Positions 1 to 64,000 of a DNA stretch of 64,000 nt are shown in pieces. The notes under the pieces are model-generated. The model did no database searches and had not been told where the DNA came from. It saw only the letters and a list, made by a program, of their open reading frames with translations. A program made the translations under genes and the position numbers. Each line of letters starts with the position of its first letter. The first letter of the stretch is position 1. Source of the stretch: Arenicellales bacterium (lineage in GTDB: Bacteria > Pseudomonadota > Gammaproteobacteria > Arenicellales > JAJDZL01); the NCBI GenBank assembly GCA_965200645.1, contig CBDAUN010000003.1:1472968-1536967 (forward strand). The letters run 5' to 3'.

Positions 1-732
1 GCGATCTTGGAACAACTGCCATATAGTTCTGATGGATTCGGTTCGGTGCAACACCTGAATGCGACTTTAAAAACTCTGCAGCATGTCCACGACCTGGACC
101 CTGCCGAAGGGCACCAAGAGTTTGCTATTGACGAATATCTCCTTACGGAGTATCGAAAGATTATTGAGTCAAAGCGACTAGCCACTCGTGGTACAACACA
201 CATTTCAATCATTGATCGGCAAGGCAATGCGGCATCCGTAACGATAAGCAACGGCGAAGGATGCGGTGTGATGATTCCGGGCACCGCAGTGATGATGAAC
301 AACATGTTGGGGGAAGAAGACTTGAATCCTGTTGGCCTGACAGGATGGCCCAAGAATACCCGTCTCAGTTCGATGATGTGTCCTGTGATTGGTCGTCAGG
401 ATAACAGTAGACTTATTGCTCTGGGCTCCGGTGGTTCAAACAGAATTCCGTCGGCTATTCAGCAAGTTCTAACCAGTCTAATTGACTATCACATGTCGCC
501 TGAACAGGCGGTTCGTGCCCCACGCGTGCACTACTACGATGGCGTTGCCTATGCAGAAAACTTCTTTGAAGAAAAATCATTGCAGACATCACTTGGTCGA
601 TTTGATGAGCATGTTCTGTTTGATGAACGAAACGTATTTTTCGGCGGCGTGCACACCGTATCCCAGTCCGCTACCGACTCGGATGGGTTCGCCGACGAAC
701 GTCGCGCAGGGCACTGCATCAGCGTCCCTTAA
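1..732 (+). CDS. ggt: gamma-glutamyltransferase, C-terminal part (5' end outside window)
   Basis: The frame is open from base 1. RGTTHISIIDRQGNAASVTISNG matches the GGT autoprocessing/catalytic Thr region, followed by the small subunit. Stop TAA at 730-732. Confidence 0.85.
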   Translation, partial: AILEQLPYSSDGFGSVQHLNATLKTLQHVHDLDPAEGHQEFAIDEYLLTEYRKIIESKRLATRGTTHISIIDRQGNAASVTISNGEGCGVMIPGTAVMMNNMLGEEDLNPVGLTGWPKNTRLSSMMCPVIGRQDNSRLIALGSGGSNRIPSAIQQVLTSLIDYHMSPEQAVRAPRVHYYDGVAYAENFFEEKSLQTSLGRFDEHVLFDERNVFFGGVHTVSQSATDSDGFADERRAGHCISVP

Positions 733-1904
733 TGAAACTGTTTGCATCGATGATCCCCGACCCTCATCGGCGTCGGGTACTGCTTTCAATAATCGCAGTG
801 ATCGCAGTCTATGGCCTATCCATTGGTTTGCTGTTTCCGCTGATCAGTTTAAATATGGAGGCTCGCGGCTATAGTCGTACGATGATTGGCCTGATGGGAG
901 TGATGCCATTTTTGTCATCAATAATTGCCTCTCCATTTACACCGATCATAATGCGTTCAATCAATATAACCCGACTATGCGCAATTTGTATTGCAGCAGA
1001 GGTAGTGCTACTGATTTGCCTGCCACTTTTTGACAGCATTGTTGCATGGTTCATCATTCGATTTTTGATGGGAGTCGCTGGAACTGGACTTTTCGTCGCC
1101 AGTGAAACCTGGATTAACGAAATTGCAGAGGATCACTATCGGGGACGCATCATTGGCATCTATACTTTTATGATCAGCATCACCTTTGCGATTGGCCCTC
1201 TGTTTGTTTTGGTGCTGGGGGTTGAAGGATTCTTACCGTTTGTTGTTCCCGCTTTAATCATTGGATTAGCATTCATCCCCTTGTGGCAAACTCGAGACTC
1301 CAAACCAAATTTTTCGGACAGCAAAGTTTCTCAGGTTTTCGGATTCCTTTGGATATCGCCGGCGCTGGTTGCGGCAGCTGCAATCGTATCTTTTGAGGAA
1401 GCTACATTTGTTACATTGATGCCTGTTTACGCAGTCCGTAATGGTCTGTCTCAAGACAACGCTGCAATTTTTCTTACGATTCTTGCAACCGGTTCTATGG
1501 TGGCACAGCCGTTTGTGGGATGGCTGGCCGATAAACTGGACCGAGTGGCAATTTTGAATGTCTGCGCCGCAGTCACCGTAATTGGGCCAATATTGTTGCC
1601 ATTCGCCATTCAAAACGCAGTGTTTTCTGCAGCAGTGCTGCTGGTCTGGGGTGCAGGAGTAGCTGGAATTTACACAATCGCGATGACACTAATGGGTCAA
1701 CGCTTTCGCGGTGCACAACTGGCTGCAGGTAATGCAATGTTCGGGTTAATGTGGGGTGTGGCTGGATCAGCTGGACCAGCCATCGGCGGTCCGTTGATGG
1801 ATGTTTGGGACCCTCACGGATTTATCGCAGTACTGTTGGTTTTTTCAATTCTGTTTCTTGCCTTTTCGTTATTTCGCAGTAGCCACGAAATGCGCCGCTA
1901 CTAA
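732..1904 (+). CDS. MFS transporter
   Basis: 390 aa with about 12 hydrophobic segments in a typical MFS layout. The start overlaps the ggt stop (TAATG). Confidence 0.8.
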
Positions 1905-3991
1905 GTCGCAGTTGAGCTTGAGCTTCTGAGTTGTTCTAGCAACTCCTCAACCGTGTGACACGGAAGACCGCAGGTATAGTGCCTACAAACATATCCGACA
2001 ACACCGGAACCACTGGTTTGTCTTTCGCGTAACACCCCGGGAAGTGCTTTGCAATCATTTGGGATTGCAAGGACCATTGCATCAAGATCTGGGTGACAAT
2101 CGATTTCCATCTGCCACGGAACCATCTGCTCAGATTCACCTCGAATAACTACTATTGCGCTAGGATGAAACTTTTCGGTAATCGCCATCGCCGCCGTCGC
2201 AAAGGCTGCCGGGATCACCTCAATCGCTGGCTGGATTGCTTCAAGAATTCGTTCGGCGGCACTGACATATCTTGTTTCACCCAACAAGTATCCCAACTTC
2301 AGTAGCACCAGAGCTGCTACTCCGTTTCCGGAAGGTGTCGCATCGTCACTGGCAGGAACAACCTTAGCAATTAACTCTTCATGATCGTCAGACGTGAAAT
2401 ACAAAGCACCGCTGTCAACTTTTACAAAGTGCTTTAAAACGCAGTCGGCTAAATCGATAAGAAAATACAAATCACCTTCATTCCAACGTGCCTGCAATTT
2501 TTGAAGTATGCCGTGAATCAAAAAGACATGGTCATCCAAGTAGGCGTTGAACCTTACATCACCGTCCTTAGCAACGGCAAGCAGTCGACCCTGTTGCCAT
2601 AGATTATGCTTGATGAACTCCAAAGCACGTTCGGCTGAATCAATAAATTTGGGTTGCTTGAGCAGTCTGCCTGTCGTCGCCATCGCACCGATCATCAAGC
2701 CATTCCAAGATGTGAGTATCTTTTCATCTCTACTCGGTCGCACCCGCTTCCCTCGTTCGGTAAACAACTTTGACCTCGCCGACTCTAGCAAAGTTACAGT
2801 GTCATCCGTTGATAGATTGCTGCGCTTGGCAACGTCTTCGATACCGGTTTCAATACATAGATTCCATTTTCCTTCAAAATTGGGTACACCACGCAAACCA
2901 TGACGTATTTCGAGGGTGGTGAACTCCTCTTTGGTTAGAACATTTTGCAATTCACTCACTGTCCAGACATAAAACTTGCCTTCTTCACCTTCAGAGTCAG
3001 CATCCAGAGTAGAAAAATAACCACCGTTAGAGGATTGCATTTCACGCATCACCCATTTTCCGGTATCAATAGCTATCCTTTCGAAACCGCTTTCCTTTTT
3101 CAAATACGCAGCTCGCGCATAAACCGACATAAGTTGTGCATTGTCGTAAAGCATTTTTTCAAAATGTGGGATTTTCCATTGCGCATCGACTGAATACCGG
3201 CAAAACCCTCCACCTACTTGGTCATAAATACCACCTGCCGCCATTGCTTCAAGCGTGTGGAGTGCTATGAGGTGAGCTGTATTGCCAGAGCCGGATTCAC
3301 ATCCACCCTTGTCCACAAAATTCAGCAAAAAAGCCAATGGTGCTGGACTTGGGAATTTCGGTGGCTCTCCAAATCCACCATAAACGGGGTCGTACTGCTC
3401 GTACAATCCGTCTACAGCGATGGCTGGCAGTTCCTTGTCCTGTAACTTTGTAGCTTGACTAGGAATATCTCCAATCGTATTGAGAGCCACTTTAAGTTCA
3501 CCATACTTGTCGTCAAACTTGCCTTTGCTGGCCTTAACATGATAGTTGACTCGTTCAAGCAGATGCTTGAAACTGGACATATCGCCAACAGGAACCGGCG
3601 GGAAATAGGTGCCCATGAAAATAGGCACTTGATCGGATGGTCTCAAAAAAGCCGTCAATGGCCAACCACCGGGTCTATGGGTTAAAAGTTGATGAGCCAG
3701 CTGATAGATTTTGTCTATGTCTGGTCGTTCCTCTCGATCAACCTTGATAGATACGAAGTACTTATTCATTAACTTCGCAGTTTCTGGGTCTTCAAAAGAT
3801 TCGCGTTCCATGACATGGCACCAGTGGCAGGCTGAATATCCAATTGAGAGCAAAATTGTCTTGTTTTCTTTTTTTGCCTTTTCAAGAGCTTCGGTTCCCC
3901 AAGGAAACCAATCTACGGGGTTATATGCATGCTGAAGCAAGTACGGACTTGATTCACTAATGAGTCGGTTTGGGTTGTCTGACTTTTCCAT
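1901..3991 (-). CDS. thioredoxin-domain protein of the DUF255/YyaL family
   Basis: The N-terminus [47 protein letters not shown] is the hallmark of this family. 696 aa with a long alpha-toroid-like C-terminal region. Confidence 0.8.
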
Positions 3992-4099
3992 GAATTAATC
4001 GAATATGACGGTGAATAGGGTATTATGATTTAACGGCACACGAACCTGAATCAAGGCAACCTCCGATACAGATAAAGGCTTTTTGGCTTACTCCACTTA

Positions 4100-4963
4100 G
4101 TGTGTTCATTCATATTGTCAGTTATGCTCAATGATTTTTCAAATTTTCTTTTTATTGCGACTAATTTAGTGATGAACTTCCCGGTAATAGATGCGGTAGC
4201 TTTCTCACTTGGTCCAGTCAGTATTCACTGGTACGGCCTGTCCTATATTGCTGGAATATTGGCAGCTGTTATACTCGGTCGCTATCGAGCAAAAAAGCAA
4301 GATTTTATGGTATCAAAGGATGCTGTTATTGATCTTGTCGCCTATGTTGCATTTTTTGCAATAATTGGCGGAAGGCTGGGATATACGCTGATTTACGAGT
4401 TCGGTCACTACGCCTACAACCCCCTCGATATTTTTAAGGTATGGCGAGGCGGAATGTCGTTTCATGGTGGATTTGTTGGTTCTATTGCAGGTGTCTGGCT
4501 TTACGCCTATCGCAGAAATTATTCCTTTCTCGACTTGACTGACTTTCTTGCACCGCTATCTGCCGTAGGTCTGTTTTTTGGACGAATTGCCAACTTCATA
4601 AATCAAGAGTTGTGGGGCCGGCCGGCCGAAGTGGCTTGGGCAATAGTCTTTCCGAACGATCCGGAACAATTACCAAGACATCCTTCCCAAATCTATGAAG
4701 CCGTATTGGAAGGTGCCATATTGTTTGTTGTGTTGTGGGTTTTTTCGCTAAAGAAAAGACGGCGAGGATTGATCTCGGCATTATTTTTGATGCTTTACGG
4801 TGTATTTCGTTTCCTTGTGGAATTCACCAGAGAACCCGATGCCCACTTAAACTTTATTCTTTGGGGCTGGCTCACAATGGGGCAATTGCTTTCAGTACCT
4901 TTAGTCGTGGCTGGCATCTGGATGTGGCTTAGGATGTCAAACGCAAACAATAACTCTAACTAA
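4100..4963 (+). CDS. lgt: prolipoprotein diacylglyceryl transferase
   Basis: Motifs HWYGLSYIAGI, GGRLGY, GGMSFHGGFVG and GRIANFINQELWGRP. The true start is probably an internal ATG at 4124 or 4172 (MNFPVIDAVAFSLGPV aligns with the Lgt N-terminus). Confidence 0.9.
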   Translation: MCSFILSVMLNDFSNFLFIATNLVMNFPVIDAVAFSLGPVSIHWYGLSYIAGILAAVILGRYRAKKQDFMVSKDAVIDLVAYVAFFAIIGGRLGYTLIYEFGHYAYNPLDIFKVWRGGMSFHGGFVGSIAGVWLYAYRRNYSFLDLTDFLAPLSAVGLFFGRIANFINQELWGRPAEVAWAIVFPNDPEQLPRHPSQIYEAVLEGAILFVVLWVFSLKKRRRGLISALFLMLYGVFRFLVEFTREPDAHLNFILWGWLTMGQLLSVPLVVAGIWMWLRMSNANNNSN

Positions 4964-4978
4964 GTTAATTAGACATCT

Positions 4979-5485
4979 ATGGTTGACAAACAAGCAATTC
5001 GTTTGGTCCAGTCACTCGATGCTTTAGGAGTGGATTACGAATTACTCGAGTGTGACCCTCAACTTGCGGACACTGAAACCTACTGTAAGAACTATGGCTG
5101 TGCATTAAAAGACTGTGCTAACACCATCGTCGTAAAATCAAAAACCGGCGAAGCAAAATTCGCTGCATGCGTGGTCTTGGCAACAACACGTTTAGACGTC
5201 AATAATGTCGTACGAAAGAAACTTGGCAGTCGTAAGGCATCATTCGCATCAGCCGAAGAAACTCAGGAAATGACCGGTATGGCAATTGGTGGCGTCACGC
5301 CGATAGGACTGCCGTTAACCATACCTTTATGGGTTGACCAAGCGGTTATGGGGCGAAAATCAATCGTTCTCGGTGGGTCGAGTCGCTCGCTTAAGTTAAA
5401 GGTGTCGCCGGATTTGTTTCTTCAAACCCCAAATACAGAAATTGTCGAGCAACTTGCCCGTCCGTTCACTCGGGAAGCAACCTAG
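4979..5485 (+). CDS. YbaK/ProX-type aminoacyl-tRNA deacylase domain protein
   Basis: 168 aa. The ...KSKTGEAKFAACVVLATTRLD...MAIGGVTPIGL... pattern is typical of YbaK/EbsC editing domains. Confidence 0.65.
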   Translation: MVDKQAIRLVQSLDALGVDYELLECDPQLADTETYCKNYGCALKDCANTIVVKSKTGEAKFAACVVLATTRLDVNNVVRKKLGSRKASFASAEETQEMTGMAIGGVTPIGLPLTIPLWVDQAVMGRKSIVLGGSSRSLKLKVSPDLFLQTPNTEIVEQLARPFTREAT

Positions 5486-5792
5486 AGTAGAACGGCCACC
5501 ACGCTGCAAAGAGCAACACCATGGCGAGCAAGTCATATAGAATCATTTTGCGATAGCGGCTTTTGGCTGACTCATCTTTGCCCGACATCATGATCCCGCA
5601 CATCGTCATATCCAGCGGAAGCACAAAAAACATCATTGGCACGATTGCAGGAACGATCAATGTAGGAAATATCATGACCCCAGTCTTTTGCATCTCCCCA
5701 AGCGAAAATGCAGCTGTCACGATCATCAATATGATTGACAAATAGAGCATAAAGCGCAGTGGACCAAAAAAATTTATTAATCTTCGAATCAT
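5466..5792 (-). CDS. small integral membrane protein, unknown function
   Basis: 108 aa with three clear hydrophobic helices and no competing ORF. Convergent 20-nt overlap with the preceding gene. Confidence 0.4.
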   Translation of the reverse strand: MIRRLINFFGPLRFMLYLSIILMIVTAAFSLGEMQKTGVMIFPTLIVPAIVPMMFFVLPLDMTMCGIMMSGKDESAKSRYRKMILYDLLAMVLLFAAWWPFYSRLLPE

Positions 5793-5825
5793 TTTGTTAA
5801 ATCTAGACTTAAGACGAAAAAAGTG

Positions 5826-6599
5826 TCACCTGGTTTTGCCGGCTCGTGCTCGCACTGCCTCACGATACTCAATAATTCGCCCAATTAAATTTGGAGCTTG
5901 AACTGATCGTCTCAAATCTTCCATGTCTTGCTCCCGTGAATCAGGTGTAGTCATCACAAGCATATTATCCACAAACTCCTTCTTGACTGCGCTTCCAGCT
6001 TGAGTGGCAGCTTCGATAATTTCGGGCCATTGTGATGAATCAGCAATTTGCGTCAAAAATCCAATTCGGGATGCTTCTTGTGCATCGAGAACGGGTGTAT
6101 TAATCAGCATTCGCTGGGCGTTGTCGCTGCCAATCTTCTGTGCGAGACGTCGCGTGCCAAGATAGATTCCAAAATTCAATCCCGGCAGGCAAAAATGCGA
6201 GTCACTGGTTGCAATTCTCCAGCGACAAGCACATACCAGATCTGCACCGGCCCCAAATGCCTTGCCGTGAACCAATGCCACACTCAGCAACGGCGCATGA
6301 TGTAGTGCCTGAAGCATCTGTTCGACATTCAAGATTCGTTCTGCTACAGCAGCGTCGTTGGACAATTCAAGATTGCCAAGATCGAATCCTGAACAAAATG
6401 ACTTACCATTCCCCATAAGAACGAGAGTTCGTGTTCCGTCTTCACAGGAAGTATCAATGGCGTGCTTCAATTCAGACACCAGTTCCGCACTAAGCGAATT
6501 TGCTCGCTCCGGACGGTTCAAACGCAGAATTTTTGTTGTGCTATCACGTTCTTGAAGCAATAAACTCAAAGTATTTCTCCCAGATTTCAATGTGTTCAA
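5826..6599 (-). CDS. enoyl-CoA hydratase/isomerase (crotonase) family protein
   Basis: 257 aa. NRPERANSLS, FCSGFDL and GKAFGAGADL are crotonase-fold oxyanion-hole motifs. Confidence 0.8.
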   Translation of the reverse strand: MNTLKSGRNTLSLLLQERDSTTKILRLNRPERANSLSAELVSELKHAIDTSCEDGTRTLVLMGNGKSFCSGFDLGNLELSNDAAVAERILNVEQMLQALHHAPLLSVALVHGKAFGAGADLVCACRWRIATSDSHFCLPGLNFGIYLGTRRLAQKIGSDNAQRMLINTPVLDAQEASRIGFLTQIADSSQWPEIIEAATQAGSAVKKEFVDNMLVMTTPDSREQDMEDLRRSVQAPNLIGRIIEYREAVRARAGKTR

Positions 6600-6722
6600 T
6601 AGTATTGAGGCTTGTTAAATGCTTTATCGAAAAAGGCTCGCTAATTGGAGCCTATCAATGTTGCACTTATAATTTTGCCAAAATAATTTCCGTTCACGTC
6701 ACTTAATTCTAACCAGTAAATT

Positions 6723-7712
6723 ATGCAAGCGAACCCAATTTTAGTGGAATCCATCCGTGGTGAAATGGTAGAAAGTTTTTATCGCGGAGCCATTGCTGTA
6801 GTAGATGCCCAAGGAGTCTTAATCGATGAAGTTGGAGACATTCGACGACCGATATATCCAAGGTCGGCAATCAAACCATTGCAGGCTACAATCCTGGTCG
6901 AATCAGGAGCACTTGATTTTTACAATCTGACAGACAAAGAACTTGCTCTTGCGTGTGCTTCACATTCGGGTCAATTGCAACACGTCAGTGGGGTTGCGAA
7001 GTGGCTGGAGCAAATCGGCCTGAACGAAAATGCACTGGAATGTGGAGCACATCCTCCCACCCATCGGGAAAGCCGTAACCAACTGATTCGTGGTAACTCG
7101 TCTCCTCGTACTCTTCACAACAACTGTTCGGGAAAGCATTGTGGTTTTCTGAGTGTTGCAAAATTTAGAGACTATCCTACTGTGGGATATATCAACATTT
7201 CGCATCCGGTTCAGCAAGAAGTCCTGAGTATGCTAGAGGAATTGACAGAAGAGTCCTTGGCATCGCCCCCACCGGCCGTAGATGGTTGCGGAATCCCCAC
7301 TCCTGGAATTTCACTATTTGGCATCGCCACTGCATTTTCAAAGCTGGCTGCTGGTAAAACCCCTGCGTCCCTTCGGATTATTGATGCAATGAGGAAAAAT
7401 CCGTTTTTGGTTGGCGGTACCAACAGATTTTGTACTGCTGTACCAGAACAAACCCATGGTAAGGTGCTCGTCAAAGTTGGCGCCGAAGGGGTGTATGCAG
7501 GAATAATGCTTGAAGGTCGCAAGCTGGGCTTTGCACTGAAGATGGACGACGGTACAAGAACCGCAGCGGAAGTCGCTGCGGGAGGCATCGTTATCCGGCA
7601 CGGTAATCTGGACAATGATGAAATAACATCCCTAAGAGAACGCTTCAACCCAATTGTGCGGAATGTTGCAGGACGAGATGTTGGCGTGCTTCGAGCAGTT
7701 CAGAATTGTTAA
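6723..7712 (+). CDS. asparaginase family 2 (Rhizobium-type L-asparaginase II) protein
   Basis: 329 aa. PRSAIKPLQA, ASHSG, NNCSGKHCGFL and KVGAEGV are motifs of this family. Confidence 0.7.
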   Translation: MQANPILVESIRGEMVESFYRGAIAVVDAQGVLIDEVGDIRRPIYPRSAIKPLQATILVESGALDFYNLTDKELALACASHSGQLQHVSGVAKWLEQIGLNENALECGAHPPTHRESRNQLIRGNSSPRTLHNNCSGKHCGFLSVAKFRDYPTVGYINISHPVQQEVLSMLEELTEESLASPPPAVDGCGIPTPGISLFGIATAFSKLAAGKTPASLRIIDAMRKNPFLVGGTNRFCTAVPEQTHGKVLVKVGAEGVYAGIMLEGRKLGFALKMDDGTRTAAEVAAGGIVIRHGNLDNDEITSLRERFNPIVRNVAGRDVGVLRAVQNC

Positions 7713-7764
7713 GTCACGTCAATGGCTCTGGAGCATCGATGTTGATAAAGCGTGTTTTCGCGAA

Positions 7765-8781
7765 TTAGCTAGTCAGAAAGAAGTTTTTGAATCCTGTTAC
7801 CAGACACTCCGCCGCCTCACGACCGACGTCCAAGTGGCAGACAATTCTTAAAGGCTCAGTATCGTACAGCAACACTCCATGCTTCCGTAGATAGGCAACT
7901 AACTCCAAAGCTTTACCATCTTTCACTGCAACAAACACCATATTCGTTTGCATGTTGTGAAATTTCACCTCAATTCCATCAATGCCATCGAGTTGGTCAG
8001 CGAGCCACTTTGCGTTTTCGTGATCTTCGGCTAGACGTTCCACGTTATTTTCGACAGCATAGATTGCTGCTGCCGCAATAATGCCACCTTGGCGTGTCCC
8101 GCCGCCAAGTAGTTTTCGCCACCTTCGGGCGCGTCGAATGATTTCATGCTCCCCGCACAAAATGGACCCAACTGGAGCACCGAGTCCCTTGGAAAAGCAT
8201 GCTGAAATGGTGTCGAATTTTCTTGTAATCTCTGCCACCTCTACTCCACAACGCACCGCAGCATTAAAAACTCGAGCGCCATCCAAGTGCGAAGCCAAGC
8301 CGTTGTCCTGCGCGAACTTACTGGCTTGCTGTAAGTAGTCTAGCGGCAGTGCCCTACCGCCATTCGTATTTTCCAAACAAAACAATCGGGTATTTGCAAA
8401 GTGATCGTCATCTGGCTTGATCGCGTTTTTTGCCATTTCAAGATCAATCGTACCGTCAGCAGTGAAATTTAAAGGCTGCGGCTGAATGCTGCCCAACACT
8501 GCTCCGCCGCCGCCTTCATACTTGTATGTATGGGCAGTTTGGCCAACAATGTACTCATCACCACGTTCGCAATGCGCCAGCAAACCGAGCAAATTTCCCT
8601 GAGTACCGCTGGTTACGAATAATCCCGCCTCCTTACCGAATTTTTCTGCCATCAGTTCTTCCAGCCGATTGATCGAGGGGTCTTCACGGCACACATCATC
8701 TCCAACTTCTGCCCGATACATGGCATCTCTCATGCCGTGTGTAGGCTTTGTAACAGTATCACTTCGAAAATCGTAAACCAC
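7765..8781 (-). CDS. ltaE: low-specificity L-threonine aldolase
   Basis: DFRSDTVTKPT N-terminus, TSGTQGNL, and the FSKGLGAPVGS PLP-lysine region. 338 aa. Confidence 0.85.
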   Translation of the reverse strand: MVYDFRSDTVTKPTHGMRDAMYRAEVGDDVCREDPSINRLEELMAEKFGKEAGLFVTSGTQGNLLGLLAHCERGDEYIVGQTAHTYKYEGGGGAVLGSIQPQPLNFTADGTIDLEMAKNAIKPDDDHFANTRLFCLENTNGGRALPLDYLQQASKFAQDNGLASHLDGARVFNAAVRCGVEVAEITRKFDTISACFSKGLGAPVGSILCGEHEIIRRARRWRKLLGGGTRQGGIIAAAAIYAVENNVERLAEDHENAKWLADQLDGIDGIEVKFHNMQTNMVFVAVKDGKALELVAYLRKHGVLLYDTEPLRIVCHLDVGREAAECLVTGFKNFFLTS

Positions 8782-8887
8782 TATCTAAATCTCACGTTAA
8801 TATAAAATTTGAAAAATCATACACGACAATTGCTTAATTTGTCCCAATGTTCGCTACCATACAAACTCAAATTCCCATTAGCAGTCG

Positions 8888-10018
8888 ATGAAACAAGAAC
8901 CCTCATTCACCATCGGAATTGAAGAAGAGTATATGCTGATACATGCAGACACTCTCGACCTTGTCCAAACGATGCCTCACGGTTTGATGGAGGATTGTCA
9001 GAAAACTCTCGGCAAACAAGTGACTAAAGAGTATTTGCAGTGTCAGATAGAAGTTGGCACAATGGTATGTGAATCCGTCCAACAGGCTCGTGAGGAGCTG
9101 GCTTACTATCGACGTACGCTGAAGAACATTGTAGAAAACCATGGGTGTCACATTTTTGCGGCATCCACTCATCCGTTTTCACAATTGGCCGTTCAGCACT
9201 CTGATGGTCAAAGATACACGGACATGACAGAACAGTTACAGGCTGTTGCCAGGCGTCTGACTATTTCGGGCATGCATGTACACGTGGGAATTGACAATGA
9301 TGACTTGCGCATTGACTTGATGAATCAGGCAATCTATACGCTGCCACACTTTCTTGCACTGAGCACTTCATCACCGTTTTGGAAGGGTCAGGACACCGGA
9401 TTGAAGGCTTATCGCACTACTGTGTTTGACGAACTGCCGCGAACTGGGCTGCCCGAGCAGTTCGACAGTTATTCAGACTACAAGAGCATGGTTGATGTGC
9501 TAGTAGATGGCGGCATTATTGAAGATGCATCAAAGTTGTGGTGGGATATTCGACCAAGCGCCAAATTTCCGACATTGGAAATGCGCATAACAGATATTTG
9601 CACCAACATAGATGACACCGTCGCCATTGCGGCTGCTTTTCGATGTTGGCTGCGCATGCTGCATCGACTCAAGCAGAATAATCAAAGGTGGCGGATTTAC
9701 AAAAGATTCCTGATTGCTGAAAACCGCTGGCGTGCGGCTCGGTATGGAATTGACGAAAGGTTGTTCGATTTTGGCACTGGATATTTAGTCGAATTTCAAC
9801 AATTACTAAATGAATTAATTGAGTTGATTGATGAAGACGCAAAATTCTTCAACTGTGTCAATGAGATTAATCACCTTCAGACAATTTACCAGCGTGGTAC
9901 AAGTGCTCATCATCAACTGGAAGTCTTTCGGTCTGCCGTAGAAGGCGGACAATCTGAAGAGCAGGCTCTGAAGGGAGTAGTACGCTACCTGATTAAGGAG
10001 ACTCAGTCCGGAGTTTAA
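8888..10018 (+). CDS. ybdK: carboxylate-amine ligase (glutamate-cysteine ligase family 2, YbdK type)
   Basis: FTIGIEEEYML N-terminus, GMHVHVGI, WWDIRPS..FPTLEMRI. 376 aa. Confidence 0.85.
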   Translation: MKQEPSFTIGIEEEYMLIHADTLDLVQTMPHGLMEDCQKTLGKQVTKEYLQCQIEVGTMVCESVQQAREELAYYRRTLKNIVENHGCHIFAASTHPFSQLAVQHSDGQRYTDMTEQLQAVARRLTISGMHVHVGIDNDDLRIDLMNQAIYTLPHFLALSTSSPFWKGQDTGLKAYRTTVFDELPRTGLPEQFDSYSDYKSMVDVLVDGGIIEDASKLWWDIRPSAKFPTLEMRITDICTNIDDTVAIAAAFRCWLRMLHRLKQNNQRWRIYKRFLIAENRWRAARYGIDERLFDFGTGYLVEFQQLLNELIELIDEDAKFFNCVNEINHLQTIYQRGTSAHHQLEVFRSAVEGGQSEEQALKGVVRYLIKETQSGV

Positions 10019-10032
10019 ACCACACCGTCGAG

Positions 10033-11625
10033 TCAACAATAAAATTCAGCTGTCCCATCTCTGTTGACCTGGTCCATTAACTGAACTTCCCAGTCAAGGT
10101 AGGCCTGCATACGTTGTTCCTGCCCCTCTTCGCGATCATATGGCCGGTCCCACACGTCATCAACTTCGCACAGTACCGGCTCCATACCCTCAACAAAGTT
10201 ATAACCCTCCTCAGTCCACGACTGGTTTCCGCCCCTGAGTACACGAACTAGTTGGCGGGGGTTAGATTTGGCAAGATCGTTGGCGGCCAAGTGAGCCACG
10301 ATACCATCCTCGGATGTTAGCACTAACAGTCCGATGGGAGGTATAAGAGCAAGTGCAGCATCAAGACGCTGGCGCACGCACCAGATTGCAGTTTCGATAT
10401 GTCCTTTTCGAAAGTTTCGACTGCTTGATAAATCGATAATGCTTGAGGATTCACCTGACTGCATTACCGCTTTCAATTCGCCTGCCTCAATGATTTGAGC
10501 TTCCTGAAGCCCAGCAACATTATTCACGGGTGGTCCGTGGTCAGTCAACGAACCTTCCAATCCATCAACCAATACGTGGATATCACGGTGTCCCATTTGC
10601 ATTAGCCACGAAGCGGTCATAACGGCACGAACGGTTCGGTCGTCTACCAACACCGTCCTGGCATTATGCACTGCAATGTGCTCATCAGTTGTTTGTACCA
10701 ATTGACCCCCTGCGACATATTTTGCATCAGCCAGATGTCCTGCCTCATACTCTTCAATCGTCCTAACGTCAAATAGATACAAGGTACGAGACTCGTCTTT
10801 TCGCCAATCAATCAGTGTATCCAGACTGATAAATGACACATCGTAATCCTTTGCTACCTTGTTGGCTGCTTGTTGGGACTTGTTGAAGCTTAACTGTGAA
10901 GGCCAAGGAGCCTTTTCGACCTTTTTACTGTCTAGATTCAACCCAGCAAGATGCCAACCCATCGTACCGTCCTTGAGCAACATAACTCGGTTTGGCACAC
11001 CGGCATTGATTAATGATTGTGCTCCCACAATGCTTCGTGTTCGACCAGCACAATTGACAATGACGTCGGTGTCGGGATCGGGCGCAACTTCAAACACTCT
11101 ATGCACCAACTCTGCCCCTGGAGAGTCAATACCGTGCGGAATACTCATTTCGTAAAACTCATCTGAGGGACGTGAATCAAGAATCACCAAGTTATCGCCG
11201 CCCTTTACTCTGTCGTTGAGTCGTTTCGCTTCAATTTCTGGGGGCTTGCGGGTTTGCAGTAAAAATTCACCAAACGCTTTACTGGGAACATTCAACCCCG
11301 AAAATAATTCAAACCCTTGTTTCCGCCAACCATCAACTCCACCCTCCAGAACACTCACTTCTGGATAGCCTAATTCGAGGAGTTTAATCTGAGCCCGAAA
11401 AGCCGGGCCATTGTCCTTACCTGATGTGTCGTATACAACAATGGAAACTGTTTTTCTGGGAATTAACGCAATGATTCGAAGCTCAAGCAGGCTCAGAGGG
11501 ATATTGGAAGCCCAAAACAGGTGACAGTCAAAATATACCCCCTCTTCCCTGACGTCTAATATTGCTAGTTCTGTTCGTTCCAGGATCGTCCGCTTTATCT
11601 GTTGTGGATTAAGCGTCTTTTTCAT
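10033..11625 (-). CDS. multi-rhodanese sulfurtransferase (four tandem rhodanese-like domains)
   Basis: 530 aa, about four 125-aa repeats. Only one domain has a catalytic loop, CAGRTRS (Cys192, codon 11050-11052); the others have non-Cys loops. ATGA overlap with the upstream cupin gene. Confidence 0.8.
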   Translation of the reverse strand: MKKTLNPQQIKRTILERTELAILDVREEGVYFDCHLFWASNIPLSLLELRIIALIPRKTVSIVVYDTSGKDNGPAFRAQIKLLELGYPEVSVLEGGVDGWRKQGFELFSGLNVPSKAFGEFLLQTRKPPEIEAKRLNDRVKGGDNLVILDSRPSDEFYEMSIPHGIDSPGAELVHRVFEVAPDPDTDVIVNCAGRTRSIVGAQSLINAGVPNRVMLLKDGTMGWHLAGLNLDSKKVEKAPWPSQLSFNKSQQAANKVAKDYDVSFISLDTLIDWRKDESRTLYLFDVRTIEEYEAGHLADAKYVAGGQLVQTTDEHIAVHNARTVLVDDRTVRAVMTASWLMQMGHRDIHVLVDGLEGSLTDHGPPVNNVAGLQEAQIIEAGELKAVMQSGESSSIIDLSSSRNFRKGHIETAIWCVRQRLDAALALIPPIGLLVLTSEDGIVAHLAANDLAKSNPRQLVRVLRGGNQSWTEEGYNFVEGMEPVLCEVDDVWDRPYDREEGQEQRMQAYLDWEVQLMDQVNRDGTAEFYC

Positions 11626-12209
11626 GCGGAAACATACCTGGCATCAACAATTTCGTCAAAAATTGGAAATGCTCTCCACTGCTGCTTTCTGTCGTCAAAG
11701 TATTCTCTGTCATACAAGTATTCAAGACCCAGTCCATACAGATGAAAGTTGATAACAGGATCTTCATCGTGAACATGAATGGAGTGCAAGTCATCCGGCA
11801 ACATGGCGACTCCGCTACCAGGTTCTACCAGATGTGATCCGGTCTGAGTGACTCCGTCTTCCGTGCGGTCATAAAATCGATTCAGTTCACCGCCGTCAAT
11901 CCCAACGATAACTGCCCAAGTTCCATGATTGTGCGCTGGAACATCAAGTGGAGCAATGGCTGTTTGAATATACAGAGCACAGCGATTAGTTTTCTCATCC
12001 TCGAACAGACGATAGACACAGGACTTGTCCTTATTGTCCTCGCAAGGAGGCGGAAACTCCTCTGTTGTAAACCATTCACTGTTGGCAGCTAAGTTCAACA
12101 GTTCATCTTTAATCATATTAAGGGATTCTCTTGTCGCGCCGTGATTTTCTTCAATTTCCTGAATCTTTTGGACCGTTGATCGAACCGTTGCACTTCTATT
12201 GTTGTTCAT
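11622..12209 (-). CDS. cupin of the cysteine dioxygenase type I / thiol dioxygenase-like family (COG5553 type)
   Basis: 195 aa. The AHNHG ... HSIHVH histidine pattern sits in a cupin fold context. Translationally coupled to the rhodanese gene. Confidence 0.6.
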   Translation of the reverse strand: MNNNRSATVRSTVQKIQEIEENHGATRESLNMIKDELLNLAANSEWFTTEEFPPPCEDNKDKSCVYRLFEDEKTNRCALYIQTAIAPLDVPAHNHGTWAVIVGIDGGELNRFYDRTEDGVTQTGSHLVEPGSGVAMLPDDLHSIHVHDEDPVINFHLYGLGLEYLYDREYFDDRKQQWRAFPIFDEIVDARYVSA

Positions 12210-13137
12210 TTAAATATTCCTCCTCTAAAATACGTCTGGTTTTCTCGTCATATCGCTTACATTGGTTAAGAAATTTCTGAGTTCGCGGGATGGGGACTCG
12301 CGCACCTGCAATATAAGAAATTAGGCTACGTCCAGACTGAAGCAACCTGGCCCCCTCAATCAAATGACTTTCCATCTTCTCCGAAACATTTGACGGTATA
12401 GCAGGAGAAAAGGCTTTCACGCTATCCTTCGCAGCAACAAATTTTGGCCACACTTCAAAGATTTCTGTATCAATTTTTCGGGTCTCACAGTCTTGTTTGG
12501 CGGCCCATGCGTAGGCCATCAGTCTTGCCTCAATCCCCTGGAATGGGTAAAGACGACCCAATGTATCAATCAGTGCGGTCGTAATATCGTCAATTTCGCG
12601 CATACTCATGCTAAGTTTTACATAGCGACTGACGTAAAACTCCTCTATAGTCATGGTAAATGCCTTCAATGGTTCACCCCAAAGTTCATCAATACCTTCC
12701 ATTCCACTGTAGTGACGAACATTCTTGCCGAGTTCCATCGCTTCTTCCAGACAGTCACTGCATTGCTTCATTAATTCGTTTTCAATGCTGACTTCCACCT
12801 TTTGAGTTCGAAGTTCAACTATGACCGTGAAAATATCGGTGGCACGATTGAACAAAGCACCAGCAAGCATGGCTGCATTGACACGCTTTTCGTCAGGGTT
12901 GGAGGCTTTCTTGTAAGCACTGCGGGCATGGTCGAGATTCACGCCTGGAGTGTTTATGCCCGGCTCGGTATGGTGAAACGCCCGTCGGGTAAGGCTGACG
13001 ATCAGGTTCTTTTTGTCAGCGAGGGTTTCTGCCGGCGGCTCGTAAAACACGATCCAATAGCCGTTATAGTAAATGCGTTTACGGCCATCAATTTCTCTAA
13101 TGGTACCATTGGGCAGATTTGATTCTGATTGATTCAA
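12196..13137 (-). CDS. hypothetical protein (313 aa), first gene of the cupin-rhodanese operon
   Basis: Long ORF with no competing frame. 14-nt overlap with the downstream cupin gene. Predicted soluble and helical; I recognise no family motif. Confidence 0.5.
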   Translation of the reverse strand: MNQSESNLPNGTIREIDGRKRIYYNGYWIVFYEPPAETLADKKNLIVSLTRRAFHHTEPGINTPGVNLDHARSAYKKASNPDEKRVNAAMLAGALFNRATDIFTVIVELRTQKVEVSIENELMKQCSDCLEEAMELGKNVRHYSGMEGIDELWGEPLKAFTMTIEEFYVSRYVKLSMSMREIDDITTALIDTLGRLYPFQGIEARLMAYAWAAKQDCETRKIDTEIFEVWPKFVAAKDSVKAFSPAIPSNVSEKMESHLIEGARLLQSGRSLISYIAGARVPIPRTQKFLNQCKRYDEKTRRILEEEYLNEQQ

Positions 13138-13341
13138 TTGCTGTCATTCCATCAATTGAAGTAAGCAAAGTTCATTTTACTCGGATTCAAACAAACCATA
13201 AGAAGTTGCAAAGAATGTCAATCAGTCTTTTATTTGATTTATAGGCATAAGTAGTTTTACAATGATATTCGTGCTTAAGTGAAGTTACCTGAATTTGATG
13301 CCGATAGAATTTATGCAAAAGATTTAGAGTTATAGAAATCG

Positions 13342-13995
13342 ATGAATCTCACATTTGTAGAAGAAATATTACTGGTGATGCTTGATGATGAAAAAGGCAC
13401 TTTGCCGCCTATTCCTCAGCTTACGCTACATTTTGTGATAGCCGGCGCAATTCTGATGGACTTAGCAGTGCGCAACAAAATTGACAACGACTTGGAAAAT
13501 GTCACACTCATCGACAGCACCCCAACTGGCGAAGCCTGCTTAGATGATGCGCTGGCAAAAGTCGCATCAAGTCCGGACGGTCACAAGACCAATTACTGGT
13601 TAAACGAGATCGCCGACGAAGGCACAGTGATTGTCGACCAAGGCTTCAAAAGCCTAGTTCAGCGCGGAATTCTCGATGAACATGAAAAAAGGTTTCTCTG
13701 GGTGATGAAGTCGCGAACCTACCCAACCATCGATGGGACGGCAGAACGCGAAGTTAAACTTAGAATTATGAATATTCTCTATAGCGATGAAATCCCAGAT
13801 CCCAGAGATGTTGTGGTAATTTGTCTATTGGATGCCTGCAATATGTTTCGCGCCCTGCTGGGGCAAAACGAAGTAAACAGAGTTCGGGAGCGGATTGATC
13901 AGGTAGCTCGTTTGGATGTGATCGGGCAGGCCACCACCAAATTGATTCGTGATATTCAAATAGCCTTCGTAGCCACTCACGCCCCTCTATTCTGA
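13342..13995 (+). CDS. GPP34 (GOLPH3/Vps74-like) family protein
   Basis: The N-terminal LTFVEEILLVMLDDEKGTL ... FVIAGAILMDLAVRNKI resembles the bacterial GPP34 family signature. 217 aa. Confidence 0.6.
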   Translation: MNLTFVEEILLVMLDDEKGTLPPIPQLTLHFVIAGAILMDLAVRNKIDNDLENVTLIDSTPTGEACLDDALAKVASSPDGHKTNYWLNEIADEGTVIVDQGFKSLVQRGILDEHEKRFLWVMKSRTYPTIDGTAEREVKLRIMNILYSDEIPDPRDVVVICLLDACNMFRALLGQNEVNRVRERIDQVARLDVIGQATTKLIRDIQIAFVATHAPLF

Positions 13996-14087
13996 ATCGC
14001 CTTCTCTGGCGAAATTTACTTAAGTTTAGACGCCCGACAAAACATCCGTCAGTACGGCGGTTGAGGAAGTTCTCTTCGTCTACCAGT

Positions 14088-15710
14088 TTAATGCATTGCT
14101 TGCGGCAGCCATGTCGCAAGAGATGGCCAAAACCAAAGCACCACCAACATCAATATCTGAATAGCTACAAATGGAATAATTCCCTTATAAATTTCGACTG
14201 TTCGAATTTCAGGTGGAGCAACTCCTCTCAGATAAAAAAGTGAAAATCCAAACGGGGGTGTCATAAACGAAGTCTGTAAATTTACGGCCATCATGACACC
14301 GAGCCATATTGGGCTCATTGCCACTCCGGGAGCAATTTCCATTTGCAGTAAGATTGGCCCAACAATTGGCACGACAATAAACATAATTTCAAGAAAATCG
14401 AGAATAAATCCAAGCAAGAACATGACAAGCATGACGATAAGAAGTACCGTGATGGTGCCACCCGGCAGGCTGTTTAGGAAATTCTCAACCACCTCATCAC
14501 CACTGAGCCCGCGAAATACCAGTGCGAAGAGTGATGCACCAATCAGAATGACGAACACCATCGTTGAAACAATCAAAGTCTGCCGTAGAATTTGCGGCAA
14601 AATTGACTCACCGGTAGCATCTTTAGCAACATAGACTCGAAGGATAGAAACAGCGATTCCGATAACAAGTCCGCTACAACCAAGGAGTGCTGCAAACACC
14701 GCCCACCATTCAGCGATTGTCAGCTCCTGCCGCTGCATTCGTAAATCAAACCCTGCATTGACAATCAGCACAATGACTAAGCACAAAGCCCCGAACAAGA
14801 TTGGCTTGCCCTTTTGTGGTGCCACTCGATAGCCCGCCATCAACAGCGCTCCGATACCTCCCATTGCCGCCGATTCAGTCGGCGATGCAATTCCCGTCAA
14901 GATCGATCCCAGTACCGCAATAATTAATGCAATGGGAGCAATTAAGGATGATATTAAAGTCCAGAAAAATGACTTTCCGTCATCTGGACAAAGTTCGCTC
15001 TTTGGTATGGCTGGTGAACTCTCTGGTTGAATGATTGACACAATGATTTGATAACAAATGTACAGCCCCACCAAAATGAGTCCCGGAATTAGTGCCCCAG
15101 CAAAAAGGTCTGTGACAGATACTGCATCCGGTGAGAAGTTGCCCTTTGCAAACTGTGCCTGTTGATATGCGTTCGAAAGTTGATCTCCCAGCAAAACGAG
15201 CACTATGGACGGTGGTATGACCTGCCCCAGGGTTCCGGACGCACAAATCGTTCCACATGCTAACGACCTGTTGTAACCCCTTCTCATCATGGTAGGTAAC
15301 GAAAGTAAGCCCATCGTCACCACTGTTGCGCCAACAATTCCCGTCGAAGCTGCAAGTAATGCACCGACCAGGCAGACCGAATAACCCAAACCACCAGGAA
15401 TGCTGCCAAACAACTTTCCCATGCTTTCGAGCAAGTCTTCAGCAATCTTTGAACGTTCCAGCGTCACCCCCATAAAGATAAATAAGGGTACGGCCACCAA
15501 TACTTCGTTACGCATAATGGAAAATATTCGCTGCGGCAGTGCAATCAGAAAGGAAATGTCAAACAATCCTATAGACGCGGCGAACAATGCGAACAGTAAT
15601 GAACTTCCAGCCAGACTAAAGGCAACCGGAAATCCAAACAATAAAGTAATGACGACACAAATAAACAGTGCCGAACACAATATTGCTGGAGAAGCGATGA
15701 CTTCGAGCAT
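14088..15710 (-). CDS. dctM: TRAP transporter large permease subunit (long, 540 aa)
   Basis: Polytopic DctM-like sequence. ATGA overlap with the upstream DctQ gene at 15708-15712. Confidence 0.85.
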   Translation of the reverse strand: MLEVIASPAILCSALFICVVITLLFGFPVAFSLAGSSLLFALFAASIGLFDISFLIALPQRIFSIMRNEVLVAVPLFIFMGVTLERSKIAEDLLESMGKLFGSIPGGLGYSVCLVGALLAASTGIVGATVVTMGLLSLPTMMRRGYNRSLACGTICASGTLGQVIPPSIVLVLLGDQLSNAYQQAQFAKGNFSPDAVSVTDLFAGALIPGLILVGLYICYQIIVSIIQPESSPAIPKSELCPDDGKSFFWTLISSLIAPIALIIAVLGSILTGIASPTESAAMGGIGALLMAGYRVAPQKGKPILFGALCLVIVLIVNAGFDLRMQRQELTIAEWWAVFAALLGCSGLVIGIAVSILRVYVAKDATGESILPQILRQTLIVSTMVFVILIGASLFALVFRGLSGDEVVENFLNSLPGGTITVLLIVMLVMFLLGFILDFLEIMFIVVPIVGPILLQMEIAPGVAMSPIWLGVMMAVNLQTSFMTPPFGFSLFYLRGVAPPEIRTVEIYKGIIPFVAIQILMLVVLWFWPSLATWLPQAMH

Positions 15711-16459
15711 CAGGTACCGATCACTTCCTTGCGACTCGGGTCCGTCAGATAAAGAAAAGACTTTAGCGCCAGTGAAATCCCTTCTACAGCCAAAACAACG
15801 GAAAATACTAAAATTACTGACTTGAACAAATACAGATAAGGAAGCCCAACTGTTTCAACAGAGCCTTCCTTAACGGCCCAGGAGTTTTGTACTAGCGGCC
15901 AGGCAAAGTCGAAGTTGACCACACAAAATGGAATCAGAAACAGAGCTGAACCCACAAGATTAATCCACGCCTTAGTGGTGTCCTTAGCATTCCTGTAGAA
16001 GATGTCCAATCTAACATGACCATCCTTGGCAAGGGTGTATCCAGCACCAAGCATAAATAGCAGTCCGTGCATGTACCAAATGGATTCCTGCATCTGCACC
16101 GACCCATATGCGAATACGTACCTCATCACCACAATGACAAACTGCATCAAGGTCAGATAAAGAACAAGCCAGGTAGTCACTCGTCCAAGGACTGTATTGG
16201 TGAGAGTCATCCATATAGATGAAGCTCGCAACACTCGTCTCCAAAACAATTTCTCTGTATTTTGATCTCGCCCCTGCCGCAATAATTTGAAGATCCCGTC
16301 ACACTCCACGCGAATCATCAAAACTAAAGGAATTAAAAACAGACACACCGTCGATAACAAAACAAGTGCGTAAACTGCAATGCCAATCGGCAGAGGTAAT
16401 CGCTGCAGGGAAAACCAAAGTTCAATGAAGCCAATATCCATATTGAATATAGATACCAC
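15710..16459 (-). CDS. dctQ: TRAP transporter small permease subunit
   Basis: 249 aa with four or more TM segments. The ...MRYVF...GHVRLDIFY motif region is typical of DctQ. Confidence 0.75.
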   Translation of the reverse strand: MVSIFNMDIGFIELWFSLQRLPLPIGIAVYALVLLSTVCLFLIPLVLMIRVECDGIFKLLRQGRDQNTEKLFWRRVLRASSIWMTLTNTVLGRVTTWLVLYLTLMQFVIVVMRYVFAYGSVQMQESIWYMHGLLFMLGAGYTLAKDGHVRLDIFYRNAKDTTKAWINLVGSALFLIPFCVVNFDFAWPLVQNSWAVKEGSVETVGLPYLYLFKSVILVFSVVLAVEGISLALKSFLYLTDPSRKEVIGT

Positions 16460-16612
16460 AAGCCGAACAACAATAAAGCCGCTTTCTTAAGCAGAAAGAA
16501 AAGCTTACGTCAATCTAATGGTCTTAAATTTGTGTCTAGATAAATCTGCCGCAAGTTTCCGCTTTAGAAAGCACTTGTGCAACTTGCGTTTTGAATTAAT
16601 CGTTTGAGTTAA

Positions 16613-17557
16613 TTACGATTCGGTTTCGACCATACTCTTGACAACGGCACACCAGCCTTCGGAAATGTTGCGCAGGTTATAGCCACCCCCACCCCAAGAG
16701 ATAATCCTTCCGTCACAAAACTCATTCGCAATTTTGCATAACTGCTTTGCGGCATGTGCGTGAGCTTTTGGAGTGAATCGCATATGAGTCAACGGGTCTC
16801 CATCAATACTGTCCGCACCTGCTTGAAACAAGATAATTTCGGGCTTGCTAGCGCGTATAAACGTTTCCAGAGCATCCCACTTTTTGAAAAACTCGTCATC
16901 CGTACTATCCGGTAATACTGGAAGATTTAATTTCGTGCCAATAGCGCTGCCTTCACCAGTTTCATCTGCAAATCCGGTACCGGGGTAAAGGAATCGACCG
17001 TCTTCGTGAATATCAGCAAAAATTAAATCCGGATCTGAATTGAACGAGTACTGCACTCCATCGCCATGATGTGCATCAATATCGATGTACGCGACACGCT
17101 GTATGCCGAAACGCTCTCGCAATGCCTGAATTACGATTGCAATGTCATTAACCGCACAAAACCCAGCTGCCTGTTCCCGTGTGGCATGGTGCATGCCTCC
17201 AATCGGCACAAAGACTCTCGCCACTTCACCACGAACCATCTTGCCAATGGCATCCAAATTGGCACCGACTATCGCCTTTACCGCCTCCAATATTCCGCGA
17301 ATGGCAGGTGTGTCTCCATAATCAAGATAGCCCACTCCAGTAGCCGAGCCTTCTACCAGTCGGCTAACGTATTGTGAAGTATGAAAACTTCTTAAGTCCT
17401 CTTCTTCGCAGTGAGGAGGCGGTGAAAAAATGTCTAAATTCTGGTCTAGCCCGCGACGTTGCGCCTCGTGCCAGAAAGCGTTGTGACGGTCTCGTCCAAA
17501 TGGGTGATCTTCAAACCCATAGTTTGCGAGGTCTCCCCCTACATAGACGCCGACCAT
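16613..17557 (-). CDS. histone deacetylase / acetoin utilisation (AcuC-like) family deacetylase
   Basis: 314 aa. GGMHHA, DIDAHHGDGVQ and GGGGY are arginase/deacetylase superfamily metal-site motifs. Confidence 0.85.
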   Translation of the reverse strand: MVGVYVGGDLANYGFEDHPFGRDRHNAFWHEAQRRGLDQNLDIFSPPPHCEEEDLRSFHTSQYVSRLVEGSATGVGYLDYGDTPAIRGILEAVKAIVGANLDAIGKMVRGEVARVFVPIGGMHHATREQAAGFCAVNDIAIVIQALRERFGIQRVAYIDIDAHHGDGVQYSFNSDPDLIFADIHEDGRFLYPGTGFADETGEGSAIGTKLNLPVLPDSTDDEFFKKWDALETFIRASKPEIILFQAGADSIDGDPLTHMRFTPKAHAHAAKQLCKIANEFCDGRIISWGGGGYNLRNISEGWCAVVKSMVETES

Positions 17558-17567
17558 ATGTAGTTAA

Positions 17568-18005
17568 CTACCAGGAGGTGATTTGCCAACTATTTGTGGG
17601 ACTGGTACCAAAGTCGTCATTTTTTTGATGGTCAGAAAGCAGGCCACCCTGATTCAAGTAATAAGTGCCACTACCTTCAGGAGTGACTTCGACATACAAC
17701 AGTCTGCCATAGAGCCGAAATTCTCTAACTACGGTGCTTCCAAGTTGTCTTGTGGTTATATCGATGTCTGGATTGGAAGCATCAATGGCTGGTTGCTCAG
17801 TAGTAGTGGTGGAAGACGAAGTAATTGCGACTCCGGTTTGAGCAGCCGGCTTTGCTTTAAACTCAATGGTGTCAACCAAGTTTTGTGCATATACACTCCC
17901 TGATAAAAGTGCAAAGACGAAGGTTAGTGGCAACACAAACTTCTTTGCAACAGCGATGCTGGTCACGGAAATCTTATCCCTCTTGTGTAAGCTGATGAAA
18001 AACAT
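17568..18005 (-). CDS. secreted DUF2782-like protein
   Basis: Signal peptide (..FALLSGSVYA). The block ITTRQLGSTVVREFRLYGRLLYVEVTPEGSGTYYL resembles DUF2782. A GTG at 17966 would remove the overlap with the ABC gene. Confidence 0.5.
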   Translation of the reverse strand: MFFISLHKRDKISVTSIAVAKKFVLPLTFVFALLSGSVYAQNLVDTIEFKAKPAAQTGVAITSSSTTTTEQPAIDASNPDIDITTRQLGSTVVREFRLYGRLLYVEVTPEGSGTYYLNQGGLLSDHQKNDDFGTSPTNSWQITSW

Positions 18006-18897
18006 CTGTCAGATTACCTCGTTGAATGTAAATTTGTTGTATTTGGCAATTTTTCTCTTTCGATAATTCATTAATTCTGAAAATTATCGAATTAGGATTA
18101 TCGGTGACGATACTTAATACCTTCTTGCCTACATTGTATATTTCAACACGTTCAGCCACCGATTGCAATTCTTCAGAAAGTTCACCAGAGTCAATTCCAT
18201 CCAGTTGTAGATGAATCGCATTGTGATTTTTGGCTAACGCTGCAACTTCACTGGGGGTGGAATCTACAATGATTTTCCCTTGATTAATCACAATTACCCG
18301 ATTGCACACGGCATCGACTTCTTCCAGCTGATGTGTGGACAAAATAATGACCTTGTCTTTGGAGATCTTTCGAATCAGTTTACGAATTTGCGCTTTTTGA
18401 TTTGGGTCCAGTCCGTCAGTAGGTTCATCTAGAACCAAGTATTGAGGTTGGTGCAACAATGCTTGGGCCAAACCTACGCGACGCTGATAACCCTTAGACA
18501 ATGTTTCAATTCGCTGCGTGAGAACCTGTTCCAAATTTACTGAAGCTACCACATCCTTCATGCGTTCGATGAGTGATTTGCGATTTAGTCCACGAACGCT
18601 TCCTATAAATTCTAAAAAGGAGTGTACAGGCATTTCCCCATACAAAGGTACTCCTTCAGGCAGATAGCCAAGTTGAGATTTAACCTGCTTGGGTTGTTCG
18701 ACAACGTCCACACCGTCAAAGGTAACTCTGCCTGCATCAGGCGTAAGAAAACCGGTGATGATTTTCATCGTCGTAGACTTGCCCGCACCATTTGGTCCAA
18801 GAAACGCCAGCACATCGCCCCTTGACACGCTGAAACTGACATCTTGTACAGCGTGTATGGGACCGAAGCGCTTTTGGATTCCCTCTACGACAATCAT
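17974..18897 (-). CDS. ABC transporter ATP-binding protein (ABC-2/GldA-like)
   Basis: Walker A GPNGAGKST, signature LSKGYQRR, Walker B LVLDEPTDGLD. 307 aa with a C-terminal extension. Confidence 0.85.
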   Translation of the reverse strand: MIVVEGIQKRFGPIHAVQDVSFSVSRGDVLAFLGPNGAGKSTTMKIITGFLTPDAGRVTFDGVDVVEQPKQVKSQLGYLPEGVPLYGEMPVHSFLEFIGSVRGLNRKSLIERMKDVVASVNLEQVLTQRIETLSKGYQRRVGLAQALLHQPQYLVLDEPTDGLDPNQKAQIRKLIRKISKDKVIILSTHQLEEVDAVCNRVIVINQGKIIVDSTPSEVAALAKNHNAIHLQLDGIDSGELSEELQSVAERVEIYNVGKKVLSIVTDNPNSIIFRINELSKEKNCQIQQIYIQRGNLTDVFHQLTQEG

Positions 18898-18936
18898 GCG
18901 TGAGTTTTAAATCAAACTTCTATTGGTTAAAGTTCT

Positions 18937-20310
18937 TCAGGCGGCAACTGAGGGCAATCCTGCAAGTGCCATGGCGACTTCTTCTGCAGAGTATTCATGA
19001 TTTACCATTGAGCCTCCGAAGTAGTCGGTATAGGCCTGCATGTCGAAGTGACCATGTCCGCAAAGATTGAATAAAATGCTCTTGCTCTCGCCTGATTCCT
19101 TACATTTGTTTGCCTCTTCGATGGTCGCTGCAACGGCGTGATTGGCTTCTGGGGCTGGCACTATTCCCTCCGCTCTTGCAAACTGAACACCAGCTTCAAA
19201 GCAGTGAAGTTGAGAGTAGGCCCGAGGGTGAATATAGCCCTGATCAGTCAGTAGACTCACCAATGGTGCCATACCGTGATAGCGCAGTCCGCCGGCATGA
19301 AAGCCAGGCGGCACAAACTTTGAGCCAAGCGTATGCATTTTCACCAGCGGGGTCAGGTTACCGGTATCGCCAAAGTCGAAGGCATATTTACCCTTGGTCA
19401 AAGTCGGACATGCCGATGGCTCTACAGCAATGACCTCCACATCCTGACCGCCCCTGAGCTTTTCGCCAATAAACGGAAAGGTCAGTCCGGCGAAATTGCT
19501 TCCTCCGCCTGTACATCCGATCACCATATCGGGATAGTCATCTGCCATATCCATTTGAAGAATTGCTTCGGTACCGACGACCGTCTGGTGCATCAATACG
19601 TGATTCAAAACACTGCCTAATGCGTATTTGGTGTCGTCACGCTGAACGGCACGTTCCACTGCCTCGCTGATCGCAATACCTAAACTGCCCGTACTTTCCG
19701 GGTTGTCCTTAAGAATTGCCTGACCTGTTTGAGTGATATCACTGGGACTTGCTATGCAGGTTGCACCAAAGGTTTCCATTAGTGCTCTTCGGTATGGCTT
19801 TTGCTGATAGCTTACCTTGACCATGAATACTTCTATTTCAAGCCCAAAAAATGCTCCGGCCATTGACAAAGCCGAACCCCACTGACCAGCACCGGTTTCG
19901 GTGGTAATTCTCTTAACGCCTCCATCCATCGAATAGAATGCCTGTGCGATTGCAGTATTGGGTTTATGCGAACCTGCCGGAGAACCGCCTTCGTACTTGT
20001 AGTAAATGCGCGCTGGCGTGTCCAAGGCTTTTTCCAAACGTCTTGCCCGAAACAATGGTGATGGACGCCACAACTTTAGTGCCTCTAGTACCGGTCCTGG
20101 AATATCCACATAGCGTTCAGTACTGACCTCTTGAAGAATGATGTTCATGGGGAATAACGGTGCCAAGTCATCAGGTCCAACGGGCTGTCCTGTTCCCGGA
20201 TGAAGAACGGGTGGTGGCGGTGAAGGTAGATCAGCAGCGATGTTGTACCAGGACTTGGGGATTGAAGATTCTGGAAGCAGGAATTTTGTATTTTGAGACA
20301 TTCTTGTCAC
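18937..20310 (-). CDS. TrpB-like PLP-dependent enzyme (TrpB2 type)
   Basis: 457 aa. GGSPAGSHKPNTA PLP-lysine motif and GGGSNFAG glycine loop. The long N-terminus is typical of TrpB2. Confidence 0.8.
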   Translation of the reverse strand: MTRMSQNTKFLLPESSIPKSWYNIAADLPSPPPPVLHPGTGQPVGPDDLAPLFPMNIILQEVSTERYVDIPGPVLEALKLWRPSPLFRARRLEKALDTPARIYYKYEGGSPAGSHKPNTAIAQAFYSMDGGVKRITTETGAGQWGSALSMAGAFFGLEIEVFMVKVSYQQKPYRRALMETFGATCIASPSDITQTGQAILKDNPESTGSLGIAISEAVERAVQRDDTKYALGSVLNHVLMHQTVVGTEAILQMDMADDYPDMVIGCTGGGSNFAGLTFPFIGEKLRGGQDVEVIAVEPSACPTLTKGKYAFDFGDTGNLTPLVKMHTLGSKFVPPGFHAGGLRYHGMAPLVSLLTDQGYIHPRAYSQLHCFEAGVQFARAEGIVPAPEANHAVAATIEEANKCKESGESKSILFNLCGHGHFDMQAYTDYFGGSMVNHEYSAEEVAMALAGLPSVAA

Positions 20311-20639
20311 CGTAATGTTTCGTCATGTAAAGTGTAGGTGATTATATGGCACGCAGCTCTGCCATTACTTTGGTGGAGAAGTTGGTGGTCGGCGGTAGTG
20401 GTTGAAGTTCAACTTAAGATGACCGACATGTGTGGTTGTAGGTGGTTGGTGCCCCATAGGTAACCTGAAAGGACCATTTTCTGCCATCGACAATACTTCA
20501 AACGGTTGCTTGTTAAATTTACACATCACTAATCCATTCTGAATCGGTTATGCGCAACGGTTAATTGATGGATATTATGAAATTTGTATGTGGAGGTAAC
20601 ATAATCTACCTTGTTCAAACACTTTAGAAACTGTACCTA

Positions 20640-23330
20640 ATGTCGTCAAACCAAAAAACACTGTATTTAGTCGATGGCACAGCCTATGTCTATCGTGCCT
20701 ACTACTCCGTTCGCGACCTGACAAATTCCAAAGGCCAACCAACCGGAGCAATTTTTGGATTCAGGAGACAAATTGACGCAATTATGCAAATGTCTCCGGA
20801 ATACCTGATCGTTGCATTCGATGCAAAGGGCCCGACATTCCGAGACGAAATTTATCCGGAATATAAAGCCAATCGCGACCCCATGCCCGATGAGTTGAGG
20901 AGCCAATTTGATGTGATACGCAAACTTGTGCCAGCACTGGGCGTTGCCAGTTACAACATTGAAGGAGTTGAGGCTGATGATGTAATCGCGACCCTTGCTC
21001 TGCAAGCATCCCAACAAGGCATTTACACCGTCATTTTTACTAGTGATAAAGACATGGCGCAACTGGTGACGGACCAAATCATTTTGCGCGATGAGAAGAA
21101 CAATACTGAATTAAACATCGAAGGAGTGCGTAACAAGTTCGGTGTCCGACCGGAGCAGATGATCGATTACCTGTCACTGGTAGGTGACAGTGCAGACAAC
21201 ATTCCCGGCATCCGTATGGTTGGCCCAAAGACGGCTGCCAATTGGCTAAATAAGTATGGGACACTCGAATCTCTTATCGAGAATGCTGAAGAACTTAGCG
21301 GAAAAGCTGGACAAAACTTTAGAGATTCCTTCAACTCACTCGACATGGCAAAGAGACTAATCACATTAAAAGCTGATGTGGAGGTTAACTTCGACCCTGA
21401 GGCACATCGAATTTTTTCGCCTGATATTAAGTCTTTGAAAAAAATTTATACCAACTACGAATTCGGAACATGGCTGAAATCACTTGACGAGGAACGAGAG
21501 CAAATTGAAGAAACAGGACCTCAATACACCTGCGTTCTTGACGAAAGCGAGTTTGGAGACTTAATCGAATCACTACGGCAGTGTGAGGCATTTGCTATTG
21601 ATACCGAAACTACCGGTTTTGATTCTTTTAAAGACAAGTTGGTGGGCATATCCGTAGCCATAGACCCCAATCAGGCGTTCTACATTCCCGTCAGCCATAG
21701 TTATCCAGGTGCTCCTGCTCAGCTTAGTGTCGATTTTGTGCTGGACAAATTTAAGCCAATTTTAGAAGACCCGAGCATTTCCAAGATATTTCACAACTTA
21801 AAGTTTGATGCCGCGGTTTTCAAAGAATACGGCATTAATTTGGCAGGGAAAAACCACGACACTATGCTTGCTTCATATGTGTTTGATAGTACGGCAGTAA
21901 GGGCACATAGTATGAGCAATGTAGCGCTCAAGTATCTTCAACTAAAGCCTTCAACCTACGAAGAGGTCGCAGGCAAGGGTAAGGAACAAGTTACATTTGA
22001 TAAGGTAGACATCAATAAAGCTAAAGACTACGCAGCAGAAGATGCAAAAGTCACCTGTCAACTGCATGACTATTTCCGACAGGAACTAGCATCAAAGGCA
22101 GGCTTAAGGGAAGTCTACGAAAAAATCGAATTGCCGCTAACTCCAGTACTTCAACGAATGGAAAGAAATGGAGTTCGTCTAGACCCGGAGGCACTCAGAC
22201 GGCAAAGTGCCCAAATTGACGGGCAACTTATAGGGTTACAAAGAGATATTTATGCCGATACTGGTTTCGAATTCAACCTTTCTTCGCCCAAGCAAATTCA
22301 AAACGCTTTGTTCGAAGTACTGAATTTACCGATACTGAAAAAAACTCCATCTGGACAGCCTTCCACTTCCGAAGATGCTCTAGAGGATTTGGCAGAACAA
22401 TACGATGTACCGAGAATGATTTTGGAGTATCGAGGCTTGTTTAAGCTGAAGTCAACCTACACCGACAGTCTTGCAAAATTGATACATCCCAAAACTCAGC
22501 GAGTACATACTTCATATAACCAGGCAGTGTCTGCAACTGGACGACTTTCATCAACCAACCCCAACCTGCAGAATATTCCTATCGGCACGCAGGAAGGCCG
22601 GCGTGTCAGAGAGGCATTTATTGCCAGCGAAGGCTGCCGGTTGCTGGCAATTGACTATTCGCAGATTGAATTGCGAATCATGGCACATCTATCAGGAGAG
22701 CCAAACTTGCTCAATGCATTTCAAAACAACGAAGATGTCCATCGTGCGACGGCTTCAGACGTATTTGGCGTACCGATTGACGAGGTAACTGCGGAACAAA
22801 GACGCAATGCCAAGGCAATTAACTTTGGCCTGATGTATGGCATGTCTGCCTTCGGCTTGTCCAGACAGTTAAGGATTGAACAAAATTTGGCACAAGACTT
22901 CATTAAGCAATATTTCGGTCGCTATCCGTATGTCGAGGCATATATGAACAACGCCAGGGAAACAGCAAGAGATCAGGGATACGTTGAGACTTTGTATCAC
23001 CGACGCCTGCATGTTCCTAACATCAATTCAAGAAACTATGGTATTCGCCAACATTCGGAACGAACGGCAATAAACGCTCCACTTCAGGGCTCTGCTGCAG
23101 ACATTATCAAACTCGCTATGATTGAAGTGGATCAATGGTTGCAAAAATCAAACTGCGAAGCGAAATTAATTATGCAGGTTCATGATGAATTAGTACTGGA
23201 CGTGCCAATAGATGAAATGGATACTGTTCGCAAAACTGTGTGTGAGATTATGGAAGGCGTGGCACAATTGAAGGTGCCTTTGTTGGTTGAAGCGGGAGAT
23301 GGGATAAATTTATCGGAAGCTCACGCCTGA
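20640..23330 (+). CDS. polA: DNA polymerase I
   Basis: 896 aa. 5'-nuclease N-terminus (LYLVDGTAYVYRAYY), 3'-5' exo domain (AIDTETT), and polymerase motifs DYSQIELR, RRNAKAINFGLMYG, QVHDELV. Confidence 0.97.
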   Translation: MSSNQKTLYLVDGTAYVYRAYYSVRDLTNSKGQPTGAIFGFRRQIDAIMQMSPEYLIVAFDAKGPTFRDEIYPEYKANRDPMPDELRSQFDVIRKLVPALGVASYNIEGVEADDVIATLALQASQQGIYTVIFTSDKDMAQLVTDQIILRDEKNNTELNIEGVRNKFGVRPEQMIDYLSLVGDSADNIPGIRMVGPKTAANWLNKYGTLESLIENAEELSGKAGQNFRDSFNSLDMAKRLITLKADVEVNFDPEAHRIFSPDIKSLKKIYTNYEFGTWLKSLDEEREQIEETGPQYTCVLDESEFGDLIESLRQCEAFAIDTETTGFDSFKDKLVGISVAIDPNQAFYIPVSHSYPGAPAQLSVDFVLDKFKPILEDPSISKIFHNLKFDAAVFKEYGINLAGKNHDTMLASYVFDSTAVRAHSMSNVALKYLQLKPSTYEEVAGKGKEQVTFDKVDINKAKDYAAEDAKVTCQLHDYFRQELASKAGLREVYEKIELPLTPVLQRMERNGVRLDPEALRRQSAQIDGQLIGLQRDIYADTGFEFNLSSPKQIQNALFEVLNLPILKKTPSGQPSTSEDALEDLAEQYDVPRMILEYRGLFKLKSTYTDSLAKLIHPKTQRVHTSYNQAVSATGRLSSTNPNLQNIPIGTQEGRRVREAFIASEGCRLLAIDYSQIELRIMAHLSGEPNLLNAFQNNEDVHRATASDVFGVPIDEVTAEQRRNAKAINFGLMYGMSAFGLSRQLRIEQNLAQDFIKQYFGRYPYVEAYMNNARETARDQGYVETLYHRRLHVPNINSRNYGIRQHSERTAINAPLQGSAADIIKLAMIEVDQWLQKSNCEAKLIMQVHDELVLDVPIDEMDTVRKTVCEIMEGVAQLKVPLLVEAGDGINLSEAHA

Positions 23331-23956
23331 TTCGATTCACCAAAACTTTCAGTATCGCCGCTGAGCCAATTGCAGACCTTTGTCTGAGCCTCTTGTGCAC
23401 CGATTCCCTTCAAACTAGAAAACGTCTGAACTGTCACACTTGGCAAATCTTCTAAGGAACGTTTGACCTTCGACAGCGCAGCATTGATTTTGGGTTTTGA
23501 CAACTTGTCACACTTGGTCAACAAAATATGCATGCTGATCGATGACTTTGTACACCATTCAATCAGTTGCCAATCCAGCGGCTTAAGCGGATGGCGAATA
23601 TCCATCGTATGAATCAAGCCAGCAAGACTTTGCCTGGAACAGAAATACTGTTCAATGATTCTTGCCCAGTGCTGGCGTTGTTTTTCTGGCACTTTTGAAT
23701 AACCGTAACCAGGCAGATCCACCAAACGCATTTCAGGTGTAATTGTAAAAAATACTATTTGTTGCGTGCGGCCCGGTGTTTTACTGGTAATGGCCAGACG
23801 CTTATGGCCTGTCAATGTATTTAGGGCACTTGATTTTCCGCTGTTGGATCTTCCGACAAATGCAACTTCGCGACCAGTATCAGGTAGCCATTGGCTTCGA
23901 TTGTGCGCGGCGACTGCAAAGGTGGCTTGATTTAAGCTGGAGTTTACTGGTTCCAT
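23321..23956 (-). CDS. engB: ribosome biogenesis GTP-binding protein YihA/EngB
   Basis: EVAFVGRSNSGKSSALNTL G1 motif and DLPGYGY G3 motif. The ORF track starts at a TTG at 24034, but the ATG at 23956 aligns with the EngB N-terminus. Convergent 10-nt overlap with polA. Confidence 0.88.
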   Translation of the reverse strand: MEPVNSSLNQATFAVAAHNRSQWLPDTGREVAFVGRSNSGKSSALNTLTGHKRLAITSKTPGRTQQIVFFTITPEMRLVDLPGYGYSKVPEKQRQHWARIIEQYFCSRQSLAGLIHTMDIRHPLKPLDWQLIEWCTKSSISMHILLTKCDKLSKPKINAALSKVKRSLEDLPSVTVQTFSSLKGIGAQEAQTKVCNWLSGDTESFGESNQA

Positions 23957-24331
23957 CAGGGTTTGAAGATTTTGGGGGTGTGTTTTGAGTTCATCTTTCA
24001 AATTCAGTGTAACGATGTCAACAATCTTTGGCAAATTTTGACTGCTAAATCATCACTTGTAATCAAACAGAATGATTTTCTCGATCAAGTTTTGCTTCAC
24101 TCAGATTTTGGCTTTGTCCTGTGAAAGAATAGATTGAATATTCCTTGGGGCATTTGTCCTTTTCTGAAGATATTTTGTAACCTCACTACATCAACCGTAC
24201 TTAGAGTTATTCGGACATTCAGACGTAATTTCAAAATTGAGGTCGTGATATTATTACTGCTTTGCAAGTGAATCTCATTACAGTTTGCATCACTTGTATA
24301 TTTTTTTGAACTTACTCAAGATATTCGATTA

Positions 24332-24955
24332 ATGATGAAAACTTCGCCGAGTTTATTGTTTGGAATTTCTATGTTGCTTGCTATTGTGCCGTGGTCATCT
24401 GCAAATTCAGTTGGCGATCCAGTTGCTGGTGAGGCAAAGGCAGCCACCTGCGTAGCCTGTCACGGTGACGATGGTAATGGTGTTGCCAACAATCCCACAT
24501 TTCCAAAATTAGCTGGGCAAGTTCGAGGCTATTTGAGCCAAGCCCTTCTCGACTATAAAAACGGTCAACGTCAAGACTCGACGATGCGTGGCTTAGTAAT
24601 GACCCTGACGGAAGAAGATATCATGGACATTGAAGCCTATTATCTGCAGTTCGAAGCCTCGCCCGCCAGCATTTCTGAAGAGCAATTACCGGCAGCGCAA
24701 AGAGGTAGGGAAATCTATCGCACTGGATTACAGCAATATTCTGTTCCGGCATGCATGGCCTGTCATGGCCCAGCCGGTAAAGGCATACCTTCTCGCTTTC
24801 CTAGAGTAGCTGGGCAGTACATTGATTCTCTCATCAAATCCCTGACTGATTACAAGACTGGCAAGCGTACCAGCGATGAAATGAACCCTATCGCATTTCG
24901 GTTAAGTGAAAGTCAAATTATGGATCTTGCAATTTACATGCATGGCTTGAATTGA
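24332..24955 (+). CDS. dihaem cytochrome c4
   Basis: Signal peptide plus two CxxCH motifs (CVACHG, CMACHG), each followed by a PKLAGQ/PRVAGQ box. Confidence 0.85.
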   Translation: MMKTSPSLLFGISMLLAIVPWSSANSVGDPVAGEAKAATCVACHGDDGNGVANNPTFPKLAGQVRGYLSQALLDYKNGQRQDSTMRGLVMTLTEEDIMDIEAYYLQFEASPASISEEQLPAAQRGREIYRTGLQQYSVPACMACHGPAGKGIPSRFPRVAGQYIDSLIKSLTDYKTGKRTSDEMNPIAFRLSESQIMDLAIYMHGLN

Positions 24956-24961
24956 TTTTAG

Positions 24962-26620
24962 TCAGCCAGCGTTAGACATTGAAAAAACCAACGATTGGTT
25001 AATCTCATCTAATACCTCAACCACTGGTTCATTCAGTTTGATCTGATACACCGGTCTACCAAGGGTCCTCAGGGCGTCGTAATCTGCGGTTGCCTGTAAC
25101 TCGATCAGGTCACCGAATCGATACGGTTTGCTGCTAACTTCGATGTCCTCACTGACCTCTGAGGTTAACATCAAAAAATGGCCATTTTGCCTTCCTCCCT
25201 TGAAGTATTGACCAGTGGAGTGCAAATACTGTGGTCCAAAGTTGCAAATCACCTGACCCAGCACAAGTGAATCAAGTGTCTGTCTAAACTTGATGAGAGC
25301 AAGTTTGTTTTCAGCAGTCGGATCGATAAAGGCCAGAATCGACAAATATTCAGACTCAGACACCGATTCAACCAAGATTGAAAACAATTGGACAAAATCC
25401 TGTTTGGAAGAGTCCATACTGAATTTAACGACTTGATCAGTTTGTCTTGAATCTTCATCAACTTGTTTGGGTGGCCAATCCTTTAAGACCGCATCAACAC
25501 GAGTTTTATTCCCTTCTACGTCTGGCTGGTCGAATGGATTAATGCCAAGAAGAAACCCAGCCGCTGCCACAGCTAACTCCCATTTGAAAAAATACCTAGA
25601 TAAATCGTACTTACTTTCAAACGTTTGAAAGTGAACAAATTTGGCTCCCCCAACTTCCGAGAAAACTTCTGCATTGCCTAAAGTCACCTTATCCGGCAGT
25701 TCGTCATACGTATCTTCGTCACAACTAAGCTCCTTTATGACGCACAACACCCCTTGATTGTGCTTGCCTAAACTTTCAGCGACCAATTGCTCAATCCACC
25801 TTGATAGAGAATTAGGGGATTCACGCACTTCAACAGTAATTGTGTTTTGTTGCTTCTTACACAATGTTGCGAGTGCCGCCGCTAACACCATCACTTCATC
25901 AGCGATATCCCCTTTCTTTTTGCGCAGTTCATTCTTGTACTGCTGATAGGAATAGTAAAGTTCCGTCAAGTCAACTCCAAGCAATGAAGCTGGGATGAGT
26001 CCCAACTTGCTCAATGCTGAAAAACGCCCGGGAACACTCGGGTCCGAATCCAAAATAGACACTCCAGCAGAACTTGCCCAGTCCCTTAACTTGCTACTCA
26101 TTGGGTCTGTGATTGCAGTTAACTTGTCTGCTGGTAGATTGAGACTCTCAACAAGCGTTCGCGATAGGTCAAGTGATTCAATCGTATTACCTGACTTGCT
26201 CGAAACAACACAACTATTGAATTGCAGTGAATTACCCTTAAGATACGGTGCTATTGACTGAGGGTGGGTGCTGGACAAGGCATATACCATGCAGCCAGTA
26301 TCCGAACCGAATACTTCCCCATAGACTTCCGCCGCCAAACTAGCACCACCCATTCCGATAAGGAGCAAGGACTGCTTTGCAGCAAGGTTATGCTGCTTGA
26401 CTTCATCAATGGAGCGTTCAAAGGCATCAACCCAATTCACGCACACTGGAATTTCAGATTGGCTAATCCCAATTTCCGTCCACAGTAATGGATCTTTGGT
26501 CAAGATCCTCTCGATGACGTTCTGTTCGCGGAGGATTTTGCTATAGACTACAAAATCATCTCCATTTTCGCGGACTTCCTCCGCGTCTGAAGAATCATCT
26601 ACCGGAATGCGGATTATCAA
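24962..26620 (-). CDS. pgi: glucose-6-phosphate isomerase family protein
   Basis: 552 aa. LLIGMGGASL and VVSSKSGNTIES match the PGI SIS-domain motifs. The subfamily is uncertain. Confidence 0.65.
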   Translation of the reverse strand: MIIRIPVDDSSDAEEVRENGDDFVVYSKILREQNVIERILTKDPLLWTEIGISQSEIPVCVNWVDAFERSIDEVKQHNLAAKQSLLLIGMGGASLAAEVYGEVFGSDTGCMVYALSSTHPQSIAPYLKGNSLQFNSCVVSSKSGNTIESLDLSRTLVESLNLPADKLTAITDPMSSKLRDWASSAGVSILDSDPSVPGRFSALSKLGLIPASLLGVDLTELYYSYQQYKNELRKKKGDIADEVMVLAAALATLCKKQQNTITVEVRESPNSLSRWIEQLVAESLGKHNQGVLCVIKELSCDEDTYDELPDKVTLGNAEVFSEVGGAKFVHFQTFESKYDLSRYFFKWELAVAAAGFLLGINPFDQPDVEGNKTRVDAVLKDWPPKQVDEDSRQTDQVVKFSMDSSKQDFVQLFSILVESVSESEYLSILAFIDPTAENKLALIKFRQTLDSLVLGQVICNFGPQYLHSTGQYFKGGRQNGHFLMLTSEVSEDIEVSSKPYRFGDLIELQATADYDALRTLGRPVYQIKLNEPVVEVLDEINQSLVFSMSNAG

Positions 26621-26623
26621 GTT

Positions 26624-26845
26624 CTACACTAGAATGAACTTCGTCCCGCAATAGGGGCACTGTGCTTCCCCGGTCTTCTCTATGGGTAGATATACTCGAG
26701 GATGCGAATCCCAAAGCCGCATTCGGTCCAGCGGACAATGCAGCGGCAAATCTTCCGCGGTCACCTCAATAATCGTTTCCAGGTTTGGGGTATCACCAGT
26801 TTTAGGCTGATAAGTAGCACTCATAGATGTTAGAGAATCATTCAA
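26624..26845 (-). CDS. zinc-finger (zf-CHCC type) domain protein
   Basis: 73 aa. Has HCP...and a C-terminal CPYCGTKF. Sits 3 nt upstream of the pgi-family gene. Confidence 0.55.
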   Translation of the reverse strand: MNDSLTSMSATYQPKTGDTPNLETIIEVTAEDLPLHCPLDRMRLWDSHPRVYLPIEKTGEAQCPYCGTKFILV

Positions 26846-26854
26846 AAACTTGAA

Positions 26855-27781
26855 CTATAGATAACTTAACCAGTGACTATGCTTCTCGCTTCGGCCAGAA
26901 ACAATATCAAAATACATGGACTGCAATTTTTCGGTGATCGGGCCGCGACCGCCGTTGCCGATTGGCCTTCCATCGAGCTCACGGATTGGTGTCACTTCTG
27001 CTGCCGTACCCGTAAAGAAAGCCTCATCAGCGATATAGACTTCGTCACGGGTGATGCGTCTTTCGACAAATGGTAGATTCAATTCGCGAATGAGTTGAAT
27101 CACGGTATCCCGGGTGATGCCTTCAAGTGCGGAGGTGAGATCCGGAGTGATGACCGTACCGTTTCGAACAATAAAGATATTTTCACCAGTCCCCTCCATA
27201 ACATAACCTTCTGTGTCCAGCAGAAGGGCTTCGTCTGCGCCATTATCGAGAGCTTCGTGGAGTGCCAGTATGGAGTTGATGTAATGCCCGCATGCCTTTG
27301 CTCGACACATTGAGACATTGACATGTAGTCGGGAAAAAGATGAGGTTTTTACCTTTATGCCATTGACAAGACCATCTTCGCCGAGATAGGCTCCCCACTC
27401 CCAAGCTGCGATAAAGACATGTGTGCGTAAATGTGATGCGCGAATCCCCATACCTTCGGACCCATAAAACAATAGTGGTCGAATATAGGCACTCTCAAGT
27501 CCGTTTTCTCTAACGACAGTCAGTTGCGCTTCATTCAATTCTTCAGGTTCATACTCGATATCCATCTTTAGAATTTTGGCAGACTTGAAAAATCGATCGG
27601 TGTGATCTTGCAATCTGAACACTGCGCTACCTTGATCTGTCTTGTAGGCACGTACGCCTTCAAACACTCCCAAGCCATAATGCAGGGTGTGGGTGAGGAA
27701 GTGTACGTTCGCTTCACGCCAGGGAATGAGCTCGCCGTTCTTCCAGATGGTGCCGTCTCGATCACTGAATGATGGTGTCAT
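26855..27781 (-). CDS. ilvE: branched-chain amino acid aminotransferase
   Basis: 308 aa. GLGVFEGVRAY, EGTGENIF and FFTGTAAEVTP are class IV aminotransferase motifs. Confidence 0.9.
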   Translation of the reverse strand: MTPSFSDRDGTIWKNGELIPWREANVHFLTHTLHYGLGVFEGVRAYKTDQGSAVFRLQDHTDRFFKSAKILKMDIEYEPEELNEAQLTVVRENGLESAYIRPLLFYGSEGMGIRASHLRTHVFIAAWEWGAYLGEDGLVNGIKVKTSSFSRLHVNVSMCRAKACGHYINSILALHEALDNGADEALLLDTEGYVMEGTGENIFIVRNGTVITPDLTSALEGITRDTVIQLIRELNLPFVERRITRDEVYIADEAFFTGTAAEVTPIRELDGRPIGNGGRGPITEKLQSMYFDIVSGRSEKHSHWLSYL

Positions 27782-27884
27782 GAATGTCCTGAACCTCTGT
27801 AATTTAATTGTCCAAACGAATTAATTCGAGCTAAAAATATGTAAGCAATTCAAACATATTAGAATAGCAATAAACCCCTCTTAC

Positions 27885-28454
27885 TTAGTGAGTTTGTGTC
27901 GTACAAGAAAATGGTTTACGAGCAAAAATTCTTCTCACCATCGGCTCGAAAAAATCCAATGGAAGTGATTCGTAATCAGGATCGAAGGAGCACTGATCCC
28001 ACTTTTCGCAAAAGTCAGCACACGCTTGATAATGTGGATGCTCTTTGTATTTATCCCGCTGGTCACGGTCTTCGCCCAAATGATGAAAATAGTAATATCC
28101 TTGAAAAATACCATGGTATTTAATAATCCAGTAGGTTCGGTCCGAAACATAGGGTCTGAGTATTCCGGCAGTGACTTCTGAGTGGTTGGTCGGTGACAGG
28201 CTGTCACCGATGTCGTGCAGCAAAGCAGCGACTACCATTTCCTCGTCTGCACCGTCTCGATATGCTCGCGATGCAGTTTGCAGTGCGTGTTCAAGTCGCG
28301 TCACTTTGTAACCTGCAAGACTGTGTTCCAATTCAAGCAAGTGAGCCAGCACTCGATCGGCGGTACCTTCTACAAACGGTATTTCAGCTTCGGTCAGAAG
28401 ATCGTAATCCTCTTTGGTTCCGTCTTCCATTCGTGTAAAGCTTACAACTTTCAT
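27885..28454 (-). CDS. HD-domain protein, PhnZ/MIOX-like subfamily (tentative)
   Basis: 189 aa. LEHALQTA...DGADEEMVVAALLHDIGD HD motif, and a C-terminal FCEKWDQCSFDPDY block. Confidence 0.55.
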   Translation of the reverse strand: MKVVSFTRMEDGTKEDYDLLTEAEIPFVEGTADRVLAHLLELEHSLAGYKVTRLEHALQTASRAYRDGADEEMVVAALLHDIGDSLSPTNHSEVTAGILRPYVSDRTYWIIKYHGIFQGYYYFHHLGEDRDQRDKYKEHPHYQACADFCEKWDQCSFDPDYESLPLDFFEPMVRRIFARKPFSCTTQTH

Positions 28455-28514
28455 AGTCCATTACTCCAATAGATAAAACATGCACATTAAACAACAATCA
28501 ATTCTCTCAAAGGG

Positions 28515-30674
28515 TTATTTTTGGAGTTGCAATTTACCCGTCTCAGCCTGTATCCATTTTGAGCCCACATCATTGAAATGAACTTTAACCGTCAGCATTC
28601 CACTCAATTGCCGAATATCTCGTACTTGTCCGAGACCAAAGTATGGATGCCGTACCTGATCACCAATTTCATAGGTTGAATCTTGTAATTCAGCATCATA
28701 ACTGTCTTGGTAGCCTTGTTGATAGGATAGGTACTGCATTAACTCACTTGGTACTTCCCTTACAAATCTCGAAACTTTTTGTCTCATTGGCCCCCATTGA
28801 CCGGCTTGAGTTCGAGTTTGCGAGCTGATCAAATATAGTTGCTGCATAGCCCGCGTCATACCGACGTAACATAGCCTGCGTTCTTCCTCGACCTGGGCTT
28901 TATCCTGCAATGAGTTAAAGTGAGGAAACAATCCTTCCATCATGCCCGCCATAAACACGGTAGAAAACTCCAAACCCTTTGCGCTGTGGATCGTCATGAA
29001 TTGTACAGAGTCATCCTTAGATTGATGTCGATCGCCAGCATCCAACATCGTCTGGCTCAAGAATTCCTGAAGAATTTCTATATTGCCAGCTAATTCATTA
29101 TTTGCCAAAAACCTGATTGCGACACTTTGCAATTCATTCAAGTTCTCAATTCGAGATTGATTTTCTACTTTACCTTTTCTTTCGTAGTGCTTAATCAACT
29201 TAATTCGGTTAATTATGGTAAAAATAAGACTTGGGAGTGAAAGTCGTTCAAGGTCTTTAGTAAAACTATCCATCAGGTCGACAAAGAGGGTTAACGCTCT
29301 AGTTACCCGTCTATTGGTTAGTGGGTCATCGATGGCCAACTTAGCCGCCTCGAACATGGAATATCCGGTACTTTCGGATGTTTCTTGCAACATTTCTATG
29401 GTTGCATTGCCTATTCCTCTCGGAGGGTTGTTGACGCATCGAACAAAGGCCATATTTGCATCCGGATTTATCAGTAGATGCAAATATGCCATAACTAGTC
29501 TGATTTCAGTCCGATCAAAAAACCTCATGCCACCATAGACTTGAAACGGTATACCTTCTCGAGTAAATACCTGTTCAAGTATTTGTGACTGGGCATTGGT
29601 TCTGTACAACACTGCAAATTCGCTGTATGATTGACCTGCTTTGTGAAGTTTCTCGATTTCTTGTGCAATAAAATTCGCTTCTTTGGTTTCATCAAATACC
29701 TGATAGTATCGAGGCAAATTTCCTTTGGCACCATTGCTCCAAAGTGACTTGCCTAAGCGCGAATCGTTGTTTTCGATTAAGGCATTTGCAGCATTCAATA
29801 TGGACTTGGTGGATCGGTAATTCTGTTCCAAACGAATTACACGTGCATTGTTGTAGTGCCGTTCAAATTGAATCATGTGTTCTACCTGAGCACCGCGCCA
29901 TCGATAGATCGACTGATCATCGTCTCCAACTGCTGTGATACTCTGATGCTTAGCGACAAACAGTTGCAGCCAAGTGTGCTGCATCGCGTTGGTATCTTGG
30001 AATTCATCAACAAGAACATGATGAAATTGTTCCTGATATCTGTCACGAACCGTAGCATTGTTCTTCATCAGTTCCACGGTCCTCAAGATTAGTTCTGCGA
30101 AGTCTACCAGCCCCTGGATTTCGCACTGCTTTTCATATTTTTTGTAGACTTCTACGATTAACTGGTCCTGACGTGATGGATCCTTCAATTGGCCATTCGA
30201 CCGGACTCCTGCTTCCTTCAACCCATTTATTCTCCATTGAACAAGATTTGGCGTCAACTGGTCCAGACCTGCTACGCCAGTCATGTCTGACATAATTCCC
30301 GAAATCATCCGTTTTTGATCATCAGTGCCTAGAATTTCAAAATATCGAGGTAACCCGACTTCTGCATAATGGGTCCTGAGCAACCTGTTTGAGATTCCGT
30401 GAAAAGTCCCTAAGAACATTGAACTGGGCAGGTAATCTACCATGGCATGCACACGTTCTTTCATTTCCCTCGCGGCTTTGTTGGTAAACGTTACCGCAAG
30501 GATTTGCCAAGGATTGACATCGCCACTTTGCAAAAGTAGTGCAATTCTGTGAGTCAACACCCGAGTTTTACCGCTTCCTGCGCCTGCTAGTACCAGAAGT
30601 GGTCCCGCCTCTGCGGTTACCGCATCCATTTGGCGTTCATTCAATCCAGAAAGTATGTGCGTTAAGTCTGTCAA
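28515..30674 (-). CDS. uvrD: DNA helicase II (UvrD/PcrA family)
   Basis: 719 aa. AGAGSGKTRVL Walker A, VDEFQDTN, VGDDDQSIYRWRGA, TIHSAKGLEF, YVGMTRA. C-terminal FGLGQV Tudor-like tail. Confidence 0.9.
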   Translation of the reverse strand: MTDLTHILSGLNERQMDAVTAEAGPLLVLAGAGSGKTRVLTHRIALLLQSGDVNPWQILAVTFTNKAAREMKERVHAMVDYLPSSMFLGTFHGISNRLLRTHYAEVGLPRYFEILGTDDQKRMISGIMSDMTGVAGLDQLTPNLVQWRINGLKEAGVRSNGQLKDPSRQDQLIVEVYKKYEKQCEIQGLVDFAELILRTVELMKNNATVRDRYQEQFHHVLVDEFQDTNAMQHTWLQLFVAKHQSITAVGDDDQSIYRWRGAQVEHMIQFERHYNNARVIRLEQNYRSTKSILNAANALIENNDSRLGKSLWSNGAKGNLPRYYQVFDETKEANFIAQEIEKLHKAGQSYSEFAVLYRTNAQSQILEQVFTREGIPFQVYGGMRFFDRTEIRLVMAYLHLLINPDANMAFVRCVNNPPRGIGNATIEMLQETSESTGYSMFEAAKLAIDDPLTNRRVTRALTLFVDLMDSFTKDLERLSLPSLIFTIINRIKLIKHYERKGKVENQSRIENLNELQSVAIRFLANNELAGNIEILQEFLSQTMLDAGDRHQSKDDSVQFMTIHSAKGLEFSTVFMAGMMEGLFPHFNSLQDKAQVEEERRLCYVGMTRAMQQLYLISSQTRTQAGQWGPMRQKVSRFVREVPSELMQYLSYQQGYQDSYDAELQDSTYEIGDQVRHPYFGLGQVRDIRQLSGMLTVKVHFNDVGSKWIQAETGKLQLQK

Positions 30675-30825
30675 TTTAAAATTTTCCTTATAATTGATTA
30701 ACCATCAAGCCGGTCGCAGAGTGCGATTACGAATTTTCTTGCAATTCGTTCTTGAATGTGTAATAACCAATGCGCATATATTAAATTGTTTGTGAATCCA
30801 TAAATTTACTTCCCGACAAACAGCA

Positions 30826-31155
30826 GTGACAATTAAACTAGCAAAATTCAACATTGGTCAAATTGTGAGACATCGGCACTTTCCATTCAGGGGAGTAATT
30901 TTTGACGTCGATCCGGAATTCAGCAACACGGAAGAATGGTACGAGTCGATACCGTCGGATATCCGTCCGAAAAAGGATCAACCATTTTATCACTTGCTCG
31001 CAGAAAACGAGAAGACCAGCTACATTGCATATGTATCAGAACAGAACCTCGTTCCCGACGAAGAAGGTGGACCGGTGATGCATCCAGCAATTAGCGAAAT
31101 TTTCGGCGACGACCGTGAAGGGGAGTATCCAGTGCGCCCCTATCCCATTCACTAA
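30826..31155 (+). CDS. hspQ: heat-shock protein HspQ (hemimethylated-DNA-binding YccV domain)
   Basis: FNIGQIVRHRHFPFRGVIFDVDPEF and PFYHLL are characteristic. 109 aa with a GTG start. Confidence 0.85.
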   Translation: MTIKLAKFNIGQIVRHRHFPFRGVIFDVDPEFSNTEEWYESIPSDIRPKKDQPFYHLLAENEKTSYIAYVSEQNLVPDEEGGPVMHPAISEIFGDDREGEYPVRPYPIH

Positions 31156-31248
31156 CATTTATTTTTATAACTCCGAAATTTGTTCAAGTTACAGCACTTG
31201 AATCAATTGAAGATAAGATTTACTTTATATTAAACAACCACCCCCAGC

Positions 31249-31902
31249 ATGGACTCAGAAATCGCAAGATATAACATGGTTGAACAACAAATTCGACCGT
31301 GGAGTGTGCTTGATCGCAGGATATTGGATGTGGTGATGGCGGTCTCGCGGGAAAATTTCGTTCCCGAAAAACACCGAAATTTGGCGTTCGCCGATATGAG
31401 CCTGCCTATCGGCTGCAATCAAGTGATGATGCAACCTAAAGTGGAGGCTCGTCTAGTACAGGCTTTGCAACCAAAATCAACCGAACAGGTATTGGAAATC
31501 GGTACCGGGAGCGGTCATATGGCCGCCTTGCTCGCAAATTTGGCACGCCACGTTCAAACAGTAGAAATTCGCGAACAATTAGCCAAGACTGCAAGACAAA
31601 ATCTAGACAGTCATAAAATTGACAATGTCGACATTTACATTGGAGATGGTGCATCCAGGTGGGACGCCGGTTTCACGCCCGACTGTATAGTGATATCCGG
31701 TGCTGTTCCTGAATTGCCCCAAAGCTATCGATCCATAATGGCCATAGGCGGTCGATTGGTTGCTATCGTCGGGCGAGACCCAATCATGAATGCCATACTT
31801 GTCGAGCGACTGAGTGAGGCGTCCTGGGATACTACCTACTTATTCGAAACTCATCTTCCCTATTTAGATAATGTTGAAGTCAAGACAGATTTTGTCTTTT
31901 AG
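31249..31902 (+). CDS. protein-L-isoaspartate O-methyltransferase-like methyltransferase (tolC-linked paralogue)
   Basis: 217 aa. SAM motif VLEIGTGSGHMAALLA. Located immediately upstream of tolC. Confidence 0.7.
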   Translation: MDSEIARYNMVEQQIRPWSVLDRRILDVVMAVSRENFVPEKHRNLAFADMSLPIGCNQVMMQPKVEARLVQALQPKSTEQVLEIGTGSGHMAALLANLARHVQTVEIREQLAKTARQNLDSHKIDNVDIYIGDGASRWDAGFTPDCIVISGAVPELPQSYRSIMAIGGRLVAIVGRDPIMNAILVERLSEASWDTTYLFETHLPYLDNVEVKTDFVF

Positions 31903-31903
31903 A

Positions 31904-33190
31904 ATGTTTACTAAGGCAGTGTTACGCAAACACTTTTTTGCGTTCGCACTAATCTCATTACCCCATTTGGCACATTCCGCTGATTTATTGGAAGTGCTGG
32001 ACTTGGCACTTGAGAATGATGCGAACTTAAGAGCGGCACGCATTTCAACAGATGCTAGTCAACTTCTTCCCGATATCGCAAAGACTTACGCCTATCCAAG
32101 TTTGAGTTTGTCTGCTTCGGAAATTAAGGAAAGAAAACCGATGTCACGCTTTAGAGGCACTGAAGGTGAAGTGACTGTTCGCCAACCTCTTTGGAATGCA
32201 GTTGTGGGGGCTGGATTGGAAGTTGCGGAAGCCCAAGCAGGAGTCGCTAGATTGTATCTGCGAAGAGCCGAACAAGGTTTGTATGCGCGAGTTGCAGAAA
32301 GTTATTTTCGGGTTCTTGCTGCAGAGGACAACTTGAAAACCGTAGACAGCGAGGTTAAAGCTACCGAAGAATTTCGTGATTTGGCGTTTGACCGATTTGA
32401 TGCTAAACTCGGAACACTGCTAGACCTGAATGATGCTGAGGCAAGATTCAGCCAAGTGAAGGCTGCAAGAATTCAGGCCGACCATGAGACTGTATCTTCA
32501 AAGGTTGCACTGACGGAAATTACCAACACGGAAATTGGAAAACTCAATGCACTTGCCGAAGATGCCAATATCTCCAATCCGAATCCCAATGACCTCAATT
32601 GGTGGCTGGAAACGGCACTTCAGAACAATCTTGAAATAGCAATTGCCACAGCCGAAGTAGAGCAAGCACTGGCAAACATTGACGTCGAAAGATCTCTGGG
32701 GCAGATACGCTTTGACCTGGTAGCCTCTCACAATAAATCCCTTTCCGGAGATCACTTACGATCAAACCGTGACTTTGTTTCAGTGGTAGCATCCTATCCT
32801 GTATTTCAAGGCGGTTTGGTACAAAAGCGTACAATGCAGGCAGCTATCCAGCATGAGTCGTCACTGGAAGCGCTGGAAGCGGTAAAGAGATCCGTAACCA
32901 GTCAGACATCAAGTGCTTTTTTAGACATCATTCGAAGCGTCAACCAAGTCAAAGCCTTGCAAGATGCATTAGTCGCAAGCGAAAGCTCATTGAAGGCAAG
33001 GGAAGAAGGATATAACGCAGGTATTTTTACAACTTTGGATGTGCTGAATGCACAGCGTGACAAATTTACTGTCGAACGAAATCTCAATCAGGCAAAATAC
33101 TCGCACTTTTTGAGCATAGTTCGCTTGGAAAGTCTCGCCGGAACACTTGATCGTGCCGATTTTGAAGCCCTAAACGAATCGCTGAACTAA
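31904..33190 (+). CDS. tolC: TolC-family outer membrane channel
   Basis: Signal peptide ending AHSADLLEV, with two TolC repeat halves. The ATG at 31904 directly follows the stop of the upstream gene (the ORF track starts at 31871). Confidence 0.85.
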   Translation: MFTKAVLRKHFFAFALISLPHLAHSADLLEVLDLALENDANLRAARISTDASQLLPDIAKTYAYPSLSLSASEIKERKPMSRFRGTEGEVTVRQPLWNAVVGAGLEVAEAQAGVARLYLRRAEQGLYARVAESYFRVLAAEDNLKTVDSEVKATEEFRDLAFDRFDAKLGTLLDLNDAEARFSQVKAARIQADHETVSSKVALTEITNTEIGKLNALAEDANISNPNPNDLNWWLETALQNNLEIAIATAEVEQALANIDVERSLGQIRFDLVASHNKSLSGDHLRSNRDFVSVVASYPVFQGGLVQKRTMQAAIQHESSLEALEAVKRSVTSQTSSAFLDIIRSVNQVKALQDALVASESSLKAREEGYNAGIFTTLDVLNAQRDKFTVERNLNQAKYSHFLSIVRLESLAGTLDRADFEALNESLN

Positions 33191-33199
33191 GCGCCTGGC

Positions 33200-34462
33200 T
33201 TAAAACGACAAGTTTTCCATTGTACGCTGCAAGGCACCGCGATTTGCTCCCAGCAGCCTCTGACCATTTTCTACCGTTGTCCATCTGAGAGCTGCGTCAT
33301 CCAGATAGGACTTAATTGCCCTAAAGATTCCTTCAGCATCAGAAACCTGTTTACCGGCACCAATCTGATTGACTAACTCTGCAACCTCTGAAAAGTTTGA
33401 CATGTGAGGTCCAAAAATAACTGGCCTGCGTGCGATTATTGGTTCTAGAACATTGTGTCCGCCAACATCGACAAAGCTTCCGCCAACAATGGCAATGTCT
33501 GCAGCACTAAAAAACTCCATTAGTTCTCCCATGGAGTCCACCAGCACTATATCTATTGCGTTGTCTTGCAAGGAATTATTCCACTGAGTACGTCGTAATA
33601 TTTGGTAGTCTGATTTGTTGAGTTGTGCATAAACAGAGTCAAATCGCTCCGGATGGCGCGGCACCACAATACAAACCAGATCTGCATACTCGCTCCGCAG
33701 CCGTTCGAACACTTCCAAAACTATCCTTTCTTCGCCTTCGTGCGAGCTGCCCAGAATCATTGTGGGTCTACTCCCCCAACGTTCGCGCAAAGTTGCACCT
33801 CGTTGTTCAAGGTCTTTCACTACTGCGGTTTCGAACTTTAAGTTTCCAGTGACGTGAACTCGAGAACTATCCACCCCCAAAGCCTCAATACGGTCACGGT
33901 CGGACTTGGTTTGGACATTGAATGACTTGACGTCGCTTGTCACAAATTTGAACAGTGATTTAGATCGTTGAGCCAAACGATAGGTTCGGTCAGATAGTCG
34001 CATGTTTGCAAAACTGACGGGAATGCCCATTTTTGCACTGACTCTAATTAAATTTGGCCATAGTTCAGTTTCCAGGATGATCAAGGCTCTGGGATTTACT
34101 CTGGACAGGAAATTCGTAACAAACACACCTGCATCGATAGGTGCATAACAGCAAGCAACAGAATCCTTAAATTTCTTTTGAATCTGGACGAAGCCGGTGG
34201 GCGTGACGCAACTGATAACAACTTGGTGATCGTTCTTCAGTAGCTCATCAACCAGTACGGCAGCTGCGTTGACTTCGCCTACCGACACCGCATGAACCCA
34301 AATTGGATTTTGAGAACTGATCTTCGGAGCGAAGCCAAATCTTTGCGAGAATCGATTGAAATAAACGGAACGCCGAAATCCCTTGAACAAGTACCTAGCG
34401 AGGATGACCGGTAAAAGCAAATACATGGCCGCATTGTAGAGTCGGAATGCAGCGTGGCCCAT
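33200..34462 (-). CDS. waaA: 3-deoxy-D-manno-octulosonic acid (Kdo) transferase
   Basis: 420 aa. WVHAVSVGE and ETELWPN are WaaA/KdtA N-terminal motifs, followed by a GT-B C-terminal domain. Confidence 0.9.
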   Translation of the reverse strand: MGHAAFRLYNAAMYLLLPVILARYLFKGFRRSVYFNRFSQRFGFAPKISSQNPIWVHAVSVGEVNAAAVLVDELLKNDHQVVISCVTPTGFVQIQKKFKDSVACCYAPIDAGVFVTNFLSRVNPRALIILETELWPNLIRVSAKMGIPVSFANMRLSDRTYRLAQRSKSLFKFVTSDVKSFNVQTKSDRDRIEALGVDSSRVHVTGNLKFETAVVKDLEQRGATLRERWGSRPTMILGSSHEGEERIVLEVFERLRSEYADLVCIVVPRHPERFDSVYAQLNKSDYQILRRTQWNNSLQDNAIDIVLVDSMGELMEFFSAADIAIVGGSFVDVGGHNVLEPIIARRPVIFGPHMSNFSEVAELVNQIGAGKQVSDAEGIFRAIKSYLDDAALRWTTVENGQRLLGANRGALQRTMENLSF

Positions 34463-34470
34463 AATTAAAC

Positions 34471-35382
34471 TTAACTTGCGTTTAGCCAGTCTCTCGGCTG
34501 CAAAAATACTTCGTACAATTGGTGCTCTGGCGTGTCCTTCTGTGGGGTCCAGTTATAGTTCCAAACCACCTTGGGCGGGAGCGACATCAGTATGGATTCG
34601 GTTCTGCCGCCGGACTGCAATCCGAACAAAGTCCCGCGGTCGTAGACTAAATTAAATTCCACATAACGTCCACGGCGGTAGAGTTGAAACTCCCGCTCTC
34701 GCTGAGTGTAAGGGGTAGCGACTCGGCGCTCTACAATTGGAACATAACCCTTTAGAAACTGGCGCCCAACACTTTGTACAAATTGGAAACTTTGGATAAA
34801 CCCACCTGTGGTGTAGTTATCAAAAAACAATCCGCCAATCCCTCGCGGTTCCTGACGGTGTTTTAAGTAGAAGTAGTTGTCACACGCTTGTTTGAGTGTT
34901 TCGTAAAGTCTTTCACCGAAACCATCACAAGCGTCGTGGGCAATTTGATGCCAGTGCACGGCATCTTCCTCAAAACCATAGTATGGCGTCAGGTCAAATC
35001 CGCCACCAAACCACCAGTGTTGGTTACCGACCTGGATGTAGCGAACATTCATGTGAACGGTCGGAACGTAGGGATTTTCAGGATGGCACACTACTGAGAC
35101 GCCAGTCGCAGTAAACGGCGAATCACTTAATTCACTTCTGTGCTGGGTGGCTGCAACCGGGAGACGATCACCGGTGATTGAGGAAAAATTAACGCCAGCT
35201 TTCTCAAATACCTTGCCGTTTTCCAGTATTCGGCTGACTCCCCCTCCGCCTTCTTTATGTACCCATGTATCTTGTACGAACTTCCTATCACCATCTAGAA
35301 GTTCGAGGCTCTCGCAAATAGCTGACTGAAGTGCCTGAAAGTACGTCTCAGCTTGATGCAAACACGAGCTGTTTTGGTTCAC
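34471..35382 (-). CDS. hemF: oxygen-dependent coproporphyrinogen III oxidase
   Basis: 303 aa. [43 protein letters not shown]. Confidence 0.92.
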
Positions 35383-35403
35383 TGCGCAATACCTACCTAT
35401 TGC

Positions 35404-35961
35404 CTAGCCGGCACGAATCACTCGCCCGGTTTTGGCATCCCGAATCTCTGTGGGCCTGCGCTGTTTTCCAATGGCGCCACGAACCACAAAATCTAGTTCG
35501 TTACCAAACGACTGTACGACTCTAGTACTGCTTCGCAACGGCAGCGCGCCATGACGATTGGCGCTGGTGGATACCAATGGATAACCAAGGACGCGACACA
35601 ACTGAGCAGCAATGGGGTGTGCGGTAACCCGGACAGCGACCGACAGATTCGCATTTACAGCAAAGTTCTTCACTCTTGGTTTGGCCGGAAAGATCCAAGT
35701 AAAGGGTCCTGGCCAGGTGGCAAGCGGCTCTCGAAGGGTGGTTTGATCCGCAACATCCAAAAATGGAAGCAACTGTTCAATTCGATCAGAGATTAGGATA
35801 AACCCCATTCCTGCTGGACGACCCTTGATGTGTAAGATTCGCTGCACCGCAGTACGATCGGATGGATTGCAACCAATGCCAAAGCAAGCTTCCGTTGGAT
35901 AAGCTATAACACCGCCTTGATTGACAACTCTAACAGCCTGCCCGGTGTCGATTAAACTCAA
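35404..35961 (-). CDS. tsaC: L-threonylcarbamoyladenylate synthase (TsaC/YrdC type)
   Basis: 185 aa. GGVIAYPTEACFGIGC, GPFTWIF, STSANRHG. Confidence 0.85.
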   Translation of the reverse strand: MSLIDTGQAVRVVNQGGVIAYPTEACFGIGCNPSDRTAVQRILHIKGRPAGMGFILISDRIEQLLPFLDVADQTTLREPLATWPGPFTWIFPAKPRVKNFAVNANLSVAVRVTAHPIAAQLCRVLGYPLVSTSANRHGALPLRSSTRVVQSFGNELDFVVRGAIGKQRRPTEIRDAKTGRVIRAG

Positions 35962-35969
35962 AACTGAAA

Positions 35970-36491
35970 TTAACTAGAAGTCCTTTCCACCAGTTGACGA
36001 TTCTTTTCGAGTACAGCAGCAGTATTGTTCTCTCGGTCTGTTTGAATGGTCTTCGCAACAGTCTCATCACCTAAAGCAACAATTCTTGCGGCCAAATAGG
36101 CAGCATTTTTTGCACCTGCTTTTCCCACTGCGACACATGCCACCGGCACTCCACCGGGCATTTGCACGGTAGCCAGCAGCGCATCCATCCCTCCCAATCC
36201 GCCGGCATCGAGTGGAACTCCAATAACTGGTCTTAATGTATGCGCAGCAACTGCACCCGCGAGGTGTGCTGCTAAACCCGCAGCGGCGATAAACACCGCA
36301 CAGCCTCGCTGTTCTGCATCCAAGATATAGTCGCGAGTTTGTACTGGAGTTCTATGAGCCGAGAGGATCCGTGCTTCCCACTGTATGCCCAAATGATCCA
36401 GTGCATCAAGTGTGGACTGCATTACACCAAGATCCGAGTCGGAGCCCATCATTACTGATACGAAAGCATTACCTGCATTAGTGTTTGACAT
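35970..36491 (-). CDS. purE: N5-carboxyaminoimidazole ribonucleotide mutase
   Basis: [25 protein letters not shown]. 173 aa. Confidence 0.92.
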
Positions 36492-36722
36492 AAATTATTC
36501 CTGAGTTAAGAGTGCGCCGCTAGATAGCGAATTTTGAAAATTATACGCCCTTGTAGCGATTATCGGCTTGCGTCATGTCTGAAATAAGTAGACTGTTGCT
36601 GTAGGCGTTTTTGTAGGGATGTTCTACACTGAAACTACCGTAATACGTGAAAAACGACTAATTTCTAAAGTGCAATATGCCGAAAGACATTGATGTCCAT
36701 TCGACTCTATGGCCGAGTGGCT

Positions 36723-37937
36723 TTAAACTGCTCGGTGCCCAATATCCGTTCGGTAATGCATGTCTTCGAACGAAATCTTTTGTAATGACCGATAAGCTAT
36801 TGCCTGTGCGTCCGCAATCCCATCCCCAAGTGCTGTAACACATAGAACCCTGCCGCCATTAACCACCAACTGGCCTTTGGGATCAATCATCGTACCTGCA
36901 TGGAAAATCTTTACATTTGAATCGGTTATCGAATCGACACCTTGGATTACTGTACCTTTTTTAAATTCTCCCGGATAACCGCCAGCTGTTGCAACTACAC
37001 CGAGGCTCGCTCGCGGGTCCCACTGCGTCTCTGTGCTGCTGAAGCCTTCACCCGCACCTTCCAGGCACATTTCAACGAGAGACGTCTTAAGGCGCATCAG
37101 GAGGGGTTGGGTCTCAGGATCGCCCAAGCGACAATTAAACTCTAACACTCGTATCTGACCATCGGTTCCAATCATCAAGCCAGCATATAGAAAACCCTTG
37201 TATTCAATTCCCTCTTCTCGCAGCCCATCAATGGTTGGTTGAATAATCGTATCAACAACTTGCATTTGCATTGCATCATTCAGAACAGAAGCGGGTGAAT
37301 ACGCTCCCATGCCGCCGGTGTTGGGACCCTCATCTCCATCATAAGCAGCCTTATGATCCTGTGCAGCAGCCATTGCAATAATCCTTTTGCCATCAACCAT
37401 GCAAATAAAACTAGCCTCTTCACCCTCTAAAAACTCTTCAACCAATATTCGGTTACCCGCTGCACCAAATGTTTTCTTCACCAATATTTGGTGTGCTGCA
37501 AATTTAGCTTCCTTTGTGTTGCGAGCTATAACTACGCCCTTTCCAGCAGCCAACCCATCGGCTTTGATCACTAAAGGCGGTTTCTTGGAATCGATAAAAT
37601 CGTATGCTTCATGCACGTTGGAAAAGGCCCGAAAACGAGCTAGCGGGATACCGTGACGTTCCATGAATGACTTTGCAAACAGTTTGGATCCCTCAAGTCG
37701 TGCTGCCTTTTGAGTTGGTCCAAAGCAAAGTAACCCCGCCTCCTTAAACCGATCAGTGATGCCGTTAACAAGCGGAATTTCTGGACCGACAATGGTCAGA
37801 TCCAATTTTTTGCTCGATGCAAATGCAACGAGTTGGTCGATATCGTTTGAGTTAATATTAACGTTGGTGGTATTGAGTTCGGATGCTGTTCCGATATTTC
37901 CGGGGGCGACGTAGATATTGTCCACTAGTGGTGACAA
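36723..37937 (-). CDS. purD: phosphoribosylamine-glycine ligase
   Basis: ATP-grasp PurD motifs throughout. The track start is a TTG at 37937, but the conserved N-terminus NVLIVGSGGREHAIAWKVS is encoded in frame upstream (37938-37997) with no ATG/GTG/TTG. See the purD finding. Confidence 0.92.
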   Translation of the reverse strand: MSPLVDNIYVAPGNIGTASELNTTNVNINSNDIDQLVAFASSKKLDLTIVGPEIPLVNGITDRFKEAGLLCFGPTQKAARLEGSKLFAKSFMERHGIPLARFRAFSNVHEAYDFIDSKKPPLVIKADGLAAGKGVVIARNTKEAKFAAHQILVKKTFGAAGNRILVEEFLEGEEASFICMVDGKRIIAMAAAQDHKAAYDGDEGPNTGGMGAYSPASVLNDAMQMQVVDTIIQPTIDGLREEGIEYKGFLYAGLMIGTDGQIRVLEFNCRLGDPETQPLLMRLKTSLVEMCLEGAGEGFSSTETQWDPRASLGVVATAGGYPGEFKKGTVIQGVDSITDSNVKIFHAGTMIDPKGQLVVNGGRVLCVTALGDGIADAQAIAYRSLQKISFEDMHYRTDIGHRAV

Positions 37938-38019
37938 CGAGACTTTCCATGCTATAGCATGCTCGCGACCACCACTGCCAACAATTAGAACGTTTAATCC
38001 TATGGCTCTAACCCTACAA

Positions 38020-39597
38020 CTAGTGTCTAAAATGTCGCATACCGGTAAAGGTCATGGCTATATTGTATCCATTGGCGTAATCAATAACTTTCGCGTCACT
38101 CACCGAACCTCCAGGCTGAACAACCGCACTTACACCAAATTCCTGGGCCACTTCGAGAGTGTCCGGAAAGGGCATAAATGCATCGGAAGCCATCACCTGT
38201 TCCGGTGAGTCCAGTCCCGAATTACGTGCCTTGTGAACTCCAATGGTTGCCGAATCTACGCGACTACTTTGTCCGCTGCCGATACCTGTTGTCATCTTAT
38301 TCAATGCGAAAACAATTGCATTAGATTTTACGTGCTTAACCACTTTCCAAGCAAATTCCAAATCCTCCAACTCGCGATCGTTAGGGCGTCGGTCAGTTAC
38401 CACATCCCAAGTTGATTTTGGCTTGATTGCGGTATCTCTATCCTGAATCAACAACCCTCCTGAAATAGACTTCACAGCCGATTCTTTGGTTTTGGGTGGA
38501 TCTAACTGGAACTCCAAAACTCGAACGTTGGTTTTTTGTGAAAATACTTCTGCTGCCTCTTGTGAAACCTTTGTTGCTGCAACTACCTCCACAAATTGTT
38601 GATCAATGATTGCCGCAGCGGTGTCACTGTCAATCTCTCGATTGAATGCAATAATCCCTCCAAAAGCAGAAGTTGGGTCGGTTTTAAATGCCCGCTCGTA
38701 GGCTTGCTTCACTGAAACCGCAGATGCCACGCCGCAGGGTGTACCATGCTTGACGATCACACAGGTCGGCTCGTCAAATTCCCGAACGCATTCGATGGCA
38801 CCATCCGCATCAGCCAAGTTGTTGTATGACAATTCCTTACCCTGAAGCATTTTTGAGTCCAAGAAGTTTCTTTGAGGTTCTCCCTGAAAACCAAAGAACG
38901 CTGCGGACTGATGAGGGTTTTCGCCGTAACGCATAGTTGATTTTTTTACTAAAGATAAATTCAAATAATGCGGAAACTTGTCATTCTCTTCCTGCATTCC
39001 CGCCAGATACTGCGAAATAGAACTGTCGTAGTTTGCAACTTTTGAAAATGCCTTGGCCGCCAGTCGAAATCTAGTCCGTTTACTGATACCTCCGCTCAGA
39101 CCAATCTCTTCTGCAATCCGGTCATAGTCAGCGGGGTCCACCACTACACATGTTGATTCAAAGTTCTTTGCCGCTGCTCGAATCATGCAGGGACCACCAA
39201 TGTCGATGTTCTCAATTGCACCTGCCAAGTCATCGGAGTTATTGGCGATGAATGACTGAAAGGGATACAGATTGACGACAACCAGGTCGATAGGGTTTAT
39301 TTCGTGTGCATCCATTTCTTGCGAATCTTGATCAGTGCGTCCCAATATTCCTCCGTGGACTTTAGGATGCAACGTCTTTACTCGACCTCCCATAATTTCT
39401 GGAAAACCAGTGTAGTGCGAGACATCAATGATGTCGAAATCACGTTCGCGCAAATGCTTTGCTGTACCACCGGTCGATAGTATCTCGACATTTTGATTTG
39501 CTAGAACCTCTGCGAGTTGAACGATACCCGTTTTGTCGGAAACACTGACTAGCGCCCTGCGTACAATCAGCGAATTCTCGGTATTCATATCATTCAT
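38020..39597 (-). CDS. purH: bifunctional AICAR transformylase / IMP cyclohydrolase
   Basis: 525 aa. RRALVSVSDKTG, GGTAKHL, KHGTPCG, and a C-terminal TFTGMRHFRH. Confidence 0.95.
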   Translation of the reverse strand: MNDMNTENSLIVRRALVSVSDKTGIVQLAEVLANQNVEILSTGGTAKHLRERDFDIIDVSHYTGFPEIMGGRVKTLHPKVHGGILGRTDQDSQEMDAHEINPIDLVVVNLYPFQSFIANNSDDLAGAIENIDIGGPCMIRAAAKNFESTCVVVDPADYDRIAEEIGLSGGISKRTRFRLAAKAFSKVANYDSSISQYLAGMQEENDKFPHYLNLSLVKKSTMRYGENPHQSAAFFGFQGEPQRNFLDSKMLQGKELSYNNLADADGAIECVREFDEPTCVIVKHGTPCGVASAVSVKQAYERAFKTDPTSAFGGIIAFNREIDSDTAAAIIDQQFVEVVAATKVSQEAAEVFSQKTNVRVLEFQLDPPKTKESAVKSISGGLLIQDRDTAIKPKSTWDVVTDRRPNDRELEDLEFAWKVVKHVKSNAIVFALNKMTTGIGSGQSSRVDSATIGVHKARNSGLDSPEQVMASDAFMPFPDTLEVAQEFGVSAVVQPGGSVSDAKVIDYANGYNIAMTFTGMRHFRH

Positions 39598-39624
39598 TAC
39601 CTACATCCTTGCATGAACTAGCGC

Positions 39625-39864
39625 TTATGCAATTTTGTATCGGATGAGTTTCTTTTTCAATGTGGTTCTGGTGATTCCAAGAATAGCGGCGGCTTGGGTC
39701 AGATTTCCATCTGTGTGCTTTAAGACAAATTGAAATAAATTTCTTTCCACTTCTTCTATTACCTCGGCATGAAGATTGGACACCTGTTCGTTTTCCATGT
39801 CCTTGAAGTACTGTTTCAAAGAGCGGACGAGATAATGACCTAAAGACTTCTTGAGTTTTCCCAC
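39625..39864 (-). CDS. fis: Fis-family DNA-binding protein
   Basis: 79 aa. The C-terminal HTH GNLTQAAAILGITRTTLKKKLIRY, in the conserved position upstream of purH. GTG start. Confidence 0.8.
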   Translation of the reverse strand: MGKLKKSLGHYLVRSLKQYFKDMENEQVSNLHAEVIEEVERNLFQFVLKHTDGNLTQAAAILGITRTTLKKKLIRYKIA

Positions 39865-40236
39865 AAAAATTCCCGTGTCAACTAAGACGGCGTATTATTT
39901 TCTTATGAAATCGCGAATTCGTTCTACACATCAAATAATTTTGCATTCAACTAGGAACTAATTATCAACTCGCAAAAAAATAGCACAAGACTGTTTGTGC
40001 CCCAATAATTTGCGGATGATTGACTATAACAGTGTCAGAGATTTTATTTTAATCATCATCACCCACCTTTTTGCAAGACTTTGCAAAAATTTAATGAAGA
40101 AAAAGGTCAGCCATTAGCGAGTGTTTGTAGGTACACACAAACTACTAGTCGCTGTCCTGAAATTACAATTTCTCTTTAGCTGGCGCTACGGTAGACTTAG
40201 TTCGAGCCAGGTAGCGGAGCAGTCATTCACCTTTTA

Positions 40237-40902
40237 TTAGTGGACTATAACCATGCGTGAAAACCTAACTGGCAGGATTTTCGTTATGTCAATGCCGGAA
40301 TCATCCTTCTCCAGCAGCACCAAATCTTGAAACTCATCGGGACCGACAGGTATGGTCATTCTTCCGCCAACACGCAACTGATCAATCAGTGGTTGAGGAA
40401 TTTGATCTGCCGATGAAGCGACAATAATTTTGTCAAATGGCGCCAGGTCAGGCAAACCAGCCTGTCCGTTACCAATACGGACCTCAACATTGTCATATTC
40501 CAAGCTCTCGAGAATAGCGGTAGCTTCAACGGCAAGTTCCGAAATTATGTCAATAGTATAGACCTGCCTTGCCAGACGACTCAGTACCGCTGCCTGATAA
40601 CCGAGTCCTGTACCCAATTCCAATACTCGGTCATCAGGTTCAATTTCAAGTAAATCCACCATAAGCGCCACAATAAAGGGTTGCGATATTGTCTTTTCAT
40701 GCCCTATTGGGAGTGGTTGGTCTGAATAGGCGTATTCACGCACCACTTCTGGTACAAAATTGTGCCGAGGCACCTCCATCATGGCCGCATTTACGGTATC
40801 ACTGATTACCGGTCTTCCCGTTTGCCGACCAGAGGTTAAGGCATGCTCGGCAATCGTGTGAATCATTGCTTCACGTTGGTCTCGATATGACACGTCGCTC
40901 AT
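40237..40902 (-). CDS. pcm: protein-L-isoaspartate(D-aspartate) O-methyltransferase
   Basis: 221 aa. ISQPFIVALM, VLELGTGLGYQAAVL, APFDKIIV, GGRMTIPVG align well with canonical Pcm. Confidence 0.85.
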   Translation of the reverse strand: MSDVSYRDQREAMIHTIAEHALTSGRQTGRPVISDTVNAAMMEVPRHNFVPEVVREYAYSDQPLPIGHEKTISQPFIVALMVDLLEIEPDDRVLELGTGLGYQAAVLSRLARQVYTIDIISELAVEATAILESLEYDNVEVRIGNGQAGLPDLAPFDKIIVASSADQIPQPLIDQLRVGGRMTIPVGPDEFQDLVLLEKDDSGIDITKILPVRFSRMVIVH

Positions 40903-40960
40903 CCGTATTCCTTTACTTTATTAATATGCTAACGGTAGGATTACCGTGCCATCAATCAGA

Positions 40961-42625
40961 CTACATGCATTCGCTGATGCCGAACGCATGGTAGTGATTT
41001 TCCTTAAAGTTATTGCGAAACATGTTGCGTAACCCATTCGCAACTTGATCATACTCTCCTGCTTTCTTCCAGCACTTTTTTGGGTCCATGATTGCTGAAT
41101 CAACCCCATCACAGGATGTCGGGTAGCGCAAGTTCAAAATCGGATGAACCTGATACTCAATTCCGTTGCTCTCGTGAAAATCGCCTCTCATAGCTGCATT
41201 TAAGAGTTGCCGGGTGTCTTTGATAGAAATTCTTGGTGCCTTGCCTGCAGCACCTCCAATCCATCCGGTGTTAAGCAATACACAGCGCACTTTGTGCTTT
41301 TCGATTTTCTGTTTGAGCAACTCCGCATAAACTTGCGGCTTGTGGGACATGAACGGGGCACCATAGCAGGCACTGAAAGTCGCTTCCGGATCCTTCACAC
41401 CGATTTCCGTACCCGCTACACGAGCAGTAAATCCCTGTATGAAGTGATACACCGCGTCTTGTGGTTCAAGTACAGATATGGGAGGCAGTACACCAAATGC
41501 GTCGGCAGTCAAAAATACGATGGTGTTTGGGTGCGTACCGCAAACCCCTTCGGCGACATTTGGATTGCAGTCAAGTGGAAACGAAAATCGAGTATTTTCG
41601 GTTCTGGAAGAGTCAAACAGATCCAAATCCTGAGGGTGTGTCGTTGCATATGGCTGTCCGGGGAGCTGCGGGACGTTTTCAATGATTGTGTCTTTCATCG
41701 ACAACGCTTTAGCGATAACCGGCTCTGCTTCCTTGTCTAAGTTGATCAGTTTCGCATAACAGCCATTTTCCAGATTGGAAATTCCGTCATCGGTCCAGCC
41801 AGTTTCATCGTCGCCAATCAGCTTTCTTGAAGCGTCGGCTGACAAGGTGGTCTTACCCGTACCGGACAGGCCGAACATGATCGCAGAATCATTGGAATCT
41901 CCTACATTTGCCGCACAGTGCATCGACAGATAACCTTTATTAGGCAATAAGAAATTCATTACCGTAAAAATGGTCTTCTTAACCAAGCCGCAATAGTCTG
42001 CTCTACCGGCAACCAGGCAAATGCGATTACGAAAATCAATAATTGCAGCCCGATTTGAACGAGTACCGTCACGTTCCGGCACACAATCAAACGTCTGCAC
42101 ATTAAGCATAGTCCAGCGCTTGCTCGCATCTGACTCATCGGTGACATCCGTTCGAAACATGTTACGAGCGAACATGGCATGGATGGCGAATTGTCCAACG
42201 AAACGATATGGAATCGAGTAAGAATCTTCATGTCCAACTACTACATCTTGGACGTACAGGCGACTGCGCTGTTCGTTCAGATGTGCAATGACTCTTTTGA
42301 GTAAAGATTCATAGTGGTCGGGATCGAATTTTTTGAGGCTGTTCTTCCACCATATCTTTGCTTCGAACTCAGGCCATGCCACGGCGAATGTGTCATCTAC
42401 CGGTCGACCAGTACACTCGGGATCGGTCAAAAAGACAATTGGGCCATCTTCCTTAAGCGATGTGCTAAACGCTTTATTTTCGGTATATTCACCGCCAAGA
42501 TCGACTCTGCCACAATCGTTGTTTAACGATTCGTGAAAGAGCCTGCGGCTGGATGGGTTATGGAGGATATTGGTGGTTTCTATACCAAGTTCGGTTCGAA
42601 GTGAATCGAGAATATCTATCGTCAT
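40961..42625 (-). CDS. pckA: phosphoenolpyruvate carboxykinase (ATP)
   Basis: 554 aa. GLSGTGKTTLS kinase-1a loop, IGDDETGW, NTGWIGG. Confidence 0.95.
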   Translation of the reverse strand: MTIDILDSLRTELGIETTNILHNPSSRRLFHESLNNDCGRVDLGGEYTENKAFSTSLKEDGPIVFLTDPECTGRPVDDTFAVAWPEFEAKIWWKNSLKKFDPDHYESLLKRVIAHLNEQRSRLYVQDVVVGHEDSYSIPYRFVGQFAIHAMFARNMFRTDVTDESDASKRWTMLNVQTFDCVPERDGTRSNRAAIIDFRNRICLVAGRADYCGLVKKTIFTVMNFLLPNKGYLSMHCAANVGDSNDSAIMFGLSGTGKTTLSADASRKLIGDDETGWTDDGISNLENGCYAKLINLDKEAEPVIAKALSMKDTIIENVPQLPGQPYATTHPQDLDLFDSSRTENTRFSFPLDCNPNVAEGVCGTHPNTIVFLTADAFGVLPPISVLEPQDAVYHFIQGFTARVAGTEIGVKDPEATFSACYGAPFMSHKPQVYAELLKQKIEKHKVRCVLLNTGWIGGAAGKAPRISIKDTRQLLNAAMRGDFHESNGIEYQVHPILNLRYPTSCDGVDSAIMDPKKCWKKAGEYDQVANGLRNMFRNNFKENHYHAFGISECM

Positions 42626-42828
42626 AACAAAAGATTCGACTACTATATCGATTGATGTTTAGGTAAGTGTTCATTTTAACTGAAAGAAAAAAATCATTTG
42701 ACAACTTCCCCCTGAGAAGTGAGTCAACATGATCACACCGCGAGAACACTGGAACCAGAAGTCTTTCTTATCATTCAATACTTTAATCCAAAAAACCACC
42801 TCCTTAACAAAAAGTAAAATTTTTTGAA

Positions 42829-43290
42829 ATGAATCGCTCCATTGATGTTTTCACCATGCATGGGCTAGAGAAAACGAAGATCCAAGCGTATTCAGCGAGA
42901 ATTTCTGAGCTACGTCATCTTGCAGCAGATGACGGATATTCATTGAGTCATTCTTCCGAGAATGACTTTTGGAGGTTTGTTCAATTTGAGCCTCAATTGA
43001 GGGAAGGTGAATTGATTTTGATTGATAATGGGAATCTGCGTGCTACTTGGCAGGACGATAAAGGAACCCATGTTGGTCTTCAGTTCCTTGGTGATGGAAT
43101 AGTGCAGTACGTCATATTCAAGAAACGCGACCCCACAAAACTGATTTCTCGAGTCGCCGGGCGTGATACGTTCATGGGAATAAGACTGCAGATTGAAACC
43201 TTCCAGTTGCAACAGTTGCTGTACAGTAACCAAGATAAAAGTGACTTGCCTGATGATGACAATGTTGTCGATCCATCAAACCCAGTTTGA
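42829..43290 (+). CDS. hypothetical protein (153 aa)
   Basis: It is the only long ORF in this interval. No motif recognised. Followed by ~450 bp with no ORF. Confidence 0.4.
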   Translation: MNRSIDVFTMHGLEKTKIQAYSARISELRHLAADDGYSLSHSSENDFWRFVQFEPQLREGELILIDNGNLRATWQDDKGTHVGLQFLGDGIVQYVIFKKRDPTKLISRVAGRDTFMGIRLQIETFQLQQLLYSNQDKSDLPDDDNVVDPSNPV

Positions 43291-43739
43291 AAATAAGTCG
43301 AAAAGGTGGCTGGCTCCGACTTAAGTTCTGGCCGCCGAATGCTTGTTTAATTTACATCCGGCAGTTACTGATAAATGATATGGTGAGAATTTCTAGTTTC
43401 GAAAATTATCTACCAGGGTATATTTTTCTTGACCAAGAGAAATTTTAAGTAATTGTTTTTAATTACTTTCTCCCTATCCACGTAGTCCCGTTTCTGTTTT
43501 GGCTTCGCTTGTAATTCCACTTCGGGGATTCAATTCTGACTTTTTAGATTAGACGATCGGCTCTTCTTGCACTGGAATCGTGTTGATTCATCGCTTAATG
43601 CTCTGATGGGTCATAAGTATGTCATAAAATGTTCAACTACCTCTGCAGCTTCATATCGCAAAGCCTGTTGACCAGGCGCAAGATTCCATCCACAAACTAC
43701 GCGTTCCATAGCTGCGTTTTCTGACTTCAACTCTTCGTT

Positions 43740-44471
43740 TCAGCCAAACCTCTTCGCATCCTGACTGGCATAACCTGCAACTAACTTATCTGCCGCTGTA
43801 GTCTCCCGTAAGGCTTCAAGTACTTGCGGTAACTGGCTAGCCGGTATCGCACAGGTCATTTCACTATTTTGAAGGCCGGTTCTAGCCCGACTGAGCATGC
43901 ACCCTACACTGACGGCTGGAGCATTTTGTTCCTTAGCAATAGCGATTATGTGGCACTGTGGCTTACCTTCAAACCTCAATGAAGGTACCGCTGAATGAAG
44001 TTGCATGGTTTGTTTTGCATTCATTCTTAGAAACACAATGTCCGTACTGCCGTTCGATTCGGCCAATGGTCCGTAAATTACTGCTTCCGGTCTAGATTTA
44101 ACCGTTGGAATGTGAGGAAATATTTCTGGGTTTACCCACTTTGCTTCGCAAACCGCCTGAACATCAGCTTTCGTTGCAGCCTCCTCTAAACTGATCATGC
44201 CGTGAGTCAGACTCCCGACACTACAGTTTCCGTGATCTTCGGGAACGGTAGCAAAGGTTCGGTCTTCCGCCTTAACCCAGAACACACATCCTGCCGGCAC
44301 CGCCCCTGTTCGTCCATCCTCCGTCTCGGGTGGATAGTCACTACCGTATCTTTCTACATTCTGAGGAACGTCACCACTAAAAGTGATTGCTAATGGTGCG
44401 TGGGCTAGACCAAGTAGCTCCACCAGTTCATTGGCCATGGCTTTATTGTCTGTCATTGGGTTAATCTCCAA
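43740..44471 (-). CDS. DUF169-family protein (tentative)
   Basis: 243 aa. The N-terminal ELVELLGLAHAPLAITF pattern and the size fit DUF169. Confidence 0.5.
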   Translation of the reverse strand: MEINPMTDNKAMANELVELLGLAHAPLAITFSGDVPQNVERYGSDYPPETEDGRTGAVPAGCVFWVKAEDRTFATVPEDHGNCSVGSLTHGMISLEEAATKADVQAVCEAKWVNPEIFPHIPTVKSRPEAVIYGPLAESNGSTDIVFLRMNAKQTMQLHSAVPSLRFEGKPQCHIIAIAKEQNAPAVSVGCMLSRARTGLQNSEMTCAIPASQLPQVLEALRETTAADKLVAGYASQDAKRFG

Positions 44472-44752
44472 TTGATTTTTATGTGAAATTTAATTATGCG
44501 CCTAAGTTATGGATGAATTCAGCTTAGTTGGGGTATCAAGTAAAGTTGTACTGAACAATCGAATTCGTCAAGGGTATTATGAATCCCAACTCTTTAGGAA
44601 GTGAAAACTACAAAATACCGAATGAGAGCTTACAACCCAATAAGGAAAATACATCGGTATCGCCCTAGAGTTGCGATTGCAAGTTTACAGTCGCAATAAA
44701 TCGGTTTAAATTCATCGACTCAGATTTACACAAAGTATAGCAAGTACGTCAA

Positions 44753-45505
44753 GTGAAATTCGTTAAGTCAAAATTCTTCGTACCCTCACTTGTACTGGCA
44801 GTGGTTGCGACAGCCTCATACTTTATCAACTGGAAGCTTCTACTATCGCTGGATTTTTCCGTTGTGTGGGAGTATCGAGTAGTTCTTCTCAAGGGGATGG
44901 GGCTTACTCTTACACTCACTGCATGTGCAGCAGTGCTGGGCTTGTTTTTTGGCACAATCCTGGCCGTTGCAAGTCAGTCTCCGTTTGCCTTGCTACGCTG
45001 GCTGGTCACTGGATTTGTAGAAATTTGGCGAAACACTCCCCTACTCGTTCAGCTCATTTGGATTCACTATGCTCTGCCTCTGGTAACTGGCATCAATACC
45101 ACCGCGTTGGAAAGTGGTGTGCTGGCAATCGTGCTGCAGGCCAGTGCCTATTTTACGGAGATCGTTCGAGGTGGTATCGACGCCGTACCAAAGGGTCAGT
45201 GGGAAGCAGCCTACTCACTAGCACTTCCTTCAAGAATTCGCTGGAATCGCATCATTCTTCCGCAAGCCATTCGGACCATGATTCCGCCACTAGTTAACTT
45301 GACAATTAGTTTTTTTAAAGGGACGGCAATACTGTCAATTTTGCACATCAGCGAGTTGATGACGGTCACCAATCGTATCAGTAACGTCACATTCAAGCCG
45401 ATCGAACTTTTCAGTTTTATCGCAATTTTATATTTTGTAGTCGGCTACTTTTTGAGCAAAACAACATTGCGACTGGAATATGTCTTGCAACGAAGGGAAC
45501 GATAA
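44753..45505 (+). CDS. polar amino acid ABC transporter permease
   Basis: 250 aa. His/Glu/Gln/Arg/opine permease family N-terminal box (WEYRVVLLKGMGLTLTLT) and an EAA-like loop (EIVRGGIDAVPKGQWEAAYSLAL). Confidence 0.85.
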   Translation: MKFVKSKFFVPSLVLAVVATASYFINWKLLLSLDFSVVWEYRVVLLKGMGLTLTLTACAAVLGLFFGTILAVASQSPFALLRWLVTGFVEIWRNTPLLVQLIWIHYALPLVTGINTTALESGVLAIVLQASAYFTEIVRGGIDAVPKGQWEAAYSLALPSRIRWNRIILPQAIRTMIPPLVNLTISFFKGTAILSILHISELMTVTNRISNVTFKPIELFSFIAILYFVVGYFLSKTTLRLEYVLQRRER

Positions 45506-46170
45506 TGAGATTTGATTGGGACCAATTGATTCGTTACAGCCCGGATTTGCTCGAAGCATTCTTAGTTACGATCGTAATTTCTGCGATTTCTCTAGTCATT
45601 GGCATTGTCCTTGGAGCCATTGCATGTCTGGGAAGGCTCAGTAAAGACCGAACGGCATTTCGTTTATCAACATGGTTTGTTGACTTTTTTCGGACGATCC
45701 CGGAAGTCGTACTTATTTTCTGGGTTTATTCTTGTCTACCCTTGCTGTTGTCGGTTCGAATTTCAAGCGAAGCGTGCGGCATTATTGCTCTATCACTGTT
45801 TAGCGGTGCTTATCTTGCAGAAATCTTTCGTGCAGGGGTGCTTGCTGTACCACGTGGTCAGGTTGACGCAGCTTATGCCTTGGCTATACCCAAAGTTCAC
45901 ATTTGGCGAAAGATCATCATTCCACCGGCGATCCGTCGAATGATGCCTGCCTTCGTCAACTTCTTGACTGAACTTTTGAAAGCAACCAGTCTGCTGTCAG
46001 CAATTTCTGTAGGTGAAATGGCATATACCGCAAACATACTGGGTGCGCAAACACTCAGCTATTTCGAATTTTTAAGTGCTATTGCCGTGCTTTACTTCAT
46101 ATTAATCTTTCCCTTCAGTATGCTCGCTCGAAGGTCGGAAATGAAATTGCAACGAAGAACCGGAAATTAA
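45505..46170 (+). CDS. polar amino acid ABC transporter permease
   Basis: 221 aa. EAA loop AEIFRAGVLAVPRGQVDAAYALA. The start abuts the stop of the previous permease. Confidence 0.85.
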   Translation: MRFDWDQLIRYSPDLLEAFLVTIVISAISLVIGIVLGAIACLGRLSKDRTAFRLSTWFVDFFRTIPEVVLIFWVYSCLPLLLSVRISSEACGIIALSLFSGAYLAEIFRAGVLAVPRGQVDAAYALAIPKVHIWRKIIIPPAIRRMMPAFVNFLTELLKATSLLSAISVGEMAYTANILGAQTLSYFEFLSAIAVLYFILIFPFSMLARRSEMKLQRRTGN

Positions 46171-46174
46171 TGCA

Positions 46175-46930
46175 ATGGTAGTTGCCGAAGAAGCCGCTAG
46201 AAATATTTTTATTGACTGCAGAAATGTCATCAAGAGGTTTGGAGACTTCGTCGCTTTGGACGGCATTTCTGTTGAAATTGCGGAGGGTGACATCGTTTGC
46301 ATCATTGGTCCGTCGGGGGGTGGTAAGTCCACGTTTATCAGAACTATAAATGCCCTCGAGATCATTGATGATGGAAAAATCGTTGTCGATGGAATCGAAC
46401 TGCCGGGCAGCCAGCAAGATGTTGAAAACATCCGCCGAGAAGTAGGGATGGTGTTTCAGCAGTTCAATCTATTCGAGCACATGTCAATTCGAGAAAATGT
46501 CGCCTTCGCGCCCGTCGTTTCCAGAGGTATGCAAAAGGATAAAGCCAGCAAATTGGCCGAAACACTGCTCGGTAGAGTCGGAATTGCTGAGCAGATTGAT
46601 AAATACCCCAATCATCTTTCGGGCGGTCAACAGCAGCGTGTTGCCATAGCCAGGGCCTTAGCCATGGAACCGAAAGCAATGTTGTTTGATGAACCCACTT
46701 CTGCACTTGATCCCGAAATGGTAGTAGAAGTCCTAAATGTGATTCGCGAACTTGCTGCCTCTGGCATGACCATGCTTATTGTCACTCACGAAATGGGATT
46801 TGCAAAAGAGGTAGCCAACAGAATTATGTTTATAAGTGACGGCAAAATTGTTGTTGACGAATCACCTGACGACTTTTTTAAAAGTCCCGAAAACCCACAG
46901 TTGCAAAGGTTCTTATCCGCTGTTTTGTAA
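46175..46930 (+). CDS. polar amino acid ABC transporter ATP-binding protein
   Basis: Walker A GPSGGGKST, signature LSGGQQQRVAIARAL, Walker B MLFDEPTSALD. Confidence 0.9.
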   Translation: MVVAEEAARNIFIDCRNVIKRFGDFVALDGISVEIAEGDIVCIIGPSGGGKSTFIRTINALEIIDDGKIVVDGIELPGSQQDVENIRREVGMVFQQFNLFEHMSIRENVAFAPVVSRGMQKDKASKLAETLLGRVGIAEQIDKYPNHLSGGQQQRVAIARALAMEPKAMLFDEPTSALDPEMVVEVLNVIRELAASGMTMLIVTHEMGFAKEVANRIMFISDGKIVVDESPDDFFKSPENPQLQRFLSAVL

Positions 46931-47032
46931 CTGTTGAAGAATTACTCGACGGCATAGGGTTGATTGCGGTTGGGTGTTGATAAATGATAATATTGATTTT
47001 CTGACAACAATATTAAATTGGAGAGTAGCGAA

Positions 47033-47812
47033 ATGAAGAAATTTGCCATTTTATTTAGTGTGCTTGCATTTGCACTTACGACAGGCACGGCTTTTTCAGC
47101 CGACGACAAAATTACAGCGATAAAGGACAGCGGACAACTGCGCGTCTGTCACGCTGAAGCGTTGCCATGGGGGGCTAAAGACCCCAAGACAAACGAATGG
47201 GTTGGCACTGACATTGAGGCGGCTAAACATTTGGCAGGAATCATGGGAGTTGAGTATGTTCCTGTTGACTCACAGTGGGGCACGCTGATTCCTAGTCTTG
47301 AAACAGACAAATGCGACATTGTAATGTCACCTATGTTCCGAACCGCAGAAAGAGCAATGCGGGTCTTGTTTTCAAATCCATCCGGCTATGAAACTCAAGG
47401 AACTGCAGTACATCAGGACTCTGATGCCCAAACCCATGCAGACCTGGATAAGGAAGGCATGATCATTGCAGTAGGTTCCGGAACTGCCGACGAAGCGTTT
47501 GCAAATCGCTTCTTCAAGAGCGCCGAAGTCAAGCCACTGGTTAGCGACAAACTTTCCACATATTTTCTTGAAGTTGCCAGTAAGCGCGCTGATGCAATTT
47601 TGACAGACAGTTCTTCGTTAAGAAATTTCATCGCTGCCAATCCTGAAATGAACTTGCGGATAATCGATGATGCACCACTCAATCCTCAAGGCTATGCGTA
47701 TGCCGTACTTCCCGGTGAATATCACTTCGTGAATTTCATCAATGTATGGCTTGAAACTATTAGTCAACAAGGTTTGACTGACCAGTGGTACGAAATGGTA
47801 ACTTCAAACTAG
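47033..47812 (+). CDS. ABC transporter substrate-binding protein (family 3, polar amino acids)
   Basis: MKKFAILFSVLAFALTTGTAFSA signal peptide. GGAGAG lies 7 nt upstream of the ATG at 47033 (the ORF track starts at a TTG at 47018). Confidence 0.8.
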   Translation: MKKFAILFSVLAFALTTGTAFSADDKITAIKDSGQLRVCHAEALPWGAKDPKTNEWVGTDIEAAKHLAGIMGVEYVPVDSQWGTLIPSLETDKCDIVMSPMFRTAERAMRVLFSNPSGYETQGTAVHQDSDAQTHADLDKEGMIIAVGSGTADEAFANRFFKSAEVKPLVSDKLSTYFLEVASKRADAILTDSSSLRNFIAANPEMNLRIIDDAPLNPQGYAYAVLPGEYHFVNFINVWLETISQQGLTDQWYEMVTSN

Positions 47813-47873
47813 CATTAACTTTACTCCACTACTAAGACGTGCGGAGATTCGTGCTGACATCTGGGTAAAAAAC

Positions 47874-49193
47874 TTGGAAACAGCTGAGCAAATCTGGGAA
47901 AGGCAGAAATCGACAATCGCCGGCGGCGTAATGTCGATAAATCGTGCCATTGATCCGATGCGGGTTTTTGTTAAGGCCAAAGGCGCTTACATGTGGGACC
48001 ATGTCGGTAACAAATACATCGACTACCACGCTGCATTTGCTCCCTACTTGCTCGGTCATGGTGATGAAGACATTGATTCAGCTGTGATTGAGTCCATCAA
48101 TCGCAGCGAATCTCTGATGGGGGCTGGCACTACCCCATGGGAACGAGAAATAGCTAATTTGTTAGTTGAGTCCATTCCTTATGTAGATCAAGTACAACTC
48201 ACCAGTAGCGGGACAGAAGCAGTCGCTTGCTCGCTTCGACTCGCACGAGCTGCCACTGGTAATGACGGCATCGTAATTATGCAGGGCGGGTACAACGGAT
48301 GGATGGATGCCGTTGCTTTCAACCTAATGGATCCGACTGATGCGGTACGATTTCATCAGCAAGGAGCTGAACACGAACTTCGACCGATCTCAGCAGGTAT
48401 GCCGGCCAGTGCGGCTGACTGTGCGCACGCCATTGAGTTCAACGACGAAGAGGCTTTGGAAAATACTTTAAAGCGAGGCAATATCGCAGCGGTTATATTG
48501 GAACCAATTCTACAGAATGTTGGAATTGTAAAACCTAAACCTGGATACCTTGAAAAAGCTCGCTCACTTTGCGACCAGCATGGGGCACTTTTAATCTTTG
48601 ATGAAGTGAAAACTGGATTTAGGCACGCATTGGGAGGGTATCAGTCCATATGCAACGTGGCACCAGATTTGAGCGTTTTCGGAAAAGCAGCGGCAAATGG
48701 ATATCCTATGGGTGTTGTGGGCGGAAAACGGGAATTTATGGCCTACAGTTGTCACCCGGATCTTAGTCAACGAGTTCTGATTGCAGGCACCTACAATGCT
48801 CACCCCTTCACTGTTGCAGCGGCAATTGCAACGGTAAAAAAACTCAGAGAGCGAAATTCAGAAATTTACGGCCACTTGGAAAATCTTGGCCAACAAATGG
48901 AAAATGGCTTAAACGATTTGTTGAAAGACCGCAATTACCCGACAACTGTTGTCAGGCAGGGATCGGCTTTTGTAGTGTATTTCATGGACCACGAACCGGA
49001 TTGTTGGAGAGATATCGCTTTGCATAACGATGCACAGTTGGATGTTGCTTATCGCAACAAGTTAATTGAACAGGGTGTATTCCATTTTCCGGTGACGACC
49101 AAGCAAGGCAGCATCTCCTTTGCTCACACGCGCAAAGATATTGATGAAACGCTGTCGATTACTGAGTCGGTACTCAACAGCCTTCACGATTAG
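47874..49193 (+). CDS. class III (GSA-aminomutase-like) PLP-dependent aminotransferase
   Basis: 439 aa. IAGGVMSINR, TSSGTEA, DEVKTGFR, and the FGKAAANGYP lysine motif. Confidence 0.85.
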   Translation: METAEQIWERQKSTIAGGVMSINRAIDPMRVFVKAKGAYMWDHVGNKYIDYHAAFAPYLLGHGDEDIDSAVIESINRSESLMGAGTTPWEREIANLLVESIPYVDQVQLTSSGTEAVACSLRLARAATGNDGIVIMQGGYNGWMDAVAFNLMDPTDAVRFHQQGAEHELRPISAGMPASAADCAHAIEFNDEEALENTLKRGNIAAVILEPILQNVGIVKPKPGYLEKARSLCDQHGALLIFDEVKTGFRHALGGYQSICNVAPDLSVFGKAAANGYPMGVVGGKREFMAYSCHPDLSQRVLIAGTYNAHPFTVAAAIATVKKLRERNSEIYGHLENLGQQMENGLNDLLKDRNYPTTVVRQGSAFVVYFMDHEPDCWRDIALHNDAQLDVAYRNKLIEQGVFHFPVTTKQGSISFAHTRKDIDETLSITESVLNSLHD

Positions 49194-49264
49194 TCTGCTT
49201 CGAACCACTATCACTTATATCAGCCGAAGTGTTGTGACAATCAAATCTGGCTTACCAAAATTGT

Positions 49265-50701
49265 CTAAACGACATCGATGATTCCGGTCATTCCACTTTC
49301 TTGGTGCTCAAGAACGTGACAATGAAACATCCATTTTCCGGGGTTATCAGCAACAAAAGCGATTTGCGCCCTATCTCTGGCACGGAGTAGAAGGGTGTCG
49401 CGCAAATAAGGGTTGGGAATTGACTCGCCATTAATGCTAATGACCTGAAATATGTGGCCGTGCAGGTGGATTGGGTGATCTCGAACCGTATCGTTAACCA
49501 AATCGAATATGTAGGACTTCCCGAGATCCAACCTTATGAGCGGTGGTTCGCTGTGTGCATCGACTACAACTCTATCATTAACTGCCCAAAACCTCCCTGT
49601 ACTTCTAGCAATATCAATAAAGTCACTATACTCACCGTTAACTTTGGCTCTTTGCAATCTTCCACCCGCACCCCCCTGGAAGACAAATTGATGAAGCTCA
49701 GCGTTCGCTAGATCCGGCAACGCAATTGGGTTAGGATTTATTGGTTCCGGTACGTTGAACTGTGGTTGCAAAGATTCGGTGGAATCATATTTCAAGTTCA
49801 TAAAGTAATATGCAAACTCCGCTCCGTATTCAAAATCGATTACTGATGAAGTCGAGCCGGGCTGACCAACCATGTCTATGATCAGATCAACCCGTTCACC
49901 TGAAGACACCGATACGATGCTGTCCTTTGCTAGGTACGGTTGTACTGGCTGACCATCCCAAGAAATGATCCAAGGTTCCAAGTCATTGAATTTCAGTGTG
50001 AATATTCTTGCATTTGCAACATTAATCAATCGCAATCGCAACCGCTCACCTGAACGAACCGGGAATTCATTACCGATGGTTCCGTTTACTGTTACCACAT
50101 TTCCCAATCTTCCATCGTGCGAATGGTCATGCATGGATTGAGTATCGAATGACGCAATTTGGGCCTCTTGGTTTAGGCGCCAGTCGTCAATTACCCAAAT
50201 CAAATCTCTGTCAACCTGTGGCGGATTTTCTTCATCCACAATCAAAGCACCATACAACCCCATACCGATCTGTTTACTACTGGCAAGATGGGGGTGATAC
50301 CAAAAAGTCCCGGCATCTTCGAGTGGAAATTCGTACAAGAACGAATTTCCCGGCTCTACCGGTTCCTGGGAAATGTGAGGTACACCATCCATACTGACCG
50401 GTACACGAAGTCCGTGCCAGTGAATGGTAGTTGGTTCGGTCAGATGATTTTCAAGCAGCAGACGTAACGTATCACCTTGCCTGTATCGAAGAATTGGGCC
50501 AGGTACTTGGCCATTGTAGGCCCATACTGAAGTATGGTAGTTTTCATCAAGAACCAGGTTAACTTTGGTTGGGCTGGCCGTTAGTGCCTTCACACTGGTT
50601 GAGGCGTGAACAAGCGGCAGCGGCGAAACTACAGATGCCACTGCACAACTGCATCCTTGCAAAAATCTTCTTCGTGTTAAATCAAATACTTGGGCCGGCA
50701 C
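49265..50701 (-). CDS. Tat-exported multicopper oxidase
   Basis: TRRRFLQG twin-arginine signal. Copper motifs HWHG, WYHPH, HPIHLHGH, HCHVLEHQESGM. Confidence 0.85.
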   Translation of the reverse strand: MPAQVFDLTRRRFLQGCSCAVASVVSPLPLVHASTSVKALTASPTKVNLVLDENYHTSVWAYNGQVPGPILRYRQGDTLRLLLENHLTEPTTIHWHGLRVPVSMDGVPHISQEPVEPGNSFLYEFPLEDAGTFWYHPHLASSKQIGMGLYGALIVDEENPPQVDRDLIWVIDDWRLNQEAQIASFDTQSMHDHSHDGRLGNVVTVNGTIGNEFPVRSGERLRLRLINVANARIFTLKFNDLEPWIISWDGQPVQPYLAKDSIVSVSSGERVDLIIDMVGQPGSTSSVIDFEYGAEFAYYFMNLKYDSTESLQPQFNVPEPINPNPIALPDLANAELHQFVFQGGAGGRLQRAKVNGEYSDFIDIARSTGRFWAVNDRVVVDAHSEPPLIRLDLGKSYIFDLVNDTVRDHPIHLHGHIFQVISINGESIPNPYLRDTLLLRARDRAQIAFVADNPGKWMFHCHVLEHQESGMTGIIDVV

Positions 50702-50724
50702 TTTCTTTCAATAATTAGATTGAA

Positions 50725-51225
50725 CTAGTCTGCAGCCTCGACATACATCGTTTCGCCTGCAAAGCCATTCATCCACACCTGCAGACAACTTTGAGCGAAG
50801 CTCTCCAGTTCTTCGATATCTGCAGCAGTAGCAAAAATATTTCCTGTGTTCCCGCCGCCTGGTCCGTAAAGATTATTTCCCCTGTCGTAGAACAATGCTA
50901 TGTCCACAATTCGTTGTGGATTGTCCGGGTCGTAAACATTACGCGGTAATAAACCGTCTGGATGAAAGATGTACATTAGGTCGCCAGGTGCTGGAAACAT
51001 GCAAAGCCATTCTTTCGGCGGATCCTGTCCAAAGACTTCAGCGACTGAAAGTAACGTGTATATTTCGTGATTGGCGTACTTGGCATGCCAAAGATCACCT
51101 TCAAACGGAAGTGCTTTACTCACTATAGCGCAAGTTTTTGGTGAGTTATCCCAACGAAGCTTCAATTTCACACTTGCACCATTTTTTCTTAAACCTACTC
51201 GAACGTATTTCAACCGATCTTCCAC
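50725..51225 (-). CDS. hypothetical protein, possibly cyclophilin-like DUF3830
   Basis: 166 aa in an operon position between the cupin and the multicopper oxidase. The family assignment is from weak recollection only. Confidence 0.35.
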   Translation of the reverse strand: MEDRLKYVRVGLRKNGASVKLKLRWDNSPKTCAIVSKALPFEGDLWHAKYANHEIYTLLSVAEVFGQDPPKEWLCMFPAPGDLMYIFHPDGLLPRNVYDPDNPQRIVDIALFYDRGNNLYGPGGGNTGNIFATAADIEELESFAQSCLQVWMNGFAGETMYVEAAD

Positions 51226-51270
51226 AATCTCACCTTTAGTTTTATTATTTTTTACTTGTTTATGACTTCT

Positions 51271-51663
51271 CTAGAATGGAGATTCACAGGGAACTGTTCC
51301 CATCTTGGCTGGCACGGATAACTCCAAAATTTCCATGTCGTCGGATGCAGCTGTTTCATTGTGCCGCATACCACCCGGTATGAAAAGTGATTGGCCCTTC
51401 TCGATGTGCAACTTGTCACCGGTTTCAAACTCTAAGTCAATCCATCCATTCAGCAGGTAAATGAACTGACCTTCGCATTCGTGATAATGCCATCCGGTTG
51501 GCTTAGTCATGCCACGCTTTGCAGCCATAGTCTGAGCCCTAAGAATACCTAGACTTGCTTCTGTCACACCAAGATCGTGATAGGTGAAAAAATCCCTACG
51601 ACCCTTGATTTCGTCAGCTGTTTCTTTAGTTGTGTACGCTAGTTTAGGTCCCGATTCTGGCAT
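51271..51663 (-). CDS. cupin domain protein
   Basis: 130 aa. GWHYHECEGQFIYLLNG ... IPGGMRHNE matches the two-motif cupin signature. Confidence 0.7.
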   Translation of the reverse strand: MPESGPKLAYTTKETADEIKGRRDFFTYHDLGVTEASLGILRAQTMAAKRGMTKPTGWHYHECEGQFIYLLNGWIDLEFETGDKLHIEKGQSLFIPGGMRHNETAASDDMEILELSVPAKMGTVPCESPF

Positions 51664-51770
51664 TATTCAACTCCTGAAAAGTAACTTTCTAGATTAAAGT
51701 ATAACCTGAACAAGCGCAGCATTTTGTTGCGACACTTTGGTTGACTTAAGGAAATTAAACTCTCAAAACG

Positions 51771-53189
51771 ATGGCTGACAAACCACGAATTGCAATCGGT
51801 GGCGTGTGGCATGAAACCAACACCTTCGCAGTTGGCTTAACCACATTTGACAACTTTGAAGATTATCAGTTCGCTCGCGGTACTGAAATTTTGCAACGTT
51901 ATGCCAATACAAACACCGAATTGGGTGGATTTATTCAAAAATTGGCCGAATTCGATATGGAGCCGGTGCCACTGTTGTATGCAGCCGCAGTACCCTCTGC
52001 GATTATTTCGGCAGATGCAGCTGAGAGAATTTGTGATGAACTCATCGACCACTTACGTAAAAATGCCCCAGTGGATAGTCTGGCCATTGCTCTGCACGGT
52101 GCTGCCGTAGCACAAAACGCACCAGAATATGATGCGTACGTGCTGAGAAGAATTCGAGATGAAGTTGGCGATGACATACCAATTGTCTGCCCATTCGACT
52201 ATCACGCTAACTTAAACAGTGAAATTGTCCAACAAGCGACCTTGTTAACGGGGTACGACACTTATCCACATATTGACATGGCGGATAGAGGAGCAGAATC
52301 GATTGAAATTCTCAATGCCATTCAGTCGACGGGGAAAGTTCCGAACAAAGCATTTAGACGAATTCCCGTTGTTACGACTCCGTTGAAGCAGCAAACTGAT
52401 GAACCTCCAATGCGGGACATTATGCAGTTGTTACGCGAAGTTCAGCAAAAGCCTGATGTGGTGTCAGCGTCGGTAGCCATGGGTTTTCCCTACACGGACA
52501 AACAGTACCGTGGTGCAAGTGTGCTGGTCTATTCGCACATTCAGGAAGTGGCGGATGAATATGTGAACTTGTTGACCGATGCGATAGTGGATGCAAGTGA
52601 AGAGTTTCAGCCCGAAGTTGTGACGGTAGAAGATGGGGTTAGACAGGCTGTGGTGAGTCGAAAAACCCCCGTAGTAATCGTGGAATCTGCTGACAACGTC
52701 GGCGGCGGCAGTGCCGGTGATGCAACTGATGTACTTCAGGCTTTGCTAAAGCAGAACGCTCAAGGTTCGGTCATTGTTATCGCTGACCCGGAAGCAGTCA
52801 AGGCGGCCAAGCAGGTTGGCAAGGACGGTAAGTTTGAATTTAGCATTGGTGGTAAAACGGATGACCACCACGGAAACCCTGTTTATGTGGAAGGTGTTGT
52901 GACTAACATCTGCGACGGAGTATTCGAGCACAAGGGTTCGTATATGACTGGATTCATAACTTCTATGGGCGACACCGCAGTAGTAGATTCGAATGGAATC
53001 CTAATTGTACTTACCTCACTTCGCACCATGCCGTTTGATGCAGAACAACTGCGCTGTGTCGATATTGAGCCTAAAGGTCAGAAAATTATCGTAGTTAAAT
53101 CCGCAATCGCTTGGAAAGCAGCATATGGAAATATTGCGAATAAAGTGGTGCTGGTAGATTCGTCAGGTGTCTGCCCCGTAAACGTTTAA
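51771..53189 (+). CDS. M81 family metallopeptidase (MlrC-like)
   Basis: 472 aa. The N-terminal PRIAIGGVWHETNTFA is characteristic of MlrC/M81. Confidence 0.75.
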   Translation: MADKPRIAIGGVWHETNTFAVGLTTFDNFEDYQFARGTEILQRYANTNTELGGFIQKLAEFDMEPVPLLYAAAVPSAIISADAAERICDELIDHLRKNAPVDSLAIALHGAAVAQNAPEYDAYVLRRIRDEVGDDIPIVCPFDYHANLNSEIVQQATLLTGYDTYPHIDMADRGAESIEILNAIQSTGKVPNKAFRRIPVVTTPLKQQTDEPPMRDIMQLLREVQQKPDVVSASVAMGFPYTDKQYRGASVLVYSHIQEVADEYVNLLTDAIVDASEEFQPEVVTVEDGVRQAVVSRKTPVVIVESADNVGGGSAGDATDVLQALLKQNAQGSVIVIADPEAVKAAKQVGKDGKFEFSIGGKTDDHHGNPVYVEGVVTNICDGVFEHKGSYMTGFITSMGDTAVVDSNGILIVLTSLRTMPFDAEQLRCVDIEPKGQKIIVVKSAIAWKAAYGNIANKVVLVDSSGVCPVNV

Positions 53190-53218
53190 TCCGTCATTTA
53201 ATGGTTCCTTGGCGCGAG

Positions 53219-53527
53219 TTAATCAATGTCTATTACACTGGTCATCTCGGTATAGGTGTTTGTAACTATCCTTACCGCAATGCGACCGTTCTTTGGTCTT
53301 CTGAATGGTGTCGATTTGAGTGAAATACATGCTGTCACGAAGTTCTGGAGCCAAACTTCTACAGAAACCCTTAATCTGTTTGGACGCCTGCCTTCCTGCT
53401 TCTCATTCGTGGCGCGAAAATTCGCGTTAAACTTCCAATGTCCACTAGGTTCAACGTAGGGATTATTAATAACCGGATTGATCGGTTCGGTGCCAGTCAC
53501 TGATTTGGAAATTCCCTCATCGGTCAA
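53219..53527 (-). pseudogene. short chimeric ORF, probable restriction-modification remnant
   Basis: INPVINNPYVEPSGHWKF...EGRRP resembles the N-terminal box of type III-like Res/helicase (or partner methylase) proteins. The C-terminal PF..PKNGRIAVRIV...E resembles the tail of the associated DNA methyltransferases. Only 102 codons lie between them. The frame is open upstream to 53560 without a canonical start. Confidence 0.4.
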
Positions 53528-53819
53528 ATCAGATGTTCTGAAGATCGATTCTACGTCACGTTAACATCCCTGTGCAACTTGTGGCACACACCCCTAAGAC
53601 AGGTGATCTCAAATTAGAAAGTAAAAGCTAATTTGCATGCGAGAAGTTCGGCCTAACCAGACTCTCAAACCATTAGGTTACAACCTGTTTGCTAAGGAAT
53701 ACTTCGGCCAGTTACGCAAGGTTGACGGATTGGAGTAGTGCTTACGGGGGACTAACTGCGCCATCACTTTATACTTCGGATTGAATTGTATGAATCCTCA
53801 AAGAAACTCTCCATTATCC

Positions 53820-54200
53820 TCAAAGCAATCCTCGTTCTTCCAAAACTTTTCTTGCAACTCTAAAGCATTGAAGACTTTGAGGAACGCCACAATAAATTCC
53901 AATAACGTGAATGATTGATCTGATTTCCTCCTTACTCACTCCGTTATTTATTGCTCCATTACAGTGAATCTCCCATTCATGCATCTTGTCGAGCGCACCG
54001 AGCATAGTCAAATTCATCATTGATCGAGTTTTTGCATCGATGGTGTCATCGCCCCAGCCAAATCCCCAACACCACTGCGTCATCGCTTCCTGAAAAGGTC
54101 GGCTAAATTCGTCAGCGCTTGCTAGATTTTGCTCAACATACTCTTCGCCAAGTGTAGACTTGCGTGCATTTAAACCTCTTTCAAATAGTTCCTTGTCCAT
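53820..54200 (-). CDS. carboxymuconolactone decarboxylase (CMD/AhpD-like) family protein
   Basis: MDKELFERGLNARKSTLGEEYV and the downstream helices fit the PcaC-like CMD family. The ATG at 54200 is preferred over the track start at 54248. 20-nt overlap with the upstream oxygenase gene. Confidence 0.7.
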   Translation of the reverse strand: MDKELFERGLNARKSTLGEEYVEQNLASADEFSRPFQEAMTQWCWGFGWGDDTIDAKTRSMMNLTMLGALDKMHEWEIHCNGAINNGVSKEEIRSIIHVIGIYCGVPQSLQCFRVARKVLEERGLL

Positions 54201-55320
54201 CCAGTAAACTCCTCTCTTGCAATTTCGATTTATGACCCCTGTACTCAACTGCTTGCCGCATCCAGCCTTGCAATACTTTTATCGAGTGCTCTGAATTCAC
54301 ACCTGAGTTGGGGTCAACTACCAAAGGTCCAGGTCGATAACCTTTGCTGTTCAAGCCTCGCTGCACCGATTCAACCAAATGAATATCTTCCTCTACTGTT
54401 GTTTCACGATCCTGAATTGCCAACTGGCGAATAGTATCGGATTCTTCTCCACCGACTGTAAACCAACCCCGCCAAACTTCAACCGTATCCACACTTAGTG
54501 GACGCCAATGGTAAGTGTTTAAAACATTGCCGGGATACACTTGAAAGGAAAACATCGGCCATAAAAACCATGATGAATATTTTCCGGCATTAAGATTCGA
54601 CTCCGTATTGATTTCGTAACTCATTTGGTCCAAGTTTTGGCACTCTGTGGTATGTCGCAAACAATGTCCTTGCGGTTGAATGTCATAGGTTTCAGGTTTA
54701 ATCACGCCGCTTGAAAATGTTTTGTGATTGATTCGACAGTGATAGCACTCTGAGTAATTTTCAACTGATAACTTCCAATTACAGTTTTCTTCAACAGTGA
54801 CCCACTCCAATAGTGCCAATTCAGCGATTTGCGGCACATACTCTTGCAATTCCTGACGAGCATTCGGAAACCACTCGTCCATTGGCGCAGCATGGTCATC
54901 CAAGTTGATGAAGATAAAGCCATGAAAATTCTCAACACGTACTTCAGTCAGGCATATTTTGGAAATGTCCAAACCGGGTACAGACTTTAAGTTAGGGCCA
55001 CCCATAAGTCTGCCAGCCAAATTGTAGGTCCAGTTGTGATAAGGACATACCAATAGTCTGGTTTGACCACTTCCGGACACCAACTCGTGTGCTCGGTGCT
55101 GACACACGTTGTAGAAAACACGAACTGCATGATCCTTTCCCCGCACACAAAACAAGTTTTGTCCAGCAACTTCAAATGAAACGTATTGACCAACCTGACG
55201 TACTTGAGATTCATGACAGGCAAACTGCCAGGTTTTCGACATCATACCCAATTGTTCCTGACTGAAGACTTCAGGTGCCAAATAGTATCGAGCTTCAAGT
55301 GAATGTACGAGATTGTTCAA
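54181..55320 (-). CDS. Rieske [2Fe-2S] non-haem iron oxygenase alpha subunit (GbcA/Stc2-like)
   Basis: Rieske motif CQHRAHEL...CPYHNWTY and mononuclear iron region ENYSECYHCRINH. 379 aa with a TTG start overlapping the RpiR stop (TTGA). Confidence 0.85.
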   Translation of the reverse strand: MNNLVHSLEARYYLAPEVFSQEQLGMMSKTWQFACHESQVRQVGQYVSFEVAGQNLFCVRGKDHAVRVFYNVCQHRAHELVSGSGQTRLLVCPYHNWTYNLAGRLMGGPNLKSVPGLDISKICLTEVRVENFHGFIFINLDDHAAPMDEWFPNARQELQEYVPQIAELALLEWVTVEENCNWKLSVENYSECYHCRINHKTFSSGVIKPETYDIQPQGHCLRHTTECQNLDQMSYEINTESNLNAGKYSSWFLWPMFSFQVYPGNVLNTYHWRPLSVDTVEVWRGWFTVGGEESDTIRQLAIQDRETTVEEDIHLVESVQRGLNSKGYRPGPLVVDPNSGVNSEHSIKVLQGWMRQAVEYRGHKSKLQERSLLDGQGTI

Positions 55321-56234
55321 CTCATCTCTCCATTGGCAGTTTCGTATATTTGTAGGCTGTAGCGTCGTGCATGGATTTGTTCAATTCTTGAAGTTGCCTC
55401 CCGGTCCTCCCCTGCAATCACAAATGCCATCATAGCCTCAAGCAATGCCGCTGCCGCCACCGTAGACGGAAAAAATTGAGGCGTATCCGTATGCACTATG
55501 AATTTGTAATCACTTGCAGTTACGATTGGCGAGGCCAAACTGTCCGAAATAGCTGTGACAGTCACATTTTGTTGCTTCGCAACTTCCACAGCACGAACCA
55601 CCTCTGCACGATAGGGTTTAAAAGTCATTGCAATTAGAACATCCCCTTCAGTTGCTCGTGCTAAATCATCAATCGCATTACTGCCATTCTTCGGAATAGC
55701 AATGAAATTATTTCTGGCCATATCACCTAGATAAGCAAATCCGTTTGCCAATGTCGAATTAACACCCACCCCGAGTATATACACCCTCTTCGCCCGCACG
55801 ACCGCGTCAGCAACCTCCTTCATCTGAATGGCATCTGCTGATGCGAAGGTGTTCTCAATGTTAACTATGGCGCTTTTAGCCAGGTCAGCATAAAGGCTCG
55901 ATAGCTTACCCCCCTTGGATAGCGATTGCAGCCAAATTGCCCGGTCCAGAAAATCCACCTGCCCACTTCTGATCTGCTCACGAAAGGGTTTACGAAAATC
56001 TTCATACCCACTAAATCCAACAGACTGCGCCATACGCACAACCGTGTTCGGCTTAACCCTGGCGGCATCAGCAATTTCGCGAACCGAACAGACTCCCACA
56101 GCATTGGGATTATCTAAAATATAGGTGGCAACCTTACGAACTTCTGGTGTCATGACCGACAACTTCCCTGACATCTCATCCAGCATGCTACGTGGACTAA
56201 GGCTATCTTCGTTTGGTACATTTACTCCTTTCAT
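55317..56234 (-). CDS. MurR/RpiR family transcriptional regulator
   Basis: 305 aa. N-terminal HTH (VREIADAARVKPNTVVRMAQSVGFSGY) plus a SIS domain. Confidence 0.85.
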   Translation of the reverse strand: MKGVNVPNEDSLSPRSMLDEMSGKLSVMTPEVRKVATYILDNPNAVGVCSVREIADAARVKPNTVVRMAQSVGFSGYEDFRKPFREQIRSGQVDFLDRAIWLQSLSKGGKLSSLYADLAKSAIVNIENTFASADAIQMKEVADAVVRAKRVYILGVGVNSTLANGFAYLGDMARNNFIAIPKNGSNAIDDLARATEGDVLIAMTFKPYRAEVVRAVEVAKQQNVTVTAISDSLASPIVTASDYKFIVHTDTPQFFPSTVAAAALLEAMMAFVIAGEDREATSRIEQIHARRYSLQIYETANGEMS

Positions 56235-56264
56235 ATATCATTATGGTATATTTGTACTAATACA

Positions 56265-58751
56265 TTGTCAAACCATAAAGCGCCGTTTCGAGCTAGAGTG
56301 AACCGGACCAATTCATTACCTACTTCCGCCAGGGTCGTGGTAATTGGTGGCGGCATTATGGGCTGTGGAATTGCCTATCACCTTGCTCACGAAGGCTGGA
56401 AGGATGTTGTGTTACTGGAAAAGGCCGAATTGGCCTCTGGCTCAACCTGGCACGCCGCCGGACAAATCACGCAATCCGTATCGAACATCGGTCTTGGCAG
56501 ATGTGTCGGCTACAACATAGACCTGTATTCAGGCAAACTTGAAGCAAAAACAGGTCAGTCCGTGACTTGGCACGGTTGCGGTTCAATTCGACTCGCCTAT
56601 ACCGAAGATGAAATGGACTGGCTGCGCCACACCATCAGCGTGGGTCGGGCTTTAGGGTTTTGCATGGAGTTGATCACCTCCAAACGTATCGCTGAACTGC
56701 ATCCTTTCTATAACTTGGACGGAATTATTGGCGGACTCCACACGCCAGACGACGGACATGTTGACCCATCAGGGGTCACCCATGCACTGGCAATTGGTGC
56801 TAGAACGCTTGGTGTAAAGATCATTCGTCGTTGTCGAGCAACTGACATCAATATGAACAACAGTGGCGAATGGATCGTTAAAACAGATCAAGGCGATATC
56901 ACCTGTGAACACGTTGTCAATGCCGCCGGCACTTATGCAAGACAAATTGGAGAATGGAACAGCCTCCAACTTCCCATGACATCAATGACTCATCACTATC
57001 TTGTAACTGACACGGTTCCAGAGTTTTTAGACTTACGTTCAGAACTCCCGGTGATTCGAGATGATCGCATGGTATCCGGCTATGTGCGTATGGAACAGAA
57101 GTCCGGTTTGATTGGAATCTATGAAAAGGAATCACCTAACACTGTTTGGCTAGATGAATGTCCCTGGGAGGCAGAAAATGAACTGTTCGAAGTGGATTAC
57201 GACCGCATCATGCCTTGGCTCGACAATGCATTCGAGCGAATGCCCGTCTTGTCCAAACTTGGAATTAAGCGAGGTGTTCATGGAGCAATATCTCACCCTC
57301 CGGACGGTCATCCGCTGATTGGGCCGGCACCCAAAACCACTAACTACTGGTGCTGCTGCGGAACTCAAATTGGAATTGGCTGGGGTCCGGGTCTAACCCG
57401 AGAACTGGCTCGCTGGATGGTGCATGGAGCAGCCGATATATCCATGCGTGAATTTGATCCCAGACGATTTGGCGATTACGCAAACAAGAAATGGCAAGTC
57501 ATTAAGGCCAAAGAAGATTACTGCCTGCGACATGAAATTCCTTTTCCACATTTCAACCGAAACGCCGGACGTCCGGTAAAACGTAGTGCACTCTACCACA
57601 AGCTTATGCAAAAAGGTGCGGTATTTGAAGAAGTTTTTGGCCATGAACGCCCGCGCTGGTTTGCAAAAAATGGTATCGCGCAGCACGATCACTACTCTTT
57701 TAAACGAAACGAACTGCATGACATCCTAAAAAATGAAATACAAGCTGTTCGTGAACGGGTTGGCCTAATGGACATCACTGCATTTACCAAAGTGGAGGTC
57801 TCGGGAACTGATGCGCAAGCATTTATCGATCGACTTGTGGCCAATCGCCTGCCAACGAGAAAAAATGGGATCATTCTGACCCACCTCCTGAACAGACGAG
57901 GTCGAATCGAAATAGAACTTACCGTAGCTCGAATCAGCCAAAAACGGTTTTATCTCATCTGTGCGGCGTTTTTTGAACAACGTCTGGTTGACCACCTCAA
58001 CCAATATCGGATTAACGAAGACGTAACGATTGAAAATCTTACCGATCAATGGTCAGCTGTCGCCATACAAGGCCCGCGGTCACGAGATGTACTGGGGACT
58101 AACACCGATGCAGCTTTAGATAATGCCAACTTTCCGTGGCTGACGGCCCAGCAAATTTCGATCGTGGGCAAACCTGCCGTAGCAATGCGACTGTCATATG
58201 CCGGTGAATTGGGTTGGGAAATCCATTGTCCCAACGAGTGCATGCCGGCAATCTATGATAGTTTTTGGGAGTCGGGAATAGATTACCGAATTACTGACTA
58301 CGGATCATTCGCAATGAATACAATGCGAATGGAAAAGATGTTCAAAGGCGCAAATGAATTAACCAATGAAGTCACTCTGCCAGAGGCAGATGTAATGCGC
58401 TTTGTGAAACTCAAAAAAGGTGACTTTGTAGGCAGAGCAGCAACCGAAGCCAGCTCAACTGCTGACAATAAGTGGCTTTGTGTTTACTTGTCGATTGAAC
58501 CCGATGGAATCTATGACGGCCATGGCGGAGAAGCGGTGATTTATAAGGACAAATGTATAGGCTCTACGACATCGATGGCGTTTAGTCACACAGTTGGAAA
58601 AATATTGGCATTCGCGTACATTGACCCCGAATTTGCAAACCCAAACTTAGAGCTCGAGGTTCTGATTGCAGGCAATCCTCGTCAAGCTACACTATTGGAA
58701 AGACCTGTATACGACCCAGAAAATATTCGCCCGAGGACAGATGCCTTATGA
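56265..58751 (+). CDS. FAD-dependent oxidoreductase fused to GcvT-type folate-binding domain (dimethylglycine/sarcosine dehydrogenase-like)
   Basis: 828 aa. VVVIGGGIMGCGIAYHLA dinucleotide fold, then a C-terminal aminomethyltransferase-like half (AVAIQGPRSRDVL, SYAGELGWE). Confidence 0.85.
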   Translation: MSNHKAPFRARVNRTNSLPTSARVVVIGGGIMGCGIAYHLAHEGWKDVVLLEKAELASGSTWHAAGQITQSVSNIGLGRCVGYNIDLYSGKLEAKTGQSVTWHGCGSIRLAYTEDEMDWLRHTISVGRALGFCMELITSKRIAELHPFYNLDGIIGGLHTPDDGHVDPSGVTHALAIGARTLGVKIIRRCRATDINMNNSGEWIVKTDQGDITCEHVVNAAGTYARQIGEWNSLQLPMTSMTHHYLVTDTVPEFLDLRSELPVIRDDRMVSGYVRMEQKSGLIGIYEKESPNTVWLDECPWEAENELFEVDYDRIMPWLDNAFERMPVLSKLGIKRGVHGAISHPPDGHPLIGPAPKTTNYWCCCGTQIGIGWGPGLTRELARWMVHGAADISMREFDPRRFGDYANKKWQVIKAKEDYCLRHEIPFPHFNRNAGRPVKRSALYHKLMQKGAVFEEVFGHERPRWFAKNGIAQHDHYSFKRNELHDILKNEIQAVRERVGLMDITAFTKVEVSGTDAQAFIDRLVANRLPTRKNGIILTHLLNRRGRIEIELTVARISQKRFYLICAAFFEQRLVDHLNQYRINEDVTIENLTDQWSAVAIQGPRSRDVLGTNTDAALDNANFPWLTAQQISIVGKPAVAMRLSYAGELGWEIHCPNECMPAIYDSFWESGIDYRITDYGSFAMNTMRMEKMFKGANELTNEVTLPEADVMRFVKLKKGDFVGRAATEASSTADNKWLCVYLSIEPDGIYDGHGGEAVIYKDKCIGSTTSMAFSHTVGKILAFAYIDPEFANPNLELEVLIAGNPRQATLLERPVYDPENIRPRTDAL

Positions 58752-59851
58752 ATTCAATACCAACCGAAATGCGGGCCTTTGTACTCACTGGCCACGGTGA
58801 CCTCTCAAAACTTGAATATCACACTGATTGGCCAACACCAACACCAAAGTCTAATGAGGTGCTAGTGCAGGTTAAGGCCTGTGGGCTAAACAACACGGAC
58901 ATCAATACCCGAACAGGTTGGTATTCAAAGTCCGTCACTGGTCAAACTTCCTCAGATGGCTACAAAAATACCGAAGACTTTGATGCTGCCTGGGGTGGTA
59001 GTTCAATTCAGTTTCCGCGAATTCAAGGAGCTGATATTGCCGGTATAGTGGTGCAAATTGGTGGAAGTGCTAATGGTGACCTGCTAGGGAAGAGAGTGCT
59101 GATTGATGCTTGGCTACGAGATTGGGACGATCCCACTGACTATTATCAGTATGGCTATCTTGGTTCAGAAGCAGATGGCGGGTATGCAGAATATGTTGCT
59201 ATAGATGAACGTCATATACATCCAATTAAGAGCAACCTGTCAGATGCCGAATTGGCGACATTTGCCACAGCTTACGGCACAGCGGAAAACATGCTGGACA
59301 GGATTGGCGTAGACTCAAGCGACACAGTATTAATCACTGGTGCATCCGGCGGAGTCGGCTCCGCACTCATTCAGTTGGCAAATCGACGTGGTGCAACAAC
59401 TATTGCCATGACGAGCTCGTCCAAATACGATCAAGTTCAGGAAATTGGGCCGAATGCCATCATTTCCCGCAACCCTAAAAATCTCCAATCGGAACTACAA
59501 AAGGCCATAGGACAAGACTGTGTCAGCGTTATTGCGGATGTTGTAGGTGGCGATTACTGGCCAACACTCATCGAAACTATTCAGCGCGGTGGCAGGTACG
59601 TGTGCTCCGGAGCAATTGCCGGACCAATTATCAGTGCTGATTTACGAACGATATACCTCAACGACTTGACGTTATGCGGTTCTACTACACCAAAATCTCA
59701 CACATTCGGGAATATGGTGAAGTACATCGAACGCAGTGAAATCAGGCCGCTTCTTTCAAAAGCGTTTCCGCTTCATCAATTGCACGATGCACAAAAAGCC
59801 TTTGTGGAAAAAGCATTTACCGGAAAAATAGTGGTAACAATGGATGACTAA
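58748..59851 (+). CDS. zinc-type/MDR superfamily alcohol dehydrogenase or quinone oxidoreductase
   Basis: 367 aa. EVLVQVKACGLNNTD, and GASGGVGSALIQLA Rossmann motif. ATGA overlap with the upstream gene. Confidence 0.8.
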   Translation: MNSIPTEMRAFVLTGHGDLSKLEYHTDWPTPTPKSNEVLVQVKACGLNNTDINTRTGWYSKSVTGQTSSDGYKNTEDFDAAWGGSSIQFPRIQGADIAGIVVQIGGSANGDLLGKRVLIDAWLRDWDDPTDYYQYGYLGSEADGGYAEYVAIDERHIHPIKSNLSDAELATFATAYGTAENMLDRIGVDSSDTVLITGASGGVGSALIQLANRRGATTIAMTSSSKYDQVQEIGPNAIISRNPKNLQSELQKAIGQDCVSVIADVVGGDYWPTLIETIQRGGRYVCSGAIAGPIISADLRTIYLNDLTLCGSTTPKSHTFGNMVKYIERSEIRPLLSKAFPLHQLHDAQKAFVEKAFTGKIVVTMDD

Positions 59852-59996
59852 TCTTGAAGAATACTACCAGTGAAAATTAGTCGTATTTCGATCTGGCAGT
59901 TAGACTTAAATCTCAAAGAATCATACTGGTTGTCCGGCGGAAGGCTCAAATTTGAAAAACTAGACTCAACACTGGTTTGCATCGAATCAGATGAAG

Positions 59997-60179
59997 GTGT
60001 TTCAGGTTGGGGCGAGGGTTGTCTCTGAGGACACACTTATCTGCCGGCTCACGGCCCAGGAATTCGGTCTGCTATGAGCATTCTTGCATCAGCGATTCTT
60101 GGTTGTGACCCGCGTTCCATCGCATCAGTCAATCGCATAATGGATCAAGTATTACCCCGACCATGGCTATGTCAAGTCC
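59997..60179 (+). repeat. direct repeat copy 1 (183 bp of the MR/MLE gene)
   Basis: Manual alignment to 61985-62167 gives 177/183 identical positions with no gaps. Mismatches at 60024, 60044, 60055, 60129, 60130 and 60166. Confidence 0.9.
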
Positions 60180-60744
60180 AATGTGAAAGGTCTTGGTTCA
60201 GAATAACAAGTTAATCATGGTGGTATGCGGCCGTTTGGTGTAGCATGTTGGGTGGAGAACAGAAGAATTTAACTCAGGTGTTTTGGTCAGCAACAAGCAT
60301 GAAGCCTGAAGTGACCAAAGGCGAATTTTCAGTTCACGGATGGCGTTCAGTCCTCGTTCGACCTGTTTTTTTCATGATAGAAGATTAACTGACTTCAGAT
60401 TTCGACACTCAGTTGTGCTAGTTCGGTGAATTGAAGGCTTGATTCAAAAATCGCTACAAACTAAAAGGTTTACAATGTCACTGAGTGATGGACCATCACG
60501 GCAGGACAGAAACGATGGAAGTTTTTGAACCGCTCTGACACTTAAAGATACAGGCTTAGGTACTTTAATTGCTTGATGGTGGCCATGGGTGTCGCACTCG
60601 GATTCATTGCGTTCGACTTTGTGTGCATCGCGGCTGAGTTGTTTTACTGCAGATCATGCAGTCGTGGCATGTTTTGATAGTTCGGCATGGTCCAGCGCAA
60701 CCTTTGACGTATAGCACAGTCATCAAACCACCCGGAGAGTTAAA

Positions 60745-61728
60745 TTGAGTGTAACCACCAAGCCAGGCAATCCTGCTACGGGCAGGCCGTATCATGATTT
60801 GTTTTTCAAAAGCGTCTTAGCGTCGTTTCCGGAGTTTCGCAAAGAACTGGTCGAACTGTCACTGCCCGATGCGTTACGGTTGGAACTTGACACTGATCAC
60901 ATTGATTATCAAACCGAGATCTTAGGCAGTGCATGGCAGGTGGAACTTCGTCCCGATGGATTGATGTCGATGAAGATCAACCAGGCCAGCGAAGCAGATC
61001 CCCGGGCACAGTTCGTGTATGAATTCAAAAGTCATCCGGACCCGCAGACGCTGGCTCAGGTGGCACGGTATATGTACAGTGTCGGCTATGCACATCCTGA
61101 TGCGTTGGTGATGGCCGTAGTGGTGTATCACGGTGAACAGCACTGGAACTTCGATACCACGCATCCTGTTGCGTTGAAACTGTCGTCCGAGGAACTTCGA
61201 AAGTACGATGCCAAGTCACTGCACATTCGAGCGCTGTTTGTCAATTTAATGGACGAGTTAATTCAAAGAAGAGCAAAGGATTTGAAGTTTGCCCCGGTAT
61301 TCTATATTCTTACGCATATATGGCATTTGGATGATGCTGTGGTGGGCCAGATGCTGCGACTGGCGTCTGAAAGGTTATATGGCATGGTGGGTTACGAATT
61401 ACTGTATGCCTCGATGGTGGCATACGTGTGTCAGCGGGACCCGAAATATAAAGATCGAGAGCGACTGATGAAAATAGAAAAGTTAAATGTTGAACGGGAC
61501 AGGAGAATGATTAGCAAAGTGTTGCCGATATTAGATGAATACACCAGGCAAGACAGACAAGAAGCTAGACAAGAAGGTAGACAGGAAGGTAGACAGGAAG
61601 GTAGACAGGAGATTGCAGAGAGTTTACTTCGCGACAATTTAGACGATTCTTTTGTTGTCAAGCACAGTGGTCTATCGCCGGATGATGTTTCCGAGTTGCG
61701 GCATAAGTTGAACGGAGCGGGTTCGTAA
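60745..61728 (+). CDS. Rpn family recombination-promoting nuclease / putative transposase (YhgA-like, PD-(D/E)XK)
   Basis: 327 aa. N-terminal PYHDLFFKSV box, a D...FVYEFKSHPD nuclease-core-like block, and a C-terminal low-complexity RQEGRQEGRQEG tract typical of this family. TTG start. Confidence 0.75.
   Translation: MSVTTKPGNPATGRPYHDLFFKSVLASFPEFRKELVELSLPDALRLELDTDHIDYQTEILGSAWQVELRPDGLMSMKINQASEADPRAQFVYEFKSHPDPQTLAQVARYMYSVGYAHPDALVMAVVVYHGEQHWNFDTTHPVALKLSSEELRKYDAKSLHIRALFVNLMDELIQRRAKDLKFAPVFYILTHIWHLDDAVVGQMLRLASERLYGMVGYELLYASMVAYVCQRDPKYKDRERLMKIEKLNVERDRRMISKVLPILDEYTRQDRQEARQEGRQEGRQEGRQEIAESLLRDNLDDSFVVKHSGLSPDDVSELRHKLNGAGS
61549..61608 (+). repeat. 12-bp tandem repeat, about 5 units, inside the Rpn gene
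   Basis: Units: caagacagacaa, gaagctagacaa, then gaaggtagacag three times. They encode QDRQ-EARQ-EGRQ-EGRQ-EGRQ. Confidence 0.9.
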
Positions 61729-61984
61729 AGATACGGAAAGTCTCTGATTTGTCGTGTCTATGTTTTGAATAGTTAGTTCGATATGATTGACGCAAGGCAA
61801 AGTCTTATTGCTTGACTTCCGCCATGATGGCTTGTAAGTCATTGGTTTAAAATGCCCACGGATCGAACTGAGGCACGCCATGGAAGGTTTTGCAAACACC
61901 GCACAATCAAGTTTTGTAAGCCATTGATATCAAAGACAGATAATATTCGTCGTTCGAAGACTTAAAAAAATTGTCCGAACATTA

Positions 61985-62167
61985 GTGTTTCAGGTTGGGG
62001 CGAGGGTTGTCCCTGAGGACACACTTATCTGTCGGCTCACGGACCAGGAATTCGGTCTGCTATGAGCATTCTTGCATCAGCGATTCTTGGTTGTGACCCG
62101 CGTTCCATCGCATCAGCTAATCGCATAATGGATCAAGTATTACCCCGACCATGACTATGTCAAGTCC
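61985..62167 (+). repeat. direct repeat copy 2 (183 bp of the MR/MLE gene)
   Basis: Offset is exactly 1988 bp from copy 1. Carries the same in-frame TGA (62014-62016) and the same C4 run (62143-62146). Confidence 0.9.
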
Positions 62168-62914
62168 CTATCGATGTTTGGTGGAGATTCAGCACAACCT
62201 GCTCCGGTTAATTCATCCATATCCACCGACACTATCGAGCAGATGATCAACTCGATAGAGACTGCGATCAAAGACGGCTATCGATGGCATTCAGCAAAGA
62301 TTGGTGGCAGGCATGCCGAACTGGATCATAACTGTATTGAAGCACTGAATGAAGCCTTACCCGTGGGTTACAACCTGACCTTTGGTGTGAACCGCTCGTG
62401 GACACCTGCCACAGCTATTTATGTCCTAAACAGCGCAATGGCTCAGAACAAATTCGAACAGCCTTGCGAAACACTTAATCAGTGTGCACAGGTCGCTTCT
62501 CGCGTTTCCCAGCCAATAGACTTAGAGAAATGTCTACACACATTTCAAGACTATCTTGACACTTGGAAACTGGAAGCATGTGAGGCTGTCAAAATCAAAC
62601 CTAATCGCGTCGGCGGACTGGCCAAGGCTCGACAAATTCGAGACTTTGGCGTTTCCGGTTGGTAGGTAAATGTACATTGAAGATACCGGCGGTAACGTGC
62701 TTGCCGACTCCACAGCCATTCATCTGGCATCATTTACTCCAGAACAAAACCGACTTGCAAGCTGGCTGTGCCACTATCACCTCGCTGAAGACCCTTTTCC
62801 AACCCAGGGAGCCCTTAACAATAAGGGCGTGACAATACCACCTCAAGCACCTGGAATTGGCATTGAACCGAACATTGAATCACTTGGAGATCCATTTGCA
62901 ATGTGGGAATTAAA

Positions 62915-64000
62915 ATGAAAATTACACGAGTTTTTATTTGGCATGTCGCACTGACCAGCCTCGAACCCTACTACATGGCAGACGGTAAGGACTGTGAAAC
63001 CGTCGAATCGGTAGTAATCAGAGTTGATACTGATTCGAAATTTTCCGGCTGGGGAGAAGTGTGTCCCATACCTCATTATCTGGAAGCCTATGCTCGCGGT
63101 GTCGCTCCGGCAATTAAAGAAATGGCCCCGGTACTGCTAGGTGCAGATCCCATTGGTGCAGAATCTCTTATGAGTAAATTAAATGCCTATCTCATCGGAC
63201 ACCGCTATGCAAAATCGGCAATCGACACTGCACTGTGGGATATTACAGGCAAAGTCGCAAATTTACCGCTATACAGTCTTCTAGGTGGTCGACGACACCA
63301 ATCAATGCCTGTTTTCCACTCCATCACGTGTATCGCACCTGACGAAATGGCAAAAATTGCAGTAGATACGCACCAGCAAGGAGTACGTCAATTTCAAGTT
63401 AAACTCGGAGCGGATAAAGATTGGCAAGCGGACGTTGAAAGACTGATCAAGGTACGCGAGGTTATTAAGGACGGTTCAATGGTTTTTGGGGACTGGAATT
63501 GCGGTTCATCTCAACTGGATGCAGTCCGGGTTGGTCGAGCAGTTGCTCATCTCGACATTATGCTCGAACAACCATGTCCTACAGTGGAGGAATGCGCAGC
63601 TGTAAGGTCAGCGACGGGATTACCCATGAAGTTGGATGAAAATGCTCACGACACTGCATCATTGTTAAAGGCTCATTCTTTAGGCTGCATGGAGGCTGCT
63701 GCGATCAAACTTTCCAAGTTCGGTGGTATTAGTGCAGCACGTCGAGGTCGGGATCTTTGTACTTACTTTGGAACGAAACTCGGCATCGAGGATACTTGGG
63801 GATCCGATATCACAACGGCTGCTGTATTGCATCTTGGTTGCACTACCAGTCCCGCAGTTCTGCAGAATGTCTGTGATCTTTCCGTTTACGTTTCGCCTCA
63901 TATTGCAAGCGATGGATCAAAGCGTGTCAATGGCTGTATTGCGCCACCTGAAGGTCCGGGGCTGGGCGTTACTCCCGATTTAGACTTACTCAAAGAACCC
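62915..64000 (+). CDS. mandelate racemase/muconate lactonizing enzyme family protein (enolase superfamily), 3' end outside window
   Basis: My own translation gives 362 uninterrupted codons from the ATG at 62915 to the window end. Sequence: MKITRVFIWHV...SGWGEVCP...GHRYAKSAIDTALWDITGK...LLGG...FQVKLG...GDWN...LEQPC...KLDE...IKLSKFGG...IEDTWG. Not in the ORF track because there is no stop in the window. The ATG overlaps the pseudogene-tail stop (ATGA). Confidence 0.9.
   Translation, partial: MKITRVFIWHVALTSLEPYYMADGKDCETVESVVIRVDTDSKFSGWGEVCPIPHYLEAYARGVAPAIKEMAPVLLGADPIGAESLMSKLNAYLIGHRYAKSAIDTALWDITGKVANLPLYSLLGGRRHQSMPVFHSITCIAPDEMAKIAVDTHQQGVRQFQVKLGADKDWQADVERLIKVREVIKDGSMVFGDWNCGSSQLDAVRVGRAVAHLDIMLEQPCPTVEECAAVRSATGLPMKLDENAHDTASLLKAHSLGCMEAAAIKLSKFGGISAARRGRDLCTYFGTKLGIEDTWGSDITTAAVLHLGCTTSPAVLQNVCDLSVYVSPHIASDGSKRVNGCIAPPEGPGLGVTPDLDLLKEP

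Follow-up and report, generated by a model that had tools for sequence, protein, structure and literature searches.

A multicopy rpn cassette bracketed by a 183-bp duplication of the dead MR/MLE gene in which it sits

How did an rpn gene come to lie between two long copies of one piece of the gene that it interrupts? The Rpn proteins of E. coli are RpnL/RpnS nucleases of an intragenic toxin-antitoxin type (Kingston 2017, PMC5350276; Zhong 2023, PMC10400941). The spread of rpn genes calls for an explanation: their distribution is patchy and they often occur in several copies, but a broad published survey recorded variable ends, no terminal inverted repeats (TIRs) or target-site duplications (TSDs) and no evidence of transposition, and movement is thought to occur via recombination or hitchhiking (PMC10400941). 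We analyzed a 64-kb stretch of DNA from an Arenicellales bacterium (the window), in which an rpn cassette occupies an MR/MLE (enolase-superfamily) gene and is bracketed by direct repeats of that same gene (Table 1).

Table 1. Features of the rpn insertion and of the MR/MLE genes around it, in window coordinates
Feature	Coordinates	Strand	Basis or remarks
MR/MLE pseudogene, 5' part to the end of the left repeat	59870..60179	+	ORF list; tblastn and MAFFT against intact orthologues
Left repeat copy	59997..60179	+	MR/MLE codons ~43-103; repeat search, MAFFT, blastn
Insert, left 98 nt	60180..60277	.	blastn, Smith-Waterman with shuffle controls, six-frame translation
Non-coding region 5' of rpn	60278..60744	+	Kept in paralogous cassettes; homology to L012, L014, L016 and L017
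rpn, intact, 327 aa	60745..61728	+	TTG start after GGAGAG; Pfam PF04754
Putative internal RpnS-like frame, Met255 to stop, 73 aa	61507..61728	+	Analogy to E. coli RpnL/RpnS (PMC10400941)
12-nt tandem repeats coding RQEA/RQEG	61550..61609	+	Repeat search, protein alignments
Non-coding 3' part of the insert	61729..61984	+	61729-61886 kept in all copies
Right repeat copy	61985..62167	+	TGA at 62014-62016 and frameshift as in the left copy
MR/MLE pseudogene, remainder	62168..62918	+	Pfam MR_MLE_C on ORFs 62174-62665 and 62670-62918; orthologue alignment
Tandem MR/MLE paralogue, apparently intact	62915..64000, past window edge	+	Pfam MR_MLE_N and MR_MLE_C

The repeats are 183 nt each and lie 1988 nt apart, start to start. 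Repeat search, MAFFT and blastn (E = 4e-84) agree on 177 of 183 identical positions, six mismatches and no gaps, just as the original prediction had stated. In left-copy coordinates (left/right) the mismatches fall at 60024 (T/C), 60044 (C/T), 60055 (C/A), 60129-30 (TC/CT) and 60166 (G/A). Similarity stops abruptly at each end, and the window contains no third copy. With a length of 183 bp and six mismatches, the repeats exceed what is known of classical TSDs, which are short (2-14 bp) and perfect, a point that had also been made from the first reading of the sequence. Polarized against orthologues, the left copy has the derived state at site 1 and the right copy has it at sites 2, 4 and 5; this pattern of six differences does not tell the models of origin apart.

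Both repeats correspond to residues ~43-103 of intact 367-aa MR/MLE orthologues, which sit directly downstream of ADH in many genomes. The repeats had been recognized from the outset as internal coding sequence of the enolase-superfamily target gene, which our alignments bear out; what had been missed is that the gene is a pseudogene. Its 5' part carries an in-frame TGA (60026-60028) and a +1 frameshift in a CCCC run (60155-60158), and its remainder has a ~20-codon deletion directly after the repeat, followed by a stop and frame change at ~62663. Three derived inactivating changes are common to both repeat copies, namely TGG to TGA and, in the LPGH codons, G to C plus an additional C (+1). Because the stop and the frameshift are shared, the duplication postdates the death of the gene and both copies descend from one dead allele. 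Counting the repeated segment (B) only once makes the gene colinear with intact orthologues across residues 1-347 (among them L075, at 59.7%; tblastn, MAFFT). The repeats are one contiguous internal segment of the target and no target sequence was lost at insertion, as in Campbell-type integration. The MR/MLE paralogue that follows in tandem is context and lies outside the insertion event.

The same structure occurs in a sister strain (ERZ25068713 contig_51, here L011) that is 99.5% identical to the window over 13 kb, with 69 differences. The repeats, the junctions and the six differences between copies are the same as in the window, a seventh difference between the repeats lies at 60113, and the flanks differ at 0.26%. 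Since this strain was assembled independently, the duplicated structure is no assembly artefact, a concern that the original prediction had raised. Nine Logan contigs from other samples end exactly 30 nt into the left repeat, at 60026, which is the branch point expected at k=31; the first 30 nt must be identical in both repeat copies of those nine strains. The Logan contig L009 has CT at 60129-30 in left-flank context and is a left/right hybrid; looping out of the cassette, gene conversion or a chimera of k-mers may each account for it. This hybrid aside, no empty site, circle or loop-out allele was recovered among the retrievable strains. Outside the species, the closest ADH homologues reach 65-70% identity, and for this reason only distant uninterrupted ADH-MR/MLE arrangements were found. 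Because at least some of the copy-to-copy differences vary between strains, divergence after duplication appears to fit the repeats better than a foreign second copy does.

The insert between the repeats (60180-61984; 1805 bp) is unrelated to the MR/MLE gene and has rpn as its sole long ORF, with Pfam PF04754 agreeing with the Rpn/YhgA-like assignment first made from the letters. Its left 98 nt have no detectable homologue in the other retrieved cassette copies, be it in the window or in the fetched loci, and contain no coding frame. A reading of these 98 nt as a diverged form of segment X of the other copies was rejected, the similarity not being significant (z <= 0.1). Next to them, 60278-60326 forms an 'R-less' spacer/core junction, placed at 60326/60327 in the window and found in the paralogous locus L014 too, and a patch at 60291-60331 differs strongly between the window and the sister strain. 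On the 3' side, 61870-61984 matches the segment that precedes a repeated element, R, in loci L012 and L013, and ~500 nt of the other copies are absent between this part and the conserved part at 61729-61886.

The ends of the insert read AATGT...ACATT(A), a 5-nt inverted match for which the chance expectation is roughly 1%. Aligned directly or in inverted orientation, the ends score no better than shuffled sequence, in line with the absence of TIRs noted originally. A 9-nt identity between the right junction and L014, AGTGTTTCA, resembled junction microhomology; we dropped it, as the family alignment does not place these positions in colinear order. A test of whether the window insert is circularly permuted, with its two ends contiguous in L013, gave a score of 25 against a null of 22.7 +/- 4.4, which is not significant. 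Neither the ORF list nor Pfam revealed a recombinase or transposase besides Rpn in 60180-61984, in which respect the insert departs from a site-specific integrative element, and no terminus of element R is present in the 64-kb window even with three mismatches allowed, in which respect it departs from a MITE composite. An Rfam search of the insert, tRNA included, returned no match, and a promoter and terminator scan returned nothing above shuffle expectation. The classical hallmarks of an IS or transposon are absent from the insert: it has no TIR, no ends in common with other copies and no short perfect TSD.

Further analysis of the Rpn protein pointed to a nuclease of the PD-(D/E)XK type. PF04754 (Rpn/YhgA-like, Transposase_31) matches residues 17-197 with 32 bits, above its gathering cut-off of 21, and is present in all close and distant homologues; the NCBIfam models TIGR01784 and NF007418 matched below their cut-offs. 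The motif is P70-D71 ... E93-x-K95, of which P70-D71 and E93-F-K95 are invariant in six close paralogues. Across 49 homologues D71 is invariant and E93 is at least 90% conserved. Comparison of the window rpn with its paralogues gave a dN/dS of 0.2-0.3. An AlphaFold model (pLDDT 85) has one long helix over residues 256-296, and the top matches in a fold search were PD-(D/E)XK nucleases, at non-significant scores (E >= 0.1). A PDB sequence search gave no match, PADLOC matched no model to the protein, and no relatives were found in GTDB representative genomes, JGI metagenomes or IMG/VR. The number of four-residue repeats differs among paralogues and strains, so that the C-terminal helix is hypervariable. 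Met255 lies 14 residues ahead of these repeats, and every close paralogue has a Met there, to within one position. On the model of E. coli RpnL/RpnS, the frame that begins at Met255 is a possible internal RpnS-like reading frame.

The window protein resembles E. coli Rpn in its Pfam family and PD-(D/E)XK motif, in a variable C-terminal domain whose four-residue (12-nt) repeats change in number, in occurring patchily and in several copies that lack TIRs and end at variable points, and in having restriction genes among the neighbors of two of its paralogues (L012 and L016). It differs from annotated Rpn proteins in being only ~27% identical to them (plasmid genes annotated as Rpn family share 27% identity over 93% of its length by tblastn) and in falling below the cut-offs of the NCBIfam Rpn models. 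It also differs from the rpn genes of the published survey, for which no target duplications were reported, in that 183 bp of the interrupted gene are duplicated around the window copy.

The window copy is one of many, which the original prediction had missed. The 1.79-Mb source contig that carries the window's ADH holds at least eight other distinct rpn paralogues, and all seven of the rpn ORFs that we retrieved are intact and under purifying selection. Orthologous cassette copies diverge ~10 times faster than their flanks and carry variants common to other paralogues, so the cassettes appear to exchange sequence among themselves. This mosaic cassette has no common ends, as homology starts and stops at different points in each locus. 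At L012 and L013 it lies between direct copies of the ~550-nt MITE-like element R (termini TGAGAG...CTCTCA; no match in Rfam), with 6-7 bp duplications outside the block. We rejected the 82-88% identical long repeats of these two loci as the same phenomenon as the window repeat, since they are a separate element with its own sharp termini and with the short duplications outside the block. L014 is a circularly permuted copy without a long repeat. In all, four other loci could be retrieved (L012, L013, L014, and L016/L017, the last being one locus in two strains), and none of the four has a long duplication of host sequence; the window copy alone has one. The original suggestion that the window displays how Rpn genes move was accordingly too general, given that L012 and L013 trace to MITE composites and L014 is permuted without a long repeat.

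The 183-bp repeats are best explained as a target duplication that arose in the same event as the arrival of the cassette, and not as a classical transposase footprint. For that event we tentatively favor a one-off, homology-anchored 'insertion-duplication' of Campbell type, followed by drift, with a circular intermediate and a single crossover that we infer from the arrangement. On this account, one copy of a multicopy rpn cassette (a putative RpnL/RpnS-type nuclease toxin-antitoxin gene) would have entered an MR/MLE gene that was no longer functional. The cassette, joined to a 183-bp piece of the dead gene of the same lineage, would have been carried on a small circle or loop of DNA, and one homologous crossover with the chromosomal gene would have yielded gene[..B] - cassette - gene[B..]. 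The B copies would have been identical or nearly so at birth and would since have been subject to neutral drift and occasional conversion between copies. The Rpn protein would be cargo, probably kept for defense, and not a dedicated transposase.

Several lines of evidence support insertion-duplication: the topology is exactly that of single-crossover integration of a circle with an internal gene fragment; both copies descend from one dead allele, as the three shared derived lesions indicate; the differences between copies are still changing (60113 in L011, the Logan strains, L009); the cassette is a passively moved, recombining repeat with copy-specific ends; and the insert has no recombinase or transposase besides Rpn. 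A Campbell-type origin had been proposed originally, and its integration step stands as one of the two best explanations; the accompanying idea of a diverged or foreign second copy is not supported, because the lesions are shared. The termini AATGT...ACATT are left over by this model, yet are compatible with chance. Against it, the cassette must be joined to fragment B beforehand, which requires two illegitimate joints plus a crossover, more events than repair of a staggered break would need. It also counts against the model that neither a circle nor a loop-out allele nor an empty site was recovered, that close relatives are lacking, and that this is a single case with no long host duplication at any of the four other retrievable loci.

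Insertion-duplication has counterparts in other systems. Examples are the ISCR1 'complex class 1 integrons', with their duplicated 3'-conserved segment, and laboratory insertion-duplication mutagenesis, in which a circular plasmid bears an internal fragment of a gene. As in these, the long direct repeats in the window come from inside the target, neither a short TSD nor a TIR is needed, and the structure could in principle loop out, here as a 1988-bp circle. Unlike them, the window insert has no rolling-circle transposase, plasmid replicon or integrase with which to form a circle. The MITE/IS composite transposons, R - rpn - R with 6-7 bp duplications, resemble the paralogous L012 and L013 and not the window copy, which has no R in 64 kb and a duplication of 183 bp instead of 6 bp. 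A milder form of the self-mobilization reading considered below, possible if unlikely, would make the repeat-bracketed cassette a 'homology-targeted translocatable unit' that loops out as a 1988-bp circle and recombines back into conspecific genomes. Under either the Campbell or the translocatable-unit reading, the loop-out allele would be a hybrid B (T,C,C,CT,A) joined directly to CTATCGATG.

A close rival to insertion-duplication, if to our minds a somewhat less likely one, is repair of a staggered break in one step. Nicks 183 bp apart on opposite strands, perhaps from a nuclease of low specificity, for instance Rpn itself, would leave 3' tails that prime copying of, or join, an ectopic rpn cassette, and fill-in would duplicate the 183 bp; the product would in effect be a very long TSD formed through break repair or template switching. 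This would be a single event with copies identical at birth, fitting both the shared lesions and the strain-variable differences, and the lack of fixed cassette ends together with the 98 nt of unique sequence on the left would fit an arbitrary stretch of donor that was copied or captured. RpnA of E. coli, moreover, cuts DNA as an endonuclease of low specificity, with 3'-OH ends left behind, and stimulates recombination that does not depend on RecA (PMC5350276). Similar duplications of tens to hundreds of bp, lacking sequence specificity as if from widely staggered nicks, are seen elsewhere. The long, variable TSDs of LINE-1 and of templated insertions at eukaryotic breaks are examples, and these depend on reverse transcriptase or polymerase theta. 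Nothing comparable is established in bacteria to our knowledge, and we know of no bacterial precedent for templated insertions with ~200-bp duplications, which weighs against the staggered-break reading. So do the single case and the junctions, at neither of which microhomology is demonstrable without the donor locus, the AGTGTTTCA match not being colinear.

Origins in two steps are improbable. Either the dead gene was duplicated in tandem, and everything between the end of B in the first copy and the start of B in the second was later exchanged for the cassette, or independent insertions 183 bp apart on different chromosomes recombined inside the cassette. MR/MLE genes are already tandem at the site (the paralogue from 62915), cassettes do recombine with each other, and rpn arrays elsewhere arise through tandem duplication (PMC10400941). 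Both versions, however, require at least two independent rare events with coincident end points, and neither intermediate was seen in any retrievable strain. All pseudogene lesions are, in addition, common to both B copies, and the gene is otherwise colinear with single-copy orthologues.

We are more doubtful still that Rpn, or the cassette together with Rpn, mobilizes itself, by cutting its target with a long, variable stagger and inserting its own gene in a copy-and-paste manner with a signature duplication of ~100-600 bp. A new class of element, driven by a PD-(D/E)XK enzyme, would result. The reading draws on the multicopy cassette, whose copies are intact and under purifying selection, and on the target duplication with its 5-nt inverted termini. 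The ends are not common to copies, however; the other copies lack a long host duplication, and two of them traveled inside MITE-flanked blocks whose 6-bp duplications are of the ordinary sort. A 5-nt inverted match, further, is a ~1% chance event between ends that align no better than shuffles. We know of no autonomous transposase with the PD-(D/E)XK fold of Rpn. The broad survey likewise offered no evidence of rpn transposition (PMC10400941). Least credible of all is an assembly artefact in which two strain variants of one 183-bp segment were wrongly placed to the left and right of a repeated element. The cassette does occur as a dispersed repeat, the ~3% difference between copies resembles strain variation and short-read (k=31) contigs break at the repeat. 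The sister strain, however, assembled separately and with 69 differences in 13 kb, agrees with the window in both junctions and in all six differences, and the Logan stops 30 nt into the repeat are expected if that 30-mer has two different left neighbors in those samples.

One family of rpn cassettes is thus found with three kinds of junction: a 183-bp duplication in a dead gene, MITE composites with 6-bp duplications, and a permuted copy. Taken together, these argue for passive movement of rpn cassettes, along whichever route of recombination happens to be at hand. The window junction is a rare one, a 183-bp target duplication around a gene that is not a transposon, and it bears on how rpn genes spread. 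If Rpn did mobilize itself through a wide stagger, the window would contain the first clean footprint of PD-(D/E)XK-driven copy-and-paste, and more long target duplications, if found, would point to a new nuclease-driven mechanism of insertion.

The original prediction had placed an Rpn/YhgA-like nuclease gene (rpn) between two long direct repeats of the enolase-superfamily (MR/MLE) gene that it interrupts, and this arrangement was borne out. The repeats are 183 nt long, offset by 1988 nt, and differ at six positions with no gaps (blastn of the two copies, as proposed there, E = 4e-84). Similarity breaks off sharply at either edge, and blastn found the segment nowhere else in the 64 kb of the window. 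The closest protein to the window Rpn (P0001, 97%) is encoded on contig_51 of ENA assembly ERZ25068713, and this sister-strain locus, L011, is 99.5% identical to the window across 13 kb. It shows the same repeats, junctions and six differences, with a seventh difference at 60113 in the left copy. The window's exact ADH protein (58748-59851), encoded upstream of the MR/MLE gene, also occurs on 10 Logan short-read contigs from other samples, representing several distinct SNP haplotypes. Nine of the 10 (L001-L008, L010) end at window position 60026, precisely 30 nt inside the left repeat, as expected of a k = 31 assembly graph, in which a contig breaks where one 30-mer has two different left neighbours. 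Taken together, the sister-strain match and the Logan stops make an assembly artefact very unlikely.

Features of the insertion and of related cassettes (bases at mismatches are left/right, in left-copy coordinates)
Feature	Sequence	Position	Detail
Left repeat copy	window	59997-60179	
Right repeat copy	window	61985-62167	
Mismatch, site 1	window	60024	T/C
Mismatch, site 2	window	60044	C/T
Mismatch, site 3	window	60055	C/A
Mismatches, sites 4 and 5	window	60129-30	TC/CT
Mismatch, site 6	window	60166	G/A
TGA for Trp, left copy	window	60026-28	
TGA for Trp, right copy	window	62014-16	
Hypervariable patch	window	60291-60331	between window and L011
Common cassette core	window	~60327-61886	
rpn ORF	window	60745-61728	327 aa; sole long ORF in the 1805-nt insert
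12-nt repeats	window	61550-61609	
R-cassette-R block	L012	8512-12303	
R-cassette-R block	L013	4635-7238	
Single left R	L016	6842-7391	
R with partial tandem duplication	L017	3390-4366	
Methyltransferase/endonuclease pair	L016	9411-10881	
Remnants of the pair	L017	6071-6561	108 + 380 nt

The differences between the copies are partly strain-variable, as seen in L011 and the Logan contigs. The nine contigs that stop inside the repeat imply that its first 30 nt are identical in both copies, with T twice at site 1, unlike the window. The tenth, L009 (SRR33991076; window 59997-60165), combines left-type sites 1-3 with right-type CT at 60129-30 in left-flank context and ends just short of site 6; this hybrid could be a loop-out allele, the outcome of conversion or a chimera made by the graph. 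Drift and conversion after duplication would explain the 3% divergence of the copies.

In an ADH-alignment scan of genome collections, many marine Alpha- and Gammaproteobacteria had, directly after ADH, an MR/MLE gene of about 367 codons without interruption. With the repeat counted once, the window gene is colinear with its orthologues over residues 1-347, and it is 59.7% identical to the intact orthologue at L075 9070-10170. The orthologue consensus at the repeat region is GWGEGCPWGHTYLPAHGPGIR...(I/V)NR.MD..LPGH.YVKS. In both repeat copies TGA replaces the conserved Trp codon, and the LPGH codons carry a G-to-C change and one extra C; 3' of the right copy, a deletion of about 20 codons is followed by a stop and a frame change near 62663. 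The host gene is thus a pseudogene. Because the lesions are shared, the segment was duplicated after gene death, with one dead allele as the source of both copies, which speaks against the earlier suggestion of a diverged, foreign homologue as donor of the second copy. Window 54181-64000 and the whole L011 locus encode a Rieske oxygenase, an RpiR-type regulator, a DAO-GcvT flavoprotein, a zinc ADH, two tandem MR/MLE genes, aminotransferases and a creatinase-like gene, an apparent cluster for the catabolism of betaine or N-methyl amino acids. In the sister assembly several of these genes are split, owing either to continuing gene decay or to indel errors of long reads.

The product of the inserted gene matches PF04754 (Transposase_31, YhgA-like) with a score of 32 bits (gathering cut-off, 21), conserves P70-D71 and E93-x-K95, and shares 27% identity over 93% of its length with plasmid genes annotated as Rpn family. 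A structure-based search and a PDB sequence search with this protein were uninformative. Its C-terminus is predicted to form a long helix and contains 12-nt (four-residue) repeats, the number of which varies across paralogues and strains (proteins of 319-343 aa). Variable four-residue C-terminal repeats are a hallmark of the RpnL/RpnS toxin-antitoxin nucleases (PMC10400941), whose hypervariable repeat number is matched by the window Rpn and its paralogues. The gene is a bona fide but distant member of the Rpn family.

The 1.79-Mb NCBI/ENA contig bearing the window's ADH carries eight or more further distinct paralogues, and two others lie on 524- and 287-kb contigs assumed to belong to the same genome. 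We retrieved four loci from the sister assembly (L011, L012, L014, L016) and two from further assemblies (L013, L017). The ORF is intact in 7/7 retrieved copies, with dN/dS of 0.16-0.32, and the rpn copies are probably functional. Paralogue proteins are mosaics of common blocks. The window and L011 differ at 40 positions in the 1805-nt insert (2.2%), and the 10.8 kb of flanking sequence has 28 differences (0.26%). Divergence between orthologous cassettes is about 10 times that of the flanks, with pS of 0.05 (window/L011) and 0.13 (L016/L017). Many of the variant states that separate the window from L011 also occur in other paralogues. Mosaicism, excess divergence and shared variants together suggest that the dispersed cassettes exchange sequence by frequent gene conversion.

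Common to the cassettes is a core made up of the ORF with about 420 nt on its upstream and about 155 nt on its downstream side; the ends differ from copy to copy. At L012 and L013 the gene lies between two direct copies of R, a non-coding MITE-like element of about 550 nt with sharp termini (TGAGAG...CTCTCA), seen as long imperfect direct repeats. The left terminus of R is identical against three unrelated flanks, and the R-cassette-R blocks are flanked by 6-7 bp duplications (AGAATAT in L012, TTACAT in L013). This resembles a composite transposon, with the cassette probably hitchhiking on R, for which we found no parent transposase. A long target duplication was rejected for these two loci on the sharp R termini and short outer duplications. 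The left R of L012 holds an extra 476 nt, and the partial tandem duplication in the L017 R spans 406 nt. L016 and L017, one locus in two strains, have a single R, on the left, and at L014 R is absent. At L014 (5137-7317), X, a segment shared among cassettes, lies upstream of the gene, and in L012 (9532-11723), L013 and L016 downstream. L014 is a precise circular permutation with its breakpoint at ..ATAC[TC]GCGA..., implying a putative tandem-array or circular ancestor. To the right of the L016 cassette is an Eco47II-like methyltransferase/endonuclease pair, of which L017 keeps remnants, and Type IIG/Mrr-like restriction gene fragments adjoin the L012 cassette; rpn copies thus tend to adjoin decaying defence genes.

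The window copy has ends of its own. R is absent throughout the 64 kb, and the R-less junction is also present in L014. The left 98 nt of the insert are without homologue among the other retrieved copies, about 500 nt are deleted internally, and the right end matches the segment preceding R in L012 and L013. As first reported, terminal inverted repeats are lacking: AATGT...ACATT is a 5-nt inverted match only, and alignment of the ends gives scores no higher than shuffled sequence does. Nor does the junction have the features of a classical transposon, an integrase element or an R-composite, each of which was tested. Among five distinct loci examined, the 183-bp target duplication occurs only in the window copy and its orthologue L011, and none of the other four has a long host duplication.

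Any model must supply two illegitimate joints, between the end of the repeated segment and the insert and between the insert and the segment's start, as well as the duplication itself. We tentatively prefer homology-anchored (Campbell-type) insertion-duplication, in which circular or looped DNA would carry the cassette with a fragment of the same lineage's dead gene, and one homologous crossover would integrate it into the chromosomal gene. The Campbell-type route, one of two possible origins in the original prediction, is thereby retained without its foreign, diverged donor, given the lesions common to both copies. Single-crossover insertion-duplication is a common route in bacteria, and such structures are known in complex class 1 integrons and in laboratory insertion-duplication mutagenesis. 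The model suits a cassette family in which circular or tandem forms are indicated and homologous exchange appears frequent, and it is in line with the literature, where recombination or hitchhiking is the proposed means of rpn gene movement (PMC10400941).

A close rival, only slightly less likely, is that a break with a wide stagger was repaired in one step by copying or capturing an ectopic cassette. It needs fewer events, but we know of no bacterial precedent for such repair. It could involve the Rpn endonuclease, described as having low specificity (Kingston et al., PMC5350276). Two-step scenarios are improbable, and Rpn-catalysed transposition with long staggered cuts still more so. The genome collections hold no close relative of the organism (best ADH 65-70% identical), and neither an empty site, a loop-out allele nor a circle was retrieved. 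Insertion-duplication or otherwise, this is a single event, most likely ordinary in mechanism.

Zhong et al. (PMC10400941) describe rpn genes with variable ends and neither terminal repeats nor target duplications, whereas the window rpn has a 183-bp duplication; our literature search found no paper in which an rpn insertion lies between long duplicated stretches of the gene it interrupts. The locus does not give the general picture of Rpn gene movement once read into it, as other copies of the same family moved in other ways. Its junction is a genuine trace of recombination at an rpn cassette, and an unusually easy one to read.
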